A stretch of 64,000 bases of DNA. Source: Caldilineaceae bacterium. GTDB lineage: Bacteria > Chloroflexota > Anaerolineae > Caldilineales > Caldilineaceae. The translations under genes and the position numbers were made by a program. Location: positions 32,951-96,950 of the forward strand of contig JBEIHV010000001.1 in NCBI GenBank assembly GCA_040381095.1, read 5' to 3'. Under the pieces are notes generated by a model. That model ran no database searches and was not told the DNA's origin. It saw only the letters and a list, made by a program, of their open reading frames with translations. This document shows, one piece after another, positions 1 through 64,000 of this stretch (within the stretch, counting starts at the first letter, position 1; each line of letters starts with the position of its first letter).

Positions 1-681
1 GACGAGCCGACCCGCTGGACGGGAGTTGCGCCCGGCTTTGACAGCATCGAAGCCCTGCCGTCTGGTGCCCGGGTACAGCTGCTGTGGGCTTTTGATTCGG
101 CGACTGTCGGCGAAATGGCGCTGGTGAGCGGGCCGGTGCTGCGCCATCTGGCCGCCCGCAGGGCCAGGGTCGATGCCTCTTCCTTGCTCCCGACCGGGCC
201 GGCAACCGCCCAGCGTCTGCTCAGCCGTATCGACCCGGAACAGACGCTTTGGGGGGCACCTGACCGCGCGTCTCCAGTGCCCTCTGTCCGTTTTCTGCCC
301 GGCGGCGCCGCTGTGTTGCCGCTCCTGGCAGCACAGCCCGCAGATCTGGCCGTGCTCCTGGCGGCACAGGCCGAGGATGTCCAGCATTGGCTGGAGCAGG
401 TGACGCCCCGCAACCAGGTTCCGGTGCTGGCGGTGACAGCCGCAGGTGCCGACCTGCCGCTGCGGCCTTACCTGGAGAGCGGACAGCTCGTCGGGCTGGT
501 CAGCGGCTTCGACGGCGCCTATCAGTACAATGAACTGTTGGGCCAGCCCTCCGCAGCTGCCGATGTCCCGTTGTTGCGCCGACAAATTGTAGGCCAGAGT
601 TACGGAGCGATCACACTGTTGGCCATTGTGCTGCTTGGCAACTTTGTCGCCTGGCTGGCCGGGAGACCCCGTGAACGCTGA
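1..681 (+). CDS. hypothetical protein, 5' end outside the window
   Basis: Frame 1 is open from nt 1 into the listed 115..681 ORF, so the gene starts upstream. The C-terminus is hydrophobic (AITLLAIVLLGNFVAWLAG). No family recognised. Confidence 0.4.
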   Translation, partial: DEPTRWTGVAPGFDSIEALPSGARVQLLWAFDSATVGEMALVSGPVLRHLAARRARVDASSLLPTGPATAQRLLSRIDPEQTLWGAPDRASPVPSVRFLPGGAAVLPLLAAQPADLAVLLAAQAEDVQHWLEQVTPRNQVPVLAVTAAGADLPLRPYLESGQLVGLVSGFDGAYQYNELLGQPSAAADVPLLRRQIVGQSYGAITLLAIVLLGNFVAWLAGRPRER

Positions 682-1453
682 CGCGCTGCTGCCGGCCGGC
701 TGGGCGGCAGGCGCCGGGCTGTGGGTCGGCTTTGTCTTTACATTGTTGATCTTCAGCGCGCTGTTGGGCGACCATCTGCTGGCCCGCCTGGCCCAGTATG
801 TGCTGGTCGGTGCTCTCCTCGGCTATACAGTGGTCGTCACCTGGCAGTCGATCCTGGCATCGCCCTGGGTCGCCGCGCTGCACGCTGCGCCCTGGACACC
901 GCGCTGGCAGTGGGTCCCCGCAGCAGGCGCAGCCCTCCTGGCAGTGGCAGGTCTAGGCCGCATCCTGGCCCAGTCTGGCCTGCGCCCGCCCGCCCGCCGC
1001 TGGCTGGAAGCGCTGCGCCTGCTCGGGGCTCTGCCAGCCCTGGGCCTGGCTGCTGCGGCCGCCGCACTGGCCCTGACCGGCTCGATTCAAGGAACGCTGG
1101 GCCCCCAGTTCCTGCACGCAGCCCAGAATGGCCTGGCCTGGGGAGCTCCCTGGGCGACGCTGGCCAGCAACTTTGTCGCCCTGCTGCTGACTGCCGCTGC
1201 CCTGGTTGCCCTGGTCACGGACCCTGCACAACATCTGACCGGTCAGCCAGCCTGGGCCCAGCGTCTGCTGCGCGGCTGGATCTGGCTGGGCCAGCGCGCG
1301 CTCTGGCTGGCTGCCGGCGCGCTCTTCGCCCGGCTCTTTGCCTCCCGCCTCAGTTTGTGGGTCGCCGAAGTCACCTACTGGACAGAGGCGATCCAGTCTA
1401 CCGAACTCGGCCAACAGATCGAGCGATGGTGGCGGTTGTGGATGGGAACATAA
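671..1453 (+). CDS. hypothetical polytopic membrane protein
   Basis: ORF 626..1453. An in-frame GTG at 671 overlaps the upstream stop (679-681) by 11 nt; 626 is the alternative start. Several Leu/Ala/Trp-rich hydrophobic segments. No family recognised. Confidence 0.45.
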   Translation: MNADALLPAGWAAGAGLWVGFVFTLLIFSALLGDHLLARLAQYVLVGALLGYTVVVTWQSILASPWVAALHAAPWTPRWQWVPAAGAALLAVAGLGRILAQSGLRPPARRWLEALRLLGALPALGLAAAAAALALTGSIQGTLGPQFLHAAQNGLAWGAPWATLASNFVALLLTAAALVALVTDPAQHLTGQPAWAQRLLRGWIWLGQRALWLAAGALFARLFASRLSLWVAEVTYWTEAIQSTELGQQIERWWRLWMGT

Positions 1454-1457
1454 CACA

Positions 1458-2657
1458 ATGGCAACACGTTCGTCGGGTGCGGCCGCAGGAACCCAGCCTG
1501 GGGCTCCTTCCCACGGGTCTATTCTGGCCGTTGGGGTAGAGCTCAACAGGGTACGTGCCTGTCTGCTCGAAGAAGTCGGCGGCGTCTATCGCCTTGCTGC
1601 CTGGCATAGCCTTGCCCGAACACGGGAGACCAATCTGGCGGCCCTCAGTGCCGAGCTCTGCCTCCAGCTTGGCACCCGCATCGGCCGGCAGCTGGTCGAT
1701 GCGCCCGGCCTGGCTCCCTTCCACGCCGACGACGATGCCGTCCACTCCCCTCCGATCGAGCATGTGGCCGTGGCTGCCAGCCCTTCTCCCCAGCTGCGCG
1801 TCTGGATCGCCGGCCTTTCCCTGGGCCAAAGCATGGCTGCAGCCTATGAAGCCTTGTGCAGCAGCCCGGCCCATCTGATCGGCCATACGGTGCTGGGCCC
1901 TGCCCTGCAGGTCACTGCTCTGGCCGAATCCCTGGTCACCGCCGCCCCTGACCTGCTGGTGATCGCCGGTGGGTTCGACGACCCCAGCCCGGCTACCCAC
2001 CATGCCTTGGTCGAACTGAGCCGTCTGCTGGGCCGGGCTCTGCATCGGCTGGCTCCTGCCCAACGCCCGGCAGTCGTTTACGCAGGCAACCGCTGGGCTG
2101 CCCCCCACGCCGCCGAGGCTGTCCAGGCTGCCGGCGGCGGCACCGTTGAGGCGGTTGCCAACGTCCAACCCGCTCCCGGTCTTTTGCAAAAAACAGCCCT
2201 TGTCCAAGCCTGCCACTTCCAGTACGGGCGCCTCTGCCGCCGCACCCCTGGCTTCCGCGAACTCAGCCGCTGGGTGACCCCGCCCGGCCACATGCTCAGC
2301 CAGGAGAGCAGCTTCACCCAGCTGGTGCGCCTCTGGATGGAACTGCACGAGCTCCCTGCGCTGCACGGACTCTACTGTGCGCCACTTTGGTGGCTGCATG
2401 TCTGGGCAACCCGCGACGAGCCCGGCGTGCAGATCCGCTTTGTCGAGCCCCAGACCTCCCCCCCAGACGTCCAGAGCTGGCCCCCCCTCCAGCTGGTCAG
2501 CGGAGAATGGCCCCTGACCCTCTGGCCCCAACCCGACCTCTTCTGGTGGGATCGCAGCGGGATGGTCCCTCTGGTTGCTGCGGTCGGCCAGAGCGCCCCC
2601 CAAGCCATGCTCGAAACCCTGCACAGCGATCTGCTGCGCCCCTACCGCCCCCAATGA
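1458..2657 (+). CDS. hypothetical protein, possibly a divergent GlmL/MutL-like actin-fold ATPase
   Basis: The ATG at 1458 lies 4 nt after the upstream stop; the listed ORF starts at 1338. N-terminal SILAVGVELNRVRACLLEEVGGVYRLAA, plus LLVIAGGFDD and PAVVYAGN, resemble the GlmL-family pattern (ILAiDiGST.., GGtDgG, pVvyAGN) but are degenerate. Confidence 0.35.
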   Translation: MATRSSGAAAGTQPGAPSHGSILAVGVELNRVRACLLEEVGGVYRLAAWHSLARTRETNLAALSAELCLQLGTRIGRQLVDAPGLAPFHADDDAVHSPPIEHVAVAASPSPQLRVWIAGLSLGQSMAAAYEALCSSPAHLIGHTVLGPALQVTALAESLVTAAPDLLVIAGGFDDPSPATHHALVELSRLLGRALHRLAPAQRPAVVYAGNRWAAPHAAEAVQAAGGGTVEAVANVQPAPGLLQKTALVQACHFQYGRLCRRTPGFRELSRWVTPPGHMLSQESSFTQLVRLWMELHELPALHGLYCAPLWWLHVWATRDEPGVQIRFVEPQTSPPDVQSWPPLQLVSGEWPLTLWPQPDLFWWDRSGMVPLVAAVGQSAPQAMLETLHSDLLRPYRPQ

Positions 2658-2743
2658 GAGAGAAACCGCCGATTTTGCTTGGAAAATTGTTTAATATCAA
2701 AATAGTTTTTGAAGATCGTTGACCAGCGAAAAGGAGATTTTTT

Positions 2744-3382
2744 ATGCAAAGCGCCCATACAAGTGTTCACGAAGCCAGACATGCCGTCACAGACCATCCG
2801 ATTCATCCGCTGTTGGAGGCGCGCTGGAGCCCGCGCGCCTTTGCCGGGCGTGCGGTCGAAGCTGACAAACTGCGCGCGCTGTTGGAAGCTGCCCGCTGGG
2901 CGCCTTCGAGCGCCAACGGGCAGCCGTGGCATTTTCTGCTGGGGGTGCAGGGCAACCCCACGCACGAACAGCTGGCGGGCGTCCTCAAAGAGAGCAATCG
3001 GACCTGGGCGGCACGGGCCCCTGTTTTGTTGTTGGCTGTGGCTCGGTCGACGACCCTCAGCGGCCAGCCCAGCGCACACGCCTTCTACGATGTCGGTCTG
3101 GCTGTCGCCAATCTGACTGTACAGGCCACTGCGCTGGATCTCTATGTCCACCAGATGGCTGGTTTTTTTCCTGACCGTGCCCGTGCAGAATTTGCGATCC
3201 CGGAGGAGTACAGCCCGGTGACGGTGCTGGCCATCGGCTATCTGGGCGACCCGGAGCAGCTGGATGCGCAGCAGCAGGAGCGAGAGCGGGCCCCCCGTCA
3301 GCGGCGTCTGCTGGCAGAATTTGTTTTTGAAGGGAGCTGGGGCCAGCCTGCTCAGCTGGTTCAGCCCAGCGAAGAGAGGTAG
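2744..3382 (+). CDS. nitroreductase family protein
   Basis: 212-aa ORF with AAGGAG at 2731-2736. HPLLEARWSPRAF and APSSANGQPWHF motifs are typical of the nitroreductase superfamily. Confidence 0.85.
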   Translation: MQSAHTSVHEARHAVTDHPIHPLLEARWSPRAFAGRAVEADKLRALLEAARWAPSSANGQPWHFLLGVQGNPTHEQLAGVLKESNRTWAARAPVLLLAVARSTTLSGQPSAHAFYDVGLAVANLTVQATALDLYVHQMAGFFPDRARAEFAIPEEYSPVTVLAIGYLGDPEQLDAQQQERERAPRQRRLLAEFVFEGSWGQPAQLVQPSEER

Positions 3383-3444
3383 GCGTACGGGCGGCGGTGC
3401 TCTGCTGCCGGGCATGTCGGTAAGATGCCCGGCAGCAGAGGGGG

Positions 3445-4680
3445 TCAGCGTTGGTGCTGGCGGATCACAGCGGCGATGTATTCGATTTCGGCGACCGTCA
3501 ACGAAGAAGCAGAGGGCAGATAGAACCCCCGTTGGCAGAGGGTTTCTGCAACCGGGTAGCGTTCGCCGAGAAACTGTTTCCAGTAGACTGGCTGGCAGTG
3601 CATGGGGATGAAGAACGTGCGGGTTTCGACGCCGTGGTCGGCCAGCACGCGACGCAGTGCGTCGCGGTCCATCCCGTACTCTTTTTCGTCGACCAAAATG
3701 CCGTACATCCAGTAGACATTCTTGGCCCAGGGCGCCTCGGCTGGGGTTCGGATGCCTGGAATTCCATGCAGGCGGCAGGTATATTCCAGGGCATTGCGTC
3801 GGCGCGCGGCGACAAATCCATCCAGCTGTTCGACCTGGGCCAGCCCGACTGCCGCCTGCAGGTTGGTCATCCGGTAGTTGAAGCCGACAAATTTGTGCCA
3901 GAAATGGCGTTCATGGCTGAAGGCATGGTCGCGCAGGTTCCAGGCCAGCTTGGCCAGCGTGCGGTCCTGGGTGGTGATCATGCCGCCTTCGCCGGTGGTG
4001 ATAATCTTGTTGCCGTAAAAGCTGAAGCCCGCCGCGTGCCCCAGCCCGCCCGTCCGCCGTCCTTTGTATTCGGCGCCGTGGGCTTCGGCCGCATCTTCGA
4101 TCACGGTCAGGCCGTGCTCTTCGGCCAGCGCCATCAGCGGGTCCATGTCGACCGGGTGGCCGTAGATGTGTACGGGCACGATCGCTTTGGTGCGTGGGGT
4201 AATTTTGTCTGCCAGCTGGTTGAGGTCCATCTGCCAGTAGGTCGGTTCCATGTCGACCAGCACCGGCCGGGCACCGCAGTAGGTCACTGCGTTGGCTGTG
4301 GCGATCATGGTAAAGGTCGGGATGATCACCTCGTCGCCGGGTTCGAGGCCGAGGGTGGCCATGGCCAGGTGCATGGCGACGGTGCCGTTGGCACAGGCGA
4401 TCCCGTACTGGACACCGCAGACTTCGGCGAAGCGGGTTTCAAAGTCACGGATATACTGTCCAGCCGACGAGATCCAGTTGCTTTCGATGGCATGCTGGAC
4501 ATACTTCATTTCGTTGCCGCCCAAAGTCGGTTCGCAGACTGGGATGATCGACCGTCTCGGGCTCTCCCCAAACTCGGGGATGGCTCGGTAGGTGAGTTTG
4601 ACTTCTGGGTCGGCGGCTGGGATGAACTGAGCCAGTTCGCCCATCTCGGCCAGGGACAATTCAGCAGGCTGTAACATCAT
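3445..4680 (-). CDS. DegT/DnrJ/EryC1/StrS-family PLP-dependent sugar aminotransferase
   Basis: 411-aa ORF. Motifs: CANGTVAMHLAMATLGLEPGDEVIIP, and SFYGNKIITTGEGGMI containing the PLP-lysine context. N-terminal extension of about 45 aa relative to the usual family start. Confidence 0.9.
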   Translation of the reverse strand: MMLQPAELSLAEMGELAQFIPAADPEVKLTYRAIPEFGESPRRSIIPVCEPTLGGNEMKYVQHAIESNWISSAGQYIRDFETRFAEVCGVQYGIACANGTVAMHLAMATLGLEPGDEVIIPTFTMIATANAVTYCGARPVLVDMEPTYWQMDLNQLADKITPRTKAIVPVHIYGHPVDMDPLMALAEEHGLTVIEDAAEAHGAEYKGRRTGGLGHAAGFSFYGNKIITTGEGGMITTQDRTLAKLAWNLRDHAFSHERHFWHKFVGFNYRMTNLQAAVGLAQVEQLDGFVAARRRNALEYTCRLHGIPGIRTPAEAPWAKNVYWMYGILVDEKEYGMDRDALRRVLADHGVETRTFFIPMHCQPVYWKQFLGERYPVAETLCQRGFYLPSASSLTVAEIEYIAAVIRQHQR

Positions 4681-4692
4681 GGATTCCTCTCT

Positions 4693-5454
4693 TTACATGC
4701 GATGGGCCAGTTCCCAGACAGTTGCCACATATTTGCGTCCTTTGCTCAGGTAGTCCCAGAGATGGACCCCGGTCTTGCTGACCCCGGCAGTGCGGGGGAC
4801 GCAGACATAGGGCACCTCTTGGACGACAAACCCGCTGCGCACTGCGCGTGCCAGCAGGTCGATGCAGTACTCGCCGTAGTCGCCGCGCAGACGCAAGGTC
4901 CGCAGGCACTCTGCTCGTGCGGCGATAAAGCCGCTGGTGTAGTCGTGGACGGCGTTGCCCAGCAGCTGAGTCGCCATTCCGTTGAGGGCGCGGCTCAACG
5001 TGCGTGCCACCCAGCCATGGGCCTGGTCAGCCCCGCCAACAACCCAGCGGGAGCCGACAGCCAGGTCAGCGCCCCCGTCGACTACAGCGGCGACGAGCCT
5101 GGCGACCTCGGCTGGCGGCATTGACAGGTCGCAGTCCATCCAGGTGACGACATCGGCGCCGAAGGTGGTCAGGGCAAAGTCGATGCCAGCCTGGATGGCC
5201 GAGGTCAGCCCGCTCTGCCCGTTGCGTACATAGAGGGCAACCTGCATGGCGCCAGCAGCATTGTGACGCCGTGCGATCGCCCGCACCACCTCCGCTGTTC
5301 CGTCCGGCGAGTTGTCATCGACTACCAATACCATATGGGGCCCGGTTCTGTTGGTGAGAATGCCTTCGATCAACGGCTCGATGTTGTCTCGTTCGTTGTA
5401 GGTGGGCAGCACGGTACAGACCAGCATGTTTTTTTTCCTTGTAAGGGGCGGCAT
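4693..5454 (-). CDS. family-2 glycosyltransferase, polyprenol-phosphate sugar synthase type (DPM1/Ppm1/ArnC-like)
   Basis: The C-terminal 253 aa of the listed 420-aa ORF carry LPTYNERDNIEPL and VLVVDDNSPDGT. The upstream 167 aa are Arg/Pro/Ala-rich and overlap the methyltransferase gene, so the start was moved to the ATG at 5454 (alternative 5427). Confidence 0.85.
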   Translation of the reverse strand: MPPLTRKKNMLVCTVLPTYNERDNIEPLIEGILTNRTGPHMVLVVDDNSPDGTAEVVRAIARRHNAAGAMQVALYVRNGQSGLTSAIQAGIDFALTTFGADVVTWMDCDLSMPPAEVARLVAAVVDGGADLAVGSRWVVGGADQAHGWVARTLSRALNGMATQLLGNAVHDYTSGFIAARAECLRTLRLRGDYGEYCIDLLARAVRSGFVVQEVPYVCVPRTAGVSKTGVHLWDYLSKGRKYVATVWELAHRM

Positions 5455-5471
5455 CGTTTCCCGGCAGAGTT

Positions 5472-6212
5472 TCACAGACGGCGGGCCACGACCAAAAGGC
5501 TGATGCCCCATGGAAGGTCGTGGCGGCGCAGCCACGCGGCCTCGCTGTGCAGGGGTGTGGCGAGCAGATGGTGGGGCTGTGTGCCTGTGTAGAGGCTTTC
5601 TGAAAAGGGCAGCACCCCCCAACGCTGGCCCAGCCGCACCGCCGCCACTGCTGGGGCCAGCAGACAATTGGCGTAGGTAACCCGCTGGGGCAGCAGCCCG
5701 GCACGGCGCACCAGGCGGACAAATTCGTCGCGCGTGTAGCGTCGTCCGGTGCCAAAAGCGACATCGTGTGGCCCGTAGAGCCCGGGATGGGCGCTGACCC
5801 GCAGCAGCGCTGCCCCTCCCGGCCGCAGCAGATTGTGGATCTGCGCCAGCGCCAGTTCGGCGTCGACTCCGGCCTGGTCGAGGACATCGAGCGCAGCGAT
5901 CAGGGCAAACGTGGCCGCTGCAAACGGCAATGCCAGCAAATTGCCGTTCACCCAAAGACCGGCGGCGCGGCGGCGGGCAGAGAGCAGCGCGTCCCCGCGC
6001 AGATCGAGCCCGACCACCGGGGAATCAGTTCCGGCCAGAGCGGCCAGTTCCCGCACAAAAGCCCCGCCGCCACAGCCCAGCTCCAGCTGGGGGCCAGATG
6101 GAACTGCGACGCCGGCCAGAACGGCATGGCTGATCGCCCGCATCCCGGTATTCCAGCCCCCAGCCTCGTCCGCTGCATAGAGCGTGGGCAGCAGTGTTCC
6201 AGCATCATTCAA
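5472..6212 (-). CDS. class I SAM-dependent methyltransferase
   Basis: 246-aa ORF. Motif I is LELGCGGGAFVREL, with an acidic post-I residue (VVGLDL). It overlaps the upstream GT39 gene by 8 nt. Confidence 0.75.
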   Translation of the reverse strand: MNDAGTLLPTLYAADEAGGWNTGMRAISHAVLAGVAVPSGPQLELGCGGGAFVRELAALAGTDSPVVGLDLRGDALLSARRRAAGLWVNGNLLALPFAAATFALIAALDVLDQAGVDAELALAQIHNLLRPGGAALLRVSAHPGLYGPHDVAFGTGRRYTRDEFVRLVRRAGLLPQRVTYANCLLAPAVAAVRLGQRWGVLPFSESLYTGTQPHHLLATPLHSEAAWLRRHDLPWGISLLVVARRL

Positions 6213-8217
6213 GGGTCACCTCTCCGATTGTGTGGTCGCCGCCGGTGTCCGGCAACTGGGCACCGGATTGGTTGTACAGCCCGACTGCCAGCTGGTAACG
6301 GCCGGCGGGCAGGTCGGCGGGCAGCTGCAGCTGGTATTCGTCCAGGATTTTCCAGCCGGCCTGCCAGCGCCGGGTCGGCAGCGAGCCGCCCCCTGGCACG
6401 CTGTCTGTGCCGGCGACTTGCCTCGTCGTGTCTGGAAGGGGTCCGCGCAGATGGACAAAGGTGGTCCATTCCTGCTGCGGGGGCGCGGCCACATCCCAGT
6501 AGAGCTGGACGTACAGGATGCGGCCGCTCTCCAGCACGGCCACCTGGGCATCGTAGCCGGCCAGCCCGATCCCGTCGCCCAGCTCTGCCGCTGCTGCGGT
6601 GGTCGGCGTGCGCTGCAGAGCGCTGCCTGCGGGGCGCAGGTAGCTGTTGGCATAGACCTGTCCCTGCCAGTCTGTGATCGTCTGTACGATCGTCGCATCG
6701 GGCAGCAGTTCCGGGAGCAGCAGCCGGGTACGAAAATCTTCGTTCTCGAGGACAACGTAGATCTCTGGCTGCAGCGTGCGGCCAGCGGTGGCTGGCAGAA
6801 CATGGCGGCCGTCGAACGATACGGGAGGGGGGTGGCTTCCGGGCTGTGTGCTCCAGGCAAAGGCCAGGGTGGGATGGTCTGCGGCGCGCGGCGTCAGATA
6901 GATCTGGCTTCCGGCAGGCTGGGCGGCGATCTGCCGGCCGACCTCCCAGAGTCCTACGTCGAACGCATAGAAAAGATCTGGCAAGGCTGCCCAGCGGACA
7001 AAATAGTCGCGCGCCGAGACCCCGGCCCCTGCGACCAGCAGCAGCACGCTCAGCCAGCCAGCCCAGGCACGGCGCGCGGGCTGGGCCCGGCGCCAGATCC
7101 AGTCGAGCCCCAGCCCGCCCAACAGCGCGACCGGGGCAGTTGCCCCCAACACGCGGTGATAGTGGGGGGCGTGTTCGCTCAGCACCCCGGGCAACAGCAG
7201 GCCGGGCAACAGGAGCAGGGGCAGTGCATGGCTGATGTGGCGAGCATGGCGCACAGCGAGCCCTGCCCCAAACCAGAAGGGAAGCGCCTGCCAGAAATTG
7301 AGCGCTGCCAGCCCAGGCAGATTCCGGCGCGGGTCTGGATCCCCCGCCTGCAGCCACGGCACAAACATCAACAGATAGGCCAGTGCACGCTCGCCCAGGG
7401 TCTGACCTGCACCGCTCTCCCCACCGCCGGCGATCTGTTCCGGGCGCAGCAGAAAGAGTGCCGGCTGCTCCAGCGCGAAGAGCAACAACGGCAGGGCGAG
7501 CAGCAGCGCGACTCCGGCAGCTCCTGCGGAGCCCGCCCAACGCAGGAGGCCGATCCTCCCCCGTGCCCGCCAGACGAGCAGGGCCCAGGCTGCCGCCAAC
7601 AGCAGCGGCAAAATCCAGGCCCCCTGATAGACATAGAGGCTGAGCGCGGTCAGGGCACCAAACCCAAGCAAAGTCTGCCAGCTGTGTGTCCGCCAGCCAC
7701 GCAACAACAGCCAGAGGGCTCCTGCGGCCACCAGCGGCACCAGGATCGGTTCGATCCCCATCCGGCTGAAGTGCAGATGCCAGCGGAGGGTGGCCAGCAG
7801 GCCGGCGGCCAACCAAGGGTATCCTCTGCTGATTCGGGTCGGGTGGAGCTGCCGCAGCTCATCGGCGGCAGCCCACACCGCAGCGACCCCCAGCACCCCG
7901 AACAGGGCGGCAGTCACACGCATCGCCACAGGCCCTGGTTCGCCGCCAAACCAGCCAAACAGACCAAACATCCAGGCATTGGCGTAGGCATTGGCTGGGG
8001 CAACCCCAAAATTTCCGGCCAAAAATACCGGGCGATAGCTTGGATCGGTCCAAATTCGCCAGGCTTCCAATCCCTCAAAAGCTTCATCGAAATGAAACCC
8101 GGGAGGAATGGTATCGATCTGCCAGAGGCGGAGCCCTGCTGCGACAGCCAGCACAGCCACAAACCCGAGCCAACTCCGAGATACGCGCATGGGGCGATTA
8201 TAGCACAAAAGGACCAT
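6205..8217 (-). CDS. family-39/PMT_2-type (ArnT-like) integral-membrane glycosyltransferase
   Basis: 670-aa ORF; alternative start at M10 (nt 8190). N-terminus LRLWQIDTIPPGFHFDEAFEG carries the first-loop D-E motif. About 12 hydrophobic segments, then a soluble C-terminal domain of roughly 170 aa. Confidence 0.8.
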   Translation of the reverse strand: MVLLCYNRPMRVSRSWLGFVAVLAVAAGLRLWQIDTIPPGFHFDEAFEGLEAWRIWTDPSYRPVFLAGNFGVAPANAYANAWMFGLFGWFGGEPGPVAMRVTAALFGVLGVAAVWAAADELRQLHPTRISRGYPWLAAGLLATLRWHLHFSRMGIEPILVPLVAAGALWLLLRGWRTHSWQTLLGFGALTALSLYVYQGAWILPLLLAAAWALLVWRARGRIGLLRWAGSAGAAGVALLLALPLLLFALEQPALFLLRPEQIAGGGESGAGQTLGERALAYLLMFVPWLQAGDPDPRRNLPGLAALNFWQALPFWFGAGLAVRHARHISHALPLLLLPGLLLPGVLSEHAPHYHRVLGATAPVALLGGLGLDWIWRRAQPARRAWAGWLSVLLLVAGAGVSARDYFVRWAALPDLFYAFDVGLWEVGRQIAAQPAGSQIYLTPRAADHPTLAFAWSTQPGSHPPPVSFDGRHVLPATAGRTLQPEIYVVLENEDFRTRLLLPELLPDATIVQTITDWQGQVYANSYLRPAGSALQRTPTTAAAAELGDGIGLAGYDAQVAVLESGRILYVQLYWDVAAPPQQEWTTFVHLRGPLPDTTRQVAGTDSVPGGGSLPTRRWQAGWKILDEYQLQLPADLPAGRYQLAVGLYNQSGAQLPDTGGDHTIGEVTLE

Positions 8218-8311
8218 CTGACTTGGGCAACTGCGTGTGCAGACGGCTTCAACCTGCCGCTCTCCAATAGAGAGCGGGGTTCCTGCAATTGGTTCAAATA
8301 CATGTGAAAAT

Positions 8312-8341
8312 TTGCGCAGAAAAAATGTCGCTTGCTATAAT
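8312..8341 (+). promoter_or_regulatory. candidate sigma-70-type promoter of the atp operon
   Basis: TTGCGC (8312-8317), an 18-nt spacer, then TATAAT (8336-8341) preceded by TGc (extended -10). It lies in the divergent intergenic region, about 70 nt upstream of the atpZ-like ORF. Confidence 0.4.
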
Positions 8342-8412
8342 CTGCAAAGTCTATGTGAAGGTACAGGAAGCCTGTGAGGGGTGCTGAGGTTGTGACGGAC
8401 GCCGAGTGACTT

Positions 8413-8712
8413 GTGTACGACCTGCGCACTGGTTTGGACTGGCGCTTGCTGACCCAATGGTTGCTGTGGACATTGTGGATTCCGGTCGGCACAGCATTTT
8501 TGTTGGACCGTTGGTTGGACACGTCGCCTTATCTGCTGTTAGGCACCGGAATTTTTTGTATTCCGCTGGCGACGATCGTGGTATTGCGCAGGGTGTTGTG
8601 GCAGCTTGATCGAGTCATCGAATGGGTTGCCCCGCCGGACGAAAATAAATCTAAAAATGGCTGTGCTGGTGGCTCAGACGATTTACCAGACACAGACAAA
8701 ACGACCCTTTAG
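8413..8712 (+). CDS. AtpZ/AtpI-like small membrane protein of the ATP synthase operon
   Basis: 99-aa ORF immediately upstream of atpB, with two hydrophobic helices. VGTAFLLDRWLDTSPYLLLGTGIF fits the AtpZ pattern G..lD.wlgT.P...l.G...G. Confidence 0.45.
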   Translation: MYDLRTGLDWRLLTQWLLWTLWIPVGTAFLLDRWLDTSPYLLLGTGIFCIPLATIVVLRRVLWQLDRVIEWVAPPDENKSKNGCAGGSDDLPDTDKTTL

Positions 8713-8766
8713 TTCGCCAGCCGGTTGCCGGCCCATCACCTTGTTACCGAAGGAGCATTCTGCACC

Positions 8767-9765
8767 ATGGGTAAAAAGCTTGTAGAGCTCCTCTGGAGCA
8801 CACAGCAGCGCAAGACCTGGACGATCATTCTTGGCGGGTTGCTTTTGGCCAGCCTTCTGATCCGCTTTATTGCGCCGGTTCCTCCGCCACACGTTGCCCT
8901 TTCGGGAGAGCCTCTTTTCTCTGCTGGCCCCAAATGGTTTACCAACTCTGTCTTGACTACCGTGATTGTTGACATCATTTTGTTGGTGTTGGCGCTCTCA
9001 GTTCGCTTTAGCATCAAAGAAATCCCCAGCGGTTTGCAGAATGTGATGGAGACAGTCATCGAGGCCCTTTATGGGCTGGCTGAAAGTGTTGCCGGAAAAA
9101 ACGCTCTCAGATTTTTCCCTTGGGTCGCCACGATTTTTCTCTTTGTCATCATCAGCAACTGGAGTGGGCTGATCCCGGGCGTCGGCAGCATTGGCTTCTA
9201 CCACCCTGTCAAGGAACAGGGGGATGGGCACACCTCGCTGCTGGACAACCAGCTGGCCATGGTTGGGGGCAACATTCTTCTATCTGCGCCTGAGGGTGCC
9301 CAGTCGGCACCAGCCTCTGCTGTGAGCGAAAAGGGAAAGTTTATTCCCCTTTTTCGGGCCCCGAGCACTGACCTCAACGTGACCTTTGCGATCGCCTTGG
9401 CGACGATGGTGATGGTTCAGATTTGGGGCGTGCGCCATCTGGGCAGCAGCTATTTCAACAAGTTTTTCAACTTCAGGGGCCCCAACGGCTTTATGAAAGG
9501 AATCAACGGCTTTGTCAGCATCCTCGAGCTGATCTCTGAGATTTCCCGTATCATCGCCTTTGGGTTTCGTCTGTTCGGCAACATCTTTGCTGGCGAAATT
9601 GTGTTGGCCACGATGGCATTTTTGATCGCCTTCTTGTTGCCGGTTCCATTTTATGTGTTGGAGGTGTTCGTCGGCTTTGTGCAAGCCCTGGTCTTCATGA
9701 TGCTGGCTCTGGTCTTTTTCCAGATGGCGACCATCAGCCACGGCAGCCACGACGGACATCATTGA
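8767..9765 (+). CDS. atpB: F0F1 ATP synthase subunit a
   Basis: [13 protein letters not shown] contains the conserved essential Arg. GAAGGAG at 8749-8755 favours the ATG at 8767 over the listed 8725. Position is upstream of subunit c. Confidence 0.9.
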
Positions 9766-9823
9766 TAGATTCAAACGACTTTTGAATTTGATCGGGTCAT
9801 CTCATTCACCAAAAGGAGATTAA

Positions 9824-10054
<231 letters not shown>

Positions 10055-10249
10055 GTCAGGTAGAGCGATCGCAGCGTTTTGGCTCAACTTTGGCAAGCCA
10101 GAGTTCAGGCCGGTCAGCGACGGCAGCGTTTTGCAGGCCAACCGTCCTGCACGGAGCTCCCTGCACGCGGCTCTTCTCTGGCAATCGAGGCTGCTGACAG
10201 CTCTCTCGCCCCAACCGATGTGACCGCAGGTTGAAGAAGGAGGCAAATT

Positions 10250-10747
<498 letters not shown>

Positions 10748-10751
<4 letters not shown>

Positions 10752-11278
10752 GCAGCAAACAAGAGCGTGTAAACCGCTATGCCCAGGCCCTCTGGCTGGC
10801 CCAACTGGAACGCTGGCAACAGGCCTTCGGCCAGGCGTCAAAGGCCCTTGCCGACGCCGAGCTGGCCGCCCTTCTGGTGGATGGCAACAAGAGCGGTGCC
10901 GACAAAGCCGCCGCTCTTGCTGCCACGTTGCCCGCCGATTTCCCCGCAGAAGTTGCCAATTTGATCAAGGTGATGGTTGATGCGGGCGACAGCACTCTGG
11001 TCGCCGATGTGGCTGGCCGGATGGCCCAGATCGCGTCTGGTCGCAGCGAGTCGGTGAAAGCAGAGATCACCAGCGCCATCGAGCTGAGCGACAGCGAGAT
11101 GGACGAGCTGCGCAAGCGGCTCACCGCCGAATATGGGGCTGGGTTGACCATCAGCTTTGCCGTGGACCCGTCGCTGATGGGGGGGCTGCGGGTGCGGGTC
11201 GGAGACCGGTTGATCGACAATTCGGTGGCAACACGGCTCGCGACATTGCGAGAGTCGATCGCCTCCGTCATCCGCTAA
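10748..11278 (+). CDS. atpH: F0F1 ATP synthase subunit delta (OSCP)
   Basis: ATGA overlap with atpF. N-terminal RYAQAL and the C-terminal [20 protein letters not shown] pattern fit the OSCP family. Confidence 0.85.
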
Positions 11279-11414
11279 ACGCTCGTCGGCTGGGACACGG
11301 GATGCCCCGTGTGCAGCAGCTCGGTTGCTACAGCTCGGCTGCTACACCCAAACCTTTTGCTGGCCAGCTTGCAACCGTGCGGCAAGCAGCACGTTATAGG
11401 AGGAAATAAGTCCA

Positions 11415-12932
<1,518 letters not shown>

Positions 12933-12947
12933 CAGGGAAGAACTACC

Positions 12948-13895
12948 TTGGCGAACCTAATTCGTGAGATCCGACGCCGTATCCGTTCGGTAAAAAATAT
13001 TGCGCAAGTGACCAAGGCCATGGAGGCGGTCTCGGCTGCCAAGATGCGCAAGGCACAGCAGCAGGTGTTGGCGACCCGCCCCTATGCGGAGCAGGCACAC
13101 GAAGTGCTGAGCTATGTTGCGCGTCTGACCAGCACTGAGAGCGAACTCAACCCGCTCATCACCCAGCGACCGGTGAAACGGTCGGAAATTCTGCTGGTGA
13201 CTGCCGACCGTGGACTGGCAGGCGGTTTCAACGCCAATGTGCTGCGCCGTGTTGCGCAGCTGATGCGGGCAAAACGCCAGGCTGGGGCTGAGGTGACAGT
13301 AGTTGCGGTCGGCAAAAAAGGACGAGAATGGCTGCTGCGCTACGACCCGGTCGTGCGGGCCGAATTCACCGGGATGCCAGACAACCCGACCATCTACGAC
13401 ATCGGCCCGATCGCACGCATCTTGATCGACGACTATCTTTCCGGGTATGCCGACGAAGTGTTGATGGTCTACACCGACTATGTCAACACGATTCAACAGG
13501 TGCCGGTCGTTCACAAGCTGCTGCCGGTCGTGCCTTCCGAGCCTTCGGCGACGATGGCCCCAGAATACATCTTCGAGCCCTCGCCCGACGCCGTGCTCAG
13601 CCGAGTCTTGTATGGGTTTACCGAAGTGCAGATTTTGCAGGCACTCTACGAATCGTTGGCCAGCGAGCATTCGGCGCGCATGGTGGCGATGCGCAACGCC
13701 ACCGATGCGGCAGGAGAGTTGATCGACGACCTGACCCTCACGTACAACAAGGCGCGACAGAGCGCTATCACCAGCGAACTGATCGATATTGTCGGTGGAA
13801 CAAGCGCCTTGGAAAATAAGCAAAATACGAAAACTGCCGGCGGCAACGACTGGCTGCCGGTCGAGCTGGAGCGAAATGCGTTGCCAGTGGCTTGA
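12948..13895 (+). CDS. atpG: F0F1 ATP synthase subunit gamma
   Basis: TTG start. N-terminus [30 protein letters not shown] and C-terminal [11 protein letters not shown] match the family. It carries about 27 extra C-terminal residues. Confidence 0.93.
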
Positions 13896-13965
13896 CAAGT
13901 TCCTACGGATCTCTGGACCGCAGGGCACTGACTCCGCTGCGACACAGATGCTGAAAAGTGCATGA

Positions 13966-15390
<1,425 letters not shown>

Positions 15391-15401
15391 GGAGCAGTTC
15401 T

Positions 15402-15851
15402 ATGCCAATCAAAGTCGACATCGTCTCCCCTGACAAAAGACTTTACAGCGGCGAGGTCGAAATGGTCACGCTGCCGGGCAGCAACGGACAGATGAGCATT
15501 TTGCATGGACATGCCCCGCTGTTGTCGACGCTCGACACTGGTGAAATCGTGCTGCACCGCCGTGAAGGCAAGGACTATCTCGCAGTGAGTGGGGGCTTGG
15601 TGGAGGTGCGGCCCGACAAAGTGACGGTGCTGGCCGATGTTGCAGAAGCTGGCGAAGAGATCGACGAGTCACGCGCCCATGCCGCACTGGAACGGGCAAA
15701 GCAGCTGCTGGCAGAAAACCCGCCGCCGCACAAATTGCCAGAGATCCTGGCTTCGCTGCGCCGCAGCTCGTTGCGTCTCAAAGTTGCACGCCACCATCAA
15801 GGGCGGCGCTCGTCCGGCGGGCTGAACTCCCAGGAAGGGCGCGATCGATAA
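15402..15851 (+). CDS. atpC: F0F1 ATP synthase subunit epsilon
   Basis: 149 aa. N-terminal beta-sandwich pattern ([25 protein letters not shown]) and a helical, basic C-terminal tail. Confidence 0.9.
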
Positions 15852-15876
15852 ACTGGCGTCAAATCTTAAGGTGCGG

Positions 15877-15917
15877 GCGGGTTCCAGAGGTTTATCAGCT
15901 GGAACCCGCTTTTTGTT
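15877..15917 (+). terminator. intrinsic terminator after atpC
   Basis: An 11-bp stem GCGGGTTCCAG (15877-15887) pairs with CTGGAACCCGC (15899-15909), followed by TTTTTGTT. Confidence 0.65.
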
Positions 15918-16000
15918 GGGCCGGTGGCCATCCGCCTGGGTGTACAACCGACGGCCTGCCCGAATGTCAAAATCGAAATATGCCCCGAGAACCTGGCAGT

Positions 16001-16029
16001 TCGACAGAACCCCCGAAAATGCATATAAT
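16001..16029 (+). promoter_or_regulatory. candidate promoter upstream of mreB
   Basis: TCGACA (16001-16006), a 17-nt spacer, then TATAAT (16024-16029). It lies about 80 nt upstream of the mreB start. Confidence 0.35.
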
Positions 16030-16111
16030 AGAGCTGAGGTAATTTTATGTCGTTCCAACATCGGGAACGACAGGAATCCGGTCTGGTTGTGCGTGCAGGT
16101 CAAGTGAACTG

Positions 16112-17137
16112 ATGTTTGGAAAGCATATCGGCATCGATCTGGGGACCGTCAATGTCCTGGTACATGTCAAGGGGCGGGGCATTGTGTTGAACGAGCCGTC
16201 CGTGGTTGCAATTCGGCTGCGAGACAACACCATGGTGGCTGTCGGGCACGAAGCGTACGACATGCTCGGACGGACTCCAGAGAGCATCGAGGTGGCTCGC
16301 CCGATCCGGGACGGCGTGATCGCCGATTTTGTGGTCACCGAAGCGATGCTGCGCTATCTGATCCAGACAGTGGCTGGAGACCCCAATCCGCTTCTGCGTC
16401 CTCTTTTTCGTCCCAAGGTGATGATCAGCACCCCGCGTGGGGTCACCAGCGTCGAAGAACGGGCCGTGCACGACGCTGCCATGCAGGCCGGAGCCGGAGC
16501 TGCCTATTTGATCCCAGAACCGCTGGCCGCAGCCTATGGGGCGGGCCTGCCGATCGGAACGCCGACCGGCAACATGGTGGTGGACATGGGGGGGGGCACC
16601 ACCGAGGCTGCGGTGGCCTCGATGTACGACATTGTGGTTTGGAGCAGCGTGCGAATCGGGGGCAACCGTTTCGACGAGGCCATTGTCAACTATGTACGCA
16701 AGAAGTACAACCTGCTGATCGGCGAACAGACCGCCGAAGAGATCAAAATTGCGATCGGCAGCGCGCTGCCGCTGGAAGATGACCGCCTGACCGAGGTGCG
16801 GGGCCGCGACCAGGTGACAGGCCTCCCCAAGATCATCCAGATCAGCAGTGGGGAGGTGACCGAGGCATTGCAGGAGCCCCTGCGTGCAGTGGTCAGCACG
16901 GTGCGTGCCACGCTGGAGAAGACCCCACCTGAGCTGGCTGCCGACATCATCGACCGGGGTATGGTGCTGACAGGGGGCAGCTCGCAGCTGCGCAACATTG
17001 CCCAGCTGCTGACCCAGGAGACAGGGGTGCCCGCCTATGTGGCCGAAAACCCGATCGCCTGTGTGGCGTTGGGGGCAGGGCGTGCGCTGGAAAACTATGA
17101 GATCATGCGCCGCAGCCTGCCGATTGTACCCGACTGA
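16112..17137 (+). CDS. mreB: rod-shape-determining actin homologue MreB
   Basis: 341 aa. Motifs [37 protein letters not shown]. No mreC/mreD genes are adjacent. Confidence 0.95.
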
Positions 17138-17353
17138 AGAGGGCGGGCTGCAGCCGTTTATTTTGTTTGGCAGGGCAGCGGGTTTGACGAATCGTGTAAA
17201 AGAGAATACAATTTTAGACATATCTCCACAGAAAGTTGGTAACGCGAGTTTGACTGTAAAAAGCAAAAAGTTTGTGATTCCGGCTGCGGCTTTGGAATTG
17301 TTGTCCTCTAATACCACAACAGCGCACATCCTGAACAACCAACCAAGAAAACC

Positions 17354-17755
17354 ATGATGAGCAAACGCACAGTTGTCAGCACAACCGACGCGCCTGCCGC
17401 GCTGGGCCCTTATTCACAGGCAATCCGGGCAGGTCAGTTCTTGTTTATGTCTGGCCAGCTGGGGTTAGACCCGGCGACCGGTCAGTTGGCAGAAGGTGTT
17501 GAAGCACAGACCCGCCAGGTGCTGGCCAATTTGCAGGCAGTCTTGGCTGCTGCAGGTGCTGGAGTCGCACAGGTTGTCAAAGCGACCATCTTTCTGGCGG
17601 ATATGGCCGATTTTGCCCTGGTCAACCGGCTGTACGGGGAGGTTTTCACCCACGAACCGCCGGCGCGCAGCACAGTCCAGGTGGCCGCCTTGCCCAGAAA
17701 TGGGCGGGTGGAGATCGAGTTGATCGTATTGTTGGATGAATCACCACTCGGGTGA
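17354..17755 (+). CDS. ridA: RidA/YjgF-family reactive-intermediate deaminase
   Basis: 133 aa. APAALGPYSQAIRAGQFLFMSGQLGLDP and the PARSTVQVAALPRNGRVEIE C-terminus are typical of the family. Confidence 0.9.
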   Translation: MMSKRTVVSTTDAPAALGPYSQAIRAGQFLFMSGQLGLDPATGQLAEGVEAQTRQVLANLQAVLAAAGAGVAQVVKATIFLADMADFALVNRLYGEVFTHEPPARSTVQVAALPRNGRVEIELIVLLDESPLG

Positions 17756-17782
17756 TGGAATTATATTTGTTCGCGGAGGATT

Positions 17783-19009
17783 TTGGGCTGTATGAGTGAA
17801 GTTCGAAGCATGGCGGGTGCTGCACAGAGCTGGCTGGCTGGAGGGATCGATTATCAAAATCACCCGATGGCGGCCTTGCTGGATGAGATCGATCGTTCTC
17901 TGCAAGAGCCGATCTCTGGAGAGATCCGCACCGGGATCGTGGTCGACAAGCGATCGAACGAGATTCTGGTGGACATCGGCTTTAAGTCGGAAGGGGTTGT
18001 CTCTGGGCGTGAGTATGAGCGGATCGGTGAGTCGTTGGAGACCTTGGCGGTAGGGGACTCGGTGCCGGTGTTCATCCTTCGCGAAGATCGAGACGGCAAT
18101 GTGCAGTTGAGTATCAGCCGTGCACTGGCTGAGAAGGACTGGGAACGGGCCGAGGGGCTGATGCAGAGCCAGGAGATCTTCGAGTGTCCGGTGGATTCTT
18201 TCAACCGGGGAGGGGTGATCGTGCGCCTTGGGCAGGTACGAGGCTTTGTGCCTGCCAGCCAGTTGACCAGCGCGCCGGTCGTCAACAGCGAGGAGGATGC
18301 CGACGCTCGCTATGCGCCGTTGATGGGAGATCTGCTCAAGCTGAAGGTGATCGACATCGACCGCAAACGCAACCGTTTGATCCTTTCGGAACGGCTGGCA
18401 ATGCGGGATTGGCGCCGCCAGCAGAAGGACCAGCTGTTGGAGACGTTGCGCGAAGGGCTGGTGATGGAAGGGCTGATCAGCAGCATCGCCGATTTCGGCG
18501 CTTTCGTGGACCTGGGCGGTGCAGACGGCCTGATCCATCTGAGCGAATTGAGCTGGAATCGGGTCACCCACCCCAGCGAAGTGGTGAAGGTCGGTGAAAA
18601 GGTCAAGGTGCAAATTTTGAGCGTCGACGCTGACCGGCGTCGCATCGGATTGAGCCTGCGCCGGTTGATTCCTCAACCTTGGGAAATTATTGACAACACC
18701 TACCAGGTCGGCCAGATCGTCCAGGGGCGGATCACCAAGCTGGTGAACTTTGGGGCCTTTGCCCGCCTGGTCGATACTGGGATCGAAGGGTTGATCCACA
18801 TCAGCGAACTGGCCGAGCGCCGTGTCGCTCACCCCAAAGAAGCGGTCGGCGAAGGGGATGTCTACCCGCTGCGGATCATCCGCATCGAGAGCGACAAACG
18901 CCGGCTCGGGTTGAGCCTCAAACAGGCCCTGCCCGAACCAGAAGTAGACTGGCAGATTGCCCCGAGTGGTGAGTCCAGCCAGGCTGTGAGTCCAACGGTC
19001 GCAGCCTGA
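17783..19009 (+). CDS. rpsA: 30S ribosomal protein S1 (four S1 domains)
   Basis: 408 aa with four repeats of the S1 OB-fold pattern (G.V......G..V.L..V.GF/LIH.SEL). The exact start is uncertain. Confidence 0.85.
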
Positions 19010-19048
19010 CCCAGGCAGCTGCCGGCTGCAGAAAGTTGACTCCAAAAC

Positions 19049-19077
19049 CAGAAGGCGCGGGCAACCCGCGCCTTCTG
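19049..19077 (+). terminator. strong GC hairpin downstream of rpsA (terminator-like, no U tract on the + strand)
   Basis: A perfect 13-bp stem, CAGAAGGCGCGGG / CCCGCGCCTTCTG, with loop CAA. The T run is on the opposite strand only. Confidence 0.35.
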
Positions 19078-19128
19078 TTGCGTCAACCTGCGTTGTCTCT
19101 ACCCCGCAAAAATCGTCGAGAGAGTTGC

Positions 19129-19157
19129 TTGCCAAGATCCAAACTGCTCATTACAAT
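19129..19157 (+). promoter_or_regulatory. candidate promoter upstream of clpC
   Basis: TTGCCA (19129-19134), a 17-nt spacer, then TACAAT (19152-19157). It lies about 150 nt upstream of the clpC start. Confidence 0.35.
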
Positions 19158-19307
19158 GATACCATCATGCACTCGACAGGTGCCCGTTTTGTCCGGTGAG
19201 GGCAAGCAGGGGCATGAAGGGGAACAGCACTTACTGCCGAACCTTGCCTAGCTCTGCTATGCTACTCAAAGTGACTGGCCGTATTCGTTGTACGAGGAAA
19301 GAACGCT

Positions 19308-21830
19308 ATGTCTGACAAACTAGATCGCTTTACCAAGCGCGCTCGCCGCGTGCTGACGTTGGCGCAGGAAGAAGCGCTCAGGCTCAACCACAACTACATT
19401 GGAACCGAGCATCTGTTGTTGGGATTGGTGCGCGAGGAAAACGGGGTGGCTGTCAAGGTGTTGCGCGAGCTGGGTGTTGAGCCAGTCCAGATCATTCGTG
19501 CCGTCGAGCGAACCGTCGGGCGTGGAGAACGCCCTCCGTTTGGGAAGCCGACGCTGGCTCCCCGCACCAAACGTGTGATCGAACTGGCCGTCGACGAAGC
19601 CCGTCTGATGGGCCACCATTACATCGGCACCGAGCATCTGCTGTTGGGGCTTGTGCGAGAAGGGGAAGGGATCGCCGTCAACGTGCTGCGCGGGCTTGGC
19701 ATCAACCTGGACCGAGTGCGGACCCAGACGGCGCGCAACATCCTGCAAAGCCAGGCCCAGAGCAAGGACAAACAGAAAAAAGAGTCCAAAACCCCTTTGG
19801 TCGACCAGCTTGGCTATGATATGACCGCTGCCGCCGAAGAGGGCAAGCTTGACCCGGTGGTCGGCCGCCAGCCTGAAATCGAACGTGTGATCCAAATTTT
19901 GAGCCGGCGCACCAAAAACAACCCGGCGCTGATCGGCGAACCTGGCGTGGGCAAGACTGCGATCGTCGAAGGGCTGGCCCAGCGGATCATCGACGGCGAC
20001 GTGCCCGAACCGCTGCTCAACAAACGGCTGTTGATGCTGGATGTCGGCAGCCTGGTGGCAGGCACCATGTACCGGGGCCAGTTTGAAGAGCGGCTGAAAA
20101 AGGTGATCGAAGAAGTCGTGACCTCACAGTCGATCCTCTTTATCGACGAAGTCCACATGTTGGTGGGCGCAGGGGCTGCCGGGAGCAGCGTCGATGCCGC
20201 CAATATCCTGAAGCCCGCCCTCAGCCGGGGTGAGCTGCAGGTGATCGGCGCGACGACGCTGGACGAATACCGCAAACATGTCGAGAGCGATGCTGCGCTC
20301 GAACGGCGCTTCCAGCCGATCCTGGTCGCCGAGCCCTCGGTCGAAGAGACGATCGAGATCTTGCGAGGGGTGCGCTCCCGCTACGAAGAGCACCACAAGT
20401 TGATCATCACCGACGAAGCCCTCCACTCTGCCGCCCATCTGGCGGCCCGCTATGTTCCTGACCGGTTCATGCCCGACAAAGCGATCGACTTGATCGACGA
20501 GGCAGGCAGCCGCGTGCGCATGTACAAGGCCCCTTACGCCGCCAACCTGCGTGAGACCTTTATGAGCCTGCGCAAGCTGCAGAAGGAAAAGGAAGAGGCG
20601 ATGGACACCCAGCGCTACGACGATGCCATCGACCTGCGTTACCGAGAGGTCGAACTCGAGGCCCGAATCAACGAGCTGCGTGAAGGCTGGAATGAGGCTG
20701 CCAATCAGCCCAAGGTGACCGCCGAAGACATCGCTGAAGTGGTGGCCATGTGGACAGGGGTTCCGGTCAGCCGGATCGCCGGCGAAGAACGCGAACGGCT
20801 GCTGGAAATGGAACGGGTGATGCACCAGCGCATCATCGGACAGGACGAACCGATCAAGGCGATTGCCAAAGCGGTGCGTCGAGCACGGGCCGGTCTCAAA
20901 GACCCCAAACGCCCGATCGGCAGTTTTATGTTCCTGGGCCCGACCGGCATTGGCAAGACGCTGCTGGCCAAGACGCTGGCCGAGTTCATGTTCGGCAGCG
21001 AAGAAGCGCTGATCAAGCTGGACATGAGCGAATTCATGGAACGCCACAATGTCAGCCGGCTGGTCGGCGCCCCGCCCGGCTATGTTGGCTACGAAGAGGG
21101 GGGGCAGCTCACCGAAGCGGTGCGCCGGCGCCCGTACAGCGTCATCCTGCTGGACGAAATCGAAAAGGCGCACCCAGAAGCCTTCAACATGTTGTTGCAG
21201 ATTATGGAGGACGGCTACCTCTCCGACGCCAAAGGGAGACGGGTCGATTTCCGCAACACCCTGCTCCTCATGACCAGCAACATCGGCGCCAAACTCATCC
21301 AGGGTGCCAAAGGGCTTGGTTTTGTGATCTCGCAAGAAGCAGAGAATGAACGTCGCGAGAGCGAGTACGAAAAGATGAAAAACAAGGTGATGGAAGCCCT
21401 CAAAAAAACCTTCCGCCCCGAATTCATCAACCGTCTCGATGGAATTATGGTCTTCCGCAGCCTCAGCAAAGAGGAAATTGCCCAGATCGTCGAGCTGGAA
21501 CTGCGCCCGCTGCGTCTGCAGATGGCGGAACAGGAGATGTCGTTGCTCCTGACTGCGGCTGCCCGCCTGGCGATCGCAGAAGCAGGCTATGACCCCGAAT
21601 ATGGAGCTCGCCCGCTGCGCCGTGTCATCCAAAACCAGATCCAGGATCCACTCAGCGAAGGCATGCTCTCAGAGAAGTATGTGGCAGGCGACACGATCAC
21701 AGTCGACTACCGTGAGGTAGTCGAGGAAGATGGCAGCATCGCCAAAAAATTTGTCTTTGAAATCACCGAACACAAAGCCAGCGCGTCTTCGGTTGAACCT
21801 GTCGACGAACTGGCCATGTTGCTCCAGTAA
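19308..21830 (+). CDS. clpC: ATP-dependent Clp protease ATP-binding subunit ClpC
   Basis: 840 aa. Duplicated Clp_N repeat ([14 protein letters not shown] twice), two AAA+ Walker A sites ([21 protein letters not shown]), and a linker with a UVR-like segment. Confidence 0.95.
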
Positions 21831-21948
21831 CGGTACAGAAGCTACCTGAGCACAGGCCTTGTCAGACCCGGTGTGCCGACAGCGTGCCGGGTACGCTGTG
21901 AGGCATGTGGCCTCTGGAGGAATCAGGCCGAAACGAGATCGGAAGACC

Positions 21949-22842
21949 ATGACAGAGCGAATTGGGTTTGTAGGGTTGGGGATCATGGGGCAGGGCATGG
22001 CGGCCAATCTGCTCAAAGCCGGCTACCCATTGACAGTCTGGAATCGCACAGCGGCCCGCATGGAGCGGCTGGTGGCCGAGGGGGCTCGGGCTGGCGAGAG
22101 CCCAGCAGCGGTGGCTGCAGCCAGCGACCTCGTGATCGTCTGCGTCAGCGATACCCCAGATGTCCAGGCCGTGTTGCTGGGCGCAGAGGGGGTGTTGCAG
22201 GGAGCACAGCCAGGGTCGCTGGTGGTCGACTGCAGCACGATCAGCCCGCAGGCTACCCGTGAACTGGCGGCGGCGGCGGCGGCGCGCGGCGTGGCCATGC
22301 TCGATGCCCCGGTCAGCGGGGGCAGCGAGGGAGCTGCCAAAGGAACGCTGAGCATCATGGTCGGTGGGGAGCCGTCAGCGTACGAACGGGCCCTGCCGGT
22401 CTTGCAAGCCATGGGCAAAACAATCACCCATGTCGGCGGGCACGGTGCTGGCCAGACAGTCAAGCTGGTCAACCAAGTGTTGGTCGTCGGAAACTGTATC
22501 GCCATGTGCGAGGCGTTGCTGTTGGCCCAGGCAGGGGGTGTCGACCTGGCCAAAACCTATTCAGCTGTCAGCCAGGGTGCGGCCGGGAGCTGGATGTTCA
22601 CCAACCGGGCGCCTCAGATTCTGCGTCGCGACTGGAGCCCTGGCTTCACTGTTGACCTCCAACAGAAAGATCTGCGGCTGGTGCTCGAAGCGGCCGACGA
22701 GCTGGGGGTGCCGCTGCCGGTGACTGGGCTGATCTTTCAGCTCTACCGCACCCTGCAGGCTCAGGGGCTGGGCGGCGAGGGCAACCATGCGCTGGCCAAA
22801 GCTTTGGAACACCTGGCCGGTTTCACCATCGGGCCGGCTTGA
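21949..22842 (+). CDS. NAD(P)-dependent 3-hydroxyisobutyrate / 2-hydroxy-3-oxopropionate dehydrogenase family oxidoreductase
   Basis: The ATG at 21949 gives the N-terminus MTERIGFVGLGIMGQGMA (Rossmann GxGxxG). DAPVSGG and the conserved KL.NQ segment are present. The listed ORF starts 90 nt earlier. Confidence 0.85.
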   Translation: MTERIGFVGLGIMGQGMAANLLKAGYPLTVWNRTAARMERLVAEGARAGESPAAVAAASDLVIVCVSDTPDVQAVLLGAEGVLQGAQPGSLVVDCSTISPQATRELAAAAAARGVAMLDAPVSGGSEGAAKGTLSIMVGGEPSAYERALPVLQAMGKTITHVGGHGAGQTVKLVNQVLVVGNCIAMCEALLLAQAGGVDLAKTYSAVSQGAAGSWMFTNRAPQILRRDWSPGFTVDLQQKDLRLVLEAADELGVPLPVTGLIFQLYRTLQAQGLGGEGNHALAKALEHLAGFTIGPA

Positions 22843-23148
22843 GGCGCGGTCGACGGGTTCTTTGGGGGAAGCTCCCTGCAGAGAGCCGCACAGGAGGGGA
22901 GCAAGTGTACTGGCGCAAAGTGCGTGTCCCCCAGGCCTGGCCGCTGACAAACTGACTGGCCGCCTTCGTCTGTTTGATCGTGCGGCGCAACATGTCAGCT
23001 TGACAGACAGGAATTTGACCTGTGCACTCCGCTTCAGGGGTTCAACGAGTGCAGAGGTGCGCAAGACTTTAATCATGCGAACTAGTGTGCCACGAAAGGA
23101 GGAAAACGGCTTTTTCCACCTGTTTGGGTGGTTTCTGCCGCCAAACCG

Positions 23149-24627
23149 ATGATCAAACGATTGAGGATAGTCGCGCTGCTGGTTGCTGTTGTTGCAACAG
23201 CTGGGTGGTGGGTTTACGACCGTTATCTGGCGCCGATCCAGGCACAGAGCGACGAACCGACCTATGAGACTGTTGTGGTCCAGCGGGGTGCGATCGCCAG
23301 CACGGTCAGCGCGACCGGAAGTATCGAACCAGAAGACCAGGTGTCGCTGCTCTTTCGCAGCGCCGGCATGGTGGCCGACGTCTTGGTCGACGTCGGCCAG
23401 TTTGTCGAGCGAGGCCAGCTGCTGGCACAGCTTGAGACGACGGAGCTGACACTGGCCCTTGCCAATGCCAAAGTTGCCCACGAGATCGCCGCTGCGCAGC
23501 TGGCCAAGCTGGAGACTCCACCAGATTGGATGGATGTGGCTGCCGCTCAGGCTGCGGTCGAGGTTGCCCAGGCAGCGGTTGCCAGCGCTGAAGCGTCGTT
23601 GGCCAGCGCCCAGGCCAGCTACCGAAACCTGTTTGCGGGCCCGACCAGTGCACAGCAGGTGATCAACGAAGCACAGCTGCGCCAGTCCGAAATCGCCCTC
23701 AAACAGGCACAGGAAGCCTACAACAAGGTCAAAGACCAGCCCGATGTCGGGATGATGCCCCAGTCCCAGCAATTGGAACAGGCCACTGTCAACTACGAAG
23801 TTGCCAAAGCCCAGGCCGAAAAGACCGTCGAACCGGCGAACCAGGCCCAGCAGGCCCAGGGGCTGACCCAGATTGCCCAGGCCCAGTCCTCGATCCGACA
23901 GGCCCAGGTGCAGGTAGTGAACGCCCGCAACAATTTGGACGACCTGATCGAAGGGCCTGCCGCCGAAGATCTGACGATTGCCCGCGCCCAGGTTCGCCAG
24001 GCACAGCTGAATGTGCTCCAGGCTGAAAATGCTTTGGCAAATGCCCGTCTGGTTGCCCCGATCGCGGGGGTGGTCAGCGAGGTCAACATCAAGCTGGCCG
24101 AGCTGGCTGCCAGCACCCGCCCGGCTGTAGTGCTGACCGACCTGAGCCGGTTCCAGCTTAACGTGCTGGTCGACGAGATCGATGTCCGGCAGGTTGCGGT
24201 GGGGCAAAGCGTGCGGCTGAGCGTCGATGCTCTGCCAGACATCACGATCCTCGGCCAGGTGACCGAGATCGCCCCTGTCTCTTCGATCGTCAACAATGTG
24301 GTCGCCTATGCGGTGACCGTGGTCCCTGAAGAGACCGACCAGCCGCTCCGGGTAGGGATGAGCGCGACAGCAGTCATCACCACCGCCGATGTCGACGACG
24401 TCGTGCTGGCCCCCAACCGCTTTATCACGATCGACCGCGACAGCGGCGAAGCCTATGTGTTCAAAATGGTCGACGGCTCCCCGGCGCGCCAGCAGGTTGA
24501 ACTCGGGCTGCGCAATGAACGGGAAAGCCAGATCCTGGCTGGGTTGCAAGACGGGGATGTGCTGGCCTTTGTGACGCAGAGCAGCGAAGAACAGCTGCGT
24601 GGCGCGCTCTTTGGCGGTGGCAACTGA
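23149..24627 (+). CDS. HlyD/MacA-family efflux periplasmic adaptor
   Basis: N-terminal TM anchor ([17 protein letters not shown]), a long Q/A-rich coiled-coil hairpin, and a beta-barrel C-terminus. It sits upstream of the MacB-type ABC pair. Confidence 0.85.
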
Positions 24628-24671
24628 ACGCACAGCCCCCAACCGGTGAAATGGAAGAGGGACGTCTTGGT

Positions 24672-25447
24672 ATGGAACAAAACGGCTCTTCGCCTGTAAT
24701 TTCGCTGCGCGGCATCAAAAAGTTCTATCAGATGGGCGACGTCGAAGTGCGGGCGCTGCGCGGGGTCGATGTCGACATCTACTCCGGCGAAATGCTTGCC
24801 ATCATGGGGCCGAGCGGCAGCGGAAAATCGACCTTGATGAACATCATCGGGTGCCTGGATGTGCCCAGCGAAGGAGTCTATGAACTGGACGGCAAAGATG
24901 TCAGTCGGCTCAAGGACGACCAGTTGGCAGCGATCCGCAACCACAAAATTGGTTTTGTGTTTCAAAGCTTCAACCTGCTTCCGCGCACGACCGCCGTAGC
25001 GAACGTGGAACTGCCTCTGATCTATGGTGGAGTCAGCGGCCGTCAACGCCGCCAGCGCGCAGAAGATTCGCTGCGTCTGGTGGGTCTGGGCGAGCGGCTG
25101 GACCACAAACCCAACGAGCTGTCGGGCGGCCAGCAGCAGCGTGTCGCCATCGCCCGCGCCCTGGTCAACACCCCCTCGATGATTCTGGCCGACGAACCGA
25201 CCGGCAACCTGGACAGCAAGACCAGTATCGAAATCATGGAACTGTTTCAGCGGCTGAACCAGGAGCGCGGCATCACGATCGTCTTTGTGACCCACAACCC
25301 GGAGACAGCCGACTATTGTCACCGGGTTGTGCGCGTTCGCGATGGCATGGTCGAATCTGACATTTCCCGACGGGCGACGGCAGGAATCTATGCGACGGGG
25401 GGAGAGCCCCCTTCAGCCCCCCCCTCAGAGCCCCAGGAGGTACAGCC

Positions 25448-25451
<4 letters not shown>
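24672..25451 (+). CDS. MacB/LolD-type ABC transporter ATP-binding protein
   Basis: Walker [10 protein letters not shown], signature [15 protein letters not shown], Walker B ILADEPT. Alternative start at 24651. Confidence 0.9.
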
Positions 25452-26692
<1,241 letters not shown>

Positions 26693-26704
26693 GAAGGACA
26701 GAGG

Positions 26705-27313
26705 ATGAAGAGGGTGAAACGAGCCGGTTTGTTCTGGATGGCCAGCCTGGTGTGGGGGCTGGCAGGTTGCGGAGGGCCTCCACAGCCCACCCCGACCCCG
26801 ATCCCTGCTGAGGTCGTGCGGCCTGTCCAGCCGACGCCGGTCTACCCCAACCAGGCCACCATTTTTACGTCAGCTACCCCGCAGGGGACCCCTGTCTTGG
26901 TTGAACCAACTCCTGCATTGGGTGCCCCAGAACCGGCTGCGGCCGAGCGGCAGGTGTTGCCCATCGGCGAGATTCTCCCTTCGGCGCTGGGCATTGCCCC
27001 CAGCGGCGGTGCCATCTACGACGCGCCCAATGGGGCGGTGATCAAGCGTGTGCCCAGCACCGGCCTGTTGAACGTCACCGGCATCTCGGCAGATGGTCGC
27101 TGGCTGGCGGTTTACGACGACGAATCCGCCTATGGCTGGACACCCGTGGGGCAGCTGGTGCTTTTTGGCGCAGACGATCTGATCTCGGTCAGCCAGCCGT
27201 CTGACCCCAGTGTCGTCGCCACGCTGATCGCCGACGTGATGCAGCCCGTCAGCGTGCTGGATGCGCTGATGGCAACGCTGGAGGCCATCCCCCAGCCGGA
27301 GAACGAGCCCTGA
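26705..27313 (+). CDS. lipoprotein with an SH3b-like domain
   Basis: Signal peptide plus lipobox (LAGC). Pro/Thr-rich linker. The segment GAIYDAPNGAVIKRVPSTGLLNVTGISADGRWLAVYDDESAYGWTPVGQL resembles bacterial SH3 domains. Confidence 0.55.
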   Translation: MKRVKRAGLFWMASLVWGLAGCGGPPQPTPTPIPAEVVRPVQPTPVYPNQATIFTSATPQGTPVLVEPTPALGAPEPAAAERQVLPIGEILPSALGIAPSGGAIYDAPNGAVIKRVPSTGLLNVTGISADGRWLAVYDDESAYGWTPVGQLVLFGADDLISVSQPSDPSVVATLIADVMQPVSVLDALMATLEAIPQPENEP

Positions 27314-27343
27314 ACCGGTGGCTGCAGCCTCTTTCTCCGCCCT

Positions 27344-28267
27344 TCAATCGAGCTCCAGGCCGTGGAGAGCGGGCAGCACAGCAGCCAGAAAACGCAAAAA
27401 TGCGCGCGTGGCTGGTGAAAAGAGCGCGTTGCGATTCCACACCAGCTTGAGGGTGCGCAGCAGCGGCCGCCCTTCCAATGCGATCATGTGCAGCAGCTTC
27501 AGCTCCAACTCGGCCCGGACTGCATAGTCGGGCAGGATCGCCAGATCCTCTCCCCTGGCCACTGCCCGTTTGATCGACTCGACTGTATCGAACTCGGCGG
27601 TGACTTGGACCTGCAAATCAGCCTGTTGCAGTGCCTGCTCCAGCCAGATGCGGGTCTGGCTGGAACGCTGACGCATGACCATGTTCTGGCCGGATAAATC
27701 AGCCAGCCGCACGCTTTTCCTTCCCCACCAGGGATGTCTGGGGCCCACCACGACAAATTGTTCGTTCTCTTCCAGCGCCAACATCCCCAGCCCAGTGCGG
27801 TCAACGCCTGTGTCAAGTTCTCCTTCGATCAGCCCCAGATCCAGCTGACCAGAGCGCAGCCCAGCCACGATCTGGGGTGTGATGCCAGTCTGTACAACGA
27901 CCGTCCGCTTGGGAGAACGCTGGCGAAAGGCTTGAACCCAGTCGGGCAGCAGGTAGACACTGACCCCTGGGGTCGCCCCCACCACGATCTGGCCAGCAGC
28001 CAGGTTGTTCACATCGGCCACGGCGTTCTCGGCTTCGGCCAACAGACGCAGAATTTGGAGCGTATATTCGTGCAGAACTCTTCCAGCCTGGGTCAGCGTG
28101 ACCCCGCGGCGCCCACGCTGGAAGAGCGATGTCCCCAAGTGAGATTCCAGATCCTGGATATGCTGGCTGATGGCCGGCTGGGTCAACAACAGACGTTCAG
28201 CGGCTGCGCTGAAGCTGCCAGTCTGGACGACGATCGCAAAAATTTCCAACTTGTAGAGATTTAGCAT
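27344..28267 (-). CDS. LysR-family transcriptional regulator
   Basis: 307 aa. N-terminal wHTH (FSAAAERLLLTQPAISQHIQDLE) plus a LysR substrate-binding domain. Divergent from the rhodanese operon. Confidence 0.9.
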   Translation of the reverse strand: MLNLYKLEIFAIVVQTGSFSAAAERLLLTQPAISQHIQDLESHLGTSLFQRGRRGVTLTQAGRVLHEYTLQILRLLAEAENAVADVNNLAAGQIVVGATPGVSVYLLPDWVQAFRQRSPKRTVVVQTGITPQIVAGLRSGQLDLGLIEGELDTGVDRTGLGMLALEENEQFVVVGPRHPWWGRKSVRLADLSGQNMVMRQRSSQTRIWLEQALQQADLQVQVTAEFDTVESIKRAVARGEDLAILPDYAVRAELELKLLHMIALEGRPLLRTLKLVWNRNALFSPATRAFLRFLAAVLPALHGLELD

Positions 28268-28371
28268 AACCCTTTACGAATGGCAATGATAAGCCAATGG
28301 GGGGTGCTCGGCAAATTCAGACAGTGTATAGTAAAGCACAGAAGCGCTGATCAAGAACAAGGAGGAGGACA

Positions 28372-28731
28372 ATGAGTTTTTTAAATCGACTGTTTGGCAG
28401 CTCCGGGGCAGAAGAGGGCCATGCTTTGGTGAATCCAGCCGACTACAAGGCCCGTTATCTCGACGGCCACAAGGCACACACCCTGGTCGATGTGCGCACG
28501 GCAGAGGAGTTTGCCGCCGGGTATATTGCTGGAGCCATCCATGTCAGCCTGCAGGAACTGCCGCAAAAGATGAACTGTATTCCCAAGGACAAGCCGGTGG
28601 TTGTCTACTGCCGCAGCGGCAACCGCAGCGCACTGGCCGCCAATCTGCTGCGCCAGGCGGGCTACACCGAAGTGTACGACCTGGGTGGGATCCTCGACTG
28701 GGCGCGGCAGGGGCTGCCGATTGTTTTCTGA
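28372..28731 (+). CDS. single-domain rhodanese sulfurtransferase
   Basis: 119 aa with GGAGGAGGA upstream. The active-site loop is YCRSGNRSA. Confidence 0.85.
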   Translation: MSFLNRLFGSSGAEEGHALVNPADYKARYLDGHKAHTLVDVRTAEEFAAGYIAGAIHVSLQELPQKMNCIPKDKPVVVYCRSGNRSALAANLLRQAGYTEVYDLGGILDWARQGLPIVF

Positions 28732-28776
28732 AGTGCATCGCACTTGTTTTAAGACCATAGTGTGCAGGAGGGGACA

Positions 28777-30204
28777 ATGCTGCTGCGTTATTTTTACGAC
28801 GAGAAACTGGCACAGGCCAGCTACCTGGTCGGCTGTGTAGCGACTGGGGAGGCCTTGGTTGTAGACCCAGCCCGCAACGTGCTCCCGTATCTGCGGGCTG
28901 CAGAAAAAGAGGGGGTGCGGATCACCCATGTGACGGAGACCCACATCCATGCTGATTTTGTCAGCGGCAGCCGGGAGCTGGCGGCCGTGACAGGGGCAGG
29001 GCTCTATCTGAGCGACATGGGAGATGCCCACTGGAAATATGGGTACGGGGACGAGGCGGGTGTGCATCTGGTGCGTGAAGGCGACAGCTGGCAGGTGGGC
29101 AATATTCGTGTGGAAGTCCTGCACACCCCGGGCCACACGCCAGAACAGATTGCGTTTTTGATCACAGACACTGCCGGCGCCGATCAGCCAATAGGGGTCT
29201 TCACGGGCGATTTTTTGTTTGTCGGCGATGTCGGTCGCCCCGATCTGTTGGAGGTGGCAGCTGGCTACAAAGGCACCAAAGAGACTGGGGCGCGCCAGCA
29301 GTACCGGACGGTGCAGCGTTTCAGAAAGATGGCCGACCATCTGCAGATCTGGCCCGGCCACGGCGCTGGCAGCGCCTGTGGCAAGGCGTTGGGGGCAATT
29401 CCGTCGACGACAGCGGGCTATGAGAAGCTGTTCAATCCTGCCTTTCGTTTCGACCAGGAAGAGGCATTTGTGGCGTGGCTGCTCGACAGCCAGCCAGAGC
29501 CGCCCAGGTATTTTGCGCAGATGAAAAAGGTGAACAAGTTGGGCCCGCCGCTGACCCGCTCGTTGCCGACGCCCTCCCACTACGACCGTTCGAGGCTGGA
29601 TCGTCTGCTCCAGGAGGGCGGGCAGGTCTTTGACCTGCGCAACCGCGGGCAGTTTGCCGCAGCGCATGTGCCGGGCACTGTCAACGTGCCGGCAGACCAC
29701 CCGAGCTTCGTCACCCAAATCGGCTGGCTTGTCGACTACGACCGTCCAGTCTACGTGTTGCTGCCTTCGATCGACGCCGAGCGCGAGGTGCTCAACGACC
29801 TGCGCTCGATCGGGGTCGACAACGTGCCGGGCTATTTCAGCCCGGAGGTGCTGGCGCACCGCACCCAGGCGCTGGCAGTGGTCACCGCCCGAGAACTGGC
29901 TCAGCGGCTGCCGCACGAAGATCTGCTGATCCTCGATGTGCGCGGGCGAAGCGAATACCACGAAAAACATATCGTCGGGGCCCGGCATATTGCGCTGGGC
30001 TACCTGCCCGGCCAGTTGGCAAGCTTGCCCACCGATCGCACGATCGTGACCCAGTGTGCCAGTGGGTACCGTTCGCAGATTGCTGCCAGCCTGCTGGCAG
30101 CAGCTGGGTTCGACAGCGTGCTCTCCCTCAACGAAGGGATGGAATGCTGGTCCCGGTTCCTGCCTACCGAGAGCAGTGTGGCCCAGGAGACTGTGCGGGG
30201 GTGA
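28777..30204 (+). CDS. MBL-fold (persulfide-dioxygenase-like) enzyme fused to two rhodanese domains, CstB-like
   Basis: The ATG at 28777 follows AGGAGGGG. Metal motif ETHIHADFVSG. The middle rhodanese-like domain has no Cys. The C-terminal rhodanese has an active-site QCASGYRS. Confidence 0.8.
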   Translation: MLLRYFYDEKLAQASYLVGCVATGEALVVDPARNVLPYLRAAEKEGVRITHVTETHIHADFVSGSRELAAVTGAGLYLSDMGDAHWKYGYGDEAGVHLVREGDSWQVGNIRVEVLHTPGHTPEQIAFLITDTAGADQPIGVFTGDFLFVGDVGRPDLLEVAAGYKGTKETGARQQYRTVQRFRKMADHLQIWPGHGAGSACGKALGAIPSTTAGYEKLFNPAFRFDQEEAFVAWLLDSQPEPPRYFAQMKKVNKLGPPLTRSLPTPSHYDRSRLDRLLQEGGQVFDLRNRGQFAAAHVPGTVNVPADHPSFVTQIGWLVDYDRPVYVLLPSIDAEREVLNDLRSIGVDNVPGYFSPEVLAHRTQALAVVTARELAQRLPHEDLLILDVRGRSEYHEKHIVGARHIALGYLPGQLASLPTDRTIVTQCASGYRSQIAASLLAAAGFDSVLSLNEGMECWSRFLPTESSVAQETVRG

Positions 30205-30246
30205 TCGGCGGCGTGCTGTCGTCGGAGAGGGAAAGGTCAACGGTCG

Positions 30247-31011
30247 GTGATCGAACAAATTCTGATCGATATTCTGCTGGGGTTTGCGATCGGGCTCTCG
30301 TTGGGTCTGCTCGGCGGGGGCGGGTCGATTCTGACGGTGCCGGCGCTGGTCTATGTCGTGGGCCAGACGCCGCAGGCTGCTGTAACAGCATCGCTGGTGA
30401 TTGTAGGGGCCAACAGCCTGATCGGGGCCTTCATGCACCGTTCGCAGGGAACTCTGAACTGGCGGGTGGCGGTGATCTTCGGCGGGGTCGGCATGGTGGC
30501 TGCCTATCTCTCTGCGGGCTGGTCCAAGCTGCTGCCGTCGACCGCGCTGATGATCCTCTTTGCGCTGTTGATGGTGGTTGTTGGGCTTTTGATGGCGCTT
30601 GGGCCGCAGCCGGCCCAGGCTGCGGGTGGGGGACGCAGCTGGTTGGTGACCGCAGCCAGCGGGGGCGGGGTCGGCACCCTGACCGGCTTTCTTGGGGTGG
30701 GAGGGGGTTTTCTGATCGTGCCGGCACTGGTGATGTGGGTTGGGCTGCCGATCCGCCAGGCAGTCGGCACGTCGCTCGTGGTGATCGCCATGAACAGTCT
30801 GGCTGGCTTTCTGGGCCACCTGGATGGCCCGCCGCTTGACGCGCAGGTCGTCGCCATTTTTGTGGGTGCCGGGCTGACCGGCGCCCTGCTCGGGGCAAGG
30901 CTGGCGCGGGCTGTACACCCAGCGCATCTGCGCAGAGCCTTTGCCTTGTTCGTCATCGTGTTGGCACTTTTTTTGTTGGTGGACAACGCGCAGAAGCTGG
31001 GTTGGCTGTAA
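30247..31011 (+). CDS. TauE/SafE-family sulfite/anion exporter
   Basis: 254 aa with about 8 TM helices. Duplicated GGGGSIL / GVGGGFLIVPAL motifs are characteristic of the family. Confidence 0.85.
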   Translation: MIEQILIDILLGFAIGLSLGLLGGGGSILTVPALVYVVGQTPQAAVTASLVIVGANSLIGAFMHRSQGTLNWRVAVIFGGVGMVAAYLSAGWSKLLPSTALMILFALLMVVVGLLMALGPQPAQAAGGGRSWLVTAASGGGVGTLTGFLGVGGGFLIVPALVMWVGLPIRQAVGTSLVVIAMNSLAGFLGHLDGPPLDAQVVAIFVGAGLTGALLGARLARAVHPAHLRRAFALFVIVLALFLLVDNAQKLGWL

Positions 31012-31081
31012 GATCACAGAAGGGCCGCAAGCGGAGGGGCTCGCTTGCGGGAAGGTAGGATCAAAGACAAGGAGTGTGTAG

Positions 31082-31285
31082 ATGCCATTGTACGAATATG
31101 TCTGTGCACAGTGCGGAACATTTTTTGAACACTGGATGCGCAGCGCAGGCGTGCCAGACACAGTGTTCTGCCCGCATTGTCAGAGCCAGGAGGTCAGCAA
31201 AAAGTTTTCTACCTTTGGGATGAAAGGCGGTTCTGGGGCAAGCAGTGCGTCGGCGGGCGATAACTGTGCTCCAGGTGGTGGTTGA
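31082..31285 (+). CDS. FmdB-family zinc-ribbon protein
   Basis: 67 aa. MPLYEYVCAQCG...CPHCQS gives the CxxC...CxxC pattern typical of the FmdB/CxxC_CxxC_SSSS family. Confidence 0.8.
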   Translation: MPLYEYVCAQCGTFFEHWMRSAGVPDTVFCPHCQSQEVSKKFSTFGMKGGSGASSASAGDNCAPGGG

Positions 31286-31327
31286 GGGCTGCGCTGGACA
31301 AGCTGACCGTGTGTCGGCCTTCACAAA

Positions 31328-31361
31328 CAGACGGCTCCAGGAATGTTCCTGGAGCCGTCTG
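31328..31361 (+). terminator. perfect inverted repeat downstream of the zinc-ribbon gene (terminator-like hairpin without a U tract)
   Basis: CAGACGGCTCCAGGAA-TG-TTCCTGGAGCCGTCTG. It is followed by a 14-bp tandem repeat, CCGTCTGCATTGGG twice (31355-31382). Confidence 0.4.
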
Positions 31362-31878
31362 CATTGGGCCGTCTGCATTGGGCAGACTGCAATACTATCG
31401 TCAGACCCGCCGGCAGAACCCGAGGAATCCACGGCCAATGGGCCATCCAAAATTCTGACAAACTTGCCGCAATTTGCCACTCTTTTGCACACCGTTTGCC
31501 ATGCAACAGTCATCTTAAAAATGTTATCTTGTTTTTAAGAGTTCCTCCAGTTCGATACCTTGGCTTTGTACCAGCATCAAGAAACGGAAGGCTACAACAC
31601 GCTCATCTTGCTCTTCAGTCACGACAAGATTGCCCCCACTGACCTTTGCGGGCTGCGCTGGTCCTCTCGCAGGGGTCGCTCTTCATCTATTCGCCCGAGT
31701 CGTCGCTGTCTTGCATCCCCCGTGTACCAACCGATCCTCTGCCTGCTCGCCCGACACAACATCACTGGAATCGATTGCCGGCCTCTTCGTGCAGTCTGTG
31801 CTTTTCCAAGTTGCAGTCGACTGCCTCAGCCAGATCCAGTTTTTCATAACATCCACCAACAAGAGGAGGTATACTATT

Positions 31879-33126
31879 ATGCAAGTAAATCAAAAAAATC
31901 AGCATAGACTTCCTCGTATACCTGGCCAGTCTTCAGGAACCGCGACAAAGACGGTTGGACAGCTGAACGGTTTGAGCGCCGTCAAGGATCAGCCTGCCAT
32001 TGGCAGCGGGCTGTTTGCACTGGTTGTTGATAAAAATTTCACGATCAACCGCCTGCTTCAACATCGTCTGCAGATTTACGGCTTTATCGTGGCCAGCGTG
32101 TTCGACTTCGGGGATGCTCTGCAGATTCTTCAGCGTCAGCCATCACCCGATCTGATTTTTCTTGACATTTGGCTGCCGGGTCTCAATGGGCTGGACATAC
32201 TGGAACAACTGCGCAGGATGGAGATCGATGCAGCCATCATCATCAACACTGCGTCCACTTCCCTCGATCAGGCGGTGGATGCGTTGCGTCTCGGCGCCGA
32301 CGACTATCTGCGCAAGCCGTTCAGCACCGTCGAACTGACCGCTGTCCTCAATCGTACCCTTATCCGGTTACAGTTGCGCCGTCAGAATGCTCTGCTTCGA
32401 GCGCAGCTCGATGAAAAACACCGCCAACTGGAAGCTGAACTGCACCACGCCGCCCAGATTCAGCAGGGGTTGCTGCCGCAGCATGTGCCCGAAGTGCCCA
32501 ACTACGGGTTTGCCGCCTGCTGCCTGCCGGCGCGCGAAGTCGGCGGCGACTACTACGACTGGCATCTGTCAAGCAGCGGCGTCCTCAATTTTTCGCTGGT
32601 CGATGTGATGGGCAAAGGGATGCCCGCCGCGCTGCTGATGGCGACGACGCGTGCCTCGTTGCGCACCGTAGCCCCCAGCAAGACCCCGGCCGATGCGATC
32701 TGCGATGTCTGCGCCGCCATCGGCGACGACCTGAATCGGCTTGACTCCTTCGTCACCCTTTTTCTCGGTCAGTTGAATGAGCACAGGCTGACGTATGTCG
32801 ATGCCGGACATGGACATTGGTTTATGCGTCGCGCCGACGGTTCCTGCGAGACGTTCGCCAGGTTCAATCTGCCGCTCGGCATTCTACCCGATGTTGCCTA
32901 CGAAGAGTCGTCTACCGTGCTGAGCCAGGGTGACGCGTTGGTGATATACAGCGACGGTTTGGTGGATGCGCGCCCGGACCTTGAACTGACACCGCAGCAA
33001 CTGAATACGTTGATAGCAGACGCCAACAGCGCGGCGGAAATTCGTGCGCGGCTCATGGCGTTGGTCGTCGACCACAACGAGCTGACCGACGATCTGACCG
33101 TGCTGATTTTATTTCGTTATGTCTGA
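31879..33126 (+). CDS. response-regulator receiver fused to a PP2C/SpoIIE-type serine phosphatase (RsbU/RsbP-like)
   Basis: The ATG at 31879 lies 9 nt after AAGAGGAGG; the listed ORF starts at 31630. The REC domain has the acceptor Asp (LIFLDIWLPG), Thr (IINTAS) and Lys (LRKPF). The PP2C domain has REVGGDYYDW, DVMGKGMPAALLM and SDGLVDA. Confidence 0.85.
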   Translation: MQVNQKNQHRLPRIPGQSSGTATKTVGQLNGLSAVKDQPAIGSGLFALVVDKNFTINRLLQHRLQIYGFIVASVFDFGDALQILQRQPSPDLIFLDIWLPGLNGLDILEQLRRMEIDAAIIINTASTSLDQAVDALRLGADDYLRKPFSTVELTAVLNRTLIRLQLRRQNALLRAQLDEKHRQLEAELHHAAQIQQGLLPQHVPEVPNYGFAACCLPAREVGGDYYDWHLSSSGVLNFSLVDVMGKGMPAALLMATTRASLRTVAPSKTPADAICDVCAAIGDDLNRLDSFVTLFLGQLNEHRLTYVDAGHGHWFMRRADGSCETFARFNLPLGILPDVAYEESSTVLSQGDALVIYSDGLVDARPDLELTPQQLNTLIADANSAAEIRARLMALVVDHNELTDDLTVLILFRYV

Positions 33127-33182
33127 TGTTCCAAGTCTGCTGCGCTACATGACGTATACAGAGAGGAAAAAGTCCAGCCTGA

Positions 33183-35315
33183 ATGTGTAAAATTTTTCGT
33201 GATTTCCTGACAATCTTGCTCATCCTCTTCCCAATTCTTGTTCCACTGCAGCCTGCTCGTGCACAAGAAGACGCTGATGCGCTGACAACCTCGACGCATA
33301 CGCTGCGTTCGTTCGGTTACGGCGATCAGTCTGCGCGCGGCATTTACGCCACGCTTGACTACTATTTCGCGGCGCCGCCTGGCCGCATTCCTACGGAAGG
33401 CTCGCGGCTTGACTTGACATACAGCCATTCGCCGTTGCTCAACCCGGCGCTCTCCACAATGACGGTCGTCGTCGACGGACAAAGTATGACCAGCGTTGCC
33501 CTCGAGGGTGCCGCATCGTCTCCGCAGCGACTGAGCGTTTCTCTACCCGTGGCGCGATTTGCACAGCCCTCTCAACGTGACGGCGTCGGTTTTTTCGTGC
33601 AAATTCAGTTTTATCTACGCCTCACCGACGATGTGTGCGAAGTGCCCGACAATGCAGCGTTGTGGGCAACGGTGCACGCCGACTCCACACTGACGCTGGT
33701 CACGCAGCCAGTCGACACAATCCGTACCTGGGGAGCGCTTTTTGTGCGGCCGGACGGCGCCGGCAGAACCGAACCGGCGATCTTTGCCATCCCGCAATTT
33801 GCCACGGCCGACGTTGCGACGCTGCAAGCTGCCGGTGCAGTGGCCTATCAATTTGGGCAGTGGGCAGGTGCCCGCAATCTTGACCCACAGATCACGGTAG
33901 CGACAGCCCTGCCGCCGTTGACGCCTGAAGCGGCGCCCAGTTTCCTGATCGCCGAAGGTTCTGCAGCGGGCGTTGACAGGTTCGGCGCGCTGCGCTGGAA
34001 CGGCAATGCATTTGCTGTGGACTCCACACCGATCGGCGCCGACGCCGGTGTGCTGGCGCTGCGCATCGACGGCCAGAGCACGCAGATGCTGGTCAGCGGT
34101 GCTTCCACGGCGGCACTGCAGCAAGCCGCTGCGGCGTTGGTGACGCCTGAGCGCCGTGCACTGCTGGAAGGCGACTATGCCATTGTCAACGATGCCCCGG
34201 TGGCGTCGCTGCCTGCGCACGCCTGGGACAACAGTGCAGCCAGCTTTGCACAGCTTGGCTTGGGCAGCCGCACGTTCACTGGCCTCGGCGAGCAGAGCGC
34301 TACCTATTACATTGTGCGACCGGCAGGCTGGCTTTTGCGCGACGAGAGTTATCTGCTGCTTGATCTGCGCAGCACCCCTGGCCTTGCCGCGCCGGAATCA
34401 TGGGTCGGTGTGCGCATCAACGGGTACGATCTCGGCGCTCAGCCACTCGACACCGGACGTCGCGAACCGTATCGCTTTGCGCTGCCGCCTGATCGGTTCA
34501 CCACCGGCCTTGACGGCCAGCCGCTGCGCCGTCTCACCACCGAGGTGCGCGTTTTTCTGGCCATCGACAACGAAGGCTGTACACAGATTTCACCGCAAGG
34601 CGCACAGGTCACCCTTCTCGACACCTCGCGCCTCTACCTGTACCACGACGACTTCGCCGGGCTGGATTTGGGGCGGTTCCCTGCCCCTCTGCGCAGCGAG
34701 ACACCGACCTACGTCGTGTTGCCCGATGTTCCGGACGAGGCTGACTTGCACGCCGGTCTTGCCGTTATGGCTGCGTTTGGCCGCTGGACAGTGGAGCGCG
34801 CCTCCGTGCTGCCCAGCCTTGTGCGCGCCGACATGCTTGGCCCCGAACAGCTGCGCAGCGCCAGCCTTATCCTTATCGGCGGGCCGGATCGCAACAGCGT
34901 CAGCGCCGCAATGGCTGCGCAGTCGCCCGACATTTTTGCACCGGTGCAGCCTGCAAGTGTACAGACTGGCACTGCGGCGACTGTCGGCCTGCTCGGCGTT
35001 GCGCGCTCCCCGTTTGCGGGTCAGCACACCGTGATCGCCCTGCTCGACGACGTTGTGATGGCTGCCACTGCTCTCAGCAGCCACACAATTGAGACGCTGC
35101 GCGGCCAGCGTGCTCTGGTGCGCGCCACCACGCCGCAGATCCTGGCTGTGGCCGATCCGGCGGCAGTGCCGCCGGAGACGCTTGCCCCGCAGCTGGTCGT
35201 CCCGCTCATACAGAGCATTCCGCCCTGGCAGATCGTCGGTGCCGTGCTGCTCGGCGCGTTTGTCGCCGCCATTGTCGTCTTTGTTAGCCTGCGCTACCGA
35301 CCCAGAAAAATGTGA
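33183..35315 (+). CDS. bcsB: BcsB-like periplasmic/extracytoplasmic subunit of a cellulose-synthase-type complex
   Basis: Signal peptide (..LQPARA/QE). Two copies of the BcsB-type pattern (..G....G......Y.....P......L.L.YS.SP.L....S...V.V.G). One C-terminal TM anchor (WQIVGAVLLGAFVAAIVVFV). 4-nt overlap with the synthase gene. Confidence 0.7.
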   Translation: MCKIFRDFLTILLILFPILVPLQPARAQEDADALTTSTHTLRSFGYGDQSARGIYATLDYYFAAPPGRIPTEGSRLDLTYSHSPLLNPALSTMTVVVDGQSMTSVALEGAASSPQRLSVSLPVARFAQPSQRDGVGFFVQIQFYLRLTDDVCEVPDNAALWATVHADSTLTLVTQPVDTIRTWGALFVRPDGAGRTEPAIFAIPQFATADVATLQAAGAVAYQFGQWAGARNLDPQITVATALPPLTPEAAPSFLIAEGSAAGVDRFGALRWNGNAFAVDSTPIGADAGVLALRIDGQSTQMLVSGASTAALQQAAAALVTPERRALLEGDYAIVNDAPVASLPAHAWDNSAASFAQLGLGSRTFTGLGEQSATYYIVRPAGWLLRDESYLLLDLRSTPGLAAPESWVGVRINGYDLGAQPLDTGRREPYRFALPPDRFTTGLDGQPLRRLTTEVRVFLAIDNEGCTQISPQGAQVTLLDTSRLYLYHDDFAGLDLGRFPAPLRSETPTYVVLPDVPDEADLHAGLAVMAAFGRWTVERASVLPSLVRADMLGPEQLRSASLILIGGPDRNSVSAAMAAQSPDIFAPVQPASVQTGTAATVGLLGVARSPFAGQHTVIALLDDVVMAATALSSHTIETLRGQRALVRATTPQILAVADPAAVPPETLAPQLVVPLIQSIPPWQIVGAVLLGAFVAAIVVFVSLRYRPRKM

Positions 35316-37408
35316 TGGGCGTCACCTCACCGTCTCCGCAGAGGTCATGGAAAGAAGCGTCGGCCAACTGGCTGGCGCGTACCCTGCTGCCCGCCGATAT
35401 GGAGCGCCGCGCTCTGCTGCGCCTCAACATCCTGCGCATCCTCATTGTTGCCAATCTGCTCTTGGGAACATACTATATCGTCTGGCGTTGGGGTGCGTCG
35501 ATCAACTGGTCGTTCTGGTGGATCGCCGTACCGCTGGTCATCGCCGAAACCTACAGCTATCTCGATTCTTGGCTTTTTGGCCTGACGATCTGGCGATCCA
35601 CGCCGCGTACCACCTCCCCCCCTGCGCCGCCTGCAGTCACCGTCGATGTCTTGATCACCTGTTACAACGAGCCGATCGAGATCGTGCGCGAGACCGTACG
35701 CGCTGTCGTTGCCATCTCTTATCCGCACCGTACTTACATCATCGACGATGGCAACTCACCAGCGATGCGCGCGATGGCAGAAGCGGAGGGGGTCAGCTAC
35801 ATCGTGCGCACGGTCGAGTGGCAAGGCATGGATCGCCACGCCAAATCGGGCAATCTCAACAACGCCCTCTTTCAGACCACGGGCGAGTTTCTGCTCACCC
35901 TCGACGCCGATCAGATTCCGTCGCCCGCCATCCTCGATCGCACGTTGGGCTACTTCAGCGATCCGTGGGTCGCTTTTGTGCAGACACCCCAGTGGTTCTA
36001 CAATGTCCCGCCCGGCGACCCGTTTGGCAGCGACGCCCCACTCTTTTACGGGCCAATCCAGCAAGGCAAAGATGGCTGGAATGCTGCATTTTTTTGTGGT
36101 TCCAATGCCGTGCTGCGCCGTGATGCGTTGATGCAGATCGGCGTCAAGGCCTATTCCCGCGATTTGACAAAGCGCGTGCGCCGCTCCTTGCACACGGCCG
36201 ACCTGCTCCTCACCCAGCCCCCGCTGTTGGTGGACAGATCGGAACAGGCCGTGCGCGCTGCACTGCTCGAACTGCGCGCCGCCGTCAAACAGGTGCGCCA
36301 CAAACTGAGCGCCAAAGAATCGATCCAGTCAATTACGTGGGAGTTCCAGCGCCGTGCCCAGGAAGTAGCACAAGAGTTGGTCAGCCACGAGTTGATGCAC
36401 ATCCGCGCTGAGCTGGCCGACATTCCTGGCATCGACCTCGACCATGTGGAAAGCAGTTTCACCAAACTGCTCGAGGATGAGACGGCACTTGCGCAGCTTG
36501 CCAGCCGCACAACCTCGCCGCTGGCTGCGATCGAAACTGTGCGCCACCTGCTGATGGCCATCGACGTCGACCGCTCCGACGAGGCGATCCCGATCATGCC
36601 CTTTTCTACCATCTCTGTGACCGAAGATATGGCGACTGCCATGCGCCTGCACGCTGCCGGCTGGAAGTCGGTCTATCATCACGAGGTGCTGGCGCGCGGG
36701 CTGGCGCCCGAAGATTTGCGCACAGCGATGCAGCAGCGTCTGCGTTGGGCGCAAGGCACGATCCAGGTCATGCTGAGCGAGAGCCCGCTGACACAGCGCG
36801 GGCTTTCGTTCGGCCAGCGCCTGATGTACTTCGCGACCATGTGGAGCTACTTCTCTGGCTTCTTCAGTGTCATCTACATCGCCGCGCCGATTCTTTATCT
36901 TGGGTTGGGCTGGCTGCCCGTCAATGCCTTCTCGGCTGAATTGTTCCGGCATCTCATGCCCTATCTGCTGATCAATCAACTGTTTTTCCTGGTCGTCGGC
37001 TGGGGCAAGAAGACCTGGCGCGGCCAGCAATACAGCCTGGCGCTTTTCCCGTTGTGGATCCGCGCGGTGATCTCGGCAGTCAACAACGTCTATCGCGGCA
37101 AGAAGTTGGCCTTCGTTGTCACGCCCAAAACGCGGCAGGGCGGCCAACATTGGGATCTGGTGCGACCACAGATCGTCGCCATGCTGCTGCTGATCGGGAG
37201 CTCGATCTACGCGCTGGTGCGTCTGACGCTTGGACTGACCGACGAGGGCGTTTCGATTGTCACCAATATCTTCTGGGTAATGTACAATTTGATCCTGCTC
37301 AGTGCAGTGCTCGACGCCGCCACCTACCGCCCCCCAGAAGTGACCGAAAGCGGTGCCGCTGGCCAGGCCGTCGACACTGCTGCTCTGCTGCGTGGTCGCC
37401 CTGGATAG
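35312..37408 (+). CDS. bcsA: BcsA-type processive family-2 beta-glycosyltransferase (cellulose-synthase-like) with no PilZ domain
   Basis: Motifs in order: IIDDGN, LTLDADQ, FFCGSNAVLRR, SVTEDMATAMRLH, QQRLRWAQG, and KLAFVVTPK before the last TM helices. The protein ends about 30 aa after the last TM. An insertion of about 150 aa lies between FFCGS and TED. Confidence 0.85.
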   Translation: MMGVTSPSPQRSWKEASANWLARTLLPADMERRALLRLNILRILIVANLLLGTYYIVWRWGASINWSFWWIAVPLVIAETYSYLDSWLFGLTIWRSTPRTTSPPAPPAVTVDVLITCYNEPIEIVRETVRAVVAISYPHRTYIIDDGNSPAMRAMAEAEGVSYIVRTVEWQGMDRHAKSGNLNNALFQTTGEFLLTLDADQIPSPAILDRTLGYFSDPWVAFVQTPQWFYNVPPGDPFGSDAPLFYGPIQQGKDGWNAAFFCGSNAVLRRDALMQIGVKAYSRDLTKRVRRSLHTADLLLTQPPLLVDRSEQAVRAALLELRAAVKQVRHKLSAKESIQSITWEFQRRAQEVAQELVSHELMHIRAELADIPGIDLDHVESSFTKLLEDETALAQLASRTTSPLAAIETVRHLLMAIDVDRSDEAIPIMPFSTISVTEDMATAMRLHAAGWKSVYHHEVLARGLAPEDLRTAMQQRLRWAQGTIQVMLSESPLTQRGLSFGQRLMYFATMWSYFSGFFSVIYIAAPILYLGLGWLPVNAFSAELFRHLMPYLLINQLFFLVVGWGKKTWRGQQYSLALFPLWIRAVISAVNNVYRGKKLAFVVTPKTRQGGQHWDLVRPQIVAMLLLIGSSIYALVRLTLGLTDEGVSIVTNIFWVMYNLILLSAVLDAATYRPPEVTESGAAGQAVDTAALLRGRPG

Positions 37409-37449
37409 CACCGTCATCCAGCAGGGCGGTACCTGTTTGGTAGAAAGGA

Positions 37450-37797
37450 ATGGAGATGAAGTGGACCGTTGAACCCCGCAGCGCAGTCGGCGCTGTGATT
37501 AGGCTGGAAGGTCGGCTGGATCTGCTGTCTGCGGCAGCAGTCAAGACGATGCTCAGCGAGAGTGTGACTCAGGGACGACGCCATCTGGTCGTCGATCTTG
37601 CCGAGGTGACCAGCATAGACAGCTCCGGTCTTGGAGCGCTGATCGGCGGGCTGAAAGCGACTCGGCTGGCAGGCGGCGACCTGCGCGTGGCACGACCGAA
37701 TCAGCAGGTACAACTTGTCTTCAGTCTTACTTCGCTCGATCGCGTATTGAAGCCGTATGTCACGCTGGACGAAGCCGCTTCAGATTTTCTCGAGTAA
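37450..37797 (+). CDS. STAS-domain anti-sigma-factor antagonist (SpoIIAA/RsbV-like)
   Basis: 115 aa. L.G.LD....., then VVDLAEVTSIDSSGLGALIG with the phosphorylatable Ser after the Asp. Confidence 0.85.
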   Translation: MEMKWTVEPRSAVGAVIRLEGRLDLLSAAAVKTMLSESVTQGRRHLVVDLAEVTSIDSSGLGALIGGLKATRLAGGDLRVARPNQQVQLVFSLTSLDRVLKPYVTLDEAASDFLE

Positions 37798-38259
37798 ATG
37801 ACCGTGTGTATCGAATCTGCAGCAAGTGTTCACGAAACGGTCGAGCTGCCTGCGCTTGTCGAGCAGCTCGAGGCGGTTCGCCTGTGCATCACGCACTTTT
37901 GGGCGGCGACTGAACGGCGGCTGGCATACCCGCTGCCCGTACAGCTGCGACAAGAGTTTGAGACCGCTGTGATCGAAATTGCCAACAACATTGTGCGGCA
38001 CGCCTATCCGCCTTCCGCTGCAGCGGCGACGATGTGGATGGAACTGACATACAATAGATGCTGTATTGTCGCGCACTTCATCGACTCGGGCGTACCCTTT
38101 ACCAGATCGCTGCCGTCGACGCGCGCTGAGATGCCCGACCCCCTGGAGTTGCCGGAGCGGGGCTGGGGGCTTCAAATCGTACATGCACTCGTAGACGAGC
38201 TGTCCTACACACGCAACCCAGATGGCACCAACCACTGGCGGCTGCGAAAAGTAGCCTAA
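37798..38259 (+). CDS. RsbW/SpoIIAB-type anti-sigma serine kinase (HATPase_c_2)
   Basis: The start codon directly abuts the STAS stop. N-box EIANNIVRHA, DSG, and G-box RGWGLQIVHALVDEL. Confidence 0.75.
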   Translation: MTVCIESAASVHETVELPALVEQLEAVRLCITHFWAATERRLAYPLPVQLRQEFETAVIEIANNIVRHAYPPSAAAATMWMELTYNRCCIVAHFIDSGVPFTRSLPSTRAEMPDPLELPERGWGLQIVHALVDELSYTRNPDGTNHWRLRKVA

Positions 38260-38423
38260 GAGAACGCTTTTGGTGGGTACCCAGACGATTCGCTCCGACG
38301 AAAGTGGCAATGTCACCCTGCTGCCCATTTGCGCCGCCGTGCTGAGCAGAGGTGTTGAGCAGATGTGGGTTGCTGCCCACAACCTGCCCCCATCGTGCAG
38401 TCCCCTCCTGCATTGACAAAAGA

Positions 38424-38453
38424 TTGGCAGGAGCAGACAGCCCCTTCTATAAT
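38424..38453 (+). promoter_or_regulatory. candidate promoter upstream of radA
   Basis: TTGGCA (38424-38429), an 18-nt spacer, then TATAAT (38448-38453). Confidence 0.35.
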
Positions 38454-38518
38454 GAGATGCAGCGGTTCCAGACCTGGCCGGGAGCTGGTCAGGGAACTTG
38501 GGGCGCGAGGAGGAAGCG

Positions 38519-39904
<1,386 letters not shown>

Positions 39905-40039
39905 ATTGGCCTTTGCCTTGTGGGGCAAAGACACGCCTGCGCGCGACTTTGTGACAAAATATGGGTTATTGATCTCTGAACAATCATTCGATCGGAATTC
40001 GGAACACTTGTCAATTGAGGAATCAACGATTTAGCACGT

Positions 40040-41308
40040 ATGACAACCAACAACCACACAACACCGCCGCGCGTGGTGATCACCGGCATGGGGGCATTGA
40101 CTCCACTGGGACACACCGTGGAGGCGACCTGGCAGAACCTGGTCGCCGGCCACAGCGGCATCGACCATATCTCCCGTTTCTCCACAGCTGATCTGCGGGT
40201 CAACTTTGCCGGCGAGGTACGCGATTTTGACCCAGGTCTGTACATGGATCGCAAGGAGGCCAGGCGGCTGGACCCTTGCATCCAGTACGCGTTGGTGGCG
40301 ACGCGCCAGGCCATCGTCGACGCTGGCCTTGATCTGGACAACGAGGACCCAACCCGGATTGGGGTGGTGATCGGCAGTGGGATCGGGGGGGTGAGCAGTT
40401 TTCAGGAGAACATCGAGCTGGTGCAGGCCAAGGGGTTGCGCAAGGTCAGCCCGTTCATGGTGCCCAACATGCTGGTCGACAGTCCGGGTGGCAAAGTGGC
40501 GATCGAGTTTGACCTGCAGGGCCCCAACCATGCGGTGGTGAGCGCCTGCGCCAGCGGCACAACCGCATGCGGGGAGGCATTTGAAATTTTGCGGCGCGGG
40601 GATGCCGACGTGCTGGTGGCGGGCGGCACTGAGGCGGCGCTGCTGCCGATCCATCTGGCTGCTTTCGATGTGATGGGCGCGCTCAGCCAGCGGGTGGAGG
40701 ATCCCAAGACAGCCTGCCGTCCCTTCGACAACAGCCGCGATGGGTTCGTGATGAGCGAAGGTTCAGCCGTGTTGATCTTGGAAACGCTCGAACACGCGCT
40801 GGCGCGCGGGGCCCACATCTACGCCGAGATGATCGGCTACGGCAATACCAACGACGCCTACCATATGGCGGCGCCGCACATCACAGGGCGTGGGGCCGCC
40901 GAGGCGATGCGTGTGGCGCTGCGCAAGGCAGCCGCCTACGGCGAAGGGCTGAAGGATGTCGACTACATCAACGCGCACGGCACCGCTACGCGGCTCAACG
41001 ATGTCGGCGAGACGCTGGCGATCAAACAAGTCTTCGGTGAGGCGGCCTACAGCGTGCGCATCAGCAGCACCAAAAGTATGACAGGCCATCTGCTGGGCGC
41101 CGCAGGTGCCTTGGAAGCGATCATCTGCACCAAAACGATCAACACCGGCCTGGTCGCGCCGACGATCAACCTGCATGAACCGGACCCGGCGTGTGATCTC
41201 AATTACACGCCCAACCAGGCGGTGGAGATGGATGTGCGGGTGACCTTGAGCAACAGTTTTGGGTTCGGCGGGCACAACGCCTGTATCCTGTTGCGCCGCT
41301 ACGTCTAG
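40040..41308 (+). CDS. fabF: beta-ketoacyl-ACP synthase II
   Basis: 422 aa. RVVITGMG, active-site SACASG, and the two His motifs (NAHGTAT, HLLGAAG). C-terminal NSFGFGGHN. Confidence 0.93.
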   Translation: MTTNNHTTPPRVVITGMGALTPLGHTVEATWQNLVAGHSGIDHISRFSTADLRVNFAGEVRDFDPGLYMDRKEARRLDPCIQYALVATRQAIVDAGLDLDNEDPTRIGVVIGSGIGGVSSFQENIELVQAKGLRKVSPFMVPNMLVDSPGGKVAIEFDLQGPNHAVVSACASGTTACGEAFEILRRGDADVLVAGGTEAALLPIHLAAFDVMGALSQRVEDPKTACRPFDNSRDGFVMSEGSAVLILETLEHALARGAHIYAEMIGYGNTNDAYHMAAPHITGRGAAEAMRVALRKAAAYGEGLKDVDYINAHGTATRLNDVGETLAIKQVFGEAAYSVRISSTKSMTGHLLGAAGALEAIICTKTINTGLVAPTINLHEPDPACDLNYTPNQAVEMDVRVTLSNSFGFGGHNACILLRRYV

Positions 41309-41332
41309 CGTTGCAACAACGAAGGAGGAGCC

Positions 41333-42634
41333 ATGGCAGATGCCACGAAACCGCCAGACCGAGCAGCGAACAACGGGACAGCGAACAACGGGACAGCCGG
41401 GCAGGAGCCGCGGGCAGAGAGGGTCGGCGAGCCGGCCTATCGCCCGCGGTACGCCCACATTGTGGGGTGGGGTTCGTATGTCCCAGAGAAGGTGATCACC
41501 AACCACGATCTGGAACAGATCGTGGACACCAACGACGAGTGGATCCGCAGCCGCACCGGCATTGCCGAGCGCCATGTGGCAGCAGACCCCAAGGAGACGT
41601 CGGTGACGCTGGCAGTGGCGGCCGCCCGCAAGGCGCTGGAGGTAGCCGATGTGCCGGCCGGCAAGATCGACCTGATCGTCTGTGCCACGACCACACCGGA
41701 ATATGCCTTTCCTGCCACCGCTTGCCTGATCCAGGATGCGTTGGGGGCAGACAACGCCGGGGCCTTTGACCTGAGTGCGGCCTGCTCTGGGTTTGTCTAC
41801 GGGCTGGCGATGGCCCGCGGCCAGATTCTGGCGGGCGACGCCGAGTATGTGTTGGTGATCGGCACCGAGACCCTGTCGCGCATTGTGGACTGGACCGACC
41901 GTGGGACGTGCATTTTGTTTGGGGATGGGGCGGGCGCCGTGCTGGTGGCTGCCAGTGAGGTGCCAGGAGGAATTTTGGCGGTCGATCTGGGCAGCGATGG
42001 GTCGGGGGGCAACACCCTGATTTTGCCGGCCGGGGGCAGTGCAATGCCGACCAGCCTGGAGACGGTCAGCAGCGGCATGCACTATCTCAAAATGGACGGC
42101 AAGGCGGTCTTTCGGTTTGCAACCCGGGTGATGGCTGCGTCGACGCGCAAGGTGCTGACCCGAGCCGGCTACACGCCAGAGGAGGTCGATCTGGTGGTGC
42201 CCCACCAGGCCAATCTCCGGATCATCCAGAACAGTGTGCTGAACCAGCTGAAAATTCCAGAAGAAAAAGTCTTTATCAACCTGGAAAAGTATGGCAACAC
42301 GAGCACGGCCAGCATCCCCATCGCGCTCTGCGAGGCGATCGCAGCGGGGAAGCTGCGTACAGGCCACAAAGTGGTTTTCGTTGGCTTTGGCGCGGGGCTG
42401 ACTTGGGCTGCCTGCGCGATCGACTGGCGCACGCCGATCGACAAAGCAGAGGCAAACTGGTGGAAGAATACCCGGCGGCAGGCGACCTACAGTGCGGCCG
42501 CTGCGCGCAGCATGTGGCGGCGTGCGGTACGGTGGGTCTACGACGTGCTGCCCGACCCTGAGGCCAAGGGCCAAGATGCCCGCCGTGACCGGGAGGAGAC
42601 AGGGGGCCAAGAGGGCACCGACGAAGAGGCCTGA
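41333..42634 (+). CDS. fabH: beta-ketoacyl-ACP synthase III with N- and C-terminal extensions
   Basis: Core from IVGWGSYVPEKVITN to GFGAGLTWAACAIDW, with SAACSGF, HQANLRI and GNTSTASIP. About 40 extra N-terminal and 70 extra C-terminal residues. Confidence 0.88.
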   Translation: MADATKPPDRAANNGTANNGTAGQEPRAERVGEPAYRPRYAHIVGWGSYVPEKVITNHDLEQIVDTNDEWIRSRTGIAERHVAADPKETSVTLAVAAARKALEVADVPAGKIDLIVCATTTPEYAFPATACLIQDALGADNAGAFDLSAACSGFVYGLAMARGQILAGDAEYVLVIGTETLSRIVDWTDRGTCILFGDGAGAVLVAASEVPGGILAVDLGSDGSGGNTLILPAGGSAMPTSLETVSSGMHYLKMDGKAVFRFATRVMAASTRKVLTRAGYTPEEVDLVVPHQANLRIIQNSVLNQLKIPEEKVFINLEKYGNTSTASIPIALCEAIAAGKLRTGHKVVFVGFGAGLTWAACAIDWRTPIDKAEANWWKNTRRQATYSAAAARSMWRRAVRWVYDVLPDPEAKGQDARRDREETGGQEGTDEEA

Positions 42635-42679
42635 GCGGGAGGAGGCTGCCTGGACAGCCTTCCCCGCTCCAAACATTGA

Positions 42680-44000
<1,321 letters not shown>

Positions 44001-44002
<2 letters not shown>

Positions 44003-44037
44003 GCTCGTAGATTCAGGCTCGTAGATTCAGGCTCGCA
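44001..44037. repeat. 14-bp tandem repeat (about 2.5 copies) in the eno / tlpA-like convergent spacer
   Basis: AGGCTCGTAGATTC occurs at 44001 and 44015, with a partial third copy. CTCGTAGA can also pair with TCTACGAG (44050-44057). Confidence 0.6.
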
Positions 44038-44065
44038 GAGCGAGGGAGCTCTACGAGTCTGAAGT

Positions 44066-44671
44066 TTACAGCGGCTCTTCGTCGGCGACGATCTTTTCCA
44101 GATAGTCGGCCAGCGCCGCTGGGGTCACGATGCCGGCGTGGATGGCCTGGATTCGGCCCTCTGCGTCTACAAAGACTGTGGTTGGCAGGCCGCGTACCCC
44201 AAACTGGTCGGCGACCTTGCCTTCGCTGTCGAGGACGACCGGGGTCACCATCTCAAACGACTGGGCGAAGGGTTCGACGGCGGTGAGTGGCTCGCGCAGG
44301 TTGACCGCCAGCAGCAGCAGGCCGGGGTCTGCGGCGACAGAGCGCATCAACTCCGGCATCTCAATCCGGCAAGGCCCACACCAGGTTGCCCAAAAATTGA
44401 TCACGACCGGGGTTCCGTGCAGGTCGCTCAGCCGAATGTAGCGTCCATCTTCGAGCTGCAAGACAAAGTCAGGCGCCGGGCTGCCGGGCTGCAGCGCCGA
44501 TCCGCCGCTGGTAGGGAGGAGTGCTGTCGGGTACCCGCGCCCCACCCCTGCCGGGAAGGCGGCCAGTTCGCTCTGCTGCGCCGGGTCCAGCGCTGGGCTG
44601 GCAGCACAACCTGCCAGCCCAGCGACCCAAAGCGCGATCAGCGCTGCCCACGAGCACAGACGGTGCACCAT
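44066..44671 (-). CDS. TlpA/ResA-like thiol:disulfide oxidoreductase lipoprotein
   Basis: The start was moved to the ATG at 44671 (MVHRL...); the listed ORF starts at 44713. Lipobox LAGC and the thioredoxin motif WATWCGPC. Confidence 0.8.
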   Translation of the reverse strand: MVHRLCSWAALIALWVAGLAGCAASPALDPAQQSELAAFPAGVGRGYPTALLPTSGGSALQPGSPAPDFVLQLEDGRYIRLSDLHGTPVVINFWATWCGPCRIEMPELMRSVAADPGLLLLAVNLREPLTAVEPFAQSFEMVTPVVLDSEGKVADQFGVRGLPTTVFVDAEGRIQAIHAGIVTPAALADYLEKIVADEEPL

Positions 44672-44676
44672 CTGGC

Positions 44677-45612
44677 TTATTGCTCCAGCGGCTTGGCGGG
44701 GTCGTTGCCCCACTCCACCCAGGATCCATCGTAGTTGCGCACGTCGGGGTAGCCGAGCAACTGGCTGAGCACGAACCAGGTATGTGCGCCGCGCACGCCG
44801 GTCTGGCAGTAGGTGATGATCTGTTTGTCTGGTGCAAAACCAGCTTTCTGATAGAGCGTTGCCAGCTCGCTGACCGGCTTGAAGGTTCCTGTGTCCTGGT
44901 TGACAGCCTCTGCCCAGTCCACGTTGATCGCGCCGGGAATGTGGCCGCCGCGCGCTGCGCGCACGTCGGTGCCGGCGTACTCGCCCGGCCCGCGTGCGTC
45001 ACAGAGGACCGTGTCGGGGTCATCCAGGTGTTCCAGCACATAGTCGCCTGTGGTGCGCAGCGCTGCGTCGGGGTCCCCCGCCACGTAGCTGCTGGCCGGC
45101 AACGCCGCCACCGGCTCGGTGCTCAGGCTGTTGCCCGCAGCGACCCACTGGGTAGCGCCCCCATCGTAGAGCCGCACATCGGCGTGTTGGTAGTATTTGA
45201 AGACCCAGTAGGCGCGTGCCGCCAACAGGTTGTTGTTGCCGTCGTAGACGACCAGCGTGTCATCGTTTTCGATGCCAAGCTGGCTGAAGAGTGCCGAGAG
45301 CGCTTCTTGGGTCAGGATCTGTCCTTCGGTTGGGTCGTCCGGGTTGGTGAGGTTTTCGCCCAGATGGATGTAGAGCGCCCCGGGCAGAAAGCCGGCGTCG
45401 TAGTCCTCTCGCTTGCTGTGGATGGCCAGCAGGCGCACATTGGGGTTGTCCAGGTTTTCAGTGACCCAGGCTGTGTCGACCAGGGCATCTGGGTTGGCGA
45501 CGGTGGTGACGGGTACAGAAGCCGATTGGGCAACTGGAACGACTGCCGTGCAGCCAGCCACCATCCAGGCCAGCAGAATCCACAAAATTGGGCCAAACAA
45601 TTGGGTGTGCAT
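44677..45612 (-). CDS. two-domain rhodanese (thiosulfate sulfurtransferase) lipoprotein
   Basis: The ATG at 45612 gives MHTQLFGPILWILLAWMVAGC (signal peptide plus lipobox). The C-terminal active-site loop is YCQTGVRGA. Confidence 0.85.
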   Translation of the reverse strand: MHTQLFGPILWILLAWMVAGCTAVVPVAQSASVPVTTVANPDALVDTAWVTENLDNPNVRLLAIHSKREDYDAGFLPGALYIHLGENLTNPDDPTEGQILTQEALSALFSQLGIENDDTLVVYDGNNNLLAARAYWVFKYYQHADVRLYDGGATQWVAAGNSLSTEPVAALPASSYVAGDPDAALRTTGDYVLEHLDDPDTVLCDARGPGEYAGTDVRAARGGHIPGAINVDWAEAVNQDTGTFKPVSELATLYQKAGFAPDKQIITYCQTGVRGAHTWFVLSQLLGYPDVRNYDGSWVEWGNDPAKPLEQ

Positions 45613-45632
45613 GGGTGTTTCCTTAAAAGTTT

Positions 45633-45866
45633 TCAAGAGGATTGGCGGGTCAAACGAATTTTCCATTCAGGTGTGCCGGTTTCTTCGATCACAGCGGTGT
45701 AACCGAGGCGGGCAGCCTGTGTCGGGATCGTCTCCAGGGCGGGTGCATGGTCGGTTGTCACTTCGAGGCCTGCGTCGGCCGGCGTCAGTTTTTTCAAGGC
45801 CTGCACCGTCTTCATCATCGGGTAGGGGCAGATCTCGCCGCGTACGTCCAGCTGTTTGAGTGACAT
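45633..45866 (-). CDS. TusA/SirA/YeeD-like sulfur-carrier protein
   Basis: 77 aa. LDVRGEICPYPMMKT carries the CPxP motif. Confidence 0.85.
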   Translation of the reverse strand: MSLKQLDVRGEICPYPMMKTVQALKKLTPADAGLEVTTDHAPALETIPTQAARLGYTAVIEETGTPEWKIRLTRQSS

Positions 45867-45927
45867 GGGTGGGTTCCTTTCTTGGGTTGACCGTGTGGCT
45901 GTGTAGAACAGGCTGGCTGTTCGAAGG

Positions 45928-47184
45928 TTACTCGTAGCGTTGAATCAACTGGACGCCCAGCCAGGCACCGGCTGCCAGGCAGAGGGCAAAGACCCAGCCG
46001 TTCAACGCCAGGGAAGGGATAGCGGAGAAGAAGGCGCCGATCGTGCAGCCCATGGCCAGGGTGGCGCCAACGCCCATCAGCAGCCCACCGCCGGCGGCCT
46101 GCCAGTAGCGTCGGGGCTGACGCGGGCGGCGGAGCTTGAACTCTCCCGAAAAGAGTGCTCCCACGAAGGAGCCCATCACCATACCCCAGACCAGAAAGAG
46201 CATGTGGTGCAGCAGCCCTTGTTCGCTGCCGACCTCCAAGGTGCAGCCGGGCAGGTCGGCGGCCCCTTGCAGGGCACCCGGGCCGAAGCCGAGTGCGTTG
46301 CTCAGCCCCAACATCCAGCGCGAGAGTTCGCCGGTGAAGCCCCAGGGGTGGGCGGTGTAGAAAAGCATAACGTTGAGTGCCCCCAGCGCCAGCCCTCCGG
46401 TCACCACCGGCCAGCCGTGCACAAAGATCTGGCGCAGGTTGTCGCCGAGGCGCGTGCGAAAGTCCGGCTCCTCTCGTCCTACAAAGGGGCTTTCGGGGAT
46501 CACAATGCCGCTGCGGCTTTCCCACCAGACGACCGCCAGGTAGGTCCCGAGCAGGGCCAGCAAGGTAAGCCCGAGGGCACCGCCATGCCCGAGATAGGTG
46601 GGGAGCCAGATGCGGGGCCCTTCGGCGATCGAAAAATCCCACCACCAGTTCCAGGTGTAGGCAGTCCCGAGCAGCCCCAGCAGAATTCCCCCAAAGCTGA
46701 CCCAGGAGGCCACGTAGCCTTCTCCCATGCGGTAGACGCTGCCCGAGACGCACCCGCCTGCCACCACCATCCCAAACCCGAAGATTAACCCTCCCAAAAC
46801 CAGGTGCAGCCCGATCGGGAGCACGTTGGCTGTGGGGGGCAGAAATCCCAGGGTGGGATTGGGGATCTGTTTGCTCATGACCAGCCCGAAGCCGACGGTA
46901 GCGACCGCCAGCCCCGCCAGCAGGGCTTTGAGCGTGCGTCCATGCTGCAGCAGAAAAATATCGCGGAAGGCGCTGGCAAAGCAGAGGCGGCTGCGCTGCA
47001 AAACAAAGCCAAAGGCCAGCCCGTATCCCCAAAAGAGCGCCATTTCGGCATCGACGCCAAACGCAGCCAGCCAGATGCCGGCTGCTGCCAGCGTGGCCAG
47101 CAGCCCCCTCTGAAGGTGTCGGGGCAGCGGTTGACCAGCCAGCAGCCCACCACGTTTTTGTCCGAGTCCCAGCAGTGAGTTCAT
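45928..47184 (-). CDS. yeeE: YeeE/YedE-family sulfur (thiosulfate) transport membrane protein
   Basis: The ATG at 47184 follows AGGAGA; the listed ORF starts at 47256. Polytopic, with conserved Cys motifs GGCVSGS, LPGCT and MGCTIGAF. Confidence 0.85.
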   Translation of the reverse strand: MNSLLGLGQKRGGLLAGQPLPRHLQRGLLATLAAAGIWLAAFGVDAEMALFWGYGLAFGFVLQRSRLCFASAFRDIFLLQHGRTLKALLAGLAVATVGFGLVMSKQIPNPTLGFLPPTANVLPIGLHLVLGGLIFGFGMVVAGGCVSGSVYRMGEGYVASWVSFGGILLGLLGTAYTWNWWWDFSIAEGPRIWLPTYLGHGGALGLTLLALLGTYLAVVWWESRSGIVIPESPFVGREEPDFRTRLGDNLRQIFVHGWPVVTGGLALGALNVMLFYTAHPWGFTGELSRWMLGLSNALGFGPGALQGAADLPGCTLEVGSEQGLLHHMLFLVWGMVMGSFVGALFSGEFKLRRPRQPRRYWQAAGGGLLMGVGATLAMGCTIGAFFSAIPSLALNGWVFALCLAAGAWLGVQLIQRYE

Positions 47185-47201
47185 TGCGTTTCTCCTGGTG
47201 T

Positions 47202-48044
47202 TCAGTGGGGGGACGCCCCGGAAGGTTCGATCGGCAGGGCTGGGATCGACTGCCACTCCAGCCAGGAGCCGTCGTAGAGACGGACGCGCGGGTAGCCCAG
47301 GGTGCGCAGCACCCAGTAGGTGTGCGCGGCACGGACACCCGAGCGGCAGTAGGTCACGATTTCTTTGTCGGGCGTAATGCCTGCTTGGACCAGCTCCGCC
47401 CGCAGCTCGTCCGCCGGGCGCATCGCCTCCCAGCCGCCGGGCACTGCACCAAACCAGTCCCAGTGGCGTGCTCCTGGCAGGTGGCCGGCGTTATACTCCT
47501 GTCGACCCCGCGTGTCGACCAGCACAAGATCCGGGTCTTGCAGGCGGTCTTGCAGCCACTCCCACTGTGCCACGGTCTGGTCGGCACTGTGCACCCCAAA
47601 GGTGCCGGTGGCTGGCGCGTCTGCTGCTGCAGTGGCAGGGCGCCCTTCTGCCAGCCATTGGTCCCAGCCGCCGGTGAGCAGCGCAGCCTGCTGGAACCCG
47701 TAGCGTTCCAGCGCCCACAGCAGCCGGGATGCCGGCAGGCCCCAGTTGTCGTCGTAGGCGACCACCGCCATTCCTGGCCGGATCCCCAGCCGGTTCATCG
47801 CTTCGGTAAAGGCCCGGGGGGGGAGCAACATGCCCGGTATCTCGCCGACAGTTTCTCCCAGGGATTCCAGCGTGACCTGCACCGCATGGGGCAGATGGCC
47901 GAACCCAAAATGGGCGGCGTCGCGCACATCCAGCAGCCGCAGCGCCGGGTGCTCCAGATGTTCAGCGACCCAGTCGGTGGTGACCACACGGCCTGGCAGT
48001 ACCAGCTCTGGCGCGACCGCCAGCTGCACATCTTCTTTTTGCAT
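47202..48044 (-). CDS. cytoplasmic two-domain rhodanese (thiosulfate/3-mercaptopyruvate sulfurtransferase family)
   Basis: The ATG at 48044 lies 9 nt after GAGGAGG; the listed ORF extends to 48329 through non-protein-like sequence. The active-site loop is YCRSGVRAAH. Confidence 0.85.
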   Translation of the reverse strand: MQKEDVQLAVAPELVLPGRVVTTDWVAEHLEHPALRLLDVRDAAHFGFGHLPHAVQVTLESLGETVGEIPGMLLPPRAFTEAMNRLGIRPGMAVVAYDDNWGLPASRLLWALERYGFQQAALLTGGWDQWLAEGRPATAAADAPATGTFGVHSADQTVAQWEWLQDRLQDPDLVLVDTRGRQEYNAGHLPGARHWDWFGAVPGGWEAMRPADELRAELVQAGITPDKEIVTYCRSGVRAAHTYWVLRTLGYPRVRLYDGSWLEWQSIPALPIEPSGASPH

Positions 48045-48100
48045 CGACAGCATCCTCCTCAAACATCCATCACGACAGGGCGTACACAGCTGACAACAAC

Positions 48101-48125
48101 AAAAAACCGCCGGAAGATCCGGCGG
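48101..48125 (-). terminator. intrinsic terminator (gene-proximal member of a tandem pair)
   Basis: Read on the minus strand: CCGCCGG-ATCTT-CCGGCGG followed by TTTTTTGTTGTTG. Confidence 0.65.
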
Positions 48126-48137
48126 TGTGTAGAGAAC

Positions 48138-48165
48138 AAAAAAGCGCTCAGGGCTGCTGAGCGCT
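48138..48165 (-). terminator. intrinsic terminator (distal member of a tandem pair)
   Basis: Read on the minus strand: AGCGCTCAG-CAGCC-CTGAGCGCT followed by TTTTTTGTT. Confidence 0.65.
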
Positions 48166-48402
48166 TGGGTCTCGAGCTTGCCCCACCGGACCTGAGGGTT
48201 GCGGAGGCCGGTGAAGTTGGCTGCCAGGCTTTGGCTAGAACATGCTGCGTCCTGCCAAAGCGGTGCCTTCAGGCCTCCGCCATCGACAGTTACAACAACA
48301 GATTGAGACAACAGTGCCAAAATTGGCAAATTTGACAGCCATCATCGTGTACCGCATCGTGTACCGCTGGTCCAAAAGGTTAATCTTTGACAATACGCAG
48401 GA

Positions 48403-48431
48403 AGCATATACGGAGACTGAAGTGCTGTCAA
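48403..48431 (-). promoter_or_regulatory. candidate promoter reading into the structured 48.1-48.4 kb spacer
   Basis: On the minus strand: TTGACA (48431-48426), a 17-nt spacer, then TATGCT (48408-48403). Confidence 0.3.
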
Positions 48432-48480
48432 ATTGGTGCCTCTCCCTCGAAAGGTATTTCGAGGAGGGGCAGCAGAGCTG

Positions 48481-49395
48481 CTAGGCGGAACGATTGGCTG
48501 GCACGCTGTCGAAGCCCAACGGATCGAGGATGCGGTCGAGGTCGGGTGCACGGGTCAGCAATTTTTTAGCCAGATAGAAATTTGTAAGCAGCCGGCCGCT
48601 GGCAAAGAGTGCAGGCGGCTGTTGGGCATGGCGGTCGAAGAGTGGGCGTGCCGTGTCAGCGGTGAACAGTGTGAATCCTTCCAGCATGGAGTGTACGGTG
48701 GGCAGCGGGAGCCCGCTGCGTTCGGCGATCACAGCCAATCCTTCGTCGGGATGCTCCAGGCCCCAGGCGGTTGCCTGCTCATGGGCGTGGATCAGGGCGG
48801 TCCAGCGGTCGAGGTTTTGTGCGACAGTGGCGGGGGGGGCGACCAGGCAGTCTACCAACAGCCCAGGGAAGGCTGCGCTGGTGAAGAGCAGGTGCGCGCC
48901 TTGGGCGATCGCTTCGGGGATATGGGTTCCCCAGGTATGGCCGGCGTCGATCGTCCCGCGGGCCAACGCCTCTGGCACTCGTTCTCCGCGCAGATCTACC
49001 AGCTCGACGTCGGCTTCGGTCAGCCCCTGTGTGGAGAGCACCTGTTCGATCAGGACATGTGGGTAAGAAAACAGCGACAGCCCCAGTCGTTTGCCTGCCA
49101 ACTCCTGGATGGTACGGATGTGGGGCTGGCAGACCACCCCGTCCACCCCGACACTGAGATCGCTGGCCATCAGCAGGCGCAGCTCGACCCCCCGGCCGGC
49201 CATCAGCAAGACGTCGGCCAGCGACTGAAAATTGCCGTCGATCTCGCCGGTGGCGAGGAGTTCCAGCGTCTGGTCGTATTCGGCCACGTCGACGATTTCA
49301 AACCCTGCGGGCAGCAGCCCCAGGGCTTCCATCCAGTAGAGCGGGAAGAGGCCTGCCCACAGGGTGCGCGCGACCCGCAAAGAAGTTTTTTGCAT
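48481..49395 (-). CDS. NMT1/THI5/SsuA-like substrate-binding-fold protein without a signal peptide
   Basis: 304 aa. Periplasmic-binding-protein type II pattern (GEIDG.., LAGKRLG.., ALARGTIDAGHTW). The N-terminus is not signal-peptide-like. Confidence 0.65.
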   Translation of the reverse strand: MQKTSLRVARTLWAGLFPLYWMEALGLLPAGFEIVDVAEYDQTLELLATGEIDGNFQSLADVLLMAGRGVELRLLMASDLSVGVDGVVCQPHIRTIQELAGKRLGLSLFSYPHVLIEQVLSTQGLTEADVELVDLRGERVPEALARGTIDAGHTWGTHIPEAIAQGAHLLFTSAAFPGLLVDCLVAPPATVAQNLDRWTALIHAHEQATAWGLEHPDEGLAVIAERSGLPLPTVHSMLEGFTLFTADTARPLFDRHAQQPPALFASGRLLTNFYLAKKLLTRAPDLDRILDPLGFDSVPANRSA

Positions 49396-49402
49396 TGGAG
49401 AC

Positions 49403-50092
49403 TCACATAAATTCCAGGGTAGCGACCAATTTTTTTTCGTACCATATGGTATGGTGGTACATTGCCCGGTGAGCGCCTTCGGGGTCGTGCCGTTGCAGCG
49501 CTTCCAAAATCTCGTGATGTTGGCGGGCGGAGTCGACGACCGGCGCCTCGTCTACGTTCCACAAAAGTGTCCGAATGCGCATGATCTGTTCTTCCAGCGC
49601 AAGGATGATGTCGCGCAGATAGCGGTTGCCGGCAATCGCATAGAGCTGGCCGTGGAATTGGTCGCCCAGATCGCGGCAGCGGTCGTACTGGCCCGCTTCG
49701 AGCGCTGCATCGGCGGCGGCCAGGATTTCGGCCAGGGCGTGCAGCTGGTCGGACGTCGCGTTGGCCGCCGCCCGGCTGGCGGCATGTGCCTCCAGCACGG
49801 CTTCGGTCTCGACAATGTCGAGCAGGGTCTGGGAAGAGGGGAGCAGGACCTGTGCCCCCCGCCGACCGTCGATCCGCAGCCAGCCCTCCCGTTCCAACCG
49901 AATAAACGCCTCGCGCACAGGGGTCGGGCTGATCCCATACCTGGCAGCCACCTCGCGAATCACGAGATACTCGCGCGGTTTGATTCCCAATGAGAGGATC
50001 TCTTGTTTCAAGACGGTGAACACTTTGTCGGCCAGGCTCATGCCATCCTCGCCGGGCAGTGCATGGGTGGATTCCATAGAACAAAGATCCAA
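49403..50092 (-). CDS. GntR-family (FadR/FCD subfamily) transcriptional regulator
   Basis: wHTH LVIREVAARYGISPTPVREAFIRLEREGWL, plus an all-helical FCD-type C-terminal domain. Confidence 0.88.
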   Translation of the reverse strand: MDLCSMESTHALPGEDGMSLADKVFTVLKQEILSLGIKPREYLVIREVAARYGISPTPVREAFIRLEREGWLRIDGRRGAQVLLPSSQTLLDIVETEAVLEAHAASRAAANATSDQLHALAEILAAADAALEAGQYDRCRDLGDQFHGQLYAIAGNRYLRDIILALEEQIMRIRTLLWNVDEAPVVDSARQHHEILEALQRHDPEGAHRAMYHHTIWYEKKLVATLEFM

Positions 50093-50095
50093 TCG

Positions 50096-51022
50096 TTAAT
50101 CGCTGTGACGGTCTGCAGTCGGGGCCGTGCTTTCAACCTGGGCACGGACGTAGGCCGCGATGTCGGCATAGGTCGCCCACCAGACGTCGTCGAACGATTT
50201 CATATGGCTGAAAAGACGGTGCAGCATCCGGATGCGCGACGGCCGTCCCAGAAGATTGGGATGAAATGTGGTGGTAAAGAGCCCTCCGTAGAAACGCAGC
50301 CCTTCAAATTCGTCCCGCCAGATTTGGTAGGCATGGTCGACCGGGGCGTTGACACCACCTCCGTTGGGAAAGAGCGAGCCGCCGAAGAGTTCCCAGTCGT
50401 CCAGGATCATGCTGATCGGGAGTTCGACCAGCGAACCGCGCGGGGTCTCCACCAAATAGGGGGTATCGTATTCCATGAGGCTGCTGTCGTACAACATTCC
50501 CATTTCGATCAGGATGTCCAGCGTGGAGGCGCGCAGGCCCCATCCGGGCGCGCTCCAGCCGGCAGGGCGTTGTCCGGTCAATTCGGTGAGAATTTGGCTT
50601 CCGCGCTGGAAGACGCTGCGTTCTTCTGCTTCGTCGAGGGTGAAGACATTTTCATGCAGATAGCCATGGTGTGCGACTTCGTAGCCGGCGGCCACCACCT
50701 GCCGGACCGACTCGGGATGCAGCTCGGCGACATAGCCAGGGATAAAAAACGAGGCCGGGACTTCCAGTTCGCGGTGCAGGTCGAGCAGCCGTGGCAGGGC
50801 AGTTGAGAGGCCGTAGGCTCCTTCGGAGAGTGCAGCCAGGTGGTGGGCGTTGCGCGGGTCGCCGGCGATCGGGGCCGATTCGCCGTCGACATGCCAGCCG
50901 ATGGCGACCGCACAGCGTTTGCCCTCGGGCCAGTGAAAGTTGGGCAGGCGGTGGATTTGATAGGGTCGGTCTTGTCGTTGCATACGAACAGATTCCTGCA
51001 ATTTGTTTTGAATAAAAAACAT
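50096..51022 (-). CDS. polysaccharide-deacetylase-fold hydrolase (PuuE-like)
   Basis: WPEGKRCAVAIGWHVDGE, FFIPGYVAE and EVAHHGYLHE are NodB-fold motifs. The ATG at 51022 overlaps the upstream stop (TGATG). Confidence 0.78.
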   Translation of the reverse strand: MFFIQNKLQESVRMQRQDRPYQIHRLPNFHWPEGKRCAVAIGWHVDGESAPIAGDPRNAHHLAALSEGAYGLSTALPRLLDLHRELEVPASFFIPGYVAELHPESVRQVVAAGYEVAHHGYLHENVFTLDEAEERSVFQRGSQILTELTGQRPAGWSAPGWGLRASTLDILIEMGMLYDSSLMEYDTPYLVETPRGSLVELPISMILDDWELFGGSLFPNGGGVNAPVDHAYQIWRDEFEGLRFYGGLFTTTFHPNLLGRPSRIRMLHRLFSHMKSFDDVWWATYADIAAYVRAQVESTAPTADRHSD

Positions 51023-51729
51023 CAACGGGTTTCAGGTGTGGACAGGGCAGTCCCAAAGGCGAAGACTTTGTTTTCCAGATATTTAGACAGCCAGGAGAGC
51101 GCGCCGATCACCAGCATATAGAGAACTGCCACTTCGAGCAGCACTTCTACAAAATAGAAGGTATTGTAGATAATGGCGTTGCCCACCTTGGTCAGCTCGT
51201 TGACTGCGATCACGGAGAGCAGCGCCGACGCTTTGATCACGTTGATCAGCTCGTTGGTCAAGGCAGGAAGCATGCGGCGGGTCGCCTGCGGCAGCAGAAT
51301 CAGCCAAAACGCCATCGGCTCGGTCATGCCCTGTGCCAGCGCGGCTTCGCGCTGCCCCTTGTGCACCGACTCGATCGCAGCGCGCACAATCTCGACTTCG
51401 TAGCCGACTGCGATCACCGTCAGCGCCACCACCCCAGTCCAGTATTCGTCCAGAAGGATCCCTACGCCAGGCAGGGCAAAGTAAACGACCAGAAAATGGA
51501 GAATCTGGGGGGTGCCCCGAATATAGCTGACCAGTCCCTGGATGAGCAGCTGCACCGGGCGGGGGCCGATCACCCGCAGCCCGCCCAGCGGGATGCCCAG
51601 CACGATTCCCAGCAGCAGCGCCAGTGCGCTGATCTGGATGGTGACCAGCAGGGCTTGCACCATGCGCGGAAAAATTTCGACCATAAAACGCACGTCGAGG
51701 CCAGCAAAGAACAGCGGTGTGTCCTCCAT
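51022..51729 (-). CDS. amino-acid ABC transporter permease (HisMQ/GlnP type)
   Basis: 235 aa with 5 TM helices. EAA-loop region ESVHKGQREAALAQGM. Confidence 0.88.
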   Translation of the reverse strand: MEDTPLFFAGLDVRFMVEIFPRMVQALLVTIQISALALLLGIVLGIPLGGLRVIGPRPVQLLIQGLVSYIRGTPQILHFLVVYFALPGVGILLDEYWTGVVALTVIAVGYEVEIVRAAIESVHKGQREAALAQGMTEPMAFWLILLPQATRRMLPALTNELINVIKASALLSVIAVNELTKVGNAIIYNTFYFVEVLLEVAVLYMLVIGALSWLSKYLENKVFAFGTALSTPETR

Positions 51730-52535
51730 CAGAGAGCTCCTGGCGAAAAATAGTTCAAAAAGGCCTGGGTGCTGGGATGCTGGGGCTTGTCAAAAATTTG
51801 CTCGGGGGTGCCGACTTCGACGATTCGTCCTTCCTCCAAAAAGCCGACCGTGTCGGCGACCTGGCGGGCGAACCCGAGCTCGTGGGTGACGACGAGCATG
51901 GTGGTCTGTTCTCTGGCCAGCTCCAGCATCACCTCCAGCACCTCGCGTGTGAGCCGGGGGTCGAGCGCCGACGTGGGCTCGTCGAAGAGCATCAGCTTGG
52001 GCTCCATCGCCAGCGCTCGGGCAATCGCCACCCGTTGCTGCTGCCCGCCAGAGAGCTGCGCCGGCAGTTTGTGTTCGTGGCCAGCCAGATGGACTTTGGC
52101 CAGCAGCTGGCGTGCCCGTTCGCGTGCCACAGCTTTGGGGCGTTTGAGGATCCACTGCGGGCCCAGCGCAACGTTGTCGAGCGCGCTCAGATGGGCAAAG
52201 AGGTTGAAGGATTGAAAGACCATGCCGATGTGGCGGCGCTGGCGGGCCAGCTCGCCGCCGCTGGCCTTGATCCAACGCCCGTCGGCGGCAAAACGCCCGC
52301 CCATAAACTCGCCGTCCAGCCAGATGGTCCCTTGGTCGGGCACCTCCATGTGGTTGATGCAGCGCAGGAGCGTACTTTTGCCCGAGCCCGAAGAGCCGAT
52401 CAGCACCACCCGCTCGCCGCGGCGCACGGTCAACGAAGCGTCGACCAGCGCAGCGGTCGTGCCAAACCGTTTGTGCAAATGTTCGATGCGCAACAGCACC
52501 TCTTCGCTGCTGTTTCCCCCATCCATCGTTTCCAT
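51729..52535 (-). CDS. amino-acid ABC transporter ATP-binding protein (GlnQ type)
   Basis: Walker A GSSGSGKST, signature [15 protein letters not shown], Walker B LMLFDEPTSALD. Confidence 0.93.
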   Translation of the reverse strand: METMDGGNSSEEVLLRIEHLHKRFGTTAALVDASLTVRRGERVVLIGSSGSGKSTLLRCINHMEVPDQGTIWLDGEFMGGRFAADGRWIKASGGELARQRRHIGMVFQSFNLFAHLSALDNVALGPQWILKRPKAVARERARQLLAKVHLAGHEHKLPAQLSGGQQQRVAIARALAMEPKLMLFDEPTSALDPRLTREVLEVMLELAREQTTMLVVTHELGFARQVADTVGFLEEGRIVEVGTPEQIFDKPQHPSTQAFLNYFSPGAL

Positions 52536-52579
52536 GCTCCTTTCGAAGCAGTGGACAGCCCTGGCCGCGGTTTGGGCGT

Positions 52580-53269
52580 TCAGATCGGCTGGCCGCTGCG
52601 ATAGGTAAAGATCCGCCGTTCCAGATAGGCAGCCCCCCAGCTCAGCAGCTGAATCGTCACAAAGTAGAGCGCTGCCACCAGGATCAACACCTCGGCAAAT
52701 TTATAGGAAGAGGCGATGATCGCATGTCCGGCGCGTGTCAGTTCGTAGACTGCGATGACCGAGAGCACCGACGAGGCTTTGACCAGGTTGGCCAACTCAT
52801 TGGTCAGCGGCGGGACCATCCGCCGCGCCGCCTGCGGCAAAATGACCAACCACATCGCCAGCCAGCGGGTCATCCCCAGTGAATCTGCCGCCTCCCGCTG
52901 CTCTTTGTCGACTGATTCCAGCGCAGGACGGACTATCTCGATCTGGTAGCCGACTGAGTTGAAGAGCAGCGCAAGAACCCCGACCACAAACAGGGGCAGG
53001 TCGATGCCTGCCCTGGGCAGAAGAAAAAAGGCGGCGTAGACCTGCAGCGCAAAGGGTGTGCTGCGCACCACAAAAATGTACCCGTCGATCACCGGGTAGA
53101 AAAGACGAGGACCGATCACCCGTGCAATGCCCAACAGCACCCCAAAAACAGTGCCAAGCAGCAGGGCAAGCACGCTGATTTGGATCGTGGTGGCCAGGGC
53201 CCGCAGCAATCTGGGCAGGATTTCCCCCATAAAGCCGATGTCCATTGGCGGTTGGTGCCCTCCGTTCAA
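52580..53269 (-). CDS. amino-acid ABC transporter permease (HisMQ/GlnP type)
   Basis: 229 aa. EAA-loop region ESVDKEQREAADSLGM. Paralogous to the 51022..51729 gene. Confidence 0.88.
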   Translation of the reverse strand: MNGGHQPPMDIGFMGEILPRLLRALATTIQISVLALLLGTVFGVLLGIARVIGPRLFYPVIDGYIFVVRSTPFALQVYAAFFLLPRAGIDLPLFVVGVLALLFNSVGYQIEIVRPALESVDKEQREAADSLGMTRWLAMWLVILPQAARRMVPPLTNELANLVKASSVLSVIAVYELTRAGHAIIASSYKFAEVLILVAALYFVTIQLLSWGAAYLERRIFTYRSGQPI

Positions 53270-53329
53270 AAGTCAAAGCGGGCGTCGCCGGCCAGCCAGG
53301 CGACACCCGCACGTGCACGCAGAACGCTT

Positions 53330-54208
53330 TTACTCTGTCCAGACCGGTGGGTCGTTGGGTAGAGAGAAGCTCTGGCCAAACCATTTGAGCTGCAATTCAG
53401 CCAACGTCCCATCTTCTTTCATCGCAATCATCAAGCCGTTGAAGACTGCACGCAGCGTCTGGTCTTCTTTGCGGAAGGCTGCTGCAGAATACTCTGCGGG
53501 CCAGGCATCTGACTTGAAGGGGACGACGGTGAACCCTGGGTTTTGGCTGGCCCAGTCGAGCAGGCTGACAATGCTGCTGGCATAGGCGTCGGCCCGTCCA
53601 GTCTTGATCGCCTCGTAGGCTGCGGCATCGTCGTCGAAGGTGCGAATTTCACCGTCGTAGGCGATCCCCAACTCGGCCGCAGTGTCTTCCAGCTGTTTCA
53701 CCGAAGGGGTTCCTTCCCCTGCTGCCACGATGCGCCCGTTCAGATCCTGGCGTTCAGCAATCCCGTCGTCGCTGCGCACCAACAGGCCGGAGCTGCCATC
53801 CATATATGGGACGGAAAAATCGACCCGTTTGTACCGTTCTGCAGTGGCAGTCATGCCGCCCAGGATGAAATCAAACTGGCCATCGTAAAGGCTTTGGATG
53901 ACTGCCCCCCAGCTGGTGTCGACCGGGCGAGCCTCGACCCCCATGCGCTTCGCCATTTCATTGGCGATGTCGATATCGTAGCCGATGATCTGGTCGTTTT
54001 CGTCCCGGAACTCGAAAGGACGATACTGTGCTTCCAGCCCATAGGTGAAGTACCCTTGCTGATAGATCTTCATGAGCGTCGCGTTGGTCTCTGCCGTGTT
54101 CGCCGGCAGTGCAGCCTGTGGGGATTGCACCGCTGTACAACCAGCCAGTACAGCAAGCAAGGCCAAGAGAACACAAAATTGCGATAAATTTATCTTTGCT
54201 CTGTACAT
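53330..54208 (-). CDS. amino-acid ABC transporter substrate-binding lipoprotein
   Basis: The ATG at 54208 lies 5 nt after AAGGAG; the listed ORF starts at 54235. Lipobox LAGC. Family-3 SBP pattern (YRPFEF.DENDQIIGYDIDIA, GQFDFILGGMT). Confidence 0.88.
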   Translation of the reverse strand: MYRAKINLSQFCVLLALLAVLAGCTAVQSPQAALPANTAETNATLMKIYQQGYFTYGLEAQYRPFEFRDENDQIIGYDIDIANEMAKRMGVEARPVDTSWGAVIQSLYDGQFDFILGGMTATAERYKRVDFSVPYMDGSSGLLVRSDDGIAERQDLNGRIVAAGEGTPSVKQLEDTAAELGIAYDGEIRTFDDDAAAYEAIKTGRADAYASSIVSLLDWASQNPGFTVVPFKSDAWPAEYSAAAFRKEDQTLRAVFNGLMIAMKEDGTLAELQLKWFGQSFSLPNDPPVWTE

Positions 54209-54330
54209 CGTAGCTCCTTGTGGTCGAAAAAGCAAACGGCCTTCGAATGGTGCAGGTCTGGTGAAGAGGGTGGGAGCGGCGCCGCTGGCTGGCCAAACGG
54301 CGGTCGTGTCCAGCTCTCGCCAGCGAGGGG

Positions 54331-55248
54331 TCAGTTGCCGGTCACGCCATAGAGGCGTTCCATCAGGTGATTGGTCATCACCTCTTCGGGAGCCAGCGCG
54401 CGGTCGAGCAGCCCATACTGCTGCAGATAGCCGATGCTGCCTTCCCAGCGTGTACGCTCCATCCAGCCGAGCCGTTCCATTCCGACAGCACCGGCAAAAA
54501 TGGGCTGCATCGCCACCAGCATGCGTTCTTGCAGGGAGGGGGACGCCCCAGGCAGGTACTCGGCAGCTATCAGCTCAGCGCTGCGCGCAGGGTCCGCAAA
54601 GGCTGCACGCCACCCGGCAAAGGTCACATGCAGAAAGGCTTCGAGCATCTCCTCTTCCTGCTCGATCAGCCAGTCGGTGGTTGCAATCACCTGCGAATAG
54701 ACGTTGTAGCCCAGATCGTAGCCGCGGATGGTGCTGACCGCGTGGCCTGCCGCTTCCAGTTCGAGTGGTTCGACCATCAAGAGGCACTGCATGGCATCAA
54801 AGGTCCCGCTGGTCAGCAAGTCAGCGTAGTCGTAGCCCACTTCGACGACTTCCAGGTCCGAGCGGGTCATGGCTGCACTGGCCAGCGCCAGCTCGATGGC
54901 CGCTTCGCCGTCGCGGTGGATCCCCAGCCTGCGCCCGCGCAGGTCAGCGATCGAGCGGATTCCGGCTTGCGCCAGCGACATCCAGCCGATCCCTGAAAAT
55001 TGCATCATCGTCCCGATCGCCCGCACCGCTGCGCCGCTGCCGCGCGCCCGGATCAGCAGATTGTCCTCCGTGCTGACCACCAGCGCCTCTTTGCGCTGGA
55101 GCGCATCCATCTGGTTGGTACAGGCTTCCCAGCCGGCAATCTGCAGGTCGATCCCAGCCCGGCGATACCATCCTGCGCTCTGTGCCCACAAAATACCGGC
55201 AAACTGGGCATTGGGCAGCCAATCCAGCTGGATTGTCAGTGAAAACAT
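54331..55248 (-). CDS. NMT1/THI5-like protein without a signal peptide
   Basis: The ATG at 55248 gives MFSLTIQLDWLPNAQFAG, the typical N-terminus of the NMT1/THI5 fold. The upstream 138 aa of the listed ORF are not protein-like. Confidence 0.65.
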   Translation of the reverse strand: MFSLTIQLDWLPNAQFAGILWAQSAGWYRRAGIDLQIAGWEACTNQMDALQRKEALVVSTEDNLLIRARGSGAAVRAIGTMMQFSGIGWMSLAQAGIRSIADLRGRRLGIHRDGEAAIELALASAAMTRSDLEVVEVGYDYADLLTSGTFDAMQCLLMVEPLELEAAGHAVSTIRGYDLGYNVYSQVIATTDWLIEQEEEMLEAFLHVTFAGWRAAFADPARSAELIAAEYLPGASPSLQERMLVAMQPIFAGAVGMERLGWMERTRWEGSIGYLQQYGLLDRALAPEEVMTNHLMERLYGVTGN

Positions 55249-55558
55249 GGCCGAACTCTTTCTTTGGGGTGCTGGGTTGCTGTTTTGAAATACTGGTTGA
55301 TACGCCAAACAATATCTTAAAGCCTTTTTCGTCATTCTGGGGGGGAATCGGGTTTTTGTCAACAGGACAAATTGCACAAACTTACAGCCATCTGGGTTGG
55401 ACAACCTGCTCGAAAGGGGGCCAACGCTGCACACAGACTGGGCAGATGTTGAGTGTTCGCGTCTTTCTCTATACAATGGGGGCATACGGGCCCACACGCA
55501 CCAACCCTGTTGCCCGCTGTGGGGCGGAGAAGTCGTTGTCAGGAAAGCGAGGTGAGCG

Positions 55559-56551
55559 ATGTTGTTAGCCGGGGATATTGGGGGAACCAAGACCCATCTG
55601 GCCCTGTTTTCGCTGGCGGCTGGGCCGCGGCGGCCGGTAGCAGAAGCTGTTTTTTCCAGCACAGCCTATCCAGACCTGGCCAGCATGGTGCGCGCGTTCA
55701 GCGCCCAGACCCAGCTGCCGATCGAGCATGCCTGTTTCGATGTGGCGGGCCCTGTGATGGCCAACCGAGCCCAGCTGACCAATTTGGGGTGGGAGGTTGA
55801 TGCAGCGGCCCTGGCAGACGAACTGCGGCTTCGGCGGGTCTGGTTGCTCAACGATCTGCAGGCCACGGCCTACGCTGTGCCGCAGCTGGCTTCCTCTGAC
55901 CTGGAGACGCTCCACCGTGGCGAGGCGGCCGAGTGTGGTGCCATTGCGGTCGTGGCCCCGGGCACCGGGTTGGGCGAGGCATTTTTGGTCTGGGCTGACG
56001 GCGCGTACAGGGCGTATGCGTCTGAGGGGGGGCACACCGATTTTGGCCCGCGCGATGCGCTCCAGGTTGAGCTGTTGAACTTTCTGTCTGCCCGGTTTGG
56101 CACTGTCAGCTACGAGCGGGTCTGCTCGGGCATCGGCATTCCCAATCTGTATGATTTTTTGCGAGAGAGCGGGCGTTGCCCGCCGTCGTCGACGTTGGAG
56201 GAGCAGCAGGCAGGGACCAGCGACCGCACCCCCTGGATCGTCCAGGCTGCGCTGGATCCTCTGCAGCCCGACCCGCTCTGCCGAGCCACATTGGAGCTCT
56301 TTGTCGACGTGTTGGGCGCCGAGGCGAGCAACCTGGCACTCAAAGTTCTGGCGACTGGCGGCGTCTATCTGGGGGGCGGCCTGCCCCCACGCTTGCTGCC
56401 TTTGCTCGCGTCGGGCCGTTTTCTGGCTGCGTTTGCAGCCAAAGGCCGTTTTTCTGAATTGATGCAAAAAATTCCGGTGCATGTGATCCTGACCCAGGCA
56501 GCTCTGATCGGCGCTGCACGCTATGGGTTGGAGCAGATGGGCTCGGTGTAG
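55559..56551 (+). CDS. glk: glucokinase
   Basis: 330 aa. MLLAGDIGGTKTHLAL, NDLQA, GTGLGEA and GGVYLGGG are Glk-family motifs. Confidence 0.9.
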   Translation: MLLAGDIGGTKTHLALFSLAAGPRRPVAEAVFSSTAYPDLASMVRAFSAQTQLPIEHACFDVAGPVMANRAQLTNLGWEVDAAALADELRLRRVWLLNDLQATAYAVPQLASSDLETLHRGEAAECGAIAVVAPGTGLGEAFLVWADGAYRAYASEGGHTDFGPRDALQVELLNFLSARFGTVSYERVCSGIGIPNLYDFLRESGRCPPSSTLEEQQAGTSDRTPWIVQAALDPLQPDPLCRATLELFVDVLGAEASNLALKVLATGGVYLGGGLPPRLLPLLASGRFLAAFAAKGRFSELMQKIPVHVILTQAALIGAARYGLEQMGSV

Positions 56552-56564
56552 AAAGGAGCGCCTC

Positions 56565-57281
56565 ATGGCAACCGCCCCTCTGACGGAGGATCCGGCGGCT
56601 CACTTCAAAAAGGCAGCTGGCGAATATGCGGCCAACCTGGTCGAAGCTGGGATGGTGGTCGGGCTGGGCACCGGCAGCACCGCAATCCATGCTGTGCGCC
56701 GCATCGCTGCCCGCCTGCACGCCGGGGAGCTGCCGGGGGTGGTCGGGGTTGCGACGTCGCTTGGGACCTTGCAGGCCGCGCGTGAGCTCGGGATTCCACT
56801 GCTCGACGACGACCTGCCGCGTGCGGTCGACATCACGATCGACGGCGCCGACGAGGTTGACCCGGCCTTCAACGCGATCAAGGGGGGAGGAGGTGCACTG
56901 CTGCGTGAGAAGATCGTGGCACAGGCCAGCTGCCGTCTGGTGCTTGTGGTCGACGAACGAAAGCGGGTCCCCCAGCTGGGAACGACCTGGGCGCTTCCGG
57001 TCGAGGTGATGCAGTTTGGCAGCAGTGCCCAGCTGCGTTTTCTTGCCGAACTGGGGGCTGCGGTGCGGCTGCGCCGACAGCCAGACGGCAGCCCCTTTGT
57101 GACGGACAACCACAACTGGATTGTCGACTGCCGCTTTGGCCCGATCGCCGACCCAGCCGGGCTGGCCCAGCAGCTGGGGGCCCGGGCCGGCATTGTCGAG
57201 CATGGTCTTTTTTTGGGCCTGGCCGATGACCTGATCGTCGCCGGCAGCAGCGGGATCTGCCACCTGGCGGCGTCGGGCTGA
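56565..57281 (+). CDS. rpiA: ribose-5-phosphate isomerase A
   Basis: The ATG at 56565 follows AAAGGAG. Motifs GLGTGSTA, TIDGADEVD, KGGGGALLREK. Confidence 0.92.
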   Translation: MATAPLTEDPAAHFKKAAGEYAANLVEAGMVVGLGTGSTAIHAVRRIAARLHAGELPGVVGVATSLGTLQAARELGIPLLDDDLPRAVDITIDGADEVDPAFNAIKGGGGALLREKIVAQASCRLVLVVDERKRVPQLGTTWALPVEVMQFGSSAQLRFLAELGAAVRLRRQPDGSPFVTDNHNWIVDCRFGPIADPAGLAQQLGARAGIVEHGLFLGLADDLIVAGSSGICHLAASG

Positions 57282-57363
57282 AACGAAGATCCTGGCCAGA
57301 AGAATGACAGCGGCGCTCGGCTGTCGAGTGCTGCTGCGGAGTGCAACCGAGGAGGGGTGCGCA

Positions 57364-57768
57364 ATGTGGAAACGATTGGATCATGTGGGCATCGTTGTCC
57401 ACGACTTGGAGCAAAGTTTGCAGACCTATTGTGGTCTGCTGGGGTTCACGCTGTTGGAGCGGGTGGAGATCGCCGAGCAAAAGGTGGTGGCTGCCTTTCT
57501 CGACGGGGGCAACAGCACTGTGGAGCTGATCTCCCCGACCGACGGCGAGAGCGGCACGGCGCGCTTTCTGGCCAGCCGTGGGGAGGGCACCCACCATCTC
57601 TGTTATGAGGTAGAGGATCTCGTGGCGGCGCTGGCGGCGCTGCGTGCGGCCGGGGTCCGGCTGATCGACGAACAGCCGCGGCAGGGGGTGCACGGCCTGG
57701 TCGCTTTTGTCCATCCCAAAGCGACGCAGGGGGTACTGATCGAGCTTCTGCAAAAGGGACACCGGTGA
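57364..57768 (+). CDS. mce: methylmalonyl-CoA epimerase (VOC/glyoxalase fold)
   Basis: The ATG at 57364 follows GAGGAGGGG. Motifs LDHVGIVVHDLE, GTHHLCYEVEDL, FVHPKATQGVLIELLQ. Confidence 0.8.
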   Translation: MWKRLDHVGIVVHDLEQSLQTYCGLLGFTLLERVEIAEQKVVAAFLDGGNSTVELISPTDGESGTARFLASRGEGTHHLCYEVEDLVAALAALRAAGVRLIDEQPRQGVHGLVAFVHPKATQGVLIELLQKGHR

Positions 57769-58184
57769 CGAAGATGCAACAAAATTCCACACCCCTGGCG
57801 GTCGAACAGTGTTGGGCGCGCCTGCGCAATGTGATCGACCCGGAGATTTACCAGAACATTGTAGATCTGGGGTTGGTCTATGCCGTCGAGGTCGGCGCAG
57901 ATCAGGCGGTGACTGTCACGATGACATTGACCACCCCGCACTGCCCGTTGGGGCCTCAGATCATCGAAAACGTCGAGAACGAGCTCAAGGCGGCCGGCGC
58001 CAGCAGCGTACAGGTGGCGATTGTCTGGACGCCAGCCTGGACCCCGGATGCCATGACCGACGATCTGAAGCGGGTGCTTGGCATCTTGCCTTCTGCGCAG
58101 GAGGAGGAAGCGGATCGGGAGGTCGAGCCACCCGCACCTCCTGTCAAAAAGAAACGCGGGCTGTTGGGGTGGCTCTTCCGCTGA
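57765..58184 (+). CDS. DUF59/SufT-like Fe-S cluster assembly protein
   Basis: GTGA overlap with the upstream gene. Motifs VIDPEI..NIVDLGLVY, and TLTTPHCPLG with the conserved Cys. Confidence 0.8.
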   Translation: MTKMQQNSTPLAVEQCWARLRNVIDPEIYQNIVDLGLVYAVEVGADQAVTVTMTLTTPHCPLGPQIIENVENELKAAGASSVQVAIVWTPAWTPDAMTDDLKRVLGILPSAQEEEADREVEPPAPPVKKKRGLLGWLFR

Positions 58185-58259
58185 AGCTATGCTCGAAAAA
58201 ACATCTGCCCGCTCACGCCGCCATCGTTTTCTTGCCCTCCTCTGGCTGACGACGCTTGG

Positions 58260-58790
58260 ATGGGGGGGTTGTATGGTGGGGTGGGCTGGCTGCTTTGGCG
58301 GCAAGGGATCGCTGGCTGGGGGATGTTGCACTCGGTGCTCTTTGGTACCAGCATCGTGCTGGGGGGAGTGGCTCTGGTGTGCTGGAGAGCAGCTTTTGCA
58401 AGTCGCCCCCAGACACGTCGGCGTTGGAAGGCGCTTCGGCAGGAACAAATTGCCGAGTTGTCGCCCAGTGATTTTGAGGCGTACGTCGCCGACCGGCTGT
58501 TTGCACAGCGTGGCTACCGGGTTCACAACACGCGCGACACCAAGGATGGCGGCATCGATGTCTTGATCACCGATCGGCTGGGTCAGAAGGCGATCGCACA
58601 GTGCAAACGGTACAGCAACACGGTCGGTGCCGGTGTCGTGCGCGAGCTGTACGGCACGATGATCCACGAACAGGCAGCGTTTGCCTACCTGGTCACGAGC
58701 GGGGCGATCAGCAAAGATGCGCGTAAATGGGCGCAGGGCAAGCCGATCGAGCTGATCGACGGCAAAGAGTTGGAAGGGCTCAGCAAATAG
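58260..58790 (+). CDS. membrane-anchored Mrr-cat (restriction-endonuclease-fold) protein
   Basis: Two N-terminal TM helices, then FEAYVADRL...DGGIDVLI...AIAQCKRY (a PD-(D/E)xK core of the Mrr type). Confidence 0.75.
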
Positions 58791-58806
58791 AAGGGAAAGA
58801 ATTCTG

Positions 58807-59544
58807 ATGACAGCGATTTTTGCGCATCGTGGCGCGCGGTGTGTTGCGCCCGAAAATACTCTTCCAGCCTTTGCCATTGCCCTGGAGATGGGGGTGGCGG
58901 GCATTGAATTGGATGTACATCGCAGCGCTGACGGCCAGCTGGTGGTGATCCACGATTTTACGGTCGAGAAGACTACCGACGGCCAGGGTGCTGTCGATGC
59001 GCTGAGTGTGGCTGAACTGCGCCGACTGGATGCGGGCAGCCATTTCAGCCCAGCTTTTGCCGGCGTGCAGATCCCGCTGCTGGAAGAAGTGCTGGACCTG
59101 GTGGGCGACCGCTGCCTGCTCAACCTGGAGATCAAGAGTGTCCACCCGTATGCCGAGGATGCCTCAGCGTCTGTGGCCGCTCTGATCCGCCAGCGCAACC
59201 TGTACGGCCAGGTTCTGGTTTCCAGCTTCAACCCGGTCACGCTGATCAAACTGCGCCATCTGGACCCGCGTATCCGGCTGGGAATGCTCTACGACGAATC
59301 GATGCCGCCGTTTTTGCGTCAGGTGTGGGCTGGAGCGCCGATCGTGCCCGAAGCCCAACACCCACACTTTTCGTTGGTCGATGCCAGCTTTATGGAGTGG
59401 GCGCGTGGTTTGCCGGCTGAGGTCAATACCTGGACGGTCAACACCGTGGAAGAAGCCCGCCAGCTGGCTGCGCTCGGGGTCGACATTCTCATGACGGACG
59501 TGCCCGATCTGATTTTGGCTGGAATGGGGGGGGCATTGCCGTGA
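58807..59544 (+). CDS. glycerophosphodiester phosphodiesterase
   Basis: Motifs [34 protein letters not shown] and LNLEIK are GDPD-family motifs. Confidence 0.88.
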
Positions 59545-60464
59545 CGGCCACCGCACCGGGCAAGATTATTCTGGTGGGCGAGCATGCAGTGGTCTACGGC
59601 CGCCCTGCCATTGCAGCGCCTGTCTGGCAGTGTGTGGCCACAGCCACGATCCGGGCCGCAGCGCCAGGGGCTGGCTGCACCCTGCATGCACACGACACGG
59701 GCCAGCAGCTGCGTCTGGACGAAGGCTCGGTCGAAGAACCGCTGCTCCTCGTGGCGAGGCTGGCCCTGGCGCAGCTGGGCTTGGATCGGCCAGACTGGCA
59801 GATCGACCTGCACAGCGACATTCCAATGGCCAGCGGACTGGGCAGCGGTGCGGCGCTGAGCACTGCGCTGGTGCGGGCGATCTTTCGCCAGGCCGGGCGC
59901 GAGATAGACCCGGCCACGCTCAGCGCGCTGGTCTATGAGAGCGAGCGTTTCTATCACGGCACACCGAGCGGGATCGACAATACCGTGGTGGCCTATGGGC
60001 AGCCGATCTGGTTTGTCAAAGATGCTGCTTTTCAACCGGTTCATCCAGGCTGCGCGCTGACCCTCGTCATCGCTGACAGCGGCGTCCGCAGTCCGACCAA
60101 AGAGACTGTCGGCGATGTCCGCACGGCCTGGCTGCAGGCGCCGGCCCGCTACGAGGCGATCTTTGACGCGATCGGGGAGACTGTGGTGCAGGCCCGTCTG
60201 GCCATGGAGCGGGGAGATCTGCCGGGGCTGGGCACTTTGTTGGACGCCAACCAGGGTTTGTTGGAGGAACTGGCCGTCAGCAGTGTTCTGCTGCGAAGGT
60301 TGATCGATGTCGCCCGAGCTGCCGGGGCACTCGGTGCCAAACTGAGCGGCGGCGGCCGTGGTGGCAACGTGATTGCGCTGGTTGAACCTGCGGCAGTCGA
60401 CCCTGTATGCGCCGCCTTGAGGGCTGCTGGAGCTGCCCGCGTGCTTGTTACCCGAATCGAGTAG
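59541..60464 (+). CDS. mvk: mevalonate kinase (GHMP family)
   Basis: GTGA overlap with the gdpD-like gene. Motifs [16 protein letters not shown], the GHMP motif [16 protein letters not shown], and [14 protein letters not shown]. Confidence 0.85.
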
Positions 60465-60483
60465 ACCGGCTTCTACAAAAGCA

Positions 60484-61272
60484 ATGCGCGACCGGAGTCT
60501 GTACCGAATCACCTATGTCGGCCACGCCACGGTGTTGATCGAGGTTGGCGGCGCGCGGATTTTGACGGACCCTGTGCTGCGTTATCGCATCGTCCATCTG
60601 CGCCGGCGCCGTTCCCCCCTGCTGACAGTCTGGCACGAACAGATCGATGCGGTGTTGATTTCCCACCTGCATTACGACCACCTGGATCTGCCTTCGCTGC
60701 GCCAGGTGGGGCTGTCGACCCGGCTGCTGGTGCCTCTGGGTGCTGGCACACTGCTGCGCCAGCATGGATTTACCAACGTGGAAGAGCTGCGAGCCGGGGA
60801 ACGCACCGTGGTCGGTGGGGTGCCCGTGAGTGCCGTTGCGGCCAACCACAACGGCACACGCGGCCCTTTGGGGCCGACTGCAGAATGTCTGGGCTTTGTC
60901 GTTGGCAGTGGCCGGCAACGCACCTACTTTGCCGGGGACACCGATCTGTTTCCTGCGATGCACCAGTTGGAAGGACAGGTGGATGTCGGCCTGTTGCCTG
61001 TGTGGGGGTGGGGACCGACCCTCGGCCCAGGACATCTGGACCCCTACGGTGCCGCCCAGGCCTGCCAGCGGATCAAACCGCAGGTTGCAGTGCCGATCCA
61101 CTGGGGCACCCTCTATCCGATGGCCCTCCACAGGCTGACGCGGGCATTTTTGATCGACCCCCCCCTGCTCTTTCGCGAGTTTATGCTGCGTATGGCCCCC
61201 CAGACCGATGTTCGGATTTTGCAGCCCGGCGAACATTTCGAGCTTGCACCGGGGCTCGTCCGAGGAATCTGA
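60484..61272 (+). CDS. MBL-fold metallo-hydrolase
   Basis: The ATG at 60484 gives MRDRSLYRITYVGHATVLIEVGGARILTDP. ISHLHYDHLD metal motif. The listed ORF starts at GTG 60445. Confidence 0.8.
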   Translation: MRDRSLYRITYVGHATVLIEVGGARILTDPVLRYRIVHLRRRRSPLLTVWHEQIDAVLISHLHYDHLDLPSLRQVGLSTRLLVPLGAGTLLRQHGFTNVEELRAGERTVVGGVPVSAVAANHNGTRGPLGPTAECLGFVVGSGRQRTYFAGDTDLFPAMHQLEGQVDVGLLPVWGWGPTLGPGHLDPYGAAQACQRIKPQVAVPIHWGTLYPMALHRLTRAFLIDPPLLFREFMLRMAPQTDVRILQPGEHFELAPGLVRGI

Positions 61273-61439
61273 TCGCAGACAGAAACGCTTTCACCCGGCT
61301 CAGCCGCTTCAACACTCGAGGGCGATGGCTCGACCCAGAGAACGTGCCAGGGAACTGCTGCAAGGTTTGGTTCGTTTTTGTGTAAACAATCTGTGCAAGA
61401 ATCTGATACGGCGACGGCTGGAAAGGAATTGACAACTCC

Positions 61440-63581
61440 ATGAGCATCCGCAACAGCGGCCCCTCTTCAAGACGTTGGGCTCGTCTTCTTGTTTTCGGAG
61501 GAGGCGCACTTCTCCTGCTGTTGGTTGGCTATGTGATCGGGGCAACTCTGTTCCCGCTGGTCGAGCCAGCTGTACCGGCTGCTGTCCAGACGGTGGAGCC
61601 CTCCACCGTGCAGGTCGATGCGACATTGATCCCAACGTTCACGCCGTCACCGGCGACCGCAGAGGCTCTGCCCGCCGCCATACTGACCGACACCGCCACT
61701 GCAACGAACCTCCCTGCGACACCGATCTTGATCGTCGTGACCGCTGTACCGTCGCCGACAGCCACGGCAACCCCTCTGCCAACCTCAGTGCCGGAGATAC
61801 CCACCAGCCTGCCACCTGCTACGGAGACACCGATCCCGACCCCGCTGCCCACGGCAACCTGGACGGCCATCCCGACCTGGACGGCCACCTCGACCCCGCT
61901 GCCCACGGCAACCTGGACGGCCATCCCGACCTGGACGGCCACCTCGACCCCGCTGTCCACGGCAACCAGCACCCTGACGGCCATGCCGACCCCGCTGTCC
62001 ACGGCAACCAGCACCCTGACGGCCACCTCGACCCCGCTGCCCACGGCGACCAGCACCCTGACGGCCACCCTGACGGCCATGCCGACCGGGGCGCCGACCG
62101 GGACGCCGACCGAGACACCGACCGAGACACCGACCGGGACACCGACCGAGACACCGACCGAGACACCGACCGAGACACCGACCGGGACACCGACCGGGAC
62201 GCCGACCGAGACACCGACCGAGACACCGACCGGGACACCGACCGAGACGCCGACCGAGACGCCGACTGCTCAATGGCAATTTGGCGCGGAACCGTCTACA
62301 ACCGCCTTTGTGAATCAGCGCTATGCCTACACCGTCACTTTTGTCTTGTCGTCGGCCCCAGCGACTGCGGAGCCGACTGCGGAGCCGACCGCGGAGCTGA
62401 CTGCGGAGCCGACTGCGGCGCCGACCGCTGAGTCGACTGCGGAGCCGACTGCTGAGCCGACCGCTGAGTCGACTGCGGAGCCGGCCGCGGAGCCGACCGC
62501 TGAGCCGACTGCGGAGCCGACCGCGGAGTCGACCGCGGAGTCGACCGCGGAGCCGACCGCAGAGCCGACCGCGGAGCCGACCGCAGAGCCGACCGCGGAG
62601 CCGACCGCAGAGCCGACCGCGGAGCCGACCGCGGAAGCTGCGCCTACCCCAGAATCAGGCGAAGAGGTTGTCGATGAAACGTCTGGAAGCGACGAAGAGC
62701 AGGTGCCAGCTGCGTCGGGTGCACTGGAGTTGACTGCAGCCGTGCTGCCTGGCTGGCTGCAGCTGGCTCCAGCTGACGACACTGCCTGGCTGTTGTCTGG
62801 GATTCCGCTTGCAGAGGACGTCGGCGAACACCTGGTCGAACTCGTGGCTACCGATGCTGCTGGGGTGACCATCACCCAGACATTTGTGATCAGCGTGGCC
62901 TTGGACCCGGAACCTTTCCAGCTCGGAGCGTTGAATTTTACAATCGACGAAGATGAACCTCTGCAGGCTACGCTGTCGGTGACCCATGTCGAGGCTGCCG
63001 TACTTACCTTTAGCGTTCTCCAAGATCCTGGACAGGGGACCCTGAGCGAATTTGACGAACTGGTCGGCACCTTCACCTATGTGCCTGCGCCGGATGCTGT
63101 CGGCGACGATTTTTTTACTGCTGCAGCCAGCGACGAACTGGGCCGCACGGTCACGCTGCCAGTCACCGTCACCGTGGCTGCAGTCAACGATCCTCCTCAG
63201 ATTTTTCTGGAAGAGACCTACACGGTTGCAGTGGACAGCCGTGTAGCGGTAGCGGTTGTGGTCACCGATGTCGAAACTGATGAAGTTGCGGTGGAGGTAG
63301 CAGCGCTGCCGACCGGGCTGGTCTACGATACTGAGCGTGGGCTTATCACGGGTACGGTTGCGGCGATCGAGGCTGGCCCTTATGTTGCGCTGGTGACGGC
63401 TACGGACAGCCAGGAGGCGACGGCTGAACGCACTGTCACTTGGGTCGTCGAAGCCAGTCTTCCTCCTGAACTTTTGCCGGAGGTGCCTGTCGAGGATACG
63501 CCGGAACCTGCTGCCTCTCCGGTCGCCGATGGCAACGAAATGCCAGCATCGGAAGAGACCGCCGAGCCAAAAGAAAACTGA
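61440..63581 (+). CDS. signal-anchored, highly repetitive surface protein with Thr/Pro and Ala/Glu/Pro/Thr linkers and cadherin-like / He_PIG-type Ig domains
   Basis: 713 aa. N-terminal TM (LLVFGGGALLLLLVGYVIG), TPTETP/TPTGTP and AEPT arrays, then Ig-like units (LP.GL......G.I.G....G.Y...V.ATD; VNDPPQI). Confidence 0.75.
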   Translation: MSIRNSGPSSRRWARLLVFGGGALLLLLVGYVIGATLFPLVEPAVPAAVQTVEPSTVQVDATLIPTFTPSPATAEALPAAILTDTATATNLPATPILIVVTAVPSPTATATPLPTSVPEIPTSLPPATETPIPTPLPTATWTAIPTWTATSTPLPTATWTAIPTWTATSTPLSTATSTLTAMPTPLSTATSTLTATSTPLPTATSTLTATLTAMPTGAPTGTPTETPTETPTGTPTETPTETPTETPTGTPTGTPTETPTETPTGTPTETPTETPTAQWQFGAEPSTTAFVNQRYAYTVTFVLSSAPATAEPTAEPTAELTAEPTAAPTAESTAEPTAEPTAESTAEPAAEPTAEPTAEPTAESTAESTAEPTAEPTAEPTAEPTAEPTAEPTAEPTAEAAPTPESGEEVVDETSGSDEEQVPAASGALELTAAVLPGWLQLAPADDTAWLLSGIPLAEDVGEHLVELVATDAAGVTITQTFVISVALDPEPFQLGALNFTIDEDEPLQATLSVTHVEAAVLTFSVLQDPGQGTLSEFDELVGTFTYVPAPDAVGDDFFTAAASDELGRTVTLPVTVTVAAVNDPPQIFLEETYTVAVDSRVAVAVVVTDVETDEVAVEVAALPTGLVYDTERGLITGTVAAIEAGPYVALVTATDSQEATAERTVTWVVEASLPPELLPEVPVEDTPEPAASPVADGNEMPASEETAEPKEN
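61841..62080 (+). repeat. coding tandem repeats: a 54-bp unit twice, then 42-bp-type variants
   Basis: CCCGCTGCCCACGGCAACCTGGACGGCCATCCCGACCTGGACGGCCACCTCGAC is repeated at 61841 and 61895 (PLPTATWTAIPTWTATST), followed by PLSTATSTLTAMPT-type units. Confidence 0.85.
62081..62267 (+). repeat. coding 18-bp tandem array (TPTETP/TPTGTP)
   Basis: ACCGAGACACCGACCGGG-type units are repeated about 10 times. All three sense frames and the antisense frames are open. Confidence 0.9.
62361..62636 (+). repeat. coding 12-bp tandem array (AEPT/AEST)
   Basis: GCGGAGCCGACC-type units are repeated about 23 times with point variants. Confidence 0.9.
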
Positions 63582-63592
63582 ACAGTCGTCGT

Positions 63593-64000
63593 TCAGGCCA
63601 GCTTGCCCAGCGCTGCTTTGGGGGCTGCCGGGCTGCGTTCAGTCGCCTGACTGCTTTGCAGCGCGTGTGCAGCCAGCAACACGAACAACAGCCAGATGAC
63701 GGTGGTGATGGTCAGGTGAACCAACTGCAGCCAGACTGGCGCTCGCAGCGCCACGTTGAGCGATCCGATCAACAGCTGACCGATGTAAATGCCGATCAAC
63801 AGTCTGCCCAGTCGCTGGCTGAGCGCATCGGGCCGCCATTGCATGGCAAGCCAGGCCGACCAAGCCACCAGCACACCTGTGGCAATCGCCACAATTGGGT
63901 GGAGAATGCGCAATTCTACCAGCGTGGCGACCAAGGCATGTTCGGCCGGCGAGATGCCGCCGGTCAGCACCAGGGTATCGCCCAACGCCGTCACAGCGCC
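63593..64000 (-). CDS. COX15/CtaA-like (heme A synthase family) membrane protein, 5' end outside the window
   Basis: The frame is open to nt 64000. TM helices carry conserved-looking His residues (RILHPIVAIA, LQLVHLTITT). The assignment is tentative. Confidence 0.45.
   Translation of the reverse strand, partial: GAVTALGDTLVLTGGISPAEHALVATLVELRILHPIVAIATGVLVAWSAWLAMQWRPDALSQRLGRLLIGIYIGQLLIGSLNVALRAPVWLQLVHLTITTVIWLLFVLLAAHALQSSQATERSPAAPKAALGKLA

Follow-up and report, generated by a model that had tools for sequence, protein, structure and literature searches.

Five forward-strand open reading frames at positions 31879-38259 of the window (the whole 64 kb stretch of DNA that was analysed, from a Caldilinea sp.) raise the question of what a partner-switching system controls when a polysaccharide synthase, and not a sigma factor, is encoded in its midst. 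In order, the genes encode a receiver-PP2C phosphatase, a BcsB-like protein, a BcsA-like family-2 glycosyltransferase (GT2), a STAS protein and an RsbW-type kinase, separated by spacings of 56, -4, 41 and 0 nt. The ORF positions agree with the layout, coordinates and spacings of the original prediction, and all of the Pfam families that it had expected for the five proteins were matched. The features are as follows.

31865..31869, + strand: Shine-Dalgarno sequence GGAGG, 9 nt ahead of the first-gene ATG (read from the sequence)
31879..33126, + strand: receiver plus PP2C/SpoIIE serine phosphatase, 415 aa (PF00072, aa 48-157; PF07228, aa 234-411)
32020..32349, + strand: receiver domain (PF00072, 2e-23; aligned with eight homologues and CheY)
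32578..33111, + strand: PP2C/SpoIIE catalytic domain (Pfam PF07228, E 1.2e-32)
33183..35315, + strand: BcsB-like periplasmic subunit, 710 aa (Pfam PF03170, E 2.4e-45, aa 36-586)
35312..37408, + strand: processive BcsA-like family-2 glycosyltransferase without PilZ, 698 aa (PF03552, PF13641, PF00535, PF13632)
36143..36613, + strand: family-specific all-helical insertion of the synthase, aa ~278-434, between FFCGS and TED
37112..37129, + strand: gating-loop motif FVVTPK, aa 601-606 (F601, V603, T604 and K606 invariant in 50 homologues)
37450..37797, + strand: single-domain STAS protein, 115 aa, proposed phospho-substrate (Pfam PF01740, 1.4e-18)
37621..37623, + strand: Ser58 codon in DSSGLG, predicted phosphorylation site (read from the translation, D57-S58-S59-G-L-G)
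37798..38259, + strand: RsbW/SpoIIAB-type serine kinase (HATPase_c_2), 153 aa (Pfam PF13581, 2.5e-15)

The partner-switching proteins and their surroundings

The catalytic and phospho-site motifs of the regulatory proteins are intact. The metal-site motifs of the PP2C domain (GGDYYD, DVMGKG, SDG and DDLT) are kept among homologues, and the receiver retains the phospho-acceptor Asp96 together with Thr124 and Lys146 in the alignment with eight homologues and CheY. The second Asp of its acidic pocket is, however, replaced by Lys52 (VVDKN versus VV[DE]DD), at the position of CheY Asp13, and VVDKN is common to all 90%-cluster members whose sequence includes the N-terminus. Because of this lysine, and because no histidine kinase is found nearby, the receiver input in the window may be phosphorylation-independent.

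The serine that had been singled out in DSSGLG of the STAS protein is Ser58, within a motif (IDSSGLGALIGGLKA) that is at least 95% conserved in 79 sequences; the closest solved relatives of this protein are TM1081, TM1442 and SpoIIAA. The predicted N-box (EIANNIVRHA) and G-box (GWGLQIV) are both present in the kinase translation, and both boxes are conserved across 72 sequences. A phmmer search of the kinase against solved structures matched neither SpoIIAB nor RsbW, and the protein is divergent in sequence.

The genes on the 5' flank (LysR, rhodanese, MBL-rhodanese, TauE, Zn-ribbon) and on the 3' flank (RadA, FabF, FabH) include no sigma factor, GGDEF/EAL protein or histidine kinase, as had been claimed, and phmmer with two histidine-kinase queries found no such kinase across the whole 64 kb window.

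A synthase without PilZ and with a helical insertion

The synthase is related in sequence to E. coli BcsA (7LBY, 4e-62, phmmer), and its AlphaFold model (pLDDT 82) matches BcsA structurally (Foldseek 2e-28, TMq 0.64), with plant CesAs as the second-best structural matches, and it scores 331 bits, below the cut-off, against the NCBIfam CelA model. Its catalytic motifs DDG (145-147), LDAD (197-200), FFCGS (260-264), TED (437-439) and QQRLRW (474-479) are invariant in 50 homologues. The PilZ domain is absent, as predicted: Pfam gave no PilZ match in the window synthase even at E <= 0.1, precomputed matches gave none in 120 homologues, and the alignment with E. coli BcsA stops ahead of the BcsA PilZ domain. 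In the model the last transmembrane helix (646-671) lies close to the end of the protein at 698 and everything beyond residue 469 is helical, so the C-terminus has no beta-barrel. The FVVTPK motif has low pLDDT, as expected of a mobile loop, and FxVTxK has a well-established role in BcsA.

Between FFCGS and TED lies an insertion of ~155 aa, where residues 278 and 435 of the query align to BcsA residues 448 and 453; its predicted helices span 270-415. It is found in 85 of 85 family members, with a length of 152-167 aa and invariant SPL (402-404) and EA (424-425). Searched by itself against 1.8 billion proteins, the insertion matched only 36 representative clusters, and in the full-length matches it occupies roughly residues 240-520 of proteins of 635-734 aa. 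It has no Pfam match and, folded alone, no recognisable fold and no significant or informative Foldseek match. In position, which is all that was compared, it corresponds to the class-specific region of plant CesAs, whose place in the fold is well established. The synthase thus represents a distinct family that lacks PilZ, keeps the FxVTxK gating loop and carries a helical insertion. We regard the insertion as a candidate docking or regulatory platform; in the co-evolution test it came out no stronger than the catalytic core, and no docking partner was singled out.

Conservation of the gene neighbourhood

The gene neighbourhood of the synthase was strongly conserved across 84 loci from Chloroflexota and Actinomycetota, with a phosphatase orthologue at the same position in 78, a STAS gene in 78 and a kinase gene in at least 71. 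Since this gene set recurs in two phyla, the association seen in the window is not due to chance. The genes are tightly coupled, with median distances of -4 nt from PP2C to GT2 (overlapping in 49 of 59), -4 nt from GT2 to STAS (53 of 70) and -11 nt from STAS to kinase (63 of 71), and divergence is congruent among the four proteins (r 0.71-0.77). The regulatory genes stay linked to the synthase despite rearranged gene order: STAS and kinase genes lie upstream on the opposite strand at L029, L047, L070 and L078, L031 has the whole trio on the opposite strand, downstream of the synthase, and PP2C follows the kinase at L033, L034 and L068. Three further loci (L036, L054 and L066) retain the insertion but lack STAS and kinase genes within 8 kb.

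Genes beyond this set of four are not conserved. The next-commonest neighbour, a GH26-like hydrolase, occurs at 26 of the 84 loci and every other neighbour at 10 or fewer. The BcsB-like protein, with a signal-like hydrophobic N-terminus and a C-terminal TM anchor in its translation, had been counted as a component of the cassette; its orthologues are confined to Chloroflexia-type loci (L001, L002, L004-L006 and L009-L013) and are missing from Actinomycetota and from one Caldilineaceae genome, and it is a lineage-specific accessory outside the conserved core. The same applies to the receiver: control of the phosphatase by a receiver does not hold as a general feature, as most Actinomycetota have a GAF-PP2C form instead, while other members have CHASE-PAS, GAF-PAS or Hpt-REC-GGDEF-REC inputs, a pattern in which the input domain varies and the core is constant.

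What the partner switch may control

On balance, we favour a reading in which the locus is a self-contained partner-switching module dedicated to the BcsA-like polysaccharide synthase encoded with it, in place of a sigma factor, and in which control of the synthase is most likely post-translational. Contact with the synthase, the identity of the bound partner, whether binding activates or inhibits, and the polymer product are all inferred. The RsbW-type kinase (the 'off' enzyme) would phosphorylate Ser58 of the STAS protein, and the PP2C phosphatase (the 'on' enzyme) would strip the phosphate once a stimulus reaches its N-terminal input domain. The phosphorylation state would then set whether STAS or the kinase is bound to the synthase, which in the window would also include the BcsB-like subunit in its complex. 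The likeliest docking site would be the family-specific insertion in the cytosolic GT domain, and binding there would determine whether the gating loop admits UDP-sugar to the active site, a control exerted in canonical BcsA by PilZ and c-di-GMP. Points that weigh against this reading are the loci L036, L054 and L066, the insertion's lack of a recognisable fold and of any co-evolutionary preference, the sequence divergence of the kinase and the Chloroflexus GGDEF fusions described below.

Although SypE/SypA was originally proposed as the nearest precedent, two other systems are closer to the cassette. In Anabaena, HenR/All4160/Alr3423 combines a REC-SpoIIE phosphatase with a STAS-fused glycosyltransferase, and partner switching there is reported to control a glycosyltransferase with no sigma factor involved (PMC13555669). 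In S. meliloti, the BgrSTUWV partner switch targets BgsA, a BcsA-like synthase, by way of the cyclase BgrR; BgsA binds c-di-GMP through its C-terminal region, and no PilZ domain is described for it. By analogy with All4160 and with SypA of V. fischeri, unphosphorylated STAS would be the likely activating form.

The S. meliloti system also lends some substance to an alternative that we consider unlikely, namely that the switch acts through c-di-GMP: its output would be a diguanylate cyclase, either part of the phosphatase as a fusion or the product of a gene outside the cassette, and the synthase would sense c-di-GMP at a non-PilZ site (for instance in the helical insertion or at its short C-terminal end), much as in BgrSTUWV -> BgrR -> BgsA or HsbA -> HsbD of P. 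aeruginosa, published systems where a cyclase is under the control of a STAS protein, with BgsA as a BcsA-like synthase fed in this way. In three Chloroflexus genomes an Hpt-REC-GGDEF-REC-SpoIIE fusion, its RxxD...GGEEF intact, is encoded directly upstream of BcsB-GT2-STAS-kinase, suggesting that c-di-GMP may be in the pathway of some members. Against this, the window flanks hold no GGDEF gene, GGDEF was not among the families matched by at least two of 128 flanking ORFs at 16 actinobacterial loci, the regulatory genes are translationally coupled to the synthase rather than to a cyclase, and no known c-di-GMP-binding domain was detected in the synthase, its insertion or its C-terminal tail. 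Of the proposal that a serine-phosphorylation switch stands in for c-di-GMP, the absence of PilZ holds, while replacement of c-di-GMP is uncertain and is weakened by the Chloroflexus fusions.

Somewhat less probable again is that the module leaves catalysis alone and acts on where the synthase complex sits, how it oligomerises or how stable it is, or on the activity of an accessory protein such as BcsB or the GH26-like hydrolase. On this view the insertion would serve oligomerisation and would be the positional counterpart of the class-specific region in plant CesA. Both the plant CesA structural matches and the hydrolase gene that accompanies the cassette at 26 loci fit this alternative. However, the regulatory trio is nearly universal, whereas many or most loci lack the BcsB and GH26-like genes, so a common target must be the synthase itself; the data are compatible with control of either its activity or its assembly.

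Sigma factors are the classical binding partners of RsbW-type kinases, and Actinomycetota have many orphan RsbW/RsbV paralogues acting on SigF/SigB-type sigma factors, yet we find it just as doubtful that the kinase acts by sequestering a sigma factor from another part of the genome, with the synthase a co-transcribed regulon member or hitch-hiker: in NCBIfam the STAS protein does pass the threshold of the 'anti-sigma factor antagonist' model, the RsbW and RsbA models match the kinase weakly and the source annotations read RsbU, anti-anti-sigma factor and anti-sigma regulatory factor, but solved SpoIIAB and RsbW structures give no detectable match to the kinase sequence, the window flanks are free of sigma factor genes, the Sigma70 family does not recur among the same 128 ORFs, and linkage with stop/start overlaps on both sides of the synthase gene in ~80 species of two phyla is hard to explain for a mere passenger. 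With the synthase as its proposed output, the cassette points to an uncharacterised on/off switch for polysaccharide production in many species of Chloroflexota and Actinomycetota.

A five-gene cassette around a PilZ-less synthase

The cassette comprises five + strand genes, separated in order by 56, -4, 41 and 0 nt. The ORFs read from the sequence agree with the original prediction in both position and spacing, a Pfam search returned exactly the families predicted for all five proteins, and the motifs named for synthase, STAS protein and kinase could all be read from the sequence.

Features of the cassette (window coordinates, strand, description)
31865-31869, +, Shine-Dalgarno GGAGG, 5' of the REC-PP2C ATG
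31879-33126, +, REC-PP2C phosphatase (PF00072 and PF07228)
33183-35315, +, BcsB-like gene (PF03170, E 2.4e-45)
35312-37408, +, GT2 synthase (PF03552, PF13641, PF00535, PF13632)
37450-37797, +, STAS gene, 115-aa protein (PF01740; Ser58 codon 37621-37623)
37798-38259, +, kinase gene (PF13581, HATPase_c_2, E 2.5e-15)

The phosphatase domain of REC-PP2C (PF07228, E 1.2e-32) has the metal-binding motifs GGDYYD, DVMGKG, SDG and DDLT conserved in alignment. The STAS protein is a single domain that scores above the cut-offs of both PF01740 and TIGR00377 (NCBIfam name 'anti-sigma factor antagonist') and carries DSSGLG with the phosphorylatable Ser58, while the kinase, encoded 0 nt downstream, has the N-box EIANNIVRHA and the G-box GWGLQIV. 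The operon opens with the REC-PP2C gene and closes with a separate one for the kinase. At the level of sequence the phosphatase, STAS protein and kinase qualify as a partner-switching module, and all three components look catalytically or functionally intact. A phmmer search of the kinase against the PDB gave no SpoIIAB or RsbW match, only artefactual matches to designed repeat proteins; by this comparison the kinase is divergent relative to the solved SpoIIAB/RsbW.

The receiver retains the phospho-acceptor Asp96, Thr124 and Lys146, and has Lys52 (codon 32032-32034) at the position of CheY Asp13, the second Asp of the acidic pocket, reading VVDKN against VV[DE]DD in 8 homologues. A sequencing error is excluded, since all members of the 90% cluster whose sequence covers the N-terminus read VVDKN. 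The CheY D13K protein is not phosphorylatable yet is constitutively active, and two kinase queries found no histidine kinase in the whole 64 kb window; given Lys52 and these two points, one may speculate that the input to the window receiver is perhaps phosphorylation-independent.

Upstream of the cassette lie genes for LysR, rhodanese, MBL-rhodanese, TauE and a Zn-ribbon protein, and downstream RadA, FabF and FabH; as had been predicted, the window flanks hold no sigma factor gene. There is no second REC, STAS, PP2C or RsbW-like gene in the 64 kb window, no GGDEF in the cassette or its flanks, and no BcsC, BcsZ or BcsQ gene with the synthase. Just 5' of radA, a sigma-70-type promoter match (38424-38453; TTGGCA, 18-nt spacer, TATAAT, 11/12 positions) is consistent with radA being a transcription unit separate from the cassette. 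The gap of ~590 nt between the Zn-ribbon gene and the operon contains a perfect 16-nt inverted repeat with a 2-nt loop (31328-31381; CAGACGGCTCCAGGAA / TTCCTGGAGCCGTCTG), overlapping two tandem copies of GCCGTCTGCATTGG. The 14-mer has no other occurrence in the window, and nothing similar was seen upstream in L004, the closest relative. The repeat might serve as a terminator or an operator. A c-di-GMP riboswitch or other RNA element 5' of the operon was also considered and rejected: Rfam gave nothing at the gathering threshold in the whole window, and a sensitive scan of 31250-31950 only one chance-level match. Elsewhere in the window, the segment 8001-10000 has a G+C content of 0.53, compared with 0.58-0.68 in the remainder, and may be foreign or non-coding.

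The synthase carries DDG (residues 145-147), LDAD (197-200), FFCGS (260-264), TED (437-439) and QQRLRW (474-479), and the catalytic motifs and FFCGS are invariant in 50 homologues, as are the F, V, T and K of the gating-loop motif FxVTxK (FVVTPK, 601-606). Its closest solved relatives by sequence are the BcsA proteins of E. coli (4e-62) and Rhodobacter (1e-54; phmmer), and by structure BcsA again (Foldseek 2e-28, TMq 0.64), followed by plant CesAs; the nearest NCBIfam model, CelA, is matched at 331 bits against an equivalog cut-off of 699. The prediction that the synthase lacks PilZ held, with no PF07238 match even at E <= 0.1, and PilZ is likewise absent from all 120 closest homologues (57-81% identity). 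Alignment with E. coli BcsA stops before the PilZ domain, the AlphaFold model (pLDDT 82, pTM 0.82) is all helical past residue 469 with no beta-barrel, and the modelled C-terminus extends ~27 residues beyond the last TM helix. Only two N-terminal TM helices are predicted. Taken on these comparisons, the synthase represents a distinct BcsA-like family; having the defining catalytic features of BcsA and no PilZ, it should not be classed among the canonical c-di-GMP-gated cellulose synthases.

The family is further marked by an insertion specific to it, of ~155 residues between FFCGS and TED, where residues 278-435 correspond to E. coli BcsA 448-453 only (HMMER alignment) and are modelled by AlphaFold as all-helical. 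It is present in 85/85 aligned family members, at 152-167 aa, and is less conserved than the catalytic parts (mean majority fraction 0.56 vs 0.81-0.84 over the 85 members), with SPL 402-404 and EA 424-425 invariant. At E <= 10 Pfam gave nothing but noise for the insertion. With the insertion alone as query, a search of 1.8 billion representative proteins matched only 36 clusters, full-length matches placing the segment at ~residues 240-520 of proteins of 635-734 aa. The idea that it mimics a sigma-factor domain for the kinase was unsupported: folded alone (pLDDT 70), its best PDB Foldseek match (E 0.44, not significant) was among generic helical bundles, with no Pfam family.

Conservation of the regulatory genes with the synthase

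A one-genome-per-species scan yielded 568 stretches encoding a relative; its patterns are family-specific, so the survey covers this synthase family rather than PilZ-less BcsA homologues at large. The best 80 of these, together with 4 fetched separately, formed a set of 84 loci, in which the five window proteins served as phmmer queries on six-frame ORFs to locate the core genes. A GC-frame gene caller was reserved for flank surveys of high-GC actinobacterial loci because it mis-called genes in loci of moderate GC (e.g. BcsB missed in L001). The best 80 stretches came from Chloroflexota (Roseiflexus, Chloroflexus and a Thermomicrobiales MAG) and, unexpectedly often, from Actinomycetota, the latter including Nocardioides, Arthrobacter, Microbacterium, Kocuria, Prescottella equi and Gordonia; further actinomycetotal carriers among the 80 are Mycobacterium aurum, Mycolicibacterium, Cellulomonas, Geodermatophilus, Pseudonocardia and others.

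The gene neighbourhood sought by the original prediction was recovered in these relatives, with PP2C, GT2, STAS and kinase genes occurring together across two phyla. A PP2C gene is present in 78/84 loci, a STAS gene also in 78/84 (three of the six loci without one are contigs that end too early), and a kinase gene in at least 71/84. Neighbouring genes commonly overlap.

Junctions between cassette genes in the surveyed loci
PP2C to GT2: median -4 nt, overlapping in 49/59
GT2 to STAS: median -4 nt, overlapping in 53/70
STAS to kinase: median -11 nt, overlapping in 63/71

The linkage survives rearrangement. In five loci (L029, L031, L047, L070 and L078) the regulatory genes are displaced, with STAS and kinase genes on the opposite strand, downstream of the synthase in L031 and upstream in the others, and in another three (L033, L034 and L068) the PP2C gene is found 3' of the kinase. 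The STAS phosphoserine motif IDSSGLGALIGGLKA is at least 95% conserved among 79 sequences. Pairwise divergences of STAS, kinase and PP2C follow those of the synthase (r 0.71-0.77), as expected if the four genes are inherited as a unit. A partial Mantel/mirror-tree analysis of 71 loci found that STAS, kinase and other components correlate equally with the synthase core and with the insertion, a result that shows co-inheritance of the gene set and is silent on docking. The genes of the cassette are thus co-inherited and translationally coupled.

Three Pfam-annotated loci, from Roseiflexus, a Caldilineaceae MAG and a metagenome relative with 81% identity, have the order REC-SpoIIE/[BcsB]/GT2/STAS/HATPase_c_2, and in two of the three a histidine kinase gene lies directly 5' of the phosphatase. 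No gene outside the cassette is conserved: a GH26-like hydrolase occurs in 26/84 loci and every other neighbour in at most 10. Two Arthrobacter loci (L054, A. agilis; L066, Arthrobacter sp. ISL-30) and one of Kocuria oceani (L036) keep the insertion, but neither a STAS nor a kinase gene lies within 8 kb; in L036 the PP2C gene is retained. These may be natural 'uncoupled' variants, useful for comparison.

Around this core several parts vary. BcsB is confined to Chloroflexia-type loci and the window, where the BcsB-like protein has a C-terminal membrane anchor and its gene overlaps that of the synthase by 4 nt; no actinobacterial locus has it, nor does the Caldilineaceae MAG L003, which has REC-PP2C, GT2, STAS and kinase genes with ~58 nt between the first two. 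Since the window, also from Caldilineaceae, does have BcsB, the gene must have been gained or lost in this group. The input domains of the phosphatase vary as well.

Input domains of the phosphatase
REC: window, Roseiflexus, L003, L004, and some Arthrobacter and Paenarthrobacter
GAF: the Chloroflexota MAG L008, and each of the 11 scanned actinobacterial proteins that lack a receiver
GAF-PAS-PAS: locus L011
CHASE-PAS: loci L017 and L026
Hpt, three REC stretches, GGDEF and SpoIIE in a single ORF of 942-950 aa: Chloroflexus L010:3034-5862, L012:3002-5842 and L013:3010-5859

A sensor that varies while phosphatase, STAS, kinase and synthase stay constant would be expected if signalling by the module is dedicated to this synthase. 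The GH26-like hydrolase genes (partial Pfam matches, E 1e-11 to 1e-14) lie just 3' of the kinase or 5' of the PP2C gene, for example at L053:5676-6665, L079:5630-6706, L007:10734-11828 and L061:10730-12103, and GH3 is found in L004 and L028; the accompanying hydrolases are thus GH26-like or GH3, not the GH8 BcsZ. The window has no GH26-like gene. These GH26-like neighbours hint at a polymer that is perhaps other than plain cellulose.

Precedents and possible modes of control

That the partner-switching module serves the synthase, as originally predicted, is strongly supported by comparative genomics. The synthase shares with canonical BcsA-BcsB (Rhodobacter 4HG6/4P00, E. coli 7LBY/9B8V) the D, DxD, TED, QxxRW, FFCGS and FxVTxK motifs and, in the window, an anchored, translationally coupled BcsB-like partner. 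It differs in that PilZ is absent, a helical insertion replaces a 5-residue connection, and BcsB is missing in most family members. The enzyme keeps its catalytic and gating-loop motifs, is without the domain that usually controls the loop, and has a unique cytosolic insertion. We lean modestly towards the view that the module controls the synthase directly and post-translationally. The kinase would phosphorylate STAS Ser58 and the stimulated PP2C would reverse this; the phosphorylation state of STAS would set which of the two, STAS or kinase, sits at a site on the synthase, for which the insertion would be the obvious candidate, and this occupancy would gate catalysis, the unphosphorylated STAS being the activator if Anabaena All4160 is a guide. 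More tentatively, we suggest a processive membrane synthase under allosteric control by a phospho-switch, in which unphosphorylated STAS or released kinase would dock on the insertion and free the FxVTxK loop; serine phosphorylation would then do the job of PilZ and c-di-GMP, as the standard control of such exopolysaccharide in Actinomycetota and Chloroflexota.

The nearest precedent had been thought to be Vibrio fischeri SypE/SypA, but HenR/All4160/Alr3423 of Anabaena and BgrSTUWV of Sinorhizobium meliloti are closer. In Anabaena sp. PCC 7120, HenR, All4160 and Alr3423 exert partner-switching-like control over heterocyst polysaccharide, the non-phosphorylated STAS being the active form (bioRxiv 10.64898/2026.04.08.717354; Mol Microbiol 2026, PMC13555669). 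As in the window, the phosphatase is of receiver-SpoIIE type. An RsbW-like kinase sets the STAS phosphoserine, and what is controlled is not a sigma factor but a glycosyltransferase of polysaccharide synthesis, as would also hold for the window; action of the window phosphatase on the window STAS is something we infer. Unlike the Anabaena STAS, which is fused N-terminally to the glycosyltransferase, that of the window and of all 78 loci with a STAS is encoded by a separate gene, and PF01740 was detected in none of 120 synthase homologues. The Anabaena enzyme is an XssP homologue according to its paper, and by that description differs in kind from the membrane-embedded processive synthase of the window. 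Finally, the Anabaena phosphatase and kinase genes are dispersed in the genome, whereas the cassette is one tight operon conserved in two other phyla.

The S. meliloti system points to a different route, in which the module would act through c-di-GMP. In its available description, the BgrSTUWV partner switch acts on the diguanylate cyclase BgrR and thereby on BgsA, a BcsA-like mixed-linkage beta-glucan synthase, so that here too a PP2C/STAS/kinase module governs a BcsA-like synthase, one for which that description gives no canonical PilZ. In such systems, which on the available accounts include the related cyclase-targeting HptB-HsbR-HsbA switch of Pseudomonas aeruginosa (acting on HsbD), the target of STAS is a cyclase, and the synthase is in turn activated by c-di-GMP via the C-terminal region of the enzyme. 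The Chloroflexus relatives resemble this arrangement: their single ORF, which precedes BcsB-GT2-STAS-kinase and has an intact RxxD...GGEEF motif, physically fuses a diguanylate cyclase to the cassette PP2C, even though the synthase has no PilZ. This fusion suggests how the phosphorylation and c-di-GMP routes may connect, and with the Bgr and Hsb precedents it favours the c-di-GMP route. In the window, by contrast, the cassette has no cyclase, the regulatory genes stand on either side of the synthase gene itself, and the synthase tail is only ~27 residues. We consider this route unlikely for the module, but the original claim that phosphorylation operates in place of c-di-GMP is left uncertain, the absent PilZ and cyclase-free window cassette speaking for it and the Chloroflexus GGEEF against.

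Slightly less likely still is an ordinary anti-sigma system whose sigma factor is encoded at a distance. RsbU-RsbV-RsbW and SpoIIE-SpoIIAA-SpoIIAB of Bacillus comprise the same three families, with the DSSGLG phosphoserine at the same position, a kinase with N-box and G-box, and adjacent or overlapping STAS and kinase genes. However, a sigma target was sought in the window flanks and surveyed relatives and not found: the Pfam-annotated loci L001, L003 and L004 contain no sigma factor, and among 128 ORFs flanking 16 actinobacterial loci no Sigma70 family occurred two or more times. With no sigma gene in or near the cassette, the conserved partner is instead the glycosyltransferase.

SypE/SypA resembles the cassette in placing a STAS phospho-switch inside a polysaccharide locus, where it acts downstream of transcription. 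In SypE a single polypeptide unites kinase, receiver and phosphatase, whereas the window kinase and REC-PP2C are separate; the 18 genes of the syp locus constitute a multi-enzyme pathway, not a single processive synthase. That the module controls assembly, localisation or an accessory protein and not catalysis is as improbable as the anti-sigma reading.

Implications for PilZ-less synthases

Partner-switching control of exopolysaccharide enzymes is already known in kind. What is notable here is the breadth of the association (two phyla, dozens of genera), the tightness of the operon, and the insertion in the synthase; the cassette was not described in the full-text literature searched, a body of text with most subscription journals outside its scope. 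Control of BcsA-type enzymes is understood almost wholly via PilZ and c-di-GMP, which leaves a gap in the regulation of PilZ-less relatives in Gram-positive and filamentous phyla. The cassette offers a concrete and widespread candidate answer, and its carriers include culturable genera with genetic tools, among them Prescottella/Rhodococcus, Mycolicibacterium/Mycobacterium aurum, Gordonia, Arthrobacter and Microbacterium. If direct control of the synthase is borne out, partner switching would extend from sigma factors and cyclases to a membrane synthase, a new synthase subfamily would be defined by its characteristic insertion, and an uncharacterised exopolysaccharide would be identified in soil and sludge bacteria.
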